The translations under genes and the position numbers were made by a program. Below the pieces are notes generated by a model that worked only from the letters and a program-made list of their open reading frames with translations, was not told where the DNA came from and ran no database searches. Positions 1-34,174 of a stretch of DNA of 34,174 nucleotides are shown here, piece by piece. The stretch's first letter is position 1; each line of letters starts with the position of its first letter. The stretch is taken from the IMG/VR virus record IMGVR_UViG_3300045988_124209, positions 1 to 34,174 of that record. The stretch is one strand, 5' to 3'. Source of the DNA: a virus.

Positions 1-119
1 CTCCTATATTTAAAATTCTATCTCTTTGCATACTTCTTAGCATTGATGATAATATTACTTCTTTATCTGCTTTTAAATCTTGTTTTTTAGCCGATTTAAT
101 ACAATATAATTCTTTCATA
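1..119. repeat. Terminal direct repeat, copy 1 (identical to 34056..34174)
   Basis: Base-for-base identity of 1-119 with 34056-34174 by direct comparison. This implies a circular or circularly permuted unit of 34,055 bp. An exact end overlap is also typical of assembler circular contigs. Confidence 0.95.
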
Positions 120-502
120 CCATCAATAGGTTCAACATATATTTTCTTATTTGTTACACCATACATATTTGTCATTAATTCTTCTTTATGTTCTAATCTA
201 TCAATAGCAACATATACACCTATGCCATAAGGTATTTCGTTTTGTACTTTTTCATATAAACTATATGGCATTACAAAATAATTTTTGTTTCCAAAAAATG
301 ACAATGTGTTTTTAGAATGAAAATCTTGCAATGATTGTTTTATTTCATAACAATTTACTTCTCTTTGACAATTATACATAACACAATCTACTATTTCAGA
401 ACCATACCAACCTAAAGTACATTCAAATACATAAAAGTCATTTCTATCATTAAATTTATTTGCTAATAATTTTTCTAAATCTTTAGTTCTTTGAGTTTTC
501 AT
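1..502 (-). CDS. PD-(D/E)xK nuclease-fold protein, MmcB-like. The ORF runs off the window start and, through the terminal repeat, stops at 34045.
   Basis: ATG at 502-500 follows GGAGGT. My translation is MKTQRTKDLEKLLANKFNDRNDFYVFECTLGWYGSEIVDCVMYNCQREVNCYEIKQSLQDF..., with an E..D..EIK arrangement. The frame is still open at base 2. After wrap-around it ends ...NIGGKE with TGA at 34045-34047. Confidence 0.6.
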   Translation of the reverse strand, partial: MKTQRTKDLEKLLANKFNDRNDFYVFECTLGWYGSEIVDCVMYNCQREVNCYEIKQSLQDFHSKNTLSFFGNKNYFVMPYSLYEKVQNEIPYGIGVYVAIDRLEHKEELMTNMYGVTNKKIYVEPIDGMKELYCIKSAKKQDLKADKEVILSSMLRSMQRDRILNIG

Positions 503-790
503 CTAACCTCCTATTATTTCTTTATCCCAATTATCTATTTCAACATCAAAACCATATTTTTGTAATAATTCAGTAGAATGTTTGTAATGTTTCCCATAAA
601 AAGTATGAGTAGATAAGTATACATGATTAAAATATTCAAAGTTTGGACAATTACAAATAAAATCGTTTTCTTTATCTGGTTCATCACAAATTGGAACTAT
701 CCAACCAGAATAATCATTTACTATAATCTTGTATTTATTATTTATGGGAACTTTTGATAATTCTTCCCAATTTTTAATTAGTTTTGTCAT
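503..790 (-). CDS. hypothetical protein (95 aa, Cys/His-containing)
   Basis: ORF track. ATG 790 is preceded by GGAGTG (plus cactcc 795-800). The TAG stop abuts the next start. Confidence 0.6.
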   Translation of the reverse strand: MTKLIKNWEELSKVPINNKYKIIVNDYSGWIVPICDEPDKENDFICNCPNFEYFNHVYLSTHTFYGKHYKHSTELLQKYGFDVEIDNWDKEIIGG

Positions 791-1055
791 CTAACACTCC
801 TATTATACTTTTGTATTTTCGTAAAATTTCTTCAAGAATTATTCTTTTTATATATGCTTTTTGTGAAGATAATTTTAAATCTTCTTTATCATCTTCATAT
901 ATTAAGAAATATGATTTTTCTTGATTTTCTGCTATTACTATTTCTTGTTGTTGTATTTCATCTTCTAAATATTTTACAAACTCTTTTTGTTGAGTTTCTA
1001 AATTATTGTTCTTGTCCTGTAAATATTTAAAGCCTAATTTTTTGTAAGTTTCAAC
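774..1055 (-). other. Open in-frame continuation (93 codons plus stop) of ORF 1056..1334 beyond its TAA. It is homologous to the C-terminal half of the 7405..7752 product.
   Basis: Codon-by-codon reading gives VETYKKLGFKYLQDKNNNLETQQKEFVKYLEDEIQQQ...ILEEILRKYKSIIGVLDDKTN*. There is no ATG/TTG and no SD. The only alternative start is a GTG 7 codons before the stop. Confidence 0.6.
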
Positions 1056-1334
1056 TTATTTCTTTAATTGTCTTATTTCTTCTTGGCAACTATTTACTAA
1101 ACTATTTAATTGTTCTTTTTCAAACATAGTAGTTTCATAATCTGCTACTGCATTTTCATATTTTTTCTTTAATTCTTGATTTTCTTTTTCTAAATAGTCT
1201 ATGTAGTCTAATATTTCTTGCATATATTCTTCCAAAGAATAATCTATTTGTAAATTACCTTTTGTTTTAATATATTCTTTAAATGTATCTATTGCTTGTC
1301 CTAAAAATGTTCTTACTTTAATTGTTCTTTCCAT
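1056..1334 (-). CDS. coiled-coil hypothetical protein, N-terminal part of a paralog of 7405..7752
   Basis: ORF track, 92 aa. LEKENQELKKKYENAVADYE resembles LQRENDKLKKQYEKVLNDYC of the 7405..7752 product. It ends at TAA 1056-1058. Confidence 0.65.
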   Translation of the reverse strand: MERTIKVRTFLGQAIDTFKEYIKTKGNLQIDYSLEEYMQEILDYIDYLEKENQELKKKYENAVADYETTMFEKEQLNSLVNSCQEEIRQLKK

Positions 1335-1721
1335 TTACTCATCACTCTCTACTTTCTCTAATAATCTAGCATATTTATTTGATATTCTAATCAATTCATT
1401 GATTTTATCTTTCATATCTGCTAAATCTGCTTCAATAAGAGTATTGCTTTTATTAAATGAAAATTCTTCTATCCTTTCTGGTTCTTTATACTTAATATCT
1501 TCATCATGTTTGGTTGATACAACAAAACATTCTAAAGTGTCATCATTCCAAAAATGTCTATCATATATTTCAGCACTACCATCATCTTTAAATATATCTT
1601 CGCAAATAGTTGTTATAGTTCCAAAATAAATTTTATTATTATATTCTCCCAGAACATATAATCTACCGTATTCATCTTCCTTAGCCTGTTCCAACATTTT
1701 TATAAATTTTTCTTTATTCAT
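1335..1721 (-). CDS. hypothetical protein (128 aa)
   Basis: ORF track. GGAGAA lies 9 nt upstream of ATG 1721. The stop is directly followed by the next ATG. Confidence 0.65.
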   Translation of the reverse strand: MNKEKFIKMLEQAKEDEYGRLYVLGEYNNKIYFGTITTICEDIFKDDGSAEIYDRHFWNDDTLECFVVSTKHDEDIKYKEPERIEEFSFNKSNTLIEADLADMKDKINELIRISNKYARLLEKVESDE

Positions 1722-1735
1722 TATTCTTATTTCTC

Positions 1736-1975
1736 CTAATCAATTATTTTAAATAACTTAAATTTATCAATTTTTTCATTAATTAATTTTATCTTGTTTT
1801 CATAATATGAAATTAACATTTCTATATCATTATCATCAAGATATATATGCGTTAATCCTTTACATAAATCAATTTTATTTATATAAGGCTTTTCTTTTAA
1901 ACATCTTAAAAATTCTTCAACATTTTGTTTTTGACGCATTAATTCTTCTAATTCTTCAAATAATTTTTTATTCAT
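1736..1975 (-). CDS. hypothetical protein (79 aa)
   Basis: ORF track. ATGA overlap with the upstream gene. Confidence 0.55.
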   Translation of the reverse strand: MNKKLFEELEELMRQKQNVEEFLRCLKEKPYINKIDLCKGLTHIYLDDNDIEMLISYYENKIKLINEKIDKFKLFKIID

Positions 1976-2484
1976 ACTATTATCCTCCTAAAATCTTTGC
2001 AAGCCTCTGTATTTTTTGTTATTCTTATTTTTCTATATCTACAATAATATGTTGGTATTGAATTACCTTTTACTTGTCTTTTTTCTAATAATCTGCAATT
2101 TTTACATCTGCTTTTTACTTCTTTTTTTTCTTCTGATATTATAATCCTATCTCTAAGGCTGCTTTTTTTATCATATTTGAGTGTTTTCATCAAACTAGAT
2201 AAATCTATTATGTTTTCTTTTTCAATTAAATATGCCCTGCAAAATTGATTTATTTGGTCTCTTAATGAAATATCTTTACCATTATCTAATGCTTGATGAC
2301 ATTTAATACATAACATAACTCCATTTTCTTTGCAACCTTTGCCACCGTGAGACCTAGATAAGAATATATGTGCTATTTGCAAAGCCCCATTATTTCCACA
2401 AAAGATACATCTATTATTATCTCTTTTTTTTATATATTTTCTCGTTTCTTTATCAAACTCGCAAAACTGACTTCTAACACTCAT
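1972..2484 (-). CDS. HNH endonuclease with Cys-rich zinc ribbons
   Basis: ORF track. Motifs CIFCGNNGALQIAHIF..H...N..LCIKCHQALDNG plus a C-terminal CKNC...C. Confidence 0.6.
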   Translation of the reverse strand: MSVRSQFCEFDKETRKYIKKRDNNRCIFCGNNGALQIAHIFLSRSHGGKGCKENGVMLCIKCHQALDNGKDISLRDQINQFCRAYLIEKENIIDLSSLMKTLKYDKKSSLRDRIIISEEKKEVKSRCKNCRLLEKRQVKGNSIPTYYCRYRKIRITKNTEACKDFRRIIV

Positions 2485-2696
2485 TATACCCTCTCAAAGT
2501 AATCATTTATTTCAGCATTACTATTGATTAATTTAGTCATTGCGTATGCTACTATTTTTCTGCAAGTATATTTATTATTTACAACACCATTTATATATTG
2601 GCGAGATATCCCAATTTCATCTGCTATTCTTCCTTGATTAATTTTGATATTTACAAATAATTCTTTTTTAAATCTATACATCTTTTTCTTCCTCAC
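2484..2696 (-). CDS. helix-turn-helix DNA-binding protein
   Basis: ORF track. QGRIADEIGISRQYINGVVNNK looks like an HTH. TAATG overlap with the next gene. Confidence 0.5.
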   Translation of the reverse strand: MRKKKMYRFKKELFVNIKINQGRIADEIGISRQYINGVVNNKYTCRKIVAYAMTKLINSNAEINDYFERV

Positions 2697-3285
2697 TTTT
2701 TATTTCTAAATATTCTTTTACTAATTTCATCGCTATTTCTTCATTTACTGGCAATTTATAGAATTTTCTTTTTTCTTCTCTTAAATGTGTACCACTTACA
2801 AATGATAAAGGTATATGATAAGTTTGCTCATAGGCTATCTTGTAAAGATTAGTTTGATATGCCACATACTCTTTATCAAATACTGATGTTCTTTTTAAAT
2901 CATTAACACCTTTTTCTCTATTTATTTCTATTATTTGGTCTAATCTACCTATTGCTACTGGTATATTATCAATAAATAATATTACTGGTATTTCTGAGGC
3001 AATCACTTGCCATTTATAATGTTTCTTTAAAAATATATAATTTTGAAGTTCTCTATTATTAAGGTCATTTATTCCATTATCTTCATAATCTTGAATTGCT
3101 TGGTGCATTTCAGTACCTTTTTGACTTGCTACTTCAAGCGTTCTTTCATCTACACCTTGATACTTATTTCCAAATTTCTTTTTTAATATTGTAGTTATAG
3201 AAGGAAGAATAATTCCATTAACTAAATATGTATGGCTATCTTCCCAATATTCTATAACATAATCATTTATTACCCACGTCTGCAT
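2674..3285 (-). CDS. PD-(D/E)xK (RecB/Cas4-like) exonuclease
   Basis: ORF track. GRLDQIIEI...VNDLKRT fits a D...(D/E)xK motif. It sits next to the ERF recombinase gene. Confidence 0.5.
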   Translation of the reverse strand: MQTWVINDYVIEYWEDSHTYLVNGIILPSITTILKKKFGNKYQGVDERTLEVASQKGTEMHQAIQDYEDNGINDLNNRELQNYIFLKKHYKWQVIASEIPVILFIDNIPVAIGRLDQIIEINREKGVNDLKRTSVFDKEYVAYQTNLYKIAYEQTYHIPLSFVSGTHLREEKRKFYKLPVNEEIAMKLVKEYLEIKSEEEKDV

Positions 3286-3599
3286 TATTTTATCTTGATT
3301 AATAATGAACTTTTAACTGGTGTAAATTCTACATAAGTATCATATAAATCAGGTAAATCTTTTTTAAAATCTTTTGTTCTAAACGTTTCTTTTTCCGTTG
3401 GTGCTTTGTAAGTAACGCTGATATTTTCATCTGATATTTTTATAACGCCTTTATTTTCCATTTCTTTTAATAAGGTTTCTCTTAGTTTTTCTTTTTTCTC
3501 TTTTAATGTTTTTTCTTCTTTGTCAATTAAAATTAATTCATCTGCTATTGTTTGTCTTAATTTGAATTCTTCCATTTCCTTTACTATTAAATCGTTCAT
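3285..3599 (-). CDS. hypothetical protein (104 aa) in the recombination module
   Basis: ORF track. One-base overlaps with both neighbours. Confidence 0.6.
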   Translation of the reverse strand: MNDLIVKEMEEFKLRQTIADELILIDKEEKTLKEKKEKLRETLLKEMENKGVIKISDENISVTYKAPTEKETFRTKDFKKDLPDLYDTYVEFTPVKSSLLIKIK

Positions 3600-4273
3600 T
3601 ACTTGTCCTCCTTTTTTGCAAATAGTTTGTTTAATATTTCACTTGCTTTATTAATAGACATATCTTCTAACTTATCAAGAGTATTAACTTCTAATAATTT
3701 TGTTAAGTTTTCTCCTTGATAATATTTTTGTATAAGTTCTATTTGTTTAGGACTTATTTTTGCATTGCTCACTTGATTAGTTGCTTTTTTGTATCCATTT
3801 TCTGGACTTGCTTCTTTATCAGGGTCATCTCCAGTGCTTAATTTGTATGCTTTCATAAGAGCATATTTATCTGCGTATGTCATTGCTTTTCCAGGTGCTT
3901 TATCTCCTGTATCTAATCCATCTCCATAAACTATTGTCTCAATAAACTCACTAGGATTATCAATATTAACAAATCTATAAGTAGTTTCTATTCTCATAAA
4001 TAATGTATTAGTTTTAGTTATACTTCCATTATATTCGCTTTCCTTTATTAAAGTATCTCTATCAATTACTTCTCTTTTTGCTGGATAACTATAAACTCTA
4101 TATTTTTTTTCTATAGGTTTAACACCATCTAATACATCTCTTTCTGATACCGCTTTAAAACTTCTTGTTTTATTTATTTCTACAGTCAATCCTTTTTCAA
4201 TAACTCCAATTTCTTCGGTTATTAATGCCATCTTTTCATAGATATTCATCTTTTTAATATCTTCTTCTTTCAT
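3599..4273 (-). CDS. ERF-family single-strand annealing recombinase
   Basis: ORF track. ...GKAMTYADKYALMKAYKLSTGDDPD... is typical of the ERF core. Synteny with the exonuclease and SSB genes. Confidence 0.5.
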   Translation of the reverse strand: MKEEDIKKMNIYEKMALITEEIGVIEKGLTVEINKTRSFKAVSERDVLDGVKPIEKKYRVYSYPAKREVIDRDTLIKESEYNGSITKTNTLFMRIETTYRFVNIDNPSEFIETIVYGDGLDTGDKAPGKAMTYADKYALMKAYKLSTGDDPDKEASPENGYKKATNQVSNAKISPKQIELIQKYYQGENLTKLLEVNTLDKLEDMSINKASEILNKLFAKKEDK

Positions 4274-4911
4274 TTTTCTTCTCCTATCAATTTTTTCATA
4301 TTATTTAACTTACGATTTATTTCTTCAATAATTATATTTCTAATTTTGTTATTTTCATCAGTAAAATAACTTATTAAATTTTCAATATTTTTAGCAACTT
4401 GTTCTACTGAATATTTTCTGTCAGTATAATATTTTTCTTTTTTATTTTCTATTATTCTCAAATAATCATTTAAAGTGCAAGTCCCAAAAGCATAATTATA
4501 AGAACTATTTCCACTAAATAAATCATATTCTTCTTTAATTAAATTAAATATCCATTCATTTATTCCGCTATAACTACTAATATAATTATCATAAAGCCAA
4601 CTAGCATCTTCTACATAAAAACCAAATGTAAATGAATTATCACATCCAAATATGCTTAAATAAATATTATCAGTAATAAAATATTTTTTATTAATATCTA
4701 TACCTTTTTCCTCTAATTTTATAATTATTTCCTTTACATATTCATAATCTTTTATTTTATATTTTAATTCATCATTATCAAGATAAGGAACTATCCTCTT
4801 ATAATTATATCCTAATATTTTATAAGCATTTTTTTGTTCCGTTTCAATATTTTCATAAAGTCCTTTCATATAGCCAATTTGTTTTTCAATGTTTTTAATT
4901 TCTTCTTTCAT
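4270..4911 (-). CDS. hypothetical protein (213 aa)
   Basis: ORF track. ATGA overlap with the downstream gene. Confidence 0.6.
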   Translation of the reverse strand: MKEEIKNIEKQIGYMKGLYENIETEQKNAYKILGYNYKRIVPYLDNDELKYKIKDYEYVKEIIIKLEEKGIDINKKYFITDNIYLSIFGCDNSFTFGFYVEDASWLYDNYISSYSGINEWIFNLIKEEYDLFSGNSSYNYAFGTCTLNDYLRIIENKKEKYYTDRKYSVEQVAKNIENLISYFTDENNKIRNIIIEEINRKLNNMKKLIGEEK

Positions 4912-4938
4912 TTTTTTATTCTCCTATTCTTTTAATTT

Positions 4939-5238
4939 TTACTTGTTACTTAAAAAAGTTACCTTTTCAGCGATTATTTGAATTTCGCTAGTATTTGATA
5001 GTCTTGCTACTCTTCCTTTTATTCCAACTAAATCGCCTTTTTTACAATATTCATTTACTGAACAAGCTACTTGCCCTACTAGGCTAACAGGTATAAAATC
5101 AGTTTCATACTCGCCACTATCATTTTTAAATACTCTTGGTACTGCTAACATTATTGTTGTTGTATTTTTTCCATTTTCAGTTTCTTCTAATAAAGGATTA
5201 TCCACTAAGCGACCTACTAAAATCATTTGATTTATCAT
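4939..5238 (-). CDS. ssb: single-stranded DNA-binding protein (short OB-fold type)
   Basis: ORF track. The N-terminus MINQMILVGRLVDNPLL...TDFIPVSLVG...GDLVGIKGRV is typical of an SSB OB fold. GGAGGGA lies upstream of the ATG. Confidence 0.6.
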   Translation of the reverse strand: MINQMILVGRLVDNPLLEETENGKNTTTIMLAVPRVFKNDSGEYETDFIPVSLVGQVACSVNEYCKKGDLVGIKGRVARLSNTSEIQIIAEKVTFLSNK

Positions 5239-5265
5239 TCTATCCCTCCTTTCACTTACATATTA

Positions 5266-5294
5266 ATTATATAATATATTTTATTTTTTGTCAA
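5266..5294 (-). promoter_or_regulatory. consensus sigma-70 type promoter (TTGACA-17-TATAAT) upstream of ssb
   Basis: Minus strand reads TTGACA (5294-5289), a 17-nt spacer, then TATAAT (5271-5266). Confidence 0.7.
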
Positions 5295-5320
5295 CTATAA
5301 TTTACATTTTTATTTATTTT

Positions 5321-5716
5321 TTATCCTATAAGTACATAATTACTATTTGATAATCTGTTATTAACCATTTGCTTATAATAAATATTTATATCTTTTTGTA
5401 ACCAATAAGGAATAATATTTCTTTCTAAAAACAAACTTGCTTTTTGATATTCTCTTGTATCTTTGAAATATCCAACATTATTCATATATTCTAATACTTC
5501 AAATCTAATTTCTTCTTTAATTTTTTGACAACATTCAACTAATTCAGTTATCTTAGGAATAAATTTAGATGTTTTTATTATTTCTTTTATTGCCTTAACT
5601 ATTACATCATCATCAAATTCTTTTAAGAAATCATAATATAGTTTTATTTCTTCTTGTGTATATTGTTTATCATATGCTATTCCTAAATAAGTCATATTCT
5701 TGATAAATTCTTCCAT
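5321..5716 (-). CDS. possible helicase loader (G39P-like)
   Basis: ORF track. It lies immediately after the DnaD-like gene, and ...SKFIPKITELVE... resembles the SPP1 G39P family. The sequence evidence is weak. Confidence 0.35.
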   Translation of the reverse strand: MEEFIKNMTYLGIAYDKQYTQEEIKLYYDFLKEFDDDVIVKAIKEIIKTSKFIPKITELVECCQKIKEEIRFEVLEYMNNVGYFKDTREYQKASLFLERNIIPYWLQKDINIYYKQMVNNRLSNSNYVLIG

Positions 5717-5728
5717 ATTATTTCCTTC

Positions 5729-6553
5729 TTATCTAAATTTATCAAAATTCATCATTGGTGCTAATTCTTTGGTAGTTATTGTAATTTTTTGATTTAAATA
5801 TCCCTCAAATTTAGTTCCAAATAATGTTTCAGGTCTTAAATACTTATTCATATCTTTATTATTTAACCATTCTAAACATTTCTTATCAATTACTATCTTA
5901 AATTCTTTTGCAGTAAATCCTTCATTAAATCTTGCTTTAATTAAACTTTTAGTTTTATTAGTATTACTTCTATAATTAGTTCCTGCTTTAAAATTTAAAT
6001 AATTAATAATGTCTTCATAAGGAATACCATCTTGTTCTGCTTTAGCAGAATTATAAACTTTTATTTCTTTTATATTTTCTTTTATATTATTATCTATATT
6101 TTTTCTTTTAGTATTAATAATATTTATATTATTATATTTATTATTTAGTATTTTATTATTAGTATTTAATTGTCCTTGATTTTCTACATCTAGAAATTCT
6201 AGGGGTAGTTTTTCTACCTCTTGTTTTTCTACCTCTTGTTTTTCTACCTCTTGTTTTGGCTTTTCATAAATATTATAAATATAATCTATTCTTCCTGTTT
6301 CACTCTCGTTAGGCATTAATTTAATTACTTCTAAATATCCAATTTTTTTTAGTTCTGACAATGCATTCTTTATTGATGTTTCATTTTCTAAACTAATTGC
6401 TACTAAACCTGCTATTGAATAATCCCAATCTTCTGGTAAAGATAGCATTACACTCAATAACCCTTTTGCTTTTAAACTCATATTTTTTTCTTTTAAATGA
6501 TAATTACTCATTATCGTGTAATCTTTTGTTTTATTTACTTTGAATTTTGCCAT
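5729..6553 (-). CDS. replisome organizer / DnaD-domain replication protein
   Basis: ORF track. N-terminal winged-helix-like region. C-terminal YLNFKAGTNYRSNTNKTKSLIKARFNEGFTAKEFKIVIDKK...YLRPETLFGTKFEGYLNQ is the conserved phage DnaD-type C-terminus. Confidence 0.7.
   Translation of the reverse strand: MAKFKVNKTKDYTIMSNYHLKEKNMSLKAKGLLSVMLSLPEDWDYSIAGLVAISLENETSIKNALSELKKIGYLEVIKLMPNESETGRIDYIYNIYEKPKQEVEKQEVEKQEVEKLPLEFLDVENQGQLNTNNKILNNKYNNINIINTKRKNIDNNIKENIKEIKVYNSAKAEQDGIPYEDIINYLNFKAGTNYRSNTNKTKSLIKARFNEGFTAKEFKIVIDKKCLEWLNNKDMNKYLRPETLFGTKFEGYLNQKITITTKELAPMMNFDKFR
6209..6253. repeat. 3 x 15-bp perfect tandem repeat (tttttctacctcttg) inside the organizer gene
   Basis: Read directly from the sequence. 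It encodes (KQEVE)x3. Confidence 0.9.
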
Positions 6554-6575
6554 TTTATACCTCTTTCTAGGTTAT

Positions 6576-6634
6576 AGAAAAAAGACTTGATGATAAGTAG
6601 GTTTATTAGGTGTGAGTTACCTACCCATCATCAA
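6576..6634 (-). terminator. intrinsic terminator (16-bp stem, U6) in the leader of the organizer gene
   Basis: Minus strand: UUGAUGAUGGGUAGGU (6634-6619) pairs with ACCUACUUAUCAUCAA (6602-6587), with two G.U pairs. It is followed by GUCUUUUUUCU. Confidence 0.65.
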
Positions 6635-6653
6635 ATCTTCTTTCTCACACCTA
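6607..6653 (-). promoter_or_regulatory. 10-bp alternative hairpin interleaved with the terminator
   Basis: UAGGUGUGAG (6653-6644) pairs with CUCACACCUA (6616-6607). Its loop contains the terminator 5' arm, and its 3' arm lies in the terminator loop. Confidence 0.55.
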
Positions 6654-6658
6654 TATTA

Positions 6659-6687
6659 ATTATATATTATTTTTTTAAATAAATCAA
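6659..6687 (-). promoter_or_regulatory. sigma-70 type promoter TTGATT-17-TATAAT
   Basis: Minus strand: TTGATT (6687-6682), a 17-nt spacer, TATAAT (6664-6659). The predicted start falls at the first hairpin arm. Confidence 0.55.
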
Positions 6688-6689
6688 TA

Positions 6690-7160
6690 TCAATTATTAA
6701 ATTCTTCAAACTTTATACTTTCCATTTTCTTTTTTAAAGCATTAATTTTATTCTCTGTACTTGTATAAGCGTTTTTAAACCTTTTTAACGAACATTCTTT
6801 ATCTGCTAGTCTATTTATACTATCTTTGCAGAAACGAGTTCCTAGAGCCTCAAAATAAGCCATAGCAGGTGGTTTGCCATCTCTTTCAGTATTCCAATTC
6901 TTTCTTTCTTCGGTTGTCTTTATCGCACTATCTATTTCTATTTGCGTTTTTAACTCTATTATGTCCTTAGTTAATCTCGCTATTACTTCTCCTATTATAT
7001 AATTTAAATTAGAATACACTTCTACATTTTGTGCGTATTGATACATTGAATTAGGTTCATCTATAATCTTTTTAAATACCTCTTGATACATACTAGCAAG
7101 TTCTTTTTCGTTTATGTTTTTTATATTAAAGGGATTGAATAAGAACAATTTTTCTTCCAT
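6690..7160 (-). CDS. hypothetical protein (156 aa)
   Basis: ORF track. One-base overlap with the upstream gene. Confidence 0.65.
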   Translation of the reverse strand: MEEKLFLFNPFNIKNINEKELASMYQEVFKKIIDEPNSMYQYAQNVEVYSNLNYIIGEVIARLTKDIIELKTQIEIDSAIKTTEERKNWNTERDGKPPAMAYFEALGTRFCKDSINRLADKECSLKRFKNAYTSTENKINALKKKMESIKFEEFNN

Positions 7161-7405
7161 TATCTTACCTCCTTTAATATTTCATACATTTCTAAATCAC
7201 AAATGCTATAATCTTGTGTTTTTTCGCACTCTTCATATACTTTTATTGCTTTATCTATTATTCTTTCATATACATCTCTTGCTTGTATCAAATTATCTCT
7301 AGTACTTATTTCATAAATAATAAACTCTGCTACCTCTCTAGGTATATCATAACTCTTGCCATTTATATTTATTGTATCTTTACTTAATTTAACATTATAT
7401 TCCAT
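7160..7405 (-). CDS. hypothetical protein (81 aa)
   Basis: ORF track. TAATG overlap with the upstream gene. Confidence 0.6.
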   Translation of the reverse strand: MEYNVKLSKDTININGKSYDIPREVAEFIIYEISTRDNLIQARDVYERIIDKAIKVYEECEKTQDYSICDLEMYEILKEVR

Positions 7406-7752
7406 TATTTATCATCTCCTATTATACTTTTGAATTCTTGAAAAATTTCTTCAAGTATATCTTTTTTACCATATAACATATCAGTATTACTACCATAACT
7501 GCCTATTACACTTGTTATATCTTTATATCTTTTTTCTAAATACTTTATAAACTCTTTTTGTTGACTTTTATTATATGCATCTAGTCTACAATAATCATTT
7601 AATACTTTTTCATATTGCTTTTTTAATTTATCATTTTCTCGTTGCAACTTTCCAACTAACAATTCTAAATTTTGTATTTTCTCTTCTTGTTTATGTATTC
7701 TATACATTCTTTTTTGATTTCTAGTATGTTCCTTTATTTCCATTATTTGCAT
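7405..7752 (-). CDS. coiled-coil hypothetical protein, intact paralog of 774..1334
   Basis: ORF track, 115 aa. Shares the QQKEF(I/V)KYLE and ILEEI...KSIIG motifs. A 15-nt identical DNA block (7417-7431) matches 798-812. Confidence 0.65.
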   Translation of the reverse strand: MQIMEIKEHTRNQKRMYRIHKQEEKIQNLELLVGKLQRENDKLKKQYEKVLNDYCRLDAYNKSQQKEFIKYLEKRYKDITSVIGSYGSNTDMLYGKKDILEEIFQEFKSIIGDDK

Positions 7753-7898
7753 CCTATTCTTTGTATCTTTTCAAGCATAGCATTTGTTATAAATGTGCTT
7801 TGACTTTGTTTTGTTATTTTTAAAATATTTTGTAATTCTTGATACTCCCATTCAGTAAGCCTTAATGCTATCATTCTAGTCTTTGTTTTTTTTCTCAT
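7743..7898 (-). CDS. ribbon-helix-helix (CopG/Arc-like) small DNA-binding protein, 51 aa
   Basis: My own reading; it is below the track cutoff. ATG 7898 follows GGAGGAAG. Product is MRKKTKTRMIALRLTEWEYQELQNILKITKQSQSTFITNAMLEKIQRIGCK, which fits a strand-helix-helix pattern. Confidence 0.5.
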   Translation of the reverse strand: MRKKTKTRMIALRLTEWEYQELQNILKITKQSQSTFITNAMLEKIQRIGCK

Positions 7899-7910
7899 CT
7901 TTTCTTCCTC

Positions 7911-8009
7911 CTAATTAAATATCAAACATATTATCATAATAAATCCCATTATAGTAGTTAATACTAATATAGTAACTATATTTGTAATATATTTATCCTC
8001 GTTCATCAT
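7911..8009 (-). CDS. possible small membrane protein (32 aa)
   Basis: My own reading gives MMNEDKYITNIVTILVLTTIMGFIMIICLIFN, with one hydrophobic helix. No strong SD was checked. Confidence 0.3.
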   Translation of the reverse strand: MMNEDKYITNIVTILVLTTIMGFIMIICLIFN

Positions 8010-8022
8010 TTTTTCTAATTCT

Positions 8023-8235
8023 TTAATAAATTTCTTCATCTTTTTCACTCTCCAACATTTCTTTAAATTCTTCAAACTCTAAGCATTTACTTTCATATTG
8101 CATCTTATAATAATCTAATAAATTTAATATTTCTTCAATTGATACCATATCTTTATTCTTTATTTCTGGTATATCCTGTGTGCTTGTATCTCTAATATCA
8201 ATATAAATATCTTGTAAATTTAAATAACCCTTCAT
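8023..8235 (-). CDS. hypothetical acidic protein (70 aa)
   Basis: ORF track. Its ATG overlaps a TGA in an ATGA arrangement with the upstream open frame. Confidence 0.6.
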   Translation of the reverse strand: MKGYLNLQDIYIDIRDTSTQDIPEIKNKDMVSIEEILNLLDYYKMQYESKCLEFEEFKEMLESEKDEEIY

Positions 8236-8345
8236 TCTTGATCACCTCTCTTTCTCATTTTTCTATTATATTTTCGCTGATGTTCTAATCTTCTTATCTT
8301 TTCACTTTCAATTTTAGTTTTACCAGGATTAAATGAGCATATTGT
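8232..8345 (-). other. Open in-frame continuation (37 codons plus TGA) after TAA 8346-8348
   Basis: Nucleotide-by-nucleotide reading gives TICSFNPGKTKIESEKIRRLEHQRKYNRKMRKRGDQE*. It ends in an ATGA overlap with the 8023..8235 start. Confidence 0.45.
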
Positions 8346-8516
8346 TTATCCATATTTTTCCATCTGATAATTTTCTACCATTAATACTAATTCATTTAAT
8401 AACTCAAATCTACCATACCTTTTTATAAATCTACTTTTAAATTTTTCTCTAGATTGAAATGGCAAATCTTTTAATTTATTAAAATAATAATTTAATTTAA
8501 AATCTAATTTTTCCAT
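8346..8516 (-). CDS. hypothetical protein (56 aa to the first TAA)
   Basis: My own reading. ATG 8516 follows AAAGGAGAAAAAT. Product is MEKLDFKLNYYFNKLKDLPFQSREKFKSRFIKRYGRFELLNELVLMVENYQMEKYG. Confidence 0.5.
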   Translation of the reverse strand: MEKLDFKLNYYFNKLKDLPFQSREKFKSRFIKRYGRFELLNELVLMVENYQMEKYG

Positions 8517-8608
8517 ATTTTTCTCCTTTTTAATTAGAATTTAAACCAAATACCCCATATTTCCCACTAAATTTTGTTATTTTCACGCTTTTTCGCTTGT
8601 TTTGATAA

Positions 8609-8617
8609 ATTATACCA
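8609..8617 (-). promoter_or_regulatory. extended -10 element (TGGTATAAT)
   Basis: Minus strand: TGG TATAAT at 8617-8609, about 90 nt upstream of ATG 8516. The -35 is weak. Confidence 0.4.
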
Positions 8618-8656
8618 CAAATGTTTTTCATTTAAATTTAGTACCTTAAATTAAGT

Positions 8657-8944
8657 CTAGTTGAGTGTTTGTTTTTTTAATGTTTTTCTTAGTTTCTCGA
8701 TTTCTTGTTCTCTCTCTACTGCTTCTAATCTCAATATATCTCTTTGATGTTTTAATTTTGTTGCATATTTCATTAAATTGCCATTATCAGAATTACTAAG
8801 TGTTTCAATTTCACTTAATGCATTTTGATATTTTTTATTAAGATTATTATATCTAGTTTTCCAATTTGAATTTATAATATCTTTTTTTATTTTTTTTAAA
8901 TTGTCTTTTATTTGTAGTAAACATCTCCATCTTTTGTGTAGCAT
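8657..8944 (-). CDS. hypothetical basic coiled-coil protein (95 aa)
   Basis: ORF track. GGGAGG lies 8 nt upstream of the ATG. Confidence 0.6.
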   Translation of the reverse strand: MLHKRWRCLLQIKDNLKKIKKDIINSNWKTRYNNLNKKYQNALSEIETLSNSDNGNLMKYATKLKHQRDILRLEAVEREQEIEKLRKTLKKQTLN

Positions 8945-9087
8945 TTTTCAAACCTCCCTTCTGCATAGGCTCTTTCCATTTCTTTTTTATCTATTTCACA
9001 CATAATTATTATGCAAGTTATTATTAATAGAACTAACCCTCCTAATATATACATAATCTTTTTCATATCTTCAACATTATCTATCAT
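8908..9087 (-). CDS. small membrane protein (59 aa)
   Basis: My own reading. ATG 9087 follows GGAGGA at 7 nt. Product is MIDNVEDMKKIMYILGGLVLLIITCIIIMCEIDKK..., with one TM helix. Confidence 0.45.
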   Translation of the reverse strand: MIDNVEDMKKIMYILGGLVLLIITCIIIMCEIDKKEMERAYAEGRFEKCYTKDGDVYYK

Positions 9088-9088
9088 T

Positions 9089-9238
9089 TTACATTCCTCC
9101 TAACATTAAATTATATTTTGGTCTATATTCTTTTCCTGTTTCTTTGTTAAATATAAATAATATATCATTACCACTTAATACAGGTATATAGCCTTTCTTA
9201 TTAATTAATTTTTCAACTTTTTTGATTTCTTTTTTCAT
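9089..9238 (-). CDS. hypothetical protein (49 aa)
   Basis: My own reading. ATG 9238 follows AAAGGAGAGG. Product is MKKEIKKVEKLINKKGYIPVLSGNDILFIFNKETGKEYRPKYNLMLGGM. Confidence 0.45.
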   Translation of the reverse strand: MKKEIKKVEKLINKKGYIPVLSGNDILFIFNKETGKEYRPKYNLMLGGM

Positions 9239-9267
9239 TTTAACCTCTCCTTTTTATTTGCAATACA

Positions 9268-9296
9268 AGTATAACATAAGTCATACATATAGTCAA
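9268..9296 (-). promoter_or_regulatory. sigma-70 type promoter TTGACT-17-TATACT
   Basis: Minus strand: TTGACT (9296-9291), a 17-nt spacer, TATACT (9273-9268). Confidence 0.65.
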
Positions 9297-9323
9297 TAAG
9301 AAAAAGTGATTTTTTTAATTTTT

Positions 9324-9458
9324 TTAAATCCATTGAGGTTCTACTTCATTAATTACCTTTATTTCTATAACTTTATCATCACTTTTAGCACTTATACCTA
9401 CAATAGATATACCAATTAATATTATTCCTAATATAACTAATATAATTCCTTTTTTCAT
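9324..9458 (-). CDS. small secreted or membrane protein (44 aa)
   Basis: My own reading gives MKKGIILVILGIILIGISIVGISAKSDDKVIEIKVINEVEPQWI. TAATG overlap with the upstream gene. Confidence 0.45.
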   Translation of the reverse strand: MKKGIILVILGIILIGISIVGISAKSDDKVIEIKVINEVEPQWI

Positions 9459-10042
9459 TAATTTTCTCCTTTCAATTCATTGTAATATTGTGTAACTCTT
9501 GGTATCCAATATTGATTTGTTCCTATATCATTAATACCAACTGGGCAATATTTATTTCCTATTTCTTCAATAGATGTTAATCCCATATCAATATAATTTC
9601 TTTTTAAATTTCCTACAAAAAAGTCTATTCCATCTTCTAGAGTGTCAAAATACATCAATGTACCTTTCGAGAAATTACCACCAACATTATTTAATTCTTT
9701 AAATGCTTTTGATGTATATCTTCCAGTTTCGTGAATAGAAATCGCTATTGCTAAATTATAATCTACTCCATAATACTCTGCAACCTCTTTTATCTTACAA
9801 GATACTTCATCTAATTTACATATATCAGGTGTTTCTTCTAATTCCTTTGTTATTCCTACTTTTTCTTCTATTGTAGGTGTTTTTTCTTCTTCTTTGATAA
9901 CTTGTACCACTTTTTGTTTATCTTCCAATTCTGCCCCTTTAATTAAGTCTGAGTATAGGAATAAATTACTATATAATATTCCTAACCCAAAACCTATAAC
10001 TAACCATACCCAACCCCTAATTTTTCTTTTTTTCTTTTTCAT
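9458..10042 (-). CDS. membrane-anchored protein with a glucosaminidase-like (peptidoglycan hydrolase) domain
   Basis: ORF track. N-terminal KKKKRK plus a TM helix. AIAISIHETGRYTSKAFKELNNVGGN resembles the LytD/FlgJ-type glucosaminidase motif. Confidence 0.45.
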   Translation of the reverse strand: MKKKKRKIRGWVWLVIGFGLGILYSNLFLYSDLIKGAELEDKQKVVQVIKEEEKTPTIEEKVGITKELEETPDICKLDEVSCKIKEVAEYYGVDYNLAIAISIHETGRYTSKAFKELNNVGGNFSKGTLMYFDTLEDGIDFFVGNLKRNYIDMGLTSIEEIGNKYCPVGINDIGTNQYWIPRVTQYYNELKGEN

Positions 10043-10053
10043 TCTTTTTTCTC

Positions 10054-10203
10054 CTATTTTAATATTTTAATTCCATTTTTATTTTCTTTAATTGTGTAAA
10101 TTATATTATTATATATTATTTTATGATAAATATCATTTTTGATTTTATAAATATCTATTTCTTCCCCATCTTTTAATATTTTATTTAATAATTCAAAATT
10201 CAT
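10054..10203 (-). CDS. hypothetical protein (49 aa)
   Basis: My own reading. ATG 10203 is 7 nt after GGAGA. Product is MNFELLNKILKDGEEIDIYKIKNDIYHKIIYNNIIYTIKENKNGIKILK. Confidence 0.4.
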   Translation of the reverse strand: MNFELLNKILKDGEEIDIYKIKNDIYHKIIYNNIIYTIKENKNGIKILK

Positions 10204-10236
10204 AATCATTTCTCCTTTTTAACATTTTATCCTCCT

Positions 10237-10497
10237 TTATTCTTCTACTTCAACCAAGCCCAGCATAATAACTTTTGTAAAATTATTATCACTTATTTCA
10301 TTATGTAATTTTTCATTATTAATATTTGGATATTTATAATCTACAATGGTATGAACTATCTTTTTAAATCTATCAATATTACATAATGATACATTTGTGA
10401 AATCTACCTCTGCATAAGCATCTCCAAATATTATTCCTAATTCTTTTTTTATTTCTTCATTTTCTGCATATTTTTTTGGTATTACTAATTTTTTCAT
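10237..10497 (-). CDS. hypothetical protein (86 aa)
   Basis: ORF track. Confidence 0.6.
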   Translation of the reverse strand: MKKLVIPKKYAENEEIKKELGIIFGDAYAEVDFTNVSLCNIDRFKKIVHTIVDYKYPNINNEKLHNEISDNNFTKVIMLGLVEVEE

Positions 10498-10542
10498 TCT
10501 AATCGCCCTTTCTTTTTTATATCTTTAAACCGAGGAGAACTT

Positions 10543-10674
10543 TTAGTTCTCACTCAATTTTCTAATTATATTGTCTGCCATTATGAACTCTTCATATTTG
10601 CCAGTTCCTTTTGTAAGAAATCTTGTTAATAATGTTATTATCAAATTAATTTCTTCTTTAGTAAATTTTTCCAT
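10543..10674 (-). CDS. hypothetical protein (43 aa)
   Basis: My own reading. ATG 10674 follows AAAGGAGAATAAATA. Product is MEKFTKEEINLIITLLTRFLTKGTGKYEEFIMADNIIRKLSEN. A 6-bp hairpin overlaps the stop. Confidence 0.45.
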   Translation of the reverse strand: MEKFTKEEINLIITLLTRFLTKGTGKYEEFIMADNIIRKLSEN

Positions 10675-10705
10675 TATTTATTCTCCTTTCCTTAATTACA
10701 ATATA

Positions 10706-10734
10706 AGTATAGCATATGTATTACATAATGTCAA
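10706..10734 (-). promoter_or_regulatory. sigma-70 type promoter TTGACA-17-TATACT
   Basis: Minus strand: TTGACA (10734-10729), a 17-nt spacer, TATACT (10711-10706). Confidence 0.7.
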
Positions 10735-10763
10735 CTACTTTTTACATTTTTTTCATAATTTTG

Positions 10764-10797
10764 ATAAAAAAATAAAAAAACAAGGATTTTTTTCCTT
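10764..10797 (-). terminator. intrinsic terminator after the HNH gene
   Basis: Minus strand: AAGGA-AAAAAA-UCCUU followed by GUUUUUUUAUUUUUUU. Confidence 0.55.
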
Positions 10798-11104
10798 ATT
10801 TTTTAAGTAATTTCTTTATTTTTATATAATATTCTTCTGTTGGAGGTTGCAAACTTCTATTTAATTCTAAAAACAAATTATTTAATTCTATATAAGTCTT
10901 ATGGTCTGTTTTTTCTAAAATATGCAAATCTTCGTGTGATTTTTGAATTAACAAAGCATAATTGCTTATATCATTTGCTCCTCCATATACTTTTTTAAAG
11001 ATATGATGCCTAGTTAGAGGGCAATTTCTTGTTATTTTATATCCCATCCAGTCAATATCTTTTGTTTTATAAATTTTTAACATTAATTTAATATCTTTAT
11101 TCAT
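10796..11104 (-). CDS. small HNH endonuclease
   Basis: ORF track. TRHHIFKKVYGG..N..N..LL...H..LH. Confidence 0.55.
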   Translation of the reverse strand: MNKDIKLMLKIYKTKDIDWMGYKITRNCPLTRHHIFKKVYGGANDISNYALLIQKSHEDLHILEKTDHKTYIELNNLFLELNRSLQPPTEEYYIKIKKLLKK

Positions 11105-11943
11105 TAATACATTTGAATTCCGATTATTGTATGTCCAGGTATTCCTGCATAAGAATTAGCATCAGAATTATCATAATTCTTACTCTCTACCCATTCTAAC
11201 CAACCATCTTCAATAGTCTTAACTCTATATTTAACCCAACCTTTTGTTGATTTAATTTTAATCATATCAATTGGATTTCCATATAACCCAGCATAACTTG
11301 AGCCATCATTTTTTGAATAATCCTTTGAATTAACTTCATCTAACCATTGCCCATTTTTAATATGTGCTTTGTAGATTAATTCGCCAAATTGAGGTTTACA
11401 TCTAAATCCACTTATTACTTCATTATTTAGTCCTGCATACCCATCGTTTGTATGGTCGCATTTATTTACCTCTGGCAACCATTTATTGGTATATGCTTGA
11501 TAAGTAATAGTTCCTGTATAATCTTTTTTTATGGTAGGTAAATCATTATCTAAATAACTAGTAGGATTTATTCTAGCATTACCTTGCCATACTTCAAAAT
11601 GAAGATGACCGCCATTCGCATTTCCTGAATTTCCCATATAACCTAAGACTTGTCCTTTTTTAACATACTCGCCATTTCTTACGAATAGTCCTTTTTGCAT
11701 ATGAGCATATAGTGTATAATAGCCATTTCCGTGGTCTATTTTAACACAATTGCCGTAACTAGCATTACCTACACTACCTGGCATATTATCATATCCATCT
11801 TGAAAGAATATAATCTTGCCTTCACTATGTGCTATTACATTATCTAATGTATATCCTCCACCAACTATATCATTAGCAAGATGCCCACTATGATATTCTT
11901 GTGTAATTTCACAATTACCTTTCTCTAAAACTCTACACTTCAT
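11104..11943 (-). CDS. endolysin: M23 (LytM-type) peptidase plus three ChW-like cell-wall-binding repeats
   Basis: ORF track (listed as 11104..12003). Contains HxxxD-type and GGHLHFEV motifs. Repeats have the form W(L/V)(P/D/E)(E/W)VN/ES...D....(Y)AG. The start is moved to ATG 11943 (MKCRV...) because the upstream part lies inside the holin gene. ATG 11952 is also possible. Confidence 0.75.
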   Translation of the reverse strand: MKCRVLEKGNCEITQEYHSGHLANDIVGGGYTLDNVIAHSEGKIIFFQDGYDNMPGSVGNASYGNCVKIDHGNGYYTLYAHMQKGLFVRNGEYVKKGQVLGYMGNSGNANGGHLHFEVWQGNARINPTSYLDNDLPTIKKDYTGTITYQAYTNKWLPEVNKCDHTNDGYAGLNNEVISGFRCKPQFGELIYKAHIKNGQWLDEVNSKDYSKNDGSSYAGLYGNPIDMIKIKSTKGWVKYRVKTIEDGWLEWVESKNYDNSDANSYAGIPGHTIIGIQMY

Positions 11944-12127
11944 TATTATCATTTCCTTTCTTTTCAATTCCTTTTTGGTATTGTGTACCAAAATAAAATG
12001 CAATTATAATTTGAAATAAACTATAAAATTGTTCTCCTGTTACAATTTGTAAAAATGTTAATATTACAAATGCTATTGTCATTAATATTGTAACAAAAGA
12101 TTTAACATCAATTAATGCTTTTTTCAT
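11933..12127 (-). CDS. holin (two TM helices, charged C-terminus)
   Basis: ORF track. Lies directly upstream of the endolysin and overlaps it. Confidence 0.55.
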   Translation of the reverse strand: MKKALIDVKSFVTILMTIAFVILTFLQIVTGEQFYSLFQIIIAFYFGTQYQKGIEKKGNDNNEV

Positions 12128-12131
12128 ATGA

Positions 12132-12335
12132 TCACCTCACTTTCAATTCTTTTATTTCTTCTTTTATGTATTTAATATCATCTTCTAATCTGAATGTTCG
12201 TTCAACAACTGAATTATGCTTTTCAACTTTCTTTTCTAATTGACTAATTCTAAATTTAATTAAATTCATTCCTGCAAATGAACCTATACAAGTACCTGCA
12301 AATGATATAAGTGCTACTATTATAGTGTCATCCAT
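12132..12335 (-). CDS. XhlA-like lysis-associated membrane protein
   Basis: ORF track (listed to 12371). The start is moved to ATG 12335 behind GGAGGA. It has an N-terminal TM helix and then a coiled coil (LEKKVEKHNSVVERTFRLEDDIKYIKEEIKELK). Confidence 0.5.
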   Translation of the reverse strand: MDDTIIVALISFAGTCIGSFAGMNLIKFRISQLEKKVEKHNSVVERTFRLEDDIKYIKEEIKELKVR

Positions 12336-12481
12336 ATATTTCCTCCTTTTTATTTGACAATTATATGTCAACTACTCCCCTACCCTACTATATTAAGCCT
12401 TATTTTTTAGGGGTTTTGGCTATTTGATGTTTATTTGATATTATATTTTTGATAGGGTAGGTTATTGACATATTTTACCTC

Positions 12482-12985
12482 CTATGCTATTCTCTTCCAA
12501 TAAGCAACTACTTGATATGGAGGCATGTTGTTATGTGCTTCCCCACCGCCAGTTGCTGATGTATCAACATTATATTCGGTGTTTTTATCAAAAGATTGTC
12601 TAACTAAAGTATAATGTTCTGTTGCGTTTTTATTATAAGGATGTGCTTGTGGAACGCCATGTGTATGCGATGGCATTTCATCAACAGTTAAAATGTGTGT
12701 CTTTTCTCCACCTATTTTACCTATTGCATTAAAATCAGTATCAGTAGTATCTAAACCTACTAACACTTTACCTACTGCTGTTCTTTCCCAAGAAAAACCT
12801 AACCAATCAGAATAATCTTCATTATCTCCTTTAATTATTATTTGTCCTATTGGAAATAATAAATTAGCAAGTGAATTTACTACTGATTTAATTTGGTTCA
12901 TATCGTTAGCAGTAACTTTATTAATATCGTCAATTGAAGCATTCTCATTTAATTCTACCTTATCTGCGTATGTTATTTTATTCAT
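12482..12985 (-). CDS. tail fibre protein with a phage tail collar domain
   Basis: ORF track. GGEKTHILTVDEMPSHTH...GGGEAHNNMPPYQVVAYWKR matches the tail-collar signature. Confidence 0.65.
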   Translation of the reverse strand: MNKITYADKVELNENASIDDINKVTANDMNQIKSVVNSLANLLFPIGQIIIKGDNEDYSDWLGFSWERTAVGKVLVGLDTTDTDFNAIGKIGGEKTHILTVDEMPSHTHGVPQAHPYNKNATEHYTLVRQSFDKNTEYNVDTSATGGGEAHNNMPPYQVVAYWKRIA

Positions 12986-12998
12986 ATTTAATCCTCCT

Positions 12999-14900
12999 TT
13001 AAACTATTTTAACATATTGTTTTATTTCATAGAATTTACCAATTTCAAAATTACCCGTAATAGTTTGATAAGCAACAGGTGCTTCTTCATTTGATAAAAT
13101 TCTTATTTCTTTTATTTGTTTTGGTACATATATACTAAAATCATATCTATATCCACTACTTACTTGTACAATTTCAGTATCATCAAATTGTCTAAAATCA
13201 CTTGTGTTATCTTCATATAAGATTACTAACAGAGTTCCTTTTGCAAAATCATAATTTCCTACATTAGATATACTATTATTTAATCTAAATGCTCCTCTTG
13301 TATTAATAATTACATTATTAGGATTATTCTCATTTCTTATATTTATCGTTGATAAGAAATTAATATATAATGTTTCATAAATGTTTTTAGTTATTCCTAA
13401 CACCTTGCTCATTAATGTAGAGTTAGTTTGACTTATTAATTCAGATACTTGAATTGTTTTGTTATTTAACAAATAGTTAGGTACTTCAATTGTACTCTGT
13501 GTAGTGCCATTTGTTATTACTTTATTATATAAATTTCTAGCAAAAATCGGCTTGTTATCAGTACCATATATAACTCCTGAATTAGGTATCATACTATTTA
13601 CATTCGAGTAATCTAATCCATTATAATTATTCTTATTATAAATTTGCCATACATTATTAACATTATTTTGAGTTTGAATATAGAAATTATAAAGATTAAA
13701 TTCTTTTGAAATACTTAAAAATGTAAACTCTGACCTTTTAGGTAATTGAACATTTTGTGCTATTACATAAGGATATACTTCAGATGTAATTCTTCCTATG
13801 CTTAAATCATAAGTTGAATTTGTAGCATTTGTTAATTTAATTAAATAATAATATAATTCATTATCAAGCGAATAAATGTTTACCGAAGATGGGTCTAATA
13901 CATTTTCTAATATACCTGTTTCAGAATATAATGTATTTCTGCTTGATATATTTAAAGTGTTAGTTGTTTCAATATAATCTAAATTATATTGAACAATTTG
14001 ATAATTTCTATTTGAATTATCTATTACTAAGCCCACTATAACCACATCATAATTAAATATCTTGCTACTACTTTGAATTATTGAACTCTGTTCACCAAAT
14101 GCCGTAGATACCTTACTAATAGTATCAGTATTTCCTTTTCTAAGAAGTACATTTCCATAAGTAAATGATGTGATTAGTAAGAAATTTAAGATATCATTTT
14201 CTCTTGTACAATAAATATCTTGCAAATTAATTGTAGTGCCTGAAATTGTAGATACATAATTAACCCACTCATTATCTGTTCCAACATTAATAGTTAATTC
14301 TACCACTATTATATTATTAACTGAATTTACTATCTTATTTCCTGCTAATACATATACTGATTGCCCAACTATTTTTTTTATTAACGAGAATGCACAATTG
14401 TTTTCATCAGGTATGTTATATGCTCTTCTTATCTTTAATTTATAATCATCTAATTCTGATAATTTTAAAGCAATGTTATTTAACATTATAAATCTTTTTC
14501 TTGTAGTACCATAGACAGTTTCTATGCCATAGAATTGTCCATCCTCATCAACATTAAGTGCTTCTAATTCTCCAAGTGTAGCACCACTATCGTATTCAGT
14601 AATTAATTGAAGTAAATTTAATTTATTATCTAATACTGCTATCCAACCATAAGTATTATCGTATTTAAGATTAGTAGATGAACCCCACATAATGATCAAA
14701 CCATTATTTGCTTGAATTATACCTTTAAATGGTATGTATTTACCCCCTGTGCTATCTTCTCCAACTTCATTAGATAACTCATCATACAAATTATTTATAT
14801 TTGAAAATACATTACTATACTGAGGTGTATTATCTCCTGCTTCAATTTCTAACTTGCCACATAAATAGTCAAGTATTCTTTTTTTGAATTCTTCTGTCAT
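12999..14900 (-). CDS. receptor-binding / tail spike-like protein (633 aa)
   Basis: ORF track. Assigned by size and position between the large tail protein and the collar fibre. No catalytic motif recognised. Confidence 0.5.
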   Translation of the reverse strand: MTEEFKKRILDYLCGKLEIEAGDNTPQYSNVFSNINNLYDELSNEVGEDSTGGKYIPFKGIIQANNGLIIMWGSSTNLKYDNTYGWIAVLDNKLNLLQLITEYDSGATLGELEALNVDEDGQFYGIETVYGTTRKRFIMLNNIALKLSELDDYKLKIRRAYNIPDENNCAFSLIKKIVGQSVYVLAGNKIVNSVNNIIVVELTINVGTDNEWVNYVSTISGTTINLQDIYCTRENDILNFLLITSFTYGNVLLRKGNTDTISKVSTAFGEQSSIIQSSSKIFNYDVVIVGLVIDNSNRNYQIVQYNLDYIETTNTLNISSRNTLYSETGILENVLDPSSVNIYSLDNELYYYLIKLTNATNSTYDLSIGRITSEVYPYVIAQNVQLPKRSEFTFLSISKEFNLYNFYIQTQNNVNNVWQIYNKNNYNGLDYSNVNSMIPNSGVIYGTDNKPIFARNLYNKVITNGTTQSTIEVPNYLLNNKTIQVSELISQTNSTLMSKVLGITKNIYETLYINFLSTINIRNENNPNNVIINTRGAFRLNNSISNVGNYDFAKGTLLVILYEDNTSDFRQFDDTEIVQVSSGYRYDFSIYVPKQIKEIRILSNEEAPVAYQTITGNFEIGKFYEIKQYVKIV

Positions 14901-14911
14901 AAATACCTCCT

Positions 14912-17900
14912 CTAATTAATAAATGGACTATTTAATACACTATTTAATGTATTATCGCCTTCTACTTGAATTTCATTTATTTCTAATCCATAGAATATAA
15001 TGTTAGCAGTATCTTCTATATCTATATTTCTATCAATAGTATCTCCCTCGCTTATATTTCCAGTTGCTTTATTTCTTTGATTATCAAAGTAATTTATATC
15101 TCTTTCACTATTAAATGAACTTGTTAATTCATAAGTATAAAATATCTTTTGTAAATCATTTACATTAATAACATCTATTGACTTTCTTTTTATCATGTAA
15201 TCTTTTGCTAAATTTTGTATAGGAGCATCAAAATAAACAACATCTCCCACATTATATATATCATTATCTTCAACTTTTAAATTTAATATTATTTCAGCAC
15301 TACCTTTGTATTTAATATAAGTTTGTCCAATTGAATTTAATTCGCTACTACTTAATACATCATTTCTACTCTCATATCTAGATATAGTACCTCTTCTTCC
15401 AATTTGATTTGTTACTCTCGCTATTTCATCATTATTATACACTATTTGCCTTCCTTTTACAAGTGGTATATAAGTAACCTTTATAACTTTTCCTGATGTT
15501 AATAAATCATCACTTTCTATTTTAGATTTTCCAACTTCATAATAGAAATCTGCTATAACACCAATTTTCTTATTAATTTGAGTTGTAAATGTTGCTTCTT
15601 GACCATTTATACTAATAGAATAAATCGAACCAATATTGCTACTTAAATTAAATGTAGTAGTGTATCCATCAGTAATAACCTCTTCTGAATAATCTATATC
15701 TGCGTAAACTTCATCAGATAATATAATTTGTTTATTTCTATAATCTCTTGTACCAAAATTAAATGTTAAATCAACAATCTTATTATCTTCCCAATATTTT
15801 GAATTATATTCTATATTTTTACCTTTTGGCATCAAAGTAGTGTCATAGAAATCAATTGCTATTGTATCTTCATCAACTAATCTAGTTGTCCATCTTGATC
15901 CTGATATATCAGCCAAATATTGAAATACATCATAGGCTGTTTTATTTAAAGTAGAATATGCTCCAATTTCCTCATCTTCATTAAATATATTTATATTACC
16001 TTCTACAAATCCATAATCAGAAATAGCACTTATTACCATTCTAATTGCTTGAATTATTGTCTTATTATTTATTACAAAATCTAAAGTCTCGCCCTCTGAT
16101 AATAATGTCTTAAAATCTAATATTTGTAAACTACAATATTTAGGATATCTAGGATTTAAACTTATATCTCCACTATTCTTTACTAATCCACAAAATTTCA
16201 AATCATAATTTTTATAATAATATACTAAATTCATATTAGTTTCCATATTAGCATTTAAAGATACATTATTAGCACCTTTGAATGTAGATAAATTACCAAC
16301 TTCGCCTAAATCTATTTCAGTAGGTGTTGCTAATTCATAATAAACTATTGTGTTATGTGCTGCTAACCAAGTTAATAATTCCTCTGGTGTTGAAACAGTA
16401 CTTGTATTAATTCTTAATCTAAGAAAAGGAATAGCTGCACTCAATGAAATACCCTCATTGTCTATGTTATATGTTTTTTGATTTATAAAATAATTACTTC
16501 TTAAATTACCAATTTGACTATTTTTCTTTGCTAAATCATCAAGTGCATAAGTATAATAATAAGAAGTATTATCTAGTTTTTGATTAGCATTTTGCCCCCA
16601 TCTTTCGCTACCATTAAGAATAACTTTACCAACTCTTTTAATGATTTTTGCTCTACCGTTTTCAATAACTAATTCATCTTTTATATTATTAGGTAAACTG
16701 CATAATTCGTTTCCTTGTAAATCAAGATTTAGTATGTTTTCTTGATAGGTTTCGTAATCTGTTGATGTTGAACCTTTTTCTAATTGAACTTTAAAAGTCC
16801 AATTTACAGTTTTCCCAGCCGCAATATAATAAGTATAAGTATTCGTTATTAAATTTTCTGTTGGTGTTATCGTTTGATTGCCAGCAATATAATTATATGT
16901 TATCTTATTAGACCTATTTTTTACACTAACTACAACCTCTCCAATCTTAGTACCAGCAATAGTTATGACACTTTGTGTATATGGTTGATTTGCATTAAGT
17001 TCTATTTGTTGTGTAGAAAGTCTAAAACTTCTATTTGTTGTAGAAGTACCACTAACTGTGAAAATTCCGTTTCCATTATTTGTAAATGTTAAATCGCTTT
17101 CAATTTTAGAAACACCATTTGGATTAACTAAATTCTTTCCTACATTTTTAATTTGAATAGTATCATAAGGTAGATAATCAGTCGCTACTGTGCCTACCTC
17201 TAATTGTATATTGCTCGCCTCAACTTCTGTTATTACACTTCCAATTATAAATGTAAAATATAACTCTTCTGTTTCAGTTGCAGTGTAAGTTAAAAAGTTT
17301 GCAATAGTTGATTTGACAAGAGTTCCATAAACTTTTGTTCTATAAATACAAATATAAAAACTATTTGTACCAAATGAACTTGATATAGCACTAAACGTAT
17401 AAGTATTTCCCTTTACGACATTTATTTTTTTAGCAATGTATTTACCACCAGTTTGCTCTCCTCTTACAAATTTAAAACCATTATTTTTAATTTCTACTCC
17501 ACTTGATGTGTTTGTTTCATAATTAGAATTATCCCATAAATTCTTACCTTTTACATTTTCTATTTCACTTGGATTATCAGGACTAGGACTTACTGGGTCT
17601 GTGCTTGTAGCCTGATAAGATTTGCCATCTATTTCTATACTTTTAAATTCTTTTTCTACATTTGTTTCGAAACTAGGATTAATTCCACTTGCATTTAATT
17701 CAGCAAATTGAGTGTTTCCGTGTAAAAAATCTCCTTCTTCCAATTTAAATTTAGAATAATCTAATGGATAATAGAAATTATTTACATAATCTTTTGTATC
17801 TTCCCAACTCTTAGGATAGCAATTATTTAAAATTGTTGAGGAAGTAGATAGCATTTCCTCATTTATTGTAAATTCTTTATTGCTAACTACTTCTTCTTCA

Positions 17901-17920
17901 TTTATTAACATTTTTATCAT
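14912..17920 (-). CDS. large tail tip/baseplate structural protein (Dit/Tal-like, 1002 aa)
   Basis: ORF track. It follows the tape measure gene immediately. The call rests on position and size. Confidence 0.55.
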   Translation of the reverse strand: MIKMLINEEEVVSNKEFTINEEMLSTSSTILNNCYPKSWEDTKDYVNNFYYPLDYSKFKLEEGDFLHGNTQFAELNASGINPSFETNVEKEFKSIEIDGKSYQATSTDPVSPSPDNPSEIENVKGKNLWDNSNYETNTSSGVEIKNNGFKFVRGEQTGGKYIAKKINVVKGNTYTFSAISSSFGTNSFYICIYRTKVYGTLVKSTIANFLTYTATETEELYFTFIIGSVITEVEASNIQLEVGTVATDYLPYDTIQIKNVGKNLVNPNGVSKIESDLTFTNNGNGIFTVSGTSTTNRSFRLSTQQIELNANQPYTQSVITIAGTKIGEVVVSVKNRSNKITYNYIAGNQTITPTENLITNTYTYYIAAGKTVNWTFKVQLEKGSTSTDYETYQENILNLDLQGNELCSLPNNIKDELVIENGRAKIIKRVGKVILNGSERWGQNANQKLDNTSYYYTYALDDLAKKNSQIGNLRSNYFINQKTYNIDNEGISLSAAIPFLRLRINTSTVSTPEELLTWLAAHNTIVYYELATPTEIDLGEVGNLSTFKGANNVSLNANMETNMNLVYYYKNYDLKFCGLVKNSGDISLNPRYPKYCSLQILDFKTLLSEGETLDFVINNKTIIQAIRMVISAISDYGFVEGNINIFNEDEEIGAYSTLNKTAYDVFQYLADISGSRWTTRLVDEDTIAIDFYDTTLMPKGKNIEYNSKYWEDNKIVDLTFNFGTRDYRNKQIILSDEVYADIDYSEEVITDGYTTTFNLSSNIGSIYSISINGQEATFTTQINKKIGVIADFYYEVGKSKIESDDLLTSGKVIKVTYIPLVKGRQIVYNNDEIARVTNQIGRRGTISRYESRNDVLSSSELNSIGQTYIKYKGSAEIILNLKVEDNDIYNVGDVVYFDAPIQNLAKDYMIKRKSIDVINVNDLQKIFYTYELTSSFNSERDINYFDNQRNKATGNISEGDTIDRNIDIEDTANIIFYGLEINEIQVEGDNTLNSVLNSPFIN

Positions 17921-17922
17921 CT

Positions 17923-19044
17923 TTACATCCCCATTCCATAATTGAAATCATTTTTAGAACCACCACTAAATGTTTTGATATTTTTTACCATTTGACCTAA
18001 TGGGTCTTGTTCTACATTAACATTATTTATTACATTGATGTTTGGACTTAAATTAGTACTTGTATTTCCATATAAATTAGGACTTAAACTAAACATATCA
18101 TCAAGCATTCCTCCGACTGTTGAATTAACTTGTCCTTTCATATCTTCCATACCTTCTTCTAAACCAACCATATTCATCTTACCTATCCAAGCAAATTCGG
18201 TTGATGGACTATGTATTCCAAATATGCCTTTAATTCCTTTTAATATAGAACTACCAATTCCTTTTATCTTATCTAATACCCAGTCCTTAGCATTCTTAAT
18301 GCCATTCCAAAGTCCAGTTAAAAGGTCTTTTCCACATTGCCACATAAGTTGAGGCATATTTTTAAAGTAATCTATTATTTTAACTACTATTTCTCCAACT
18401 CTTGCTAATAGTATAGGAATAGCATTTATTATACCAGCAACTAAACCACCTAATAATTTGAACCCAGCCTCTACAAATAAAGGCAAATTATCAATTAATA
18501 TAGGTATAGTACCTAATATAGCATCTATAATTATTGGTATTAATGTAGGCATTTGTTCGGCTAATAATTGCAATACAGTAGTTAGTCCCTGAACTAACGC
18601 TTGTACTATTTGCGGTATTGCTTGTACTAACCCCATTATCAATTGCACCGTGCCATCAACTAATGCAGGTAATAATTGATTAAGCATAGGAGTTATTAAT
18701 GGTATCATATTAGTCATTAATGTAGTTAATCCTGTTATTATTTGTGGTGCCATTTTTACTATTGCATTTGATATGTTTGTTCCAGCAGTAGTAAAGGTAC
18801 TTATTACTTCTTCGATGCCACCTGCACCACTTAGAAAATTACTAAATGCCGATTTTGCACTATTAACTGAGCCTGATATAGTACTCATCGCCTCATCACC
18901 AGTCGTACCAGTGATATCTAATTCTTCTTGAATTATATGGATAGCATTAAATACATCATTTAAATTAGAAATGTCATATTTAACTCCTGATATCTTTTCA
19001 GCATCAGCAAGTAATCTCTCCATCTCGGTTTTTGTACCACCGTA
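17923..19044 (-). CDS. tape measure protein, exon 3
   Basis: ORF track ORF 17923..19023, extended 7 codons upstream in frame (YGGTKTE-MERLLADAEKISGVKYDISNLNDV...). It has a Gly/Ala/Ile-rich TM-like core typical of tape measure proteins. Confidence 0.8.
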   Translation of the reverse strand, partial: YGGTKTEMERLLADAEKISGVKYDISNLNDVFNAIHIIQEELDITGTTGDEAMSTISGSVNSAKSAFSNFLSGAGGIEEVISTFTTAGTNISNAIVKMAPQIITGLTTLMTNMIPLITPMLNQLLPALVDGTVQLIMGLVQAIPQIVQALVQGLTTVLQLLAEQMPTLIPIIIDAILGTIPILIDNLPLFVEAGFKLLGGLVAGIINAIPILLARVGEIVVKIIDYFKNMPQLMWQCGKDLLTGLWNGIKNAKDWVLDKIKGIGSSILKGIKGIFGIHSPSTEFAWIGKMNMVGLEEGMEDMKGQVNSTVGGMLDDMFSLSPNLYGNTSTNLSPNINVINNVNVEQDPLGQMVKNIKTFSGGSKNDFNYGMGM

Positions 19045-19203
19045 CCTTGCATTCGATAGAGGCCGTTAATCTCCATCCGTTCTCTTATGAACTGCTATAT
19101 ATTTCTATATAGAGTAGACTATCTCTTCATCTCTTACGAGAGCCTCGCACTTCCACTCACTTGAGTGTACTTCCTTTCGGAATAGTCGTTACACTTTTTT
19201 AAA

Positions 19204-19695
19204 TTATTTCATATAAACGAATTTATAATTTTTTGTTTTTCCTCTTTTTCCAAATGTTTCTTTTTTCAACATTTGTGAAATATTAGAAATATTACAATTA
19301 AAATATTCTGCAACATCTTTTATTCTATTAAACATTAATTCTTCGCCATTTATATTTATTACCTTTATCTTTTCACTTCTTACACCAAAAGTATTAAATC
19401 TTGAATTTTGTTCCGAATAAGTAGCCCATCTTAAATTAGAAACATCATTATTTAATCTATTTCCATCTATATGGTCTACTGTGGGCTTGTTTTCCAAATT
19501 AGGTATGAAATTACTTGCCACTAATCTATGCAAAGTATACTTTCTTGGTTTATTGTCTTTCCATAAATCTATTTGATAATAACCACTATCTTTATTAATT
19601 GATGGGCTTAATATTTTTTTAGTAATATTGTTTTTTATTTTTCCTTTTTCATTAATAGAATAATTTTCGTTTTCTTTTAATATTTTCCATTTCAT
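19204..19695 (-). CDS. intron-encoded HNH homing endonuclease (NUMOD4-like N-terminus plus HNH_3-like core)
   Basis: ORF track. W..L..N..Y.IN..G.I.N, then HRLVASNFIPN...VDHIDGNRLNNDVSNLRWATYSEQN. GAGGTGG SD upstream. Confidence 0.8.
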   Translation of the reverse strand: MKWKILKENENYSINEKGKIKNNITKKILSPSINKDSGYYQIDLWKDNKPRKYTLHRLVASNFIPNLENKPTVDHIDGNRLNNDVSNLRWATYSEQNSRFNTFGVRSEKIKVININGEELMFNRIKDVAEYFNCNISNISQMLKKETFGKRGKTKNYKFVYMK

Positions 19696-19721
19696 TTTAC
19701 CACCTCGTTATATCTAATTTA

Positions 19722-19750
19722 ATTTTATCATAAATATAACAAGATGTCAA
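19722..19750 (-). promoter_or_regulatory. promoter-like TTGACA-17-TAAAAT inside intron B, upstream of the HNH ORF
   Basis: Minus strand: TTGACA (19750-19745), a 17-nt spacer, TAAAAT (19727-19722). Confidence 0.45.
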
Positions 19751-19838
19751 TAATTTAAACTTAGCACGGTATTGTCTCCAACTTTACTTGGTAAGAGTTC
19801 CACCGTTTTCACGAGGTTTTAATTGAGCTATTTTGTTA

Positions 19839-19860
19839 ACCCAATTTAAGGTTATCTAAC
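19839..19860 (-). CDS. tape measure protein, 22-nt micro-exon 2 (G TTA GAT AAC CTT AAA TTG GGT)
   Basis: Read directly from the sequence. It encodes (M)LDNLKLG, which is exactly the piece missing between exon 1 (...QNYT) and exon 3 (YGGTK...). Confidence 0.7.
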
Positions 19861-20173
19861 CATTTACACCCCTAGTTTCCTAGTATTTTAACACTTATTT
19901 AAAAGTGGGATTAGACTATATCTTTATCTCTTTGAGATAGTATGCACTTCCAATATCGTATCAATAGATATTGTACTGAGTAACGAACTCATAGTCGTTC
20001 GACCTTCCTATTTCTAGGCTTGGCACTGGATAACCATATCTTTTAGACTTAGGCTTCCCCAGTTAGCAAGATTATCTCAACAAATCATTTCCTACTTGTA
20101 TTTTAATCTCACACCCTTGATAAGGTTCACATACACTTACTTAATTATCACTAATTAAGCAGACATTAATTTT
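19861..20173 (-). ncRNA. group I intron A (about 313 nt, no ORF)
   Basis: R-like GGUCGAACGACUAUGAG (plus atagtcgtt at 19991-19999) and S-like AAAGAUAUAGUCUAAUCC (plus tagactata at 19912-19920) form P7 GACUAU/AUAGUC. A P8-like hairpin CAAUAUC/GAUAUUG is present. The GGAAGUGC block is shared with intron B. The intron ends in G (19861). P1 and the exact 5' splice site are uncertain. Confidence 0.6.
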
Positions 20174-20655
20174 ATCGTATAATTCTGCTTTGCAAAGCCT
20201 TGATAAGCATTTTGAATACTTTCTATTGCAGTACCGAACTTGTTTGAGTTGTCTGCCATATCTCGAATAGCCATATCGCCGACTTTGGCTGCCTCTGCAG
20301 TATCTCCACCTAAACTTTGTAACAAACTAGCACTAAATGAAGTAATTTGCTCCATATATTTATTAGCGTCTATTCCTGCTGTTGTATAGGCTTTTTTAGA
20401 ATTCTCTATAACTGTATCAGCACTATCTTTGAATAATGTTTCAACACCACCGATATTTTGCTCTAAATCAGCAACACCTTGTAAGGCATCTTTGCCAAGT
20501 CCTAATAAAGAACTACCAACTTTTTGAATTGCACTAGACATTAAATTACCAATAGCCACCGTACTTGCTTTCAATTTACTAGCGACACCATTAGTCTTTT
20601 TTTCTAGGTCTTTATCATCTCCTTTAAACTTGAAGATGACTTCTCCTCCATTCAT
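20174..20655 (-). CDS. tape measure protein, exon 1
   Basis: ORF track ORF 20155..20655. GGAGGTGGAATAA lies upstream of the ATG. The sequence ...IQNAYQGFAKQNYT is followed by intron-derived IKLMSA*. Confidence 0.8.
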
Positions 20656-20681
20656 TTATTCCACCTCCTTATTATGAAATA

Positions 20682-20708
20682 AAGGGCTGGGCTTTTAACC
20701 CAACCCTT
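20682..20708 (-). terminator. GC-rich 10-bp hairpin between the major tail and tape measure genes (partial terminator or RNA stabiliser)
   Basis: Minus strand: AAGGGUUGGG-UUAAAAG-CCCAGCCCUU, then UAUUUCAU. The U tract is weak. Confidence 0.4.
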
Positions 20709-20714
20709 ATAGGT

Positions 20715-21188
20715 TTATCCTGCTACAACTTCTCCTTTTCCAGTTACTACAATACTTAATGCAAATTCGCCGCTATCTTCAGCAGCACCACCTAAATCAC
20801 TAAATTTTAAAGTACAAGGAACTTTGTATTTAGTATAAGTCAATGCTCCCTCTTGAACTCCTGTTAATAATTCAAATTGTACTAATTGATTATTAAATTG
20901 AGCAACAGTACCATCTTTGATTAATGTATGAATATCGCCTAAAATTTTAACTATTGAAGCATTATTCATATCAATTTTAACAGTAGTATCAATAGAGATA
21001 GCAGCACCAGTAATCAAACTTCTTTGAATAGCATCGCACCATACATACCAGTCTTGTTGTTCGAAATCAGTTGTCAAGCCAACTTCGGTAGTCGTACACA
21101 TAGGAGTAAATGCAGGTACTGAACTAGTACCAGTATTTAAACTTAAGTTTTTAATGACTTCTCTATTATTTACATAAAATTCATTCAT
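20715..21188 (-). CDS. major tail protein
   Basis: ORF track, 157 aa. It sits directly before the tape measure gene and has a Thr/Gly/Val-rich composition. Confidence 0.6.
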   Translation of the reverse strand: MNEFYVNNREVIKNLSLNTGTSSVPAFTPMCTTTEVGLTTDFEQQDWYVWCDAIQRSLITGAAISIDTTVKIDMNNASIVKILGDIHTLIKDGTVAQFNNQLVQFELLTGVQEGALTYTKYKVPCTLKFSDLGGAAEDSGEFALSIVVTGKGEVVAG

Positions 21189-21203
21189 ATTTACACTTCC
21201 TTT

Positions 21204-21653
21204 CTATAAATCTTTTTCATAAATCTTACTTATAATACATTGTAAGGTAGAATTATACCCAACTCTTCTGATATCCATATACTCTATTGCTTGTGGATTA
21301 ACATATTGAGTAAATATAATTTGCCACCTTTCCAATTTATTAGTTTCTTTATTTTCAACTTCTATTCTTTCTGATTTTCCTATTAGATTACCTATTAATA
21401 AAGATAATTCTTTACACTCTTTAATTGTAAGTCCATATATATCAACCATATAATAATTATACATAGGCAATATATCGCCATAGAATACCTGTTTTTGCCC
21501 ACTTTGTTCCTGTACAGTTATTACCCTACTATCGTTATCATTTGTTGAATATTCGGCTTTTATTTTCCATTTATCGGTGGTATATCCATCAACTATACTT
21601 TGAAGATATTTAATTAAGATTACTTGTTTCTTTTCTAATAACTCTCTTGTCAT
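21204..21653 (-). CDS. tail terminator / tail completion protein
   Basis: ORF track. Called from position in the head-tail joining block. Confidence 0.45.
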   Translation of the reverse strand: MTRELLEKKQVILIKYLQSIVDGYTTDKWKIKAEYSTNDNDSRVITVQEQSGQKQVFYGDILPMYNYYMVDIYGLTIKECKELSLLIGNLIGKSERIEVENKETNKLERWQIIFTQYVNPQAIEYMDIRRVGYNSTLQCIISKIYEKDL

Positions 21654-22000
21654 TTCAATTCATTCTCCTTTATAGCAATTCCAACAATGTTTTTCTTTTG
21701 TCTAGTGTATATTTTTTGATACCATTTACCAAAAGTACCTGGCTCACTCCAATTAGTAGTACTAGGCATAAACCATACATATTTAGCATAGTTAGTATAA
21801 GAACCTATATAATAATTTTTATTACTTCCCCTAACTCCTGCCGACATTGATGTTTGCCTCATTTTACCACTTTTAAATGGGATATGAACTAAACTCTTAT
21901 CAAGTGTCTGTCTTGCTATTGAATACATTATCTTATCGGAAGCATCTAATACTTCTTTTTTCTTTCCTGGATACCAATTTACTTTAACATTATCAGCCAT
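21650..22000 (-). CDS. head-tail joining protein (HK97 gp10-like)
   Basis: ORF track. ATGA-type overlaps with neighbours. Called from position. Confidence 0.45.
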   Translation of the reverse strand: MADNVKVNWYPGKKKEVLDASDKIMYSIARQTLDKSLVHIPFKSGKMRQTSMSAGVRGSNKNYYIGSYTNYAKYVWFMPSTTNWSEPGTFGKWYQKIYTRQKKNIVGIAIKENELK

Positions 22001-22320
22001 TATTTAACCACTATAATCTTATTTTCTACTCTATTAAATATCCAAGCATCTTGAACCTTTAACACTGTATGAACTTTATTATCAGCATATTTGCCTAGAT
22101 AAATAATTTGGTCTCCTACTTTTACATCAACAAGTCTTCCAACTTGATAATAACCAGTAGCCTCAGGCACTGTATAAATGCCAAATTTTATAGCACTCTC
22201 ACAATCATAAGGGCAACATTTAATAGTAATTTCTTTATAATTAGTATCATCAAATATTTCATTATTTTCATCACGATTAAATTGTCTTAATGTTGCTTTC
22301 ATACCATTTACTAGAAACAT
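22000..22320 (-). CDS. head closure / head-tail adaptor protein
   Basis: ORF track (listed to 22401). The start is moved to ATG 22320, 6 nt after GGAGGCG, giving MFLVNGMKATL... Confidence 0.5.
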   Translation of the reverse strand: MFLVNGMKATLRQFNRDENNEIFDDTNYKEITIKCCPYDCESAIKFGIYTVPEATGYYQVGRLVDVKVGDQIIYLGKYADNKVHTVLKVQDAWIFNRVENKIIVVK

Positions 22321-22321
22321 T

Positions 22322-22702
22322 TTATTCGCCTCCAAATGGTATAGTAAGAGCCATATTACCAGACATTGGTGTACCTCTATATAGATATCCATTATTAGCA
22401 AGTATTCTTAGTGCTAAAGTAGAATAATCAGTTTTTAAAGGAGAACTCATTGATCCTGCCTTTATATCTTTATCAAAATCAACAAATGGAATATCGTGTT
22501 CTAATAAAAATCTCATTTGTTCCATAGAAGCATTTTTAATAGGCAAAGGGACACTAATTGTATCCCAACTAGCATCCCTATATCTTAAGCCTATTTGTGA
22601 GAAAATCATCTCACTTACTGCTTCTATCTGCCAAGTTGAAATATCAGCATTTGAGTATTCGGGATATTTATTCTCGAACTCCTCTTTTGTGAAAAATTGC
22701 AT
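22322..22702 (-). CDS. head-tail connector protein
   Basis: ORF track. It is the first gene after the capsid gene. Confidence 0.5.
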   Translation of the reverse strand: MQFFTKEEFENKYPEYSNADISTWQIEAVSEMIFSQIGLRYRDASWDTISVPLPIKNASMEQMRFLLEHDIPFVDFDKDIKAGSMSSPLKTDYSTLALRILANNGYLYRGTPMSGNMALTIPFGGE

Positions 22703-22721
22703 TTTCCCACCTCATTTCTAT

Positions 22722-23876
22722 TTAGGCAATTACTATGTCGCCACTATAAGCATTAGAGTAGTTACCATATTTATCAATGCCATATACAGATACATGATAA
22801 TTTCCTGCTTCAGTAGGTGTACCTGTGATAGCACCAGTAGTAGGGTTAAGTGTTAATCCTGCTGGTAAACCACCTGCTTCAAACTTATCAACATCAGTTC
22901 CACTAAATGCAGTAGTTTGAGTATATTCTTGTGCGTGAGTTCCAGCATCAAATGAACCTGCAGATACAATAGGTAGACTTTCAACTAATTTAATTACTGC
23001 TTCTGGTCTTACTACTTTTGCTCCAAACATTACATTTCCTTCAACAACAAAGTATCCTGGATATCCTGGGAAGTTACCATTGTATTGAGCAAATGAACTC
23101 CAGAATGTATCTCCAACAGTACCAACTTCATTAGCAAAGTATCCAACTACATTTGTATCTTTACCTTCTTTATCTTTTTCAATTACATTACTATTGATTT
23201 GAAATACACTAACACCATAAGCATCAGCAACTTGTCCCATATCAACACCCTCAACACCTGCTCTTGTTTCAAATTTAAGAATAGATGTTAAACTTGAAAT
23301 AAAATAAGCATAAGCAGTTGAACTTAATCCTAATAGGTATCCATCATAGATATTTCTATCAAATAATTTAGATTTTAAATCATTAATTAATTCAATAGTT
23401 TCAGTTCCATTTGATGGCGCCCATTTAGTACATTGTCCGTCTGTATAAGCCATTGAGCCATCTTGAGGTCCTGTAATATCAGCATTTAATTTATTAAATC
23501 CATATACATCGATTTGTCTAGAGATTTGAGCCTCTTTTAATTCGATTTGTCCCTCAATTGCTCTTTCAATACCACTACCCATTACTATTGGACTTACTCT
23601 AAATGAATAATCCATAGGTAATTCAGTTAAATCAACTTTTACTGAATTGTAAGTAGCAAGTTCGTTTGTTATTCCTCCTTGTGCGATTTCTACATTATTC
23701 CTTACATTTAATGTAGTGTCTAATTGCTTAACTATCTCAATAATTGGAGTGCCAGTTCTTCCAACTTCAAACCATCTTCTGTCTAGCATTTTATAGAATT
23801 GAGAATTGTAAAGTAAATTAGCATATGTTCTTTTCATTAGACCTTGTAAGTCTAAATTTACTCCTGTAAAATTCAT
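22722..23876 (-). CDS. major capsid protein with a C-terminal Ig-like (He_PIG-type) domain
   Basis: ORF track, 384 aa, placed after the scaffold gene. The C-terminus GGLPAGLTLNPTTGAITGTPTEAGNYHVSVYG resembles the putative Ig (He_PIG) repeat. Confidence 0.7.
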   Translation of the reverse strand: MNFTGVNLDLQGLMKRTYANLLYNSQFYKMLDRRWFEVGRTGTPIIEIVKQLDTTLNVRNNVEIAQGGITNELATYNSVKVDLTELPMDYSFRVSPIVMGSGIERAIEGQIELKEAQISRQIDVYGFNKLNADITGPQDGSMAYTDGQCTKWAPSNGTETIELINDLKSKLFDRNIYDGYLLGLSSTAYAYFISSLTSILKFETRAGVEGVDMGQVADAYGVSVFQINSNVIEKDKEGKDTNVVGYFANEVGTVGDTFWSSFAQYNGNFPGYPGYFVVEGNVMFGAKVVRPEAVIKLVESLPIVSAGSFDAGTHAQEYTQTTAFSGTDVDKFEAGGLPAGLTLNPTTGAITGTPTEAGNYHVSVYGIDKYGNYSNAYSGDIVIA

Positions 23877-23915
23877 AATCTTTCCTTCCTTTCTTTCCTC
23901 TATATTTAACTAAAA

Positions 23916-24464
23916 TTATTTAGTTACAGGTATCATTAAATCTTTAATACTAGTACCTCTTGTTATTTTTATATCTTTACCAGTATTAGCATTATTTCCA
24001 TTTACTCCACCCTCATTAGGTGCTTGTGTAAATGGTAGGTTATTCTTCTTTTCTGTTTCTGGGAAGTATGTATTTTTAAATCTAGTTACTATTCCCTCAA
24101 TTGCCTTATCATCATCTTTTTCATCAGCATAAAGACTATTTCTTAATTTAACCACTTCATCAAAGTTTTCTTCTTTAAATCCTTTTTTAACAAGTTTATT
24201 TTCTAGACTTAATCTAGTCATCTTGTCATTTGTTTCACTTAAAGTTTTAACTGTGTTATTGTAGTTAGTTTCTAGGCTTGTATAGTCTCCTTGAAGTTTA
24301 GTATAATCTTCTTTTTTTACATAACCACTATAATCAGCCTTAGGAATATCACTATTCTTTGTATAGCCTTTATAAAGGTCTTTTTCCATAGCAGAAACAT
24401 CTAGGTCATCATTACTTATAGTAATCTCTTTGTTTTTTAGATATTTAGTAATATCAAAATTCAT
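23916..24464 (-). CDS. scaffolding protein
   Basis: ORF track (listed to 24473). Charged, helical composition, positioned between the head morphogenesis and capsid genes. The start is moved to ATG 24464 for SD spacing. Confidence 0.55.
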   Translation of the reverse strand: MNFDITKYLKNKEITISNDDLDVSAMEKDLYKGYTKNSDIPKADYSGYVKKEDYTKLQGDYTSLETNYNNTVKTLSETNDKMTRLSLENKLVKKGFKEENFDEVVKLRNSLYADEKDDDKAIEGIVTRFKNTYFPETEKKNNLPFTQAPNEGGVNGNNANTGKDIKITRGTSIKDLMIPVTK

Positions 24465-24543
24465 ATTTATCATTCTCCTTTTTTTAGAAGTGATAAAAGC
24501 GTGTCGCGACTGCTAACCTTTTATAGACTTAATAGCAGTTGGT

Positions 24544-25518
24544 CTATTTATTTAATTCTTTTATAGTAGCATTTATTTTTTTTATTTTAGCATTTGTTTT
24601 ATCTACCTCACTTCCATTTCCTAAATCTTCATATATTTTTTTATCATTTTTTAATTTAGTTCTTTTTAGTTGTAGGGCTTGTATCTTTTGCTTTTTTTCA
24701 TAATCTTCTTGCCACTCATCAGAATTATAATCGTTCTCTTGTATTTGGTCTTTATCCCAATATATAGTCCATTGATGTCTACAATTAGGATGACCTACAC
24801 CACCAGCAATTGCTTCTTCTTGTGGATAATATTTAATTCCATCAGAAGTATATCCACTCTTTCCCTCTTTACTATATATCTTACCTTGATAAGGCATACA
24901 TAAAGGGCAAGCAAATGTATGGGCTGGTAAGTATAAGAGTTCTTTCTCTAATAAATTAGCATCGTACATCGTTCTATTCCAACCTGCGTGATTTAGATTA
25001 GTATTATATAGCATTGAATTATAATCAGCAATGTTATGCCAACTTCTTACCGAGCCATCTTTATTATGGTATGGTATAGTTGCTTGCACTTCATCATATT
25101 TAGTTACTAGTTTAGATAAATAACTCTCTCTATCTATATAACTTTTATTTGCAGTTTTTCTTCTACCTTTATAATATTCATCAATGTTATATTTATATTT
25201 CTTTTCTACATTTTGGAATACTCTTTCGTTTGCTAATTCATATATTTGTTTATATTCAGCATCAGGATTTATTATCTTATTTCCCTCTAAATCTCTAGCC
25301 TTGATCATATCTTCGAGTTCTTTTATTCTTTCAGCCATATATTTATGGTCTACCTTTTCCCATATTTTTGTTGTTTCTTTTTTGAACTCTGATAGTGTTT
25401 TATTTTTATATAAGTAGTCGAAGAATACTCGTTTAGTTTCATACATTAGTTTATAATATTCATTTTTTGAATAGTAAGCACTATCTTCTATAAATAAACT
25501 AAATGGGTCTTTCTTCAT
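24544..25518 (-). CDS. head morphogenesis protein (SPP1 gp7 / Mu F-like)
   Basis: ORF track. Motifs CPLCMPYQGKIY and GHPNCRHQW. It follows the portal gene. Confidence 0.7.
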   Translation of the reverse strand: MKKDPFSLFIEDSAYYSKNEYYKLMYETKRVFFDYLYKNKTLSEFKKETTKIWEKVDHKYMAERIKELEDMIKARDLEGNKIINPDAEYKQIYELANERVFQNVEKKYKYNIDEYYKGRRKTANKSYIDRESYLSKLVTKYDEVQATIPYHNKDGSVRSWHNIADYNSMLYNTNLNHAGWNRTMYDANLLEKELLYLPAHTFACPLCMPYQGKIYSKEGKSGYTSDGIKYYPQEEAIAGGVGHPNCRHQWTIYWDKDQIQENDYNSDEWQEDYEKKQKIQALQLKRTKLKNDKKIYEDLGNGSEVDKTNAKIKKINATIKELNK

Positions 25519-26882
25519 TATACTTCTCCAAACTTAACTTGTATTTCTTCTTCTTCCTCTTTATTAGCATTAATTAATTCTTCTATTAATTTACTATTCT
25601 TTCCTACATAATCATCATCAATTAACTTATTAAGAATAGGTGTTATTATTTTAGCCTTTATGCTATACGGAACACTTCCAACACTTTGAATTCTATTTAA
25701 TACTTGAAGTTTCTTCATATCATCAAATTTATCATTTGCTCCATAATCCCAATTTAATTCAATAGGTATTAAATTAACTTGTATATTATTTGCTTGTTGT
25801 GCTTTAACAACATTTTCAAGTAAATGATTTATTTGAGGCTCTATTTGTGTCTTAATTGCCTCAATAGTCATATCAGAATTATTCTTACTTAAATCTATAC
25901 TATCAACATTTTGATAAGCATCTTTTTCATATCCGAATGTTGCAGGACTTAGTCCAGCCATTTGAATTACTTGATAATCGCAAAATTTAAATGAACTAAT
26001 ATATTCATTAAATCTAATATTACCTTGTAAAAACTCAAATAATTGGTGGTCTTTATCGCCAGGTAATAAAGTAAAGTAGTCTGCTAATTTACCTACTGAT
26101 AATGTATCTACCTTATAATGATTAGAAGCAGGTTGCCAATTAGTTACTATATCTCCACTTTGATAATGCTGACTTGTTACTATTTTGGTCTTAGTCTTTT
26201 CTATTTCATCAACAAAGGTATTGAATATTTCCATTTCTTCATTTAAGAACTTTTTACTATCTTTAAAGAAATTTTGACCTATATCTATATTGATTAGATT
26301 TTCATAAGGCAATATATACTTAGCAATGTATTCATTACCAGTTCTTAGATTAAATGTTCCTAAATCAATAGGTATTAATTTACCACCTTTATCTTCTTTG
26401 AATACTTCCATAGTCATATAAGTAATACCATTTTCTAACTTAATATTTCTATGAAGTTCGTATATATCTTCTTTAGTAACAAACTCTTGTATGATAGTAC
26501 CGCCTATTACTTTGTCATATTTTTGTACCAAATCATGAATATCTGATTTTTTGATGCATTCTAAATATATCTTATTATCAAATTTATTTATTAATATAAA
26601 ACTCTCTTCTTCATATACTGCTAATTCTAGGCTCTCTTTAAGTGTAGGCATTAACCAATTTATTGATAATCCCTCTGTCTGTGTTACTAAGTCTGAACCA
26701 AATATTTGATTAACTATATATGTAGCAACCTTTTTACCACTAGGGGCAATTATATAGTCATTTTTTTTATAAATATTAGGCTTTCCATTAGTTATACCAG
26801 GTTGAGTTACTGTTGCCTCTACTCTTATATATGGAGCCTCTAAATAGTTGTATGCTGATTTTAACCTTACTTGATTATTCAT
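25518..26882 (-). CDS. portal protein
   Basis: ORF track, 454 aa. Lies downstream of the terminase block and directly upstream of the gp7-like gene. Confidence 0.7.
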   Translation of the reverse strand: MNNQVRLKSAYNYLEAPYIRVEATVTQPGITNGKPNIYKKNDYIIAPSGKKVATYIVNQIFGSDLVTQTEGLSINWLMPTLKESLELAVYEEESFILINKFDNKIYLECIKKSDIHDLVQKYDKVIGGTIIQEFVTKEDIYELHRNIKLENGITYMTMEVFKEDKGGKLIPIDLGTFNLRTGNEYIAKYILPYENLINIDIGQNFFKDSKKFLNEEMEIFNTFVDEIEKTKTKIVTSQHYQSGDIVTNWQPASNHYKVDTLSVGKLADYFTLLPGDKDHQLFEFLQGNIRFNEYISSFKFCDYQVIQMAGLSPATFGYEKDAYQNVDSIDLSKNNSDMTIEAIKTQIEPQINHLLENVVKAQQANNIQVNLIPIELNWDYGANDKFDDMKKLQVLNRIQSVGSVPYSIKAKIITPILNKLIDDDYVGKNSKLIEELINANKEEEEEIQVKFGEV

Positions 26883-27229
26883 TTAATATCAACTCCCTCA
26901 TATATTAGAGTTTCAATATGAGCCTCTCTTTTTTTCTCATTAGTCAATTTATATTTATAACTTTGAACAATGATTTGAACCATTTTGTTAGTACCAACCA
27001 AATGCTTTTTACCTCTTACTCTTACTATGTAGAACTTACCCATTGGTGCAAAGTCTTTATCTATTTTTCTTTTATCTATGCATTGCCCATTTAAATATAA
27101 ATACAAAGTCCATTTCTTATTGTTTTCATAATATAATTTCATTTTTTGCACTTTTTCTGCATTTTTTTTAATTATTTTACCTAAAATGGTACTTATATTA
27201 TCAATAAAATTATTAATTAGAGTTCTCAT
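26879..27229 (-). CDS. hypothetical protein (116 aa)
   Basis: ORF track (listed to 27268). The start is moved to ATG 27229, 6 nt after GGAG, giving MRTLINNF... Confidence 0.5.
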   Translation of the reverse strand: MRTLINNFIDNISTILGKIIKKNAEKVQKMKLYYENNKKWTLYLYLNGQCIDKRKIDKDFAPMGKFYIVRVRGKKHLVGTNKMVQIIVQSYKYKLTNEKKREAHIETLIYEGVDIK

Positions 27230-27337
27230 TTTTAACTCCTTTCTGTGCGTATAAATAATAAAAAACATATAGTTATCTCTTTAACTATATGCTTCTTATG
27301 TTTACGACACACTTTTTCGCACTTTTCTATCACTTAA

Positions 27338-27366
27338 ATTATAGCATAATTATTTATTGTTGTCAA
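27338..27366 (-). promoter_or_regulatory. consensus promoter TTGACA-17-(TGC)TATAAT
   Basis: Minus strand: TTGACA (27366-27361), a 17-nt spacer ending in TGC, TATAAT (27343-27338). A 10-bp-arm palindrome lies downstream at 27266-27291. Confidence 0.7.
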
Positions 27367-27565
27367 CATCTCTTTTATAACTTCTAATATGTATATAATG
27401 GCTAGGATATATTTCATATACTTCAATACATTTACATTTTCTGCACGCAAATTCTATTTCTAAAGGCATTTCTACTTCTATTCCTATTTTTTTTAAATTA
27501 GCATAATACTTTTCTATATTTATATTTGCAAGAAATTTATTACTTCCTTTACATTTTATTATCAT
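27350..27565 (-). CDS. hypothetical Cys-containing small protein (possibly Com-like zinc finger)
   Basis: ORF track. IKCKGSNKFLA...ACRKCKC. The family assignment is weak. Confidence 0.45.
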   Translation of the reverse strand: MIIKCKGSNKFLANINIEKYYANLKKIGIEVEMPLEIEFACRKCKCIEVYEIYPSHYIHIRSYKRDVDNNK

Positions 27566-27567
27566 TT

Positions 27568-28068
27568 CTATTCCTCATATTTCCAAACAAAACCATATGC
27601 TGTTTTTCTTTCGCCTCTGCAACAATCATATATGTGGCATATATTTTTTAATTCTTTTTTTATTTCCCATATATTATTATATGTTTTTATATATTTACCT
27701 TTTGTATCAAATTTTTTTATTTTTTTCATTTTAATTAGCCCAGTTTCCAAAGCATGATGCGTATTGTATTTAATTGTACACCATTCTAAATTATCTATGT
27801 TGTTATTAGATGGATTTCCATCTTTATGATTTATAATTGGATAATTATTAGGGTTTGGTATAAATGCTTCAGCTACTAATCTGTGAACAAAAAATTTTTT
27901 GCCTTTTGAGTTTTTCAATAATGCAACTCTTTTATAACCATTTTTATCATCTAATAATCTTTCTTTTTCAAATTTGGTGTTATTATAATTTAAACTCTTG
28001 ACATTTCCTAAATTACTAATCAAATATTTATCCTCATAACCTTTAATCTCTTTCCAAATTTCTTTCAT
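27568..28068 (-). CDS. free-standing HNH endonuclease (NUMOD4-like plus HNH_3-like), paralog of the intron-encoded one
   Basis: ORF track. WKEIKGYEDKYLISNLGNVKS, then HRLVAEAFIPNP...INHKDGNPSNNNIDNLEW. Confidence 0.8.
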   Translation of the reverse strand: MKEIWKEIKGYEDKYLISNLGNVKSLNYNNTKFEKERLLDDKNGYKRVALLKNSKGKKFFVHRLVAEAFIPNPNNYPIINHKDGNPSNNNIDNLEWCTIKYNTHHALETGLIKMKKIKKFDTKGKYIKTYNNIWEIKKELKNICHIYDCCRGERKTAYGFVWKYEE

Positions 28069-28122
28069 AATACACCTCCAATATGTATTTATAGGGAAGA
28101 TTGGAGCATTCCCTCTATTTGT

Positions 28123-28151
28123 AGTATAGCATATTTATCTAAATTATACAA
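28123..28151 (-). promoter_or_regulatory. promoter-like TTGTAT-17-(TGC)TATACT upstream of the HNH gene
   Basis: Minus strand hexamers at 28151-28146 and 28128-28123, with an extended -10 TG. Confidence 0.45.
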
Positions 28152-29520
28152 CAGGGCATTTATCTTGATTTTTCCAATTCTCTAATAGATATCTGGTTGC
28201 ATCTATGTTGTGGTCATTTTCTTTTACATAAGCCTCTTTACCTGTTTTAGCACTTGTCTTTAAGTCATATCTATAACTTTCTAATTCCAATATTCCCTCA
28301 TCTTTACTACTATATATTAATTCGCCATTGTCCGTTATATGTTTTATAGAATTTTGTTTATATATAAAGAAATATTTTTTGTAGAACAATGATTGCAAAT
28401 GCTGTACTCCTTCTACCACCGAACCTGGTCCTTTTACTGCTAAAGAATGTGGAATATTGTCTGCTAATAATCTATTATGAAAATGTGTTGCTTCACTATC
28501 TAATACTATTGTAGTTATAGGAACTTGTCCATACTCACTTTTAAGATACAACAAGAATAATCTTAATTGCTTGCTAAAATATTCAGTTGTAGGGTTGTCT
28601 TGTTCTTCTTTAGCGTTATGATAATATATTTCTAACCTAATCAATACCCATTTCTTTTCAACTTTATTATATGCCAGTGCAATTGGTACAAATGTAGTAG
28701 GGTTTGAATTTCCGTAGTCTATTCCTATTCCTATTTCTCTGAAAGCATAGTCATTTAAATCATTAATGATGTTTATTGTTGTAAAAATTTTTCCAGTTGC
28801 AAGCACCCATCTATTAAATATCTTTTGTTCTCTTAGATTTCCAGGAGGGAACATTTCTAATACCTTTCGCATTGCTTCTTCTGTTTTTATCTTAGGGTTG
28901 TCATAAGGGAAGAAAGAATAATGCTTAGCATAAGGCTTCTTATCTATGTAATCAATCTTGTATGGATGATTTTCTCCACCCTCAACATTGAATGAATGTA
29001 TAGTCTTTAAATAAGGATGGTCTGCATAAGATACTTGTCTACCAGGAAATTCATTAAATGGCTCTCTTAAATTATCTTGCGAATATATCCTGGCACTTTC
29101 ATCTATCCACTCAAATATCAAAGGTTTACCTAATATCTTATTAAATGCAAGTACATTATTAAAACCAAAAAAATAGTATCTAATATTATATATTTCAAGA
29201 TATTTATCATCAGTCTGCCACCTTAATATATAATCTCTTCCTTTTTCTAACTTCATATCATCTAGAAACTTTTTTAAAGGTTCTAAGATGTTACCTTTTA
29301 ATGTCTCTAAACTCCAACCTGTTATAGAACCGAAATAAGTTTCATTTGGATTATAGTTATACAAGGCTTGAGCATATAAGATGCACCCCAAACATATATC
29401 AAAGGTCTTGCCACTCTGTGTACTTCCTAATACATATATTTCAGTTAGATTAGGGCTAATTATATCATTTAGTAATTGACTTTGCTTTTTTGATAGTGTT
29501 AGATTTAGACTTGTTTCCAT
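28144..29520 (-). CDS. terL: terminase large subunit
   Basis: ORF track, 458 aa. Walker A is GSTQSGKT and Walker B-like is LIFEWIDE. GGGAG lies 7 nt upstream of the ATG. Confidence 0.85.
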   Translation of the reverse strand: METSLNLTLSKKQSQLLNDIISPNLTEIYVLGSTQSGKTFDICLGCILYAQALYNYNPNETYFGSITGWSLETLKGNILEPLKKFLDDMKLEKGRDYILRWQTDDKYLEIYNIRYYFFGFNNVLAFNKILGKPLIFEWIDESARIYSQDNLREPFNEFPGRQVSYADHPYLKTIHSFNVEGGENHPYKIDYIDKKPYAKHYSFFPYDNPKIKTEEAMRKVLEMFPPGNLREQKIFNRWVLATGKIFTTINIINDLNDYAFREIGIGIDYGNSNPTTFVPIALAYNKVEKKWVLIRLEIYYHNAKEEQDNPTTEYFSKQLRLFLLYLKSEYGQVPITTIVLDSEATHFHNRLLADNIPHSLAVKGPGSVVEGVQHLQSLFYKKYFFIYKQNSIKHITDNGELIYSSKDEGILELESYRYDLKTSAKTGKEAYVKENDHNIDATRYLLENWKNQDKCPVV

Positions 29521-29701
29521 TTTCCAACTCCCTATCTATTTCTTCAATTCTTTGAGTAGTCTTACCTTGACACTCATTGCTTTCTATATCTTTAATGATT
29601 AATTCTTTCTTTTCTAATTTTAGTTTCTCTTCGTTAGATACAATCAAGCCATTACTGTCCTTGATTAAATATCTATCTTCTCTCAATTTAATAAACTCCA
29701 T
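29465..29701 (-). CDS. hypothetical protein (78 aa) overlapping the terL start
   Basis: ORF track. Confidence 0.5.
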   Translation of the reverse strand: MEFIKLREDRYLIKDSNGLIVSNEEKLKLEKKELIIKDIESNECQGKTTQRIEEIDRELENGNKSKSNTIKKAKSITK

Positions 29702-29710
29702 ATTTACCTC

Positions 29711-29953
29711 CTATTTAAGTCTAAATACTTGTCCATTATCAGAATACATACCATAGCCATTGCCTAAGTCTTTATATACTCTTCCATTATTTAATTTAAT
29801 TTTACTTTCCGCTGTTTTCGGAATGTTAGGCATAGCCTTAACAAACTTAGCAGGTACTTCTACTTTTTCATCTTGAACTTGTGGATTAACCGGCTTGTTA
29901 TCTAAACTAATAACATCAACCTTTTTCTTTCCAGTGTTACTTTTTTTTGCCAT
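29711..29953 (-). CDS. hypothetical protein (80 aa)
   Basis: ORF track (listed to 29992 from a GTG). The start is moved to ATG 29953, 6 nt after GGAGGTG, giving MAKKSNTGKKKVDV... Confidence 0.55.
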   Translation of the reverse strand: MAKKSNTGKKKVDVISLDNKPVNPQVQDEKVEVPAKFVKAMPNIPKTAESKIKLNNGRVYKDLGNGYGMYSDNGQVFRLK

Positions 29954-29984
29954 TTCTGACACCTCCTTTTTCTTTCCAGTGTTA
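29920..29984. repeat. 20-bp perfect direct repeat (cctttttctttccagtgtta) at 29920-29939 and 29965-29984
   Basis: Read directly from the sequence. One copy is coding (NTGKKK). The other spans the SD and 5' UTR. Confidence 0.9.
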
Positions 29985-29992
29985 TTAAACAC

Positions 29993-30680
29993 TACACTAA
30001 TAATATGTCTAGTTTTCTAAAGTAGTTAGCCTGTTAGAAATATAGTACCGCATTGGCGAACCTAACCTACACTTGCATATTATCAGTGTACTGCTTAATA
30101 GCAGTACTTATAAAGGGGTTTGGTTTAGTAGTGCTTATAATCAATATAAAGGTCAACTAAACCTTGCGTTTTAGTTTTTTCAGTCAGCAACTTCTTCCGA
30201 GACTTTTTAAACCATAAATTAATATGTTAAACTCGATACAGTCTTTTATATATTTTTTATAAGCACCATAGAACAGATAAGGCTTTAACAAACTCGTCAG
30301 TTCGTCTATTTCCATAGAAGTACTCCAGCATCAGCGATACTTTCTATAACCATTTGCTCCATTATTTCTATCTGCTCTATGCTACCTATAAAATAGATAG
30401 CACTTTAATAAAATTAGGATATGATAGTACTTATAAATGTTTACTGACACCCTAAACCATAGTCAGGCATCGGTTCTTTAAGTCTTTTACACTTATAAGT
30501 ACTATACTGATGATATAACTAGTCGTTTATAAGCGATTAAGTCCTCCTAATTAAATTAGCGGGCATATATCATCAGTATACTACCTATAAGGGTAGTATT
30601 CACAAAATTTGTATTACTTGCCCCACCTCTCACATTAATACTTGATATACTCATTCGCGGTTTGTATATCTCCCAACCTT
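29993..30680 (-). other. 688-bp ORF-free, G+C-elevated region dense in hairpins and repeats. Candidate large structured ncRNA or packaging-recognition region.
   Basis: The track lists no ORF here, and my longest reading is about 43 codons. A 15-bp perfect inverted repeat lies at 30503-30517 / 30566-30580. There are 7-bp hairpins at 30088-30107 and 30579-30598. About 9 copies of a YTTATAAG-type motif occur in both orientations. Confidence 0.5.
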
Positions 30681-31109
30681 TTATAATTCATCTATTGTTA
30701 AATTATACTTATATTCAAATAATTTCTTCTTTAATTTATAAACATCTGTTCTAACTCCTTTGGTATCTTCTACTACCCATTTATTATCAATATAATCGTA
30801 ATAGTAAAAGTCTGCTATGTAGTAAATAGGTCTTATCTTTTTACCTTTAGCATTTGTGTATCCCTCTTGAAGTAAGAACTTTTTTTGTAGTTCTAGATTA
30901 CATATATAATCAGTACTCTCTAATAATTCAAGGTCTTTATATCTCTGCATTTCTTTTTTACTATCAAACTTTATTCCATTGTAGATAACTTTGGTATTGT
31001 GATACTTTGTAGCATAAGGGCTTAAACCACTTGTCATTTTTAAATATTCTTTAGAAGAGTTTTGATATTTGCTATATAATTGTTTTATTTCTTTACTTCT
31101 TATTATCAT
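30681..31109 (-). CDS. DUF1064-family (PD-(D/E)xK-like) protein
   Basis: ORF track (listed to 31118 from a GTG). The start is moved to ATG 31109, 8 nt after GGAGAG. Motifs: GIKFDSKKEMQRYKDLELLE...YYIADFYYYD...VVEDTKG..T..YKLKKKL. Confidence 0.6.
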   Translation of the reverse strand: MIIRSKEIKQLYSKYQNSSKEYLKMTSGLSPYATKYHNTKVIYNGIKFDSKKEMQRYKDLELLESTDYICNLELQKKFLLQEGYTNAKGKKIRPIYYIADFYYYDYIDNKWVVEDTKGVRTDVYKLKKKLFEYKYNLTIDEL

Positions 31110-31458
31110 ATAACACACTCTCCAAATTACTATTATCTACTACTTCTAATTTTATTGTTGGAACTGATACCTTGGTTTTTTCTGGTTCTAATTCTCCTAT
31201 CGTTTCAAGGATAGTTTTATAATTGGAAGCATTACCTGCCATTGCTCCATGAAGCAACCCCTTATTAACTAAGTCTTGATAAGTTTTTCCAGTTGGCTTC
31301 CCATTAGCATCTTTTACCTCTGTTTCTAGAACCTCCATTAAAGCCATTTTAAAGGTTTTTTTAAGCCTTCTTACTTCTCCGCTCCTCTTTCCGCCTTTCG
31401 AGGCTTCTTCAATTGTTAACTTGTATCCTCCTGGTATTAGGTTATCTTCTTTAGCCAT
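31093..31458 (-). CDS. terminase small subunit (putative)
   Basis: ORF track. NLIPGG...EEASKGGKRSGEVRRLKK is the N-terminal motif I associate with Firmicute phage small terminases. It lies upstream of terL. Confidence 0.5.
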   Translation of the reverse strand: MAKEDNLIPGGYKLTIEEASKGGKRSGEVRRLKKTFKMALMEVLETEVKDANGKPTGKTYQDLVNKGLLHGAMAGNASNYKTILETIGELEPEKTKVSVPTIKLEVVDNSNLESVLYDNKK

Positions 31459-31503
31459 TGTATCACCTACTTTGTTATATCTTTTAATCTTTCATAATTA
31501 CAC

Positions 31504-31707
31504 TTATTTTTCTCTAGTGATGCCTTTTATTGCCCACATACAGGCTTCTTCTATTTTTGTCATTGCTAAACTTTTTTCTCTGCTATCTTTCAAATTTTCA
31601 AGTATATAAGTTGCAATATCGGTAAAAGCATTTCTCGTGTTGTCAATTTTTTCTTGAGTTTCTTCCTTATAAATGGCATTCATTAGTTCATTTGCTTTTT
31701 TTCTCAT
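31504..31707 (-). CDS. hypothetical protein (67 aa)
   Basis: ORF track. One-base overlap with the upstream gene. Confidence 0.55.
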   Translation of the reverse strand: MRKKANELMNAIYKEETQEKIDNTRNAFTDIATYILENLKDSREKSLAMTKIEEACMWAIKGITREK

Positions 31708-32120
31708 TATTTTACCTCTGCCATTTCTAAATATTTATTATTGATTTCTTCTACATAAGATAAGGCTTTTTCTTTGCTATTATATGCTTTTTTTAAACCT
31801 AAACCATTTTTGACCACCCATACTTGGCTAACTTCTACTTCAGCATCTATGATAGTACCTTTGTCCTTTTCGTTTTTAGTTTTAGTATATTTATCTACAG
31901 GCTTAGTAATTTTAATTTTATTATATTCAACATCTTTATCAATTATCATTTCAAATAATGCCTTTTTATAACTTATTTCATCTAATTCCATATATTCTAC
32001 ATTGCATAATAATTGCCCTGTAGGTATTAACATATAATTCCCTTTTTCATCTTCATATTTTGCTATTTCTTTTGTTACCTTTGTTATATTTTTATTAAAC
32101 TTAATTAAATCTCTTTCCAT
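31707..32120 (-). CDS. hypothetical protein (137 aa)
   Basis: ORF track. AAAGGAGGAAAATAAAAA lies upstream of the ATG. Confidence 0.6.
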   Translation of the reverse strand: MERDLIKFNKNITKVTKEIAKYEDEKGNYMLIPTGQLLCNVEYMELDEISYKKALFEMIIDKDVEYNKIKITKPVDKYTKTKNEKDKGTIIDAEVEVSQVWVVKNGLGLKKAYNSKEKALSYVEEINNKYLEMAEVK

Positions 32121-32137
32121 TTTTTATTTTCCTCCTT

Positions 32138-32497
32138 TTATTTTATAAACTTCATTAGTTTTAATTCAGGTATTGTTATAATTTCATATCTTACTTCATT
32201 AAACTGAAAATCTTTATAATCACGAACTTCTATATTGAATTTATTACTTTCTTTAACTTCTTCAATATTCTTTATATATTCAATTAATTTTTCATTTGTT
32301 TTTTGTAAAGATAATAAATTACTGCTTAGTTCTTTTACTTCTTTTTCTAATTTTATTTTTTCATCTTGTAATTTATTATATTCTTTTTCTAAATTACTTT
32401 GAAATGGAATGCGTTCATTTACTTCTTGTATTTGTTTTTTAATAATGTTTCCTTATTCTTTTACTTCTTTTATAATTCCACCGCTTCCAAAAATCAT
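32138..32497 (-). CDS. coiled-coil hypothetical protein interrupted by an in-frame TAA (32453-32455) after codon 14
   Basis: My own reading gives MIFGSGGIIKEVKE*GNIIKKQIQEVNERIPFQSNLEKEYNKLQDEKIKLEKEVKELSSNLL...ELKLMKFIK*. The ATG overlaps the upstream TGA (ATGA). The 104 codons after the TAA have no ATG/GTG/TTG until 5 codons from the end. Confidence 0.5.
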
Positions 32498-32886
32498 CAT
32501 TTTCCTCCTAATTGACTTGTTTCTTTTAATCTTCCTTTTAAATTATCAAATACTTCTTTTGTAGGTATAAATATTTGAGGTATCTGATTAATTCTTCTTA
32601 ACTCTCTCCAATACTTTCGCTCTTCTTTATCTTTTATATTTGCTATGTTTATTGTTCTTGATTTTATTATATCATACAAAGGTTCAGTCTTAGGTATGCT
32701 TCCTAATTTTTTTTTAAATTCAAATAAACCTAATTGCATAAACTCTTTATACGAGATATTTTCATATCTACTACAATAAAAGGCATAGGCTTGGTCTAAA
32801 TCCTCTTGATATGCAAAGCAAAATATTGTTTTGTTACTTGCTTTTTTGCTATAACTATTCTTTATTTCCCTCACTGGGAGTATCAT
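32497..32886 (-). CDS. hypothetical protein (129 aa)
   Basis: ORF track. Confidence 0.6.
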   Translation of the reverse strand: MILPVREIKNSYSKKASNKTIFCFAYQEDLDQAYAFYCSRYENISYKEFMQLGLFEFKKKLGSIPKTEPLYDIIKSRTINIANIKDKEERKYWRELRRINQIPQIFIPTKEVFDNLKGRLKETSQLGGK

Positions 32887-33325
32887 CTAGTCCTTTGCTT
32901 ATTATCTGTCCTAATTTAGAACTAAATAATTGTAATTGCTTAGGTTGTTCTGCTTCTGGTATGTTATCAATACCCATATCATCAAATAAATCTTTTATGT
33001 TTTTGCTAAATAATTTTTCTATTATTTCATTTATTATAATAGCCTCTTCTAATTGAATATAGAATTTTTCGTATTCTTGATAATTTGTTTCATCATAAGT
33101 TATATGACCTTTTCCATCATCTTTTTTGATGATAAGGTCATTTTTTGTTATTCCTTGTTTACTTAATTCTTTATACATGTTAAGTCTTGCTGTTGCTACT
33201 ATTCCTTGTAACTTTTCAGCCATTTCAATTGTTCTTTTGAATTCAATAGATACTTCTTTTTTTTCTTTATTAGTATAAACTAATTTATAAGTATCTAGAT
33301 CAATCTTAATAAATTCATATTCCAT
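32855..33325 (-). CDS. hypothetical acidic protein (156 aa), first gene of the early operon
   Basis: ORF track. AAAGGAGAAATAAA lies upstream of the ATG. Confidence 0.6.
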   Translation of the reverse strand: MEYEFIKIDLDTYKLVYTNKEKKEVSIEFKRTIEMAEKLQGIVATARLNMYKELSKQGITKNDLIIKKDDGKGHITYDETNYQEYEKFYIQLEEAIIINEIIEKLFSKNIKDLFDDMGIDNIPEAEQPKQLQLFSSKLGQIISKGLDDTPSEGNKE

Positions 33326-33351
33326 TTTATTTCTCCTTTTCTTCCAATATT

Positions 33352-33386
33352 ATTATATTGTCAAACTCACTAATTACCAAACTCAC
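33352..33386 (-). promoter_or_regulatory. promoter TTGGTA-17-TATAAT overlapped by two direct 9-bp repeats (caaactcac)
   Basis: Minus strand: -35 at 33380-33375 and -10 at 33357-33352. Repeats lie at 33362-33370 and 33378-33386, with a 16-bp period. Confidence 0.5.
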
Positions 33387-33404
33387 AATATAAAATAAAG
33401 AATT

Positions 33405-33513
33405 AGGAGAACATCTCATTTGCTTAAAAAGATGTTTTTTTTAAAACCAAAAAATCAAATAATAAAATTTTAAAATCAAAAAGGGATATTAGTTTTAATT
33501 TTGATGTTCTCCT
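33405..33513 (-). other. 11-bp perfect inverted repeat (aggagaacatc / gatgttctcct) enclosing an A/T-rich 87-nt segment. Candidate small-RNA or leader hairpin.
   Basis: Arms at 33405-33415 and 33503-33513, read directly. It lies downstream of the 33525-33553 promoter. U-rich sequence follows on the minus strand. Confidence 0.4.
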
Positions 33514-33524
33514 TTATTAAATAA

Positions 33525-33553
33525 ATTATAACATATTTACTTAGAAATTGCAA
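33525..33553 (-). promoter_or_regulatory. promoter TTGCAA-17-(TGT)TATAAT
   Basis: Minus strand: TTGCAA (33553-33548), a 17-nt spacer ending in TGT, TATAAT (33530-33525). Confidence 0.55.
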
Positions 33554-33728
33554 CTAATTTATTACATCTAATACAATATACTTCTTTTTTACTGTTAGTC
33601 ATAAATAAACTTTTTTTATGACACTTAGGGCATATTTCTTTTGGCTTTCTATTGTATGTATTGTGTATTTCTTTTAATTTATCTTTTTCTTTTTCTCTTA
33701 ATATTTTTCTTTCAAAATTTTGGCTCAT
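33537..33728 (-). CDS. zinc-ribbon small protein (63 aa)
   Basis: ORF track. CPKCHKK...CIRCNK. Confidence 0.55.
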   Translation of the reverse strand: MSQNFERKILREKEKDKLKEIHNTYNRKPKEICPKCHKKSLFMTNSKKEVYCIRCNKLVAISK

Positions 33729-33730
33729 CT

Positions 33731-34048
33731 TTATTTTTTACCTTCTTTCATTTTATTTATTTCATCTATTAAAATGTCTATTTTTTCTCTTAAGTGTTCT
33801 ATCAATTCATCCACACAGCCAAAATCTTCATAGCCTTTGCAATGTTCTATCTTCTTATTTTCTTCTATTATTTCTACTTCATCATTTAAATTATTTGTAG
33901 TTATATATAAGTCTTTGCCTGGAATATCATATCTTGTATATGTTTTATATTTTCGTACCCAACTATAAACAAAATTTTCATATTTTATTTCTTTAGGGGC
34001 TTTGCCATCTTTAATTAATCCTAATAATTCGTACATTGTTATTTTCAT
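33731..34048 (-). CDS. hypothetical protein (105 aa)
   Basis: ORF track. The ATG overlaps the TGA of the wrapped upstream gene. Confidence 0.6.
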   Translation of the reverse strand: MKITMYELLGLIKDGKAPKEIKYENFVYSWVRKYKTYTRYDIPGKDLYITTNNLNDEVEIIEENKKIEHCKGYEDFGCVDELIEHLREKIDILIDEINKMKEGKK

Positions 34049-34174
34049 TCTTTGCCTCCTATATTTAAAATTCTATCTCTTTGCATACTTCTTAGCATTG
34101 ATGATAATATTACTTCTTTATCTGCTTTTAAATCTTGTTTTTTAGCCGATTTAATACAATATAATTCTTTCATA
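34045..34174 (-). CDS. 3' end of the wrapped PD-(D/E)xK-like gene (same gene as 1..502; 34056-34174 duplicates 1-119)
   Basis: Same frame as 1..502 after removing the duplicated 119 bp. TGA at 34045-34047. Confidence 0.6.
   Translation of the reverse strand, partial: MKELYCIKSAKKQDLKADKEVILSSMLRSMQRDRILNIGGKE
34056..34174. repeat. Terminal direct repeat, copy 2
   Basis: Identical to 1-119. Confidence 0.95.

What the first reader, a model, noticed from the sequence alone, without database searches (positions are those of the whole stretch)
19045..20173. Tape measure gene split by two tandem group I introns flanking a 22-nt micro-exon
**What the sequence shows.** The tape measure protein appears in the track as two ORFs, 20155..20655 and 17923..19023. 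They are 1.1 kb apart, and an HNH ORF lies between them.

The intervening non-coding DNA holds two separate group I catalytic cores:
- Two R-like elements AACGACUAU (plus atagtcgtt at 19991-19999 and 19182-19190).
- Two S-like elements AGAUAGUCUA (plus tagactat at 19912-19919 and 19115-19122).
- Each pair can form a P7 helix GACUAU/AUAGUC.

Between the two cores the minus strand reads G TTA GAT AAC CTT AAA TTG GGT (19860..19839).

**Proposed splice.** I join three pieces:
- Exon 1, ending ...CAG AAT TAT ACG AT at 20174.
- The 22-nt micro-exon.
- Exon 3, starting TAC GGT GGT ACA AAA ACC GAG ATG at 19044.

This gives ...AYQGFAKQNYTMLDNLKLGYGGTKTEMERLLADAEKISG... in one frame. The lengths are 482 + 22 + 1122 = 1626 nt, or 541 aa plus the stop.

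**Support.**
- From memory, that motif is the most conserved block of XkdO/TP901-type tape measure proteins.
- Both 5' exons end in U and both introns end in G.
- Intron B has a clean 8-bp P1: AAUUGGGU pairs with GCUCAAUU, with a U.G wobble at the splice site.
- Intron B has GNRA-capped hairpins (UUCC-GAAA-GGAA, CUAUAUA-GAAA-UAUAUAG, UCUC-GUAA-GAGA).
- The two introns share blocks such as UGGAAGUGC, so they look paralogous.

Two self-splicing introns 22 nt apart inside a structural tail gene is an unusual arrangement. I cannot say from memory whether it has been described before.
Basis: partly seen in the sequence, partly recalled or inferred. Interest (0 to 1): 0.85.

Follow-up and report, generated by a model that had tools for sequence, protein, structure and literature searches.

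The report
Two introns splitting a tail gene

Summary
On the minus strand the tape measure gene runs as follows:
- exon 1, 20655-20174
- intron A, 20173-19861 (313 nt, no ORF)
- a 22-nt exon, 19860-19839
- intron B, 19838-19045 (794 nt, with an I-HmuI-like HNH endonuclease gene in the P6 loop)
- exon 3, 19044-17923

The predicted 541-aa product is 93-94% identical over its full length to uninterrupted homologues that carry exactly ...NYTMLDNLKLGYGGT...

Close relatives show every combination of occupancy: no intron, A only, B only, and both. This rules out a single large intron or a twintron.

Both introns match the Rfam group I model below its curated cut-off (43.0 and 27.6 bits; E 2.7e-9 and 1.1e-4). 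Their helices are supported by many compensatory changes: 25 of 81 pairs in A and 22 of 58 in B.

Splicing itself is inferred, not shown.

The arrangement is not new in kind:
- Group I introns in tape measure genes were described in 2008.
- Phage Twort orf142, a tail tube gene, has a 23-nt exon between two group I introns.
- Streptococcus phage Javan271 has the same two sites occupied, with the endonuclease gene in the other intron.

Verdict: a new member of a known kind, of moderate interest.

The parts
20174..20655 (-). Exon 1 of the tape measure gene (482 nt; 160 codons plus AT of the Met-161 codon)
   Evidence: ORF listing. The spliced product matches PHROG tape measure families, e.g. phrog_6900 at E 1.4e-69. 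It ends ...ACGAT. The Thr codon before the splice site is ACG in 16/16 alleles with intron A, against 2/14 alleles without it.
19861..20173 (-). Intron A: ORF-less group I intron, 313 nt, IA-like. Helices: IGS 20169-20162 (UUAAU for P10 + GUC for P1); P2 20160-20139; P3 20134-20129 with 19945-19940; P4-P6 20063-20003; P7 19996-19991 with 19919-19914; P7.1 19990-19978; P7.2 19973-19951; P8 19939-19925. The final base is G at 19861.
   Evidence: RF00028 at 43.0 bits, E 2.7e-9, full model. Present or absent as a unit in relatives. 81 pairs are 97.9% paired and 25 show compensatory change, against 1-3 in slid controls. Relatives carry an HNH gene, or remnants of one, in the P8 loop.
19839..19860 (-). 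22-nt micro-exon GUUAGAUAACCUUAAAUUGGGU. It encodes the G of Met-161 plus LDNLKLG.
   Evidence: Sequence. The same peptide is contiguous in uninterrupted homologues. Three micro-exon haplotypes occur in tandem-intron loci, and all differences between them are synonymous. Its first 5 nt pair with the IGS of intron A (P10). Its last 8 nt pair with the IGS of intron B (P1).
19045..19838 (-). Intron B: group I intron, 794 nt, IA-like, with an endonuclease gene in the P6 loop. Helices: IGS 19828-19821; P3 19816-19811 with 19148-19143; P4-P5 19806-19766; P6 19759-19751 with 19206-19198; P7 19187-19182 with 19122-19117; P7.1 about 19181-19171; P7.2 19167-19154; P8 19141-19130; P9 19112-19095; P9.1 19077-19055. 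The final base is G at 19045.
   Evidence: RF00028 at 27.6 bits, E 1.1e-4, for the 3' part only. An ORF-less homologue at the same site in Javan271 scores 43.3 bits over the full model. 58 pairs are 94.6% paired and 22 are compensatory, against 3-6 in slid controls. P1 covaries with the exon in four exon/IGS combinations.
19204..19695 (-). HNH homing endonuclease gene (163 aa) inside intron B. It is preceded by GAGGUGG, 5 nt upstream of the ATG. Its stop codon lies within the 3' strand of P6.
   Evidence: Pfam NUMOD4 E 7.9e-7 and HNH_3 E 7e-12, both above their cut-offs. phrog_59 HNH endonuclease E 9.4e-39. I-HmuI structure 1U3E E 2.1e-14 over residues 1-95.
17923..19044 (-). Exon 3 of the tape measure gene (1122 nt including the stop). 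It starts at a codon boundary with TAC GGT GGT (YGG).
   Evidence: The C-terminal fragments that gene callers produced from relatives start at MYGGTK... or MERLL....

Best explanation
The tape measure gene of this roughly 34-kb phage of an uncultured low-GC Bacilli host carries two independent mobile group I introns. They sit at two homing sites 22 bp apart, in the most conserved block of the protein.

**Proposed mechanism (inferred)**
- Each intron folds on its own and recognises its own 5' splice site through its own guide sequence.
- Intron A uses GAU/GUC, then P10 with the first 5 nt of the micro-exon.
- Intron B uses AAUUGGGU/GCUCAAUU, the last 8 nt of the micro-exon.
- The two pairings use different parts of the 22-nt exon, so the introns can splice in either order.
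- The result is a 1626-nt mRNA for a 541-aa tape measure protein.

**Mobility (inferred)**
- Intron B encodes an I-HmuI-like HNH endonuclease that presumably drives homing into intron-less alleles.
- Intron A is a derivative that has lost its endonuclease gene. Being 22 bp away, it is likely to be co-converted together with B.

**Shown versus inferred**
- Shown: the boundaries, the independent presence or absence of each intron, the conserved helices, and the coding continuity.
- Inferred: self-splicing, the order of splicing, endonuclease activity, and co-mobilisation.
For: **Coding continuity**
- The predicted product is 94% and 93% identical, over 100% of its length, to uninterrupted proteins P0001 and P0002. 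These contain ...AYQGFAKQNYTMLDNLKLGYGGTKTEMERLL....
- The intron-less DNA allele L004 reads acgat|gttagataatttaaaactcggt|tatggt.

**Independent occupancy**
- Among 23 close relatives, counting the window, 8 have A and B, 5 have A only, 3 have B only and 7 have neither.
- Published phages show the same sites:
  - Javan271: A with HNH + micro-exon + ORF-less B.
  - Javan520 and proPhi7: B only.
  - Lactococcus phage 38502: A only.
  - Streptococcus phage MissG1: B only.

**RNA evidence**
- Rfam group I matches for both introns, and for an ORF-less homologue of B.
- Compensatory changes in P2, P3, P4, P6, P7.1, P7.2, P8 and P9.1 of A.
- Compensatory changes in P6, P7.2, P8, P9 and P9.1 of B.
- P1 of B covaries with the exon: AAUUGGGU/GCUCAAUU, ACUGGGU/GCUCAGU, GUUGGGU/GCCCAAC.
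- The exon G that pairs in P1 of A (Thr codon ACG) is present in 16/16 alleles with A, against 2/14 without it.

**Translation of the micro-exon**
- Micro-exon haplotypes in tandem-intron loci differ only synonymously.

**Endonuclease**
- HNH domains and similarity to I-HmuI.

**Independent assembly**
- The same DNA occurs on another contig.
Against: - There are no RNA data, so splicing is not observed.
- Both Rfam scores are below the 50-bit gathering cut-off. Whole-window scans find nothing.
- P1 of intron A is only 3 bp (4 with an adjacent A-U) and is invariant, so it has no covariation support of its own.
- P10 of intron B is at most 2 bp.
- Intron A has an unusual insertion of about 65 nt (two hairpin elements) between P3 and P4, which I could not place in a named subgroup.
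- The helices were partly derived from the same sequences on which they were counted.
- Pairs of ORF-less introns exist in relatives (L011-L013, L019). Co-mobilisation with a neighbouring endonuclease gene is therefore not required for persistence.
Confidence: 0.88

Rival explanations
1. One large intron, or a twintron, spans 20173-19045. On this reading the micro-exon-like 22 nt is intron sequence that merely resembles the missing codons.
For: The two catalytic cores lie close together and share P7 sequences (GACUAU/AUAGUC in both). Exon skipping across two group I introns is documented in Twort and in engineered constructs (PMC10136302).
Against: - Joining exon 1 directly to exon 3 shifts the frame and stops after about 28 codons.
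- Alleles with only A or only B exist, with the 22 nt contiguous with the neighbouring exon.
- The 22 nt vary only synonymously.
- The P3 strands of A and B are not cross-complementary: GUAUGU/GCAUAC against CCUCGU/GCGAGG.
Confidence: 0.03
2. The gene is dead. One or both introns no longer splice, the tape measure protein is not made, and the element is a defective phage or a tailless particle.
For: - No expression data exist.
- Intron A has lost its endonuclease gene and has a very short P1.
- Both Rfam scores are below the curated cut-off.
Against: - All core helices are intact in the window. The window's own sequence is the reference for structures that are 97.9% and 94.6% paired across the alignments.
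- Both exons are open and 93-94% identical to intact homologues, with no frameshift.
- The remaining genes of the head, tail, lysis and replication modules are open.
- The same tandem state recurs in at least 8 related contigs and in Javan271.
Confidence: 0.06
3. The two gene halves work as separate polypeptides without splicing. The intervening DNA is a free-standing endonuclease cassette with remnants of intron sequence.
For: Free-standing HNH genes do occur in this genome. One lies at 27568-28068, next to the terminase gene, with no intron signal. Public annotations of related phages list two tape measure CDSs.
Against: - The break falls inside the most conserved motif, and 7 residues would be lost.
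- Exon 3 has no start codon of its own at its true beginning. The first ATG, at 19023, is 7 codons in.
- The intervening DNA has complete, covarying ribozyme cores with exact boundaries.
Confidence: 0.03

Closest known systems
Staphylococcus phage Twort orf142 (tail tube gene), introns I2 and I3 (Landthaler & Shub 1999, as summarised in PMC10136302 and PMC11878797)
   Same: It is a phage tail structural gene in which two self-splicing subgroup IA group I introns flank a very short exon: 23 nt there, 22 nt here.
   Different: - Twort I2 and I3 are described as highly similar, and exon skipping was observed.
- Here the two introns are only about 49% identical, with different guide sequences and different P3 helices.
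- Skipping here would destroy the reading frame.
- No splicing data exist for the window.
- The original Twort paper was not available to me.
Group I introns TMP-IVS1, IVS2 and IVS3 in tape measure genes of Bacillus cereus-group prophages (Tourasse & Kolsto 2008, PMC2504315)
   Same: - The same target gene, and IA1/IA2-type introns.
- Several insertion sites per gene.
- Different introns occupy one site, as with the B1 and B2 families here.
- Guide sequences are adapted to each site, and variants occur with and without an endonuclease gene.
   Different: - That text does not report two introns separated by a micro-exon.
- As described there, IVS1 and IVS2 occur in different strains.
- I could not establish whether IVS1 and IVS2 correspond to sites A and B.
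Streptococcus phage Javan271 (MK448723), tape measure region
   Same: It has the same two insertion sites, the same 22-nt exon encoding (M)LDNLKLG, and homologous intron families A and B1.
   Different: - The endonuclease gene sits in intron A (P8 loop) and intron B is ORF-less. This is the reverse of the window.
- The public record annotates only 'minor tail protein' fragments and 'HNH homing endonuclease # Phage intron'. It does not annotate the two introns or the micro-exon.
Bastillevirinae phage introns (PMC11878797) and the Coxiella burnetii 23S rRNA introns (cited in PMC10136302)
   Same: - Genes are split by two or three group I introns.
- A small exon between two introns was found by cDNA sequencing in the phiNIT1 ribonucleotide reductase gene.
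- A 34-nt exon lies between two introns in Coxiella.
   Different: The host genes differ (DNA metabolism, terminase, rRNA). In those cases splicing was shown experimentally.
I-HmuI (phage SPO1 intron-encoded HNH nicking endonuclease, PDB 1U3E)
   Same: The N-terminal 95 residues of the window's endonuclease align with it at E 2.1e-14. The window protein has the NUMOD4 + HNH_3 domains.
   Different: The similarity covers only the N-terminal and catalytic part. The target site and any nicking activity are untested.

Membership tests
Group I intron (Rfam RF00028) | Covariance-model score at or above the curated gathering score (50 bits) | tested here: inconclusive
   - Scores are 43.0 bits (E 2.7e-9, full model) for A and 27.6 bits (E 1.1e-4, 3' part only) for B. 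Both are below 50 bits.
- Nothing is found at the gathering threshold or in the whole-window E-value scan.
- The model cannot bridge the 492-nt ORF in P6 of B or the roughly 65-nt insertion in A.
- The ORF-less homologue of B scores 43.3 bits.
Group I intron | 5' splice site after a U that forms a U.G pair in P1 with an internal guide sequence | tested here: met
   - B: AAUUGGGU/GCUCAAUU, 8 bp, covarying with the exon in relatives.
- A: GAU/GUC, only 3 bp and invariant. It is supported by the ACG codon in 16/16 alleles with A, against 2/14 without it.
Group I intron | Intron ends in G (omega G) and excision is exact | tested here: met
   Both introns end in G. The boundaries are fixed uniquely by intron-less alleles.
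Group I intron | Conserved core P3-P8 with the P3/P7 pseudoknot | tested here: met
   - A: 81 pairs, 97.9% paired, 25 compensatory.
- B: 58 pairs, 94.6% paired, 22 compensatory.
- P7 is invariant in both. P3 of A has 2 compensatory pairs. P3 and P4 of B are invariant.
Group I intron | Self-splicing started by exogenous guanosine | not testable with these tools
   This needs in vitro transcription with GTP and Mg2+, or RNA from infected cells.
Subgroup IA (IA2-like phage introns) | Extra hairpins P7.1 and P7.2 between P7 and the 3' strand of P3 | tested here: met
   - A: GAGU..ACUC and CAAUAUC..GAUAUUG, both with compensatory changes.
- B: UCC-GAAA-GGA, read from the sequence only, and CACUC..GAGUG, the latter with compensatory changes.
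- A formal assignment to IA1 or IA2 was not made.
HNH homing endonuclease, I-HmuI type | NUMOD4 and HNH domains; encoded inside an intron loop | tested here: met
   Pfam NUMOD4 29.6 bits (cut-off 23.4) and HNH_3 45.2 bits (cut-off 24.8). 1U3E at E 2.1e-14. The ORF lies between the strands of P6, which has 5 compensatory pairs.
HNH homing endonuclease, I-HmuI type | Cleaves or nicks the intron-less allele near the insertion site | not testable with these tools
   This needs the purified protein and an L004-type target.
Tail length tape measure protein | Sequence membership and position in the tail module | tested here: met
   The spliced product matches phrog_6900 (E 1.4e-69), phrog_58 (E 1.7e-63) and other tape measure families. 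It lies between tail-module ORFs and a 1002-aa downstream ORF.
Twintron (intron inside an intron) | One intron interrupts the other, with no exon between them | tested here: not met
   A conserved coding 22-nt exon lies between them. Each intron also occurs alone in relatives.
Twort orf142-type tandem introns | Two group I introns separated by an exon of about 20-35 nt in one phage gene | tested here: met
   The exon is 22 nt. The Twort exon is 23 nt (PMC10136302).
Twort orf142-type tandem introns | The two introns are highly similar, and exon skipping occurs | tested here: not met
   The cores are about 49% identical in a global alignment, and the guide sequences and P3 differ. Exon skipping cannot be tested here, and it would shift the frame.

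The most novel reading that the evidence does not exclude
The two introns behave as one mobile unit served by a single endonuclease gene.
- The ORF-less partner is carried along by co-conversion, because it lies 22 bp from the cleavage target of its neighbour.
- The endonuclease gene can sit in either partner: intron B in this window, intron A in Javan271.
- Together with a third site 69 nt upstream of site A, this would make the conserved tape measure motif a three-site arena where several intron families compete and hitch-hike.

A related untested possibility is that some exon skipping occurs and lowers tape measure protein output.
Probability: 0.25. Interest if true: 0.55.

Novelty: new member of a known kind. 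Interest (0 to 1): 0.4.

Why it matters
**Annotation**
- Gene callers and public records split this gene into two 'tape measure' or 'minor tail protein' fragments and miss the 22-nt exon entirely.
- Whole-genome Rfam scans miss both introns.
- Assemblies break at these polymorphic sites.

**Biology**
- The locus and its relatives give a compact natural series at two sites 22 bp apart, plus a third site 69 nt upstream of site A. The states seen are none, A, B, A+B, and C+A+B.
- The endonuclease genes appear in every stage of decay.
- Such a series could be used to study how neighbouring homing sites interact and how guide sequences track synonymous exon variation.
- It could also show how tandem introns avoid exon skipping.

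It does not reveal a new mechanism.

Tried and rejected
**Searches that found nothing**
- Whole-window Rfam scans at the gathering threshold and at E up to 0.1 found no match. The introns appear only in a 1.4-kb search.
- An exact-pattern scan for the A-end + micro-exon + B1-start junction found 0 matches in IMG/VR and 0 in JGI metagenomes. The pattern does match the window.
- The same DNA was found instead through the exact HNH protein.
- Rfam found no match for the second intron family at site B (B2, e.g. L011, L014, L022) and only 14.7 bits for the site C intron. I left B2 unclassified.

**Hypotheses rejected**
- A second intron in the terminase gene, suggested by another HNH gene at 27568-28068. 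The terminase ORF ends normally, the downstream 129-aa ORF has no terminase match, and there is no group I signal.
- An alternative P3 for intron A (GAGAUA at about 20078 with UAUCUC of P8). Javan271 changes one strand without the other.
- Rfam's own placement of P3 in intron A. It has mismatches. GUAUGU/GCAUAC is supported instead by GUGUGU/GCACAC and GUACGU/GCGUAC in relatives.
- Recent duplication as the origin of the two introns.

**Literature**
- The original Twort paper (PMC22036) is not held, so I relied on later papers for the 23-nt exon.
- Searches on micro-exons with phages returned only eukaryotic work.
- Searches on tape measure introns in Streptococcus found no description of this arrangement.
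Full report
**1. What is in the sequence**

The window is AT-rich (27% G+C), and nearly all ORFs of 90 aa or more lie on the minus strand. PHROG matches identify these phage genes:
- terminase large subunit (28144-29520)
- portal protein (25518-26882)
- minor head protein (24544-25518)
- an endolysin/peptidase (11104-12003)
- a replication initiation protein (5729-6553)

The nearest relatives are contigs of about 31-33 kb. Among species-representative genomes the closest match is a MAG labelled 'Bacilli bacterium'.

In the tail module, a 166-aa ORF (20155-20655) and a 366-aa ORF (17923-19023) flank a 163-aa ORF (19204-19695). That middle ORF carries Pfam NUMOD4 and HNH_3 domains. The join of 482 + 22 + 1122 nt gives a 541-aa product. 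This product matches PHROG tape measure families, for example phrog_6900 at E 1.4e-69 and phrog_58 at E 1.7e-63.

**2. Are the proposed splice junctions right?**

A search of the protein collection with the spliced product returned many uninterrupted proteins of 541-564 aa. The best are 94% and 93% identical over 100% of the query. All of those inspected contain ...AYQGFAKQNYTMLDNLKLGYGGTKTEMERLL... without a break.

The DNA of one such allele (L004) reads cagaactatacgat|gttagataatttaaaactcggt|tatggtggt. Given this target, the boundaries in the window are unique:
- exon 1 ends ...ACGAU
- intron A runs from AAAAUU... to ...UAAAUG
- the micro-exon is GUUAGAUAACCUUAAAUUGGGU
- intron B runs from UAACAAAA... 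to ...GCAAGG
- exon 3 starts UACGGU

Joining exon 1 directly to exon 3 shifts the frame and stops after about 28 codons.

**3. Two introns, not one**

I fetched 80 viral contigs and 54 genome contigs that encode the N-terminal fragment. I then mapped the three peptide landmarks on each.

Occupancy among 23 close relatives, counting the window:

| State | Loci |
|---|---|
| A and B | 8 |
| A only | 5 |
| B only | 3 |
| neither | 7 |

Published phage genomes show the same sites:
- Streptococcus phages Javan520 and MissG1, and Lactococcus phage proPhi7, have only a site B intron.
- Lactococcus phage 38502 has only a site A intron.
- Streptococcus phage Str-PAP-1 has a site A intron plus another intron about 60 nt upstream.
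- Streptococcus phage Javan271 has the full tandem arrangement, with the same 22-nt exon.

In Javan271 the endonuclease gene sits in intron A and intron B is ORF-less, the reverse of the window. The micro-exon occurs as three haplotypes in tandem-intron loci, and every difference between them is synonymous. It therefore appears to be under selection as coding sequence. These observations exclude a single large intron or a twintron.

**4. Are they group I introns?**

*Rfam.* At its gathering score Rfam finds nothing in the window, and the whole-window E-value scan also finds nothing. Restricted to 18900-20300, RF00028 matches as follows:
- 20134-19893 over the full model, at 43.0 bits (E 2.7e-9)
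- 19226-19095 for the 3' part only, at 27.6 bits (E 1.1e-4)

The ORF-less homologue of intron B in Javan271 matches the full model at 43.3 bits. The upstream intron of Str-PAP-1 reaches 82.1 bits.

*Intron A helices.* I derived helices by hand and counted them on alignments with the ORFs removed. The alignment holds 8 sequences from four lineages. Of 81 pairs, 97.9% of cells are standard pairs and 25 pairs show changes on both sides. Versions slid by 1-3 columns give 1-3 such pairs and 34-41% pairing.
- P3 is GUAUGU/GCAUAC in the window, GUGUGU/GCACAC in Javan271 and GUACGU/GCGUAC in the Lactococcus and Str-PAP-1 introns.
- P2, P4, P6, P7.1, P7.2, P8 and P9.1 also covary.

*Intron B helices.* The alignment holds 6 sequences. 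Of 58 pairs, 94.6% of cells are paired and 22 are compensatory, against 3-6 in slid versions.
- P6, which brackets the endonuclease gene, has five compensatory pairs.
- P3, P4 and P7 never vary, so they are uninformative.

*Subgroup.* Both introns have hairpins P7.1 and P7.2 between P7 and the 3' strand of P3, the mark of subgroup IA. Intron A also has an insertion of about 65 nt (two hairpin elements) between P3 and P4. I could not match this to a named subgroup.

*Caveat.* The structures were built partly from these same sequences. That inflates the percentage paired, but not the number of compensatory pairs relative to the slid controls.

**5. Splice-site recognition**

*Intron B.*
- Its guide sequence pairs with the last 8 nt of the micro-exon (AAUUGGGU/GCUCAAUU).
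- In relatives the exon and the guide change together: ACUGGGU/GCUCAGU and GUUGGGU/GCCCAAC.
- A second, unrelated intron family at the same site (B2) pairs ACUCGGU/GCCGAGU. It also has a 6-bp P10.

*Intron A.*
- It has only GAU/GUC, or 4 bp counting an adjacent A-U, followed by a 5-bp P10 between UUAAU and the first 5 nt of the micro-exon (GUUAG).
- The P1 pairs never vary. However, the exon G in this helix is the third base of a Thr codon.
- That codon is ACG in 16 of 16 alleles with intron A. It is ACG in only 2 of 14 alleles without it; the others are ACC, ACA or ACT.
- This fits either a requirement for the pair or co-conversion of flanking exon sequence during homing.

P10 of A and P1 of B use non-overlapping parts of the 22-nt exon, so nothing in the sequence forces an order of splicing.

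**6. The endonuclease genes**
- The window's 163-aa protein aligns with I-HmuI (PDB 1U3E) at E 2.1e-14 over its first 95 residues.
- It is 93% identical to the protein in the homologous intron of L025 and 47-54% identical to those of the other site B introns. It is only about 37% identical to the endonucleases found in site A introns.
- In site A introns the gene sits in the P8 loop.
- Relatives show an intact gene (L015, 160 aa), a truncated one (L017, 79-aa ORF), short remnants (L016 and L022, 387-388 nt introns) and complete loss (the window and L018, 313-314 nt). This is the familiar decay series of homing endonuclease genes.
- The two ribozyme cores in the window are about 49% identical in a global alignment.
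- The blocks they share also occur in introns of Staphylococcus, Bacillus and other phages. They belong to one broad group of phage IA introns but are not recent duplicates.

**7. Mechanism proposed**
- Shown: the exact boundaries, the independent occurrence of each intron, the conserved and covarying ribozyme helices, coding continuity, and an apparently intact endonuclease gene with a ribosome-binding site.
- Inferred from established knowledge of group I introns and of I-HmuI-type enzymes:
  - each intron self-splices;
  - the mRNA encodes a 541-aa tape measure protein;
  - the HNH enzyme nicks or cuts intron-less alleles during mixed infection or in lysogens;
  - repair copies intron B into the cut allele;
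  - intron A, 22 bp away, would usually lie inside the co-conversion tract.
- The last step is speculative. Pairs of ORF-less introns also exist (L011-L013, L019).

**8. Comparison with what is known**
- Tourasse and Kolsto (2008, PMC2504315) described IA1/IA2 group I introns at three sites in tape measure genes of Bacillus cereus-group prophages. They noted different introns at one site and guide sequences adapted to each site.
- Twort orf142 is now considered a tail tube gene (PMC11878797). [quoted passage not shown]
- The same paper cites a 34-nt exon between two introns in Coxiella 23S rRNA.
- Bastillevirinae phages have genes with two or three introns, a small exon between two introns, and exon skipping.
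- Among 379 GenBank phage records with a homologue of this region, 365 are uninterrupted over at least 80% of the query. Interruption is therefore uncommon but already present in public data.

The window is a new example of a known arrangement. Two things are possibly new as observations: the site-by-site polymorphism in one phage lineage, and the reciprocal placement of the endonuclease gene in Javan271. I found no paper describing either.

**9. Verdict**
- Confidence in the architecture and in productive splicing is 0.88.
- Interest is 0.4.
- Novelty: a new member of a known kind.

Noticed in passing
Window 20251|20250 (minus strand, between codons D and N of DMAD|NSNKFG); relatives L022 3406-3829, L023, L024, L025, L005 1-42: A third intron insertion site lies 69 nt upstream of site A. 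It is empty in the window. In several close relatives it holds a further intron with AACGACUAU and GAGAUAGUCUA core motifs and a GUCCG guide sequence. L022-L024 therefore carry three introns within about 90 nt of coding sequence. Str-PAP-1 has a different intron, with a GIY-YIG-like endonuclease ORF (Rfam 82 bits), a few codons further downstream.
   Followed up: partly
L011 3819-4050, L014 3505-3741, L022 4312-4543, L006 1-755: A second, unrelated intron family (B2, about 232 nt; with an HNH ORF in L006) occupies exactly site B. It has a 7-bp P1 (ACUCGGU/GCCGAGU) and a 6-bp P10 (UAUGGU/ACCAUA). It gives no Rfam match at E up to 1 and remains unclassified.
   Followed up: partly
Window 27568-28068 (minus strand): A second HNH endonuclease gene of the same PHROG family (phrog_59, E 6.8e-49) lies directly downstream of the terminase large subunit gene. 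The terminase ORF ends normally and there is no group I signal, so it appears free-standing.
   Followed up: yes
L005 position 1; L006 position 1: Metagenome contigs of related phages begin inside or right next to these introns. This suggests that assemblies break where intron-plus and intron-minus variants coexist. It also produces truncated 'proteins' starting MLDNLKLG..., MYGGTK... or MERLL..., each representing tens to hundreds of member sequences in the protein collection.
   Followed up: no
Whole window: Rfam scans of the whole 34-kb window miss both introns, at the gathering score and at E up to 0.1. A 1.4-kb scan finds them at E 2.7e-9 and 1.1e-4. The speed filters, not the scores, decide detection here.
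   Followed up: yes
L003 4781-6094 (Lactococcus phage proPhi7): An IS element (integrase/transposase plus an IstB-like helper) is annotated just upstream of the intron-split tape measure gene in proPhi7. Whether this relates to any tail defect of that prophage was not examined.
   Followed up: no

Follow-up and report, generated by a model that had tools for sequence, protein, structure and literature searches.

A row of structured-RNA modules, with three copies of a three-hairpin cassette, lies between the probable terminase genes of a phage

The window analysed here, a stretch of 34,174 nucleotides of viral DNA, contains a 688-bp gap (29993-30680) between the probable genes for the small and large terminase subunits (terS and terL). 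On the minus strand the gap follows a DUF1064 gene, which lies where the earlier note had placed it, and precedes a gene of 80 aa (Table 1). The gap has no ORF of at least 60 aa; open frames in it extend to at most 48 codons on the minus strand and 64 codons on the plus strand, and reading TGA, TAG or TAA as sense produced no convincing ORF either. Thus, the gap is free of ORFs, as had been claimed, under every genetic code tested. TAA (26), TAG (10) and TGA (7) all serve as stop codons in this phage, which indicates code 11.

The composition of the gap is also distinctive. Its G+C content is 32.7%, compared to 26.9% for the window, 24.9% for the DUF1064 gene and 30.5% for the two small downstream genes, and it falls in the 94th percentile among 688-nt windows. 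The enrichment is modest but real, and weaker than the 35-40% estimated in the earlier note. The same note described the gap as dense in structure, and here the agreement is good: the minimum free energy of the minus strand is -182.7 kcal/mol compared to -150.2 +/- 4.6 for shuffles (z = -7.1), and that of the plus strand is -155.2 kcal/mol (z = -5.4). The motif RYRCTTATAA is strongly localised, with six of its eight copies in the window lying within the gap; about 2.5 would be expected for the whole window, and eight were reached in 0/100 shuffles. About nine copies had been reported, which is slightly too many. A scan of 29400-31600 for promoters and terminators found nothing above chance and no terminator, ARAGORN and the Rfam tRNA model found no tRNA or tmRNA in the window, and a BLASTN search of the gap against 50,697 GenBank phages had no match.

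As a separate observation, the window's TerL matches only residues 1-442 of relatives that are 533 aa long, and several relatives also have a 458-aa form. An intron near residue 442 was considered and not demonstrated; the difference is a C-terminal variant instead.

The 688-bp gap is a row of structured-RNA modules that consists of a two-hairpin element (E0) and three copies of a three-hairpin cassette (Table 1). All three cassettes have a small 5' hairpin, a stalk of 13-15 bp and a 3' hairpin that abut one another on the gene-sense strand. The structural elements that had been noticed by eye fit into this layout. For example, the 15-bp inverted repeat 30503-30517/30566-30580 is present within a 30-nt pair that is 90% complementary, the two short hairpins are the 5' hairpins of cassettes 1 and 3, the pairing reported around 30125-30165 is found at 30122-30163, and the stalk of the third cassette, a homologous one, accounts for the "related copy" at 30075-30091.

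Table 1. Features of the array and of the genes that flank it.
Feature	Position	Strand	Remark
DUF1064 gene	30681-31118	-	Pfam PF06356, E = 5.7e-27
E0, two-hairpin leader element	30603..30680	-	directly after DUF1064 stop
E0 hairpin a	30644-30670	-	
E0 hairpin b	30611-30641	-	
Cassette 1 (A-type)	30425..30598	-	inverted repeats I1, I4
Cassette 1, 5' hairpin	30579-30598	-	
Cassette 1, stalk 5' strand	30565-30578	-	
Cassette 1, insert A	30517-30564	-	stalk slot
Cassette 1, stalk 3' strand	30505-30516	-	
Cassette 1, third hairpin arms	30489-30504, 30425-30440	-	
Cassette 1, insert B	30441-30488	-	in third hairpin
Linker, cassettes 1/2 (sp1)	30402..30424	-	seen only if cassette 2 follows
Cassette 2 (C-type)	30131..30401	-	inverted repeats I2, I5
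Cassette 2, 5' hairpin	30381-30401	-	
Cassette 2, stalk 5' strand	30368-30380	-	
Cassette 2, insert C	30282-30367	-	stalk slot
Cassette 2, stalk 3' strand	30268-30281	-	
Cassette 2, third hairpin arms	30257-30266, 30131-30140	-	
Cassette 2, insert D	30141-30256	-	in third hairpin
Linker, cassettes 2/3 (sp2)	30108..30130	-	CUAAACCAAACCCC...
Cassette 3 (E)	29978..30107	-	last in array
Cassette 3, 5' hairpin	30088-30107	-	
Cassette 3, stalk 5' strand	30076-30087	-	
Cassette 3, insert E	30008-30075	-	stalk slot
Cassette 3, stalk 3' strand	29996-30007	-	
Cassette 3, 3' hairpin	29978-29993	-	few nt upstream of SD of 80-aa gene
Shine-Dalgarno sequence (SD), 80-aa gene	29960-29969	-	AAAGGAGGTG; array precedes this gene
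ATG, 80-aa gene	29951-29953	-	

E0 differs from the cassettes in that it is only a pair of hairpins, the second of which has a conserved G-rich loop (UGUGAGAGGUGGGGC). A second version of E0 occurs in four relatives (L001, L003, L020 and L026), where the loop sequence is unchanged and both sides of the stem are changed in five of its six pairs. Since the automatic MAFFT alignment of the two versions was out of register and predicted 0 pairs, this covariation rests on a reading by eye. E0 occurs by itself in the short intergenic region of L020, and in relatives it lies downstream of a promoter-like TGATATAAT / TATAAT. The loop pattern was too degenerate for a scan of IMG/VR, and the 80 matches listed came mostly from contigs of unrelated metagenomes.

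The cassettes belong to a large family, and the covariation analysis that the earlier note had proposed gave a strong result. The family shares a frame, consisting of the small 5' hairpin, an abutting stalk of about 14 bp and an abutting 3' hairpin, with a variable insert at the tip of the stalk and an optional second insert in the 3' hairpin. The stalk is 13-15 bp long in 161 of 206 units, and double changes occur at 13/13 stalk pairs. Stalk cells are paired in 98.3% of cases; shuffles reach 63%, and slid controls 27-52%. The first percentage is partly by construction, because the 3' partner of each stalk was chosen by best pairing among candidate anchors, and many of the sequences are relatives of one another that derive from a single metagenome. 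Covariation is also seen in the arms of both small hairpins (154/201 compared to 109 when re-dealt, and 142/201 compared to 92). The pairing belongs to the gene-sense strand, on which G·U/U·G pairs number 233 and A·C/C·A only 9. The sixth stalk pair is G·U in 153 of the 206 units, A-U in 27 and G-C in 22; in the window it is G·U in cassettes 2 and 3 and G-C, a minority state of the family, in cassette 1. Therefore the gap does contain structured non-coding sequence, as had been suggested, and it is to be read as RNA of the gene-sense strand.

This cassette family is widespread in gut and rumen phages and is absent from Rfam. The stalk motif of cassette 1 has exact matches in 92 IMG/VR contigs and that of the C-type in 76, and frame motifs are also matched exactly in 29 contigs of gut/rumen metagenome-assembled genomes (MAGs). 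Most cassette-bearing contigs have no detectable similarity to this phage's TerS, DUF1064, TerL or portal proteins, and the frame sequence is nearly invariant across these otherwise unrelated phages. The hosts are RF39-like Bacilli and "Tenericutes" MAGs. No model in Rfam 15 matches the family, and a sequence search of 8 million papers with the cassette signatures found no match.

The genomic setting of the cassettes displays a consistent pattern. They are intergenic and in late-gene orientation, with 105 flanking ORFs co-oriented and 9 opposed, and typically lie before terS or a scaffold gene; the usual sites are between a regulator and terS and between a minor head gene and a scaffold gene. 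A tRNA gene lies within 1 kb of a cassette in about a fifth of 60 scanned loci. The distance from cassette to next start codon ranges from 0 to more than 600 nt. Terminator-like sites follow 47 of 211 units (22%) compared to 15 of 211 control segments (7%), and in one locus (L030) a cassette is bracketed by terminators. With such a site after only 22% of the units, the family has no single kind of transcription unit.

The inserts are real RNAs. Two of them are tRNAs, one with 44.5 bits on the Rfam tRNA model (L127) and the other a tRNA-Trp with an encoded CCA (L162), and insert families recur between phages, in either slot, with compensatory changes. In total, 193 distinct inserts of 15-305 nt form 133 clusters. 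A tRNA/tmRNA scan of 23 related loci called no genes and found a tRNA-like piece in five. The inserts of the window show the same exchange between slots. Homologues of insert B occupy the stalk slot in three loci (L122, L038 and L201), with compensatory changes in the hairpin; those of insert C occupy the third-hairpin slot in L199, L076 and L205, and those of insert D the stalk slot in L096 and L109. L041 and L104 carry insert E as well, there in an A-type scaffold whose stalk shows compensatory changes. Known RNA classes were considered for the array and its inserts. Insert D contains AAAAAACUAA, which resembles a preQ1-I aptamer, yet there is no Rfam hit; the CUGAUGA of a hammerhead ribozyme occurs in the stalk, where it is fully paired, and the GAAA core is absent; a retron RNA was rejected as there is no reverse transcriptase; and a Cas9 guide or tracr mimic was considered and dropped. 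Group I and group II introns were likewise rejected, with no Rfam match and a region that lies between complete genes.

Comparison of close relatives, whose TerL proteins are 86-98% identical, indicates how the array is put together. These phages have differing subsets of the modules with clean boundaries, and each of modules A, B, C, D and E0 may be present or absent regardless of the others. One relative (L006) has cassette 2 without insert D. Deletion junctions fall in the repeated TTATAAG(T/C)ACTA hairpin arms beside the linker between cassettes 2 and 3. Cassette 3 is the only module found in every relative with this version of the downstream gene. Since the independent modules are about 80-140 nt long (whole array units are about 130-270 nt) and are combined differently in close relatives, the array is not one large RNA. 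One relative, L023, has TerS, both small genes and a TerL of 81% identity, and it has a 12-nt gap with neither DUF1064 nor the region, although the window's probable TerS and the TerS of the relatives have different N-terminal domains. The DUF1064 gene and the region form an accessory block that L023 lacks, in line with part of the suggestion that the gap is a decayed insertion that arrived with DUF1064. However, the block is not decayed, because its cassettes are intact, conserved and widespread among unrelated phages.

What do these cassettes do? The reading that we favour, at slightly less than an even chance, is that the frame is a scaffold for processing and presenting small phage RNAs. 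The array would share its minus-strand transcription with the genes for packaging and structure. The stalk, stacked on its flanking hairpin, would act like the stalks that flank rRNAs or like the RNase III sites of phage T7. A host endonuclease may then cut near the base of the stalk and release the insert as a stable small RNA, and the small hairpins may cap the 3' and 5' ends that the cut creates on the mRNA to either side. Hairpins at the ends of mRNAs can stabilise them. By such capping, the mRNA left by the last cassette would begin with a hairpin a short way ahead of the strong SD that serves the 80-aa gene. Presumably the phages exchange cassettes and inserts by recombination in the conserved frame sequences. 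Several observations limit this reading, among them the G-C pair of cassette 1 and the varied transcription units described above. A 14-bp helix by itself is short for bacterial RNase III, so that coaxial stacking on the flanking hairpin is needed, which would extend the stalk to about 22 bp when it is stacked on an 8-bp 5' hairpin; and because the cassette-to-start distance is so broad, capping of the downstream mRNA is not a general, tight coupling.

The closest known counterparts for such processing are the intergenic RNase III hairpins of phage T7 and the processing stalks of rRNA precursors, which are sense-strand helices in long polycistronic transcripts. The cassettes are like them in being intergenic, on the sense strand and built so that sequences flanking the RNA to be released form a helix, and two of their inserts are tRNAs; cleavage of the cassettes is a prediction. 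They differ in their helix of about 14 bp, in the two extra conserved flanking hairpins and in having a near-invariant frame around a hyper-variable released part, with two slots. YrlA, a Y RNA-like RNA, also combines a conserved stem formed by its ends with a variable or tRNA-like module, and one locus (L048) has a YrlA-like sequence near its cassettes and a tRNA that scores 41.3 bits, below the threshold of 69 bits. However, the window has no YrlA match, and the stalk and the YrlA consensus have unrelated sequences. Finally, a survey of IMG/VR described candidate structures consistently upstream of putative large terminase genes, as well as tRNA-like candidates (PMC10690425); the available portion of that text has no scaffold-plus-insert architecture, and the likeness is one of description.

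The strongest competitor, which we consider unlikely but worth keeping in view, is that the units are genes for trans-acting small RNAs, such as anti-defence decoys or regulators of host takeover, and that the frame does no more than stabilise them or bind a protein partner that they have in common; release by an endonuclease would not be obligatory and the flanking mRNA would have no part in it. The hyper-diversity of the inserts described above and the conservation of certain inserts between unrelated phages agree with this idea, as do the terminator-bracketed cassettes, which resemble independent "moron" units, the Acb2/Tad1-type anti-defence gene two genes upstream in the window, and the near-invariant frame with its conserved G·U, which fits one common recognition factor. 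However, most units are inside operons, with no clear promoter in front and no terminator of their own, and neither complementarity to a target nor a partner protein was found.

It is rather improbable that the units are cis-acting leader RNAs that let RNA polymerase read through late-operon terminators. HK022 put RNAs, which act in this manner, lie where a long transcript begins and are a pair of neighbouring stem-loops that together span about 65-70 nt; protein-dependent antitermination is another version of the idea. The typical sites would suit such a role, since one directly follows a sigma-like late regulator and precedes terS and the other precedes the scaffold gene. So would the excess of terminator-like sites downstream of units and the L030 sites, each directly followed by an intrinsic terminator that the polymerase has to read through. 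E0, with two hairpins 2 nt apart downstream of its promoter-like sequence, is likened to put by layout alone, and no terminator follows it in the window. Against the idea, there is no terminator-like site at the window array, three successive cassettes would be redundant, and a variable insert, sometimes a tRNA, is unexpected in an element that binds RNA polymerase.

A role at the level of DNA, as miniature transposable elements, as single-stranded hairpins for recombination or priming, or as hot spots for module exchange, is less probable again. Like MITEs, REP-type repeats and integron attC sites, the cassettes have inverted-repeat ends, a variable centre and a copy number that varies in close relatives, and their frames are almost identical in otherwise unrelated phages; the gain/loss junctions fall in repeated arms, and single-stranded DNA would tolerate G·T mismatches too. 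However, cassette orientation is tied to gene direction, the 34-kb genome holds no copies outside this one locus, no transposase, integrase or other cognate enzyme gene is nearby, and the tRNA inserts point to transcription. Moreover, conservation reaches beyond the inverted repeat into two covarying hairpins, and a target-site duplication is inseparable from the palindromic TTATAA hairpin foot. For these reasons a MITE or transposon remnant was rejected, the apparent duplication being only that foot.

The two remaining ideas came from the earlier note. The position between terS and terL and the repeated motifs had suggested a packaging site (pac or cos) with several small-terminase binding sites, which is now very improbable: the region is missing in L023 despite its homologous TerL and the same small genes, module content varies among the phages whose TerL is 86-98% identical, other phages carry the same cassettes before scaffold genes, far from the terminase, and the motifs, whose mixed orientation had been taken to fit binding at the DNA level, are the palindromic feet of RNA hairpins. 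A single large RNA of the ROOL or GOLLD type, large phage-associated RNAs (PMC12286853) that are also structured, non-coding, found in phages of low-G+C Bacillota and sometimes beside tRNA genes, would fit a long region that lacks ORFs and is dense in structure in a phage whose hosts are low-G+C Bacilli, but it is hardly tenable, as the modules are gained and lost independently, the fold is explained without long-range pairing between them, and the proposed covariance-model scan against Rfam 15 had 0 matches at the gathering threshold for the whole window, nothing better than chance-level hits (snoRNA, miRNA and histone) for 29500-31200 when E was relaxed to 10, and 0 matches for 11 related loci.

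Returning to the scaffold reading, a broader and somewhat more tentative proposal is that phages of gut and rumen Bacilli and Mollicutes-like hosts share an undescribed RNA cassette system, in which one factor reads the frame and the inserts occupy an open-ended socket. The near-invariant frame, the 14-bp stalk and the conserved G·U would be recognised by a single host or phage factor, and the system would express, process or display structured small RNAs, among them tRNAs and pseudoknot-like modules. The cassettes and inserts would be shuffled between phages like gene cassettes, and the window would be a three-socket, five-insert array ahead of the packaging genes.

In conclusion, the annotation of this gap is corrected, since it is not a site for packaging, nor is it one giant RNA. 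If the frame is a common socket, it would provide a simple sequence handle on a large set of unannotated phage non-coding RNAs in gut and rumen viromes, with more than 130 insert clusters in about 200 units. If this is true, the fixed 14-bp stalk with its conserved G·U would also present a concrete problem of RNA-protein recognition in poorly studied hosts, and the cassette would be a natural scaffold for RNA expression from polycistronic transcripts.

The region at 29993-30680 lies among genes that are all encoded on the minus strand, in the order probable terminase small subunit (TerS), DUF1064, array, 80-aa gene, 78-aa gene and terminase large subunit (TerL). It had been described as free of open reading frames, and this is borne out: it contains no ORF of at least 60 aa, and no convincing frame appears when TGA, TAG or TAA is taken as sense. 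The phage uses all three stops, and so, the code is standard. The equivalent gaps were folded and compared in the relatives, 26 IMG/VR loci retrieved with the TerL protein (59-98% identity). On the minus strand, the repeating unit consists of three hairpins that abut directly, namely a short 5' hairpin, a long hairpin with a conserved basal stalk and a differing upper part, and a 3' hairpin, which may be short or may be lengthened by an insert. A few nucleotides separate the end of cassette 3's 3' hairpin from the SD of the 80-aa gene downstream.

Features of the array and its surroundings in the window
Feature	Position	Strand	Description
67-aa protein	31504-31707	-	Acb2/Tad1 hairpin domain (Pfam PF24729, E = 1.8e-15)
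Probable TerS	31093-31458	-	121 aa
DUF1064 gene	30681-31118	-	Pfam PF06356, E = 5.7e-27; PHROG 'Holliday junction resolvase' family; its stop bounds the region
E0	30603-30680	-	Two hairpins
Cassette 1	30425-30598	-	Inserts A + B
Cassette 2	30131-30401	-	Inserts C + D
Cassette 3	29978-30107	-	Insert E
20-nt repeat, copy 1	29965-29984	-	Last hairpin's 3' arm through SD
SD of 80-aa gene	29960-29969	-	Strong
Start of 80-aa gene	29953	-	ATG
20-nt repeat, copy 2	29920-29939	-	Codes residues 5-11 of the 80-aa gene
TerL and endonuclease genes	27568-29520	-	Span covering both genes
NUMOD4+HNH endonuclease gene	27568-28068		Free-standing, after TerL

The start codon of the 80-aa gene is flanked by a perfect 20-nt direct repeat, TAACACTGGAAAGAAAAAGG. 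In L016, L019 and L020 another sequence (GATACAAAGAAAGGAATTAAAATT) is repeated in the same way, and the second copy is decayed in L008, L011, L017 and L025. This repeat is probably a recombination scar of the event that put the cassette before the gene, and it may have an alternative-pairing role.

The earlier note had estimated the G+C content of the region at 35-40%; the elevation is real but weaker, 32.7% compared to 26.9% for the window, which is the 94th percentile among 688-nt windows. The minus strand folds at -182.7 kcal/mol versus -150.2 +/- 4.6 for shuffles (z = -7.1) and the plus strand at -155.2 kcal/mol (z = -5.4). The inverted repeats and hairpins picked out previously are all found where they had been placed. 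Six of the eight RYRCTTATAA copies in the window lie in the region and the other two fall in the remaining 33 kb, with about 2.5 copies expected in the whole window. The CTTATAA-type motifs in both orientations, once taken to fit protein binding at a pac/cos site, correspond to the foot of the 3' hairpins, which is palindromic.

The relatives differ in the length of the gap that precedes the small gene (12 nt to 746 nt), and BLAST of the region against their loci indicates block-wise presence and absence. When the window gap is divided into the segments E0, A, B, sp1, C, D, sp2 and E (sp1 and sp2 are short linkers), each segment in each relative is either 95-100% identical or cleanly missing. 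For example, L017, which is 98% identical to the window's region, has all of the modules, L006 has every module but D, L003 has A-D-E, L018 has A-B-E and L022 has B-E; L007 and others share E as the sole module and carry different ones in addition. The gap is thus made up of units independent of one another and is not one RNA, which contradicts the single giant RNA proposed earlier. In L023 the small gene directly follows TerS, with neither DUF1064 nor a gap, and so, the DUF1064 gene and the gap form an accessory block; to this extent the idea of a mobile insertion that arrived with DUF1064 stands. The deletion junctions between relatives are located in repeated hairpin-arm sequences (TTATAAG(T/C)ACTA for the window versus L026, the TTATAA foot for the window versus L006). 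Judged from these sequences, module gain and loss fit recombination between repeated frame sequences, and the junctions gave no evidence of a transposase-type mechanism.

At the TerS position, the relatives encode a 128-aa protein that PHROG assigns to the terminase small subunit. The C-terminal ~35 residues alone are common to it and the window protein, which makes the earlier placement of the region between the terminase genes reasonable but unproven. The N-terminal part of the window protein differs (phrog_2412, weak DUF5681), which suggests that the DNA-recognition domain may have been swapped. Here and in many relatives TerL has 458 aa, and in others 533 or 591 aa; these forms have residues 1-442 alone in common. 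The 67-aa protein, two genes upstream of the array, is probably an anti-CBASS/Thoeris nucleotide sponge. In L014, L016 and L019 the end of a second DUF1064 variant overlaps with a sequence like an extended -10 promoter, TGATATAAT (e.g., L016:5010-5035), which is directed into the gap; L001-type loci have TAGACT-17-TATAAT at that position, and the window's DUF1064 variant lacks a site of comparable clarity.

The cassettes belong to a widespread family. Exact-pattern scans of IMG/VR located the junction TAGGTAGTRTACTGATGATRTA of the A-type, the version typified by cassette 1, in 92 contigs and that of the C-type, typified by cassette 2, in 76. Most of these contigs are without similarity to the window TerS, DUF1064, small genes, TerL or portal. 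When one genome per GTDB species was scanned, 29 contigs matched, nearly all of them gut/rumen MAGs labelled Bacilli, 'Tenericutes', Erysipelotrichaceae or Clostridia and including a 34,081-nt contig of Bacilli bacterium HGM10818; the matches inspected come from head and terminase regions of phages or prophages. Profile searches of the window found cassette halves at this locus only. The consensus, read from instances printed in register, is CACUAYCU-loop-AGGUAGUG, then UACUGAUGAUAUA and the insert, followed by UAUAUCAUUAGUA and a covarying hairpin, GURYYU...RRYAC.

The inserts are 15 to ~305 nt long (median 74), and 193 distinct ones form 133 similarity clusters. They are not junk. Inserts B, C, D and E have relatives in unrelated phages at 71-90% identity, and the insert B hairpin has compensatory changes (CUGAC/GUCAG versus CUAGU/GCUAG). 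Inserts frequently occupy the opposite slot in other phages: B and D are in the 3' hairpin here and in the stalk elsewhere, the reverse is true of C, and in L041 and L104 an A-type frame holds E, the stalk having changed in a compensatory way. Two C-type cassettes contain complete tRNA genes as inserts, one at L127:8921-9050 (Rfam tRNA, 44.5 bits), whose acceptor stem is the top 7 bp of the stalk, and a tRNA-Trp with encoded CCA at L162:1670-1830. Judged by eye, a compact pseudoknot is a candidate fold for many A-type inserts; in it, the loop AAAGGU would pair with ACCUUU beside the stalk.

Other RNA-like elements occur nearby. In L004, L005, L007, L022 and L026 the equivalent gap opens with a ~190-nt module (e.g., L004:5128-5330), which begins with GGGGGCUAC, ends with CCCCCCGCCA, resembling an acceptor-like stem then GCCA, and has a perfect internal T-arm, GGUGGUUCGAGCCCACC. 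It is tRNA-, tmRNA- or Y-RNA-like and is called by neither ARAGORN nor Rfam at the gathering threshold. L048:1708-1819 matches YrlA (Y RNA-like) at 41.3 bits (E = 2e-7), under the 69-bit gathering score, with a permuted T-arm/D-arm layout; it is ~300 nt downstream of a tRNA-Leu that abuts a cassette.

Covariation supports the fold. In 60 diverse units, with cassette ends set by sequence anchors outside the stalk, 98.3% of stalk cells are paired versus 63.1% when columns are shuffled and 27-52% for slid controls, a pairing that is partly by construction, as the best-pairing 3' anchor was kept among several candidates. All 13 stalk pairs have changed on both sides, and the covariation score is 0.92 versus 0.24. 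The arms of the 5' hairpin match their own partner in 154/201 cases (re-dealt mean 109, maximum 121) and those of the 3' hairpin in 142/201 (mean 92, maximum 105). The stalk is an uninterrupted 13-15 bp in 161/206 units (median 14), and its 6th pair is G·U in 153/206, A-U in 27/206 and G-C in 22/206. There are 233 G·U/U·G cells compared to 9 A·C/C·A cells, and 85 compared to 9 once the 6th pair is left out, and so, the complementary strand would fold worse. Flanking ORFs on both sides are co-directional with the cassette in 105 cases and opposite in 9. Together with the tRNA inserts, this strand bias and orientation point to cassettes that act as RNA and not as duplex DNA.

Upstream of the cassettes, the most frequent neighbors are DUF1064 (in the window's phage group), minor head proteins, small sigma-like regulators and HNH endonucleases; downstream they are the 80-aa gene, head scaffolding proteins and terminase small subunits. 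In several phages of ~31-40 kb, terS is preceded by an A-type cassette, and the scaffold gene by a C-type cassette that lies 5.6-5.9 kb downstream of the first, a layout typical of unrelated phages (L030:470-800 and 6050-6330; likewise L071, L077 and L088). tRNA genes are within 1 kb in about a fifth of 60 scanned loci, some immediately adjacent.

The array is thus made of independently exchangeable, sense-strand, covarying three-hairpin cassettes with variable structured inserts, sometimes tRNAs. The best reading of the frame is a putative processing and presentation platform. Classically, rRNA processing stalks and T7 intergenic RNase III sites are built as a helix from the sequences on either side of an RNA, and the cassette stalk resembles them. 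The fixed 14-bp length and conserved G·U suggest that one factor would measure and recognize the stalk; a cut near its base would leave the abutting hairpins capping the mRNA ends, and cassette 3 would leave a hairpin directly ahead of the strong SD. This reading has weak points: taken without stacking on the 8-bp 5' hairpin, a 14-bp helix would be short for RNase III, and the next start codon lies at widely varying distances. The inserts might instead act purely in trans as small RNAs. Put-like antitermination leaders are attractive for E0 and for terminator-flanked units (in L030 an intrinsic terminator follows the first cassette and the second lies between two; terminator-like sites occur within ~120 nt after 47/211 units versus 15/211 in the upstream control), but the window has no terminator. 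Action of the elements at the DNA level and, separately, a pac/cos site are less likely rivals; strand-specific single-stranded DNA stays formally conceivable.

Rfam 15 gave no match at the gathering threshold in the window or in 11 related loci and only chance-level matches in the region at E up to 10, which leaves the large noncoding RNAs suggested in the earlier note without support; the two introns it described are likewise unsupported by covariance models, as Rfam found no group I or II intron anywhere in the window. Its observation is confirmed and its interpretation partly supported. ARAGORN found no tRNA or tmRNA, and BLASTN against GenBank phages gave no match. The family is missing from Rfam 15, and its signature sequences did not occur in the literature searched by sequence. 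An IMG/VR survey reports unnamed candidate structures upstream of terminase genes (PMC10690425), and parts of the family may already be catalogued there with their architecture unrecognized. We place the cassettes among a known kind, the phage intergenic structured RNAs and processing helices, and there is a substantial chance that their design, a scaffold with swappable inserts, is something new.
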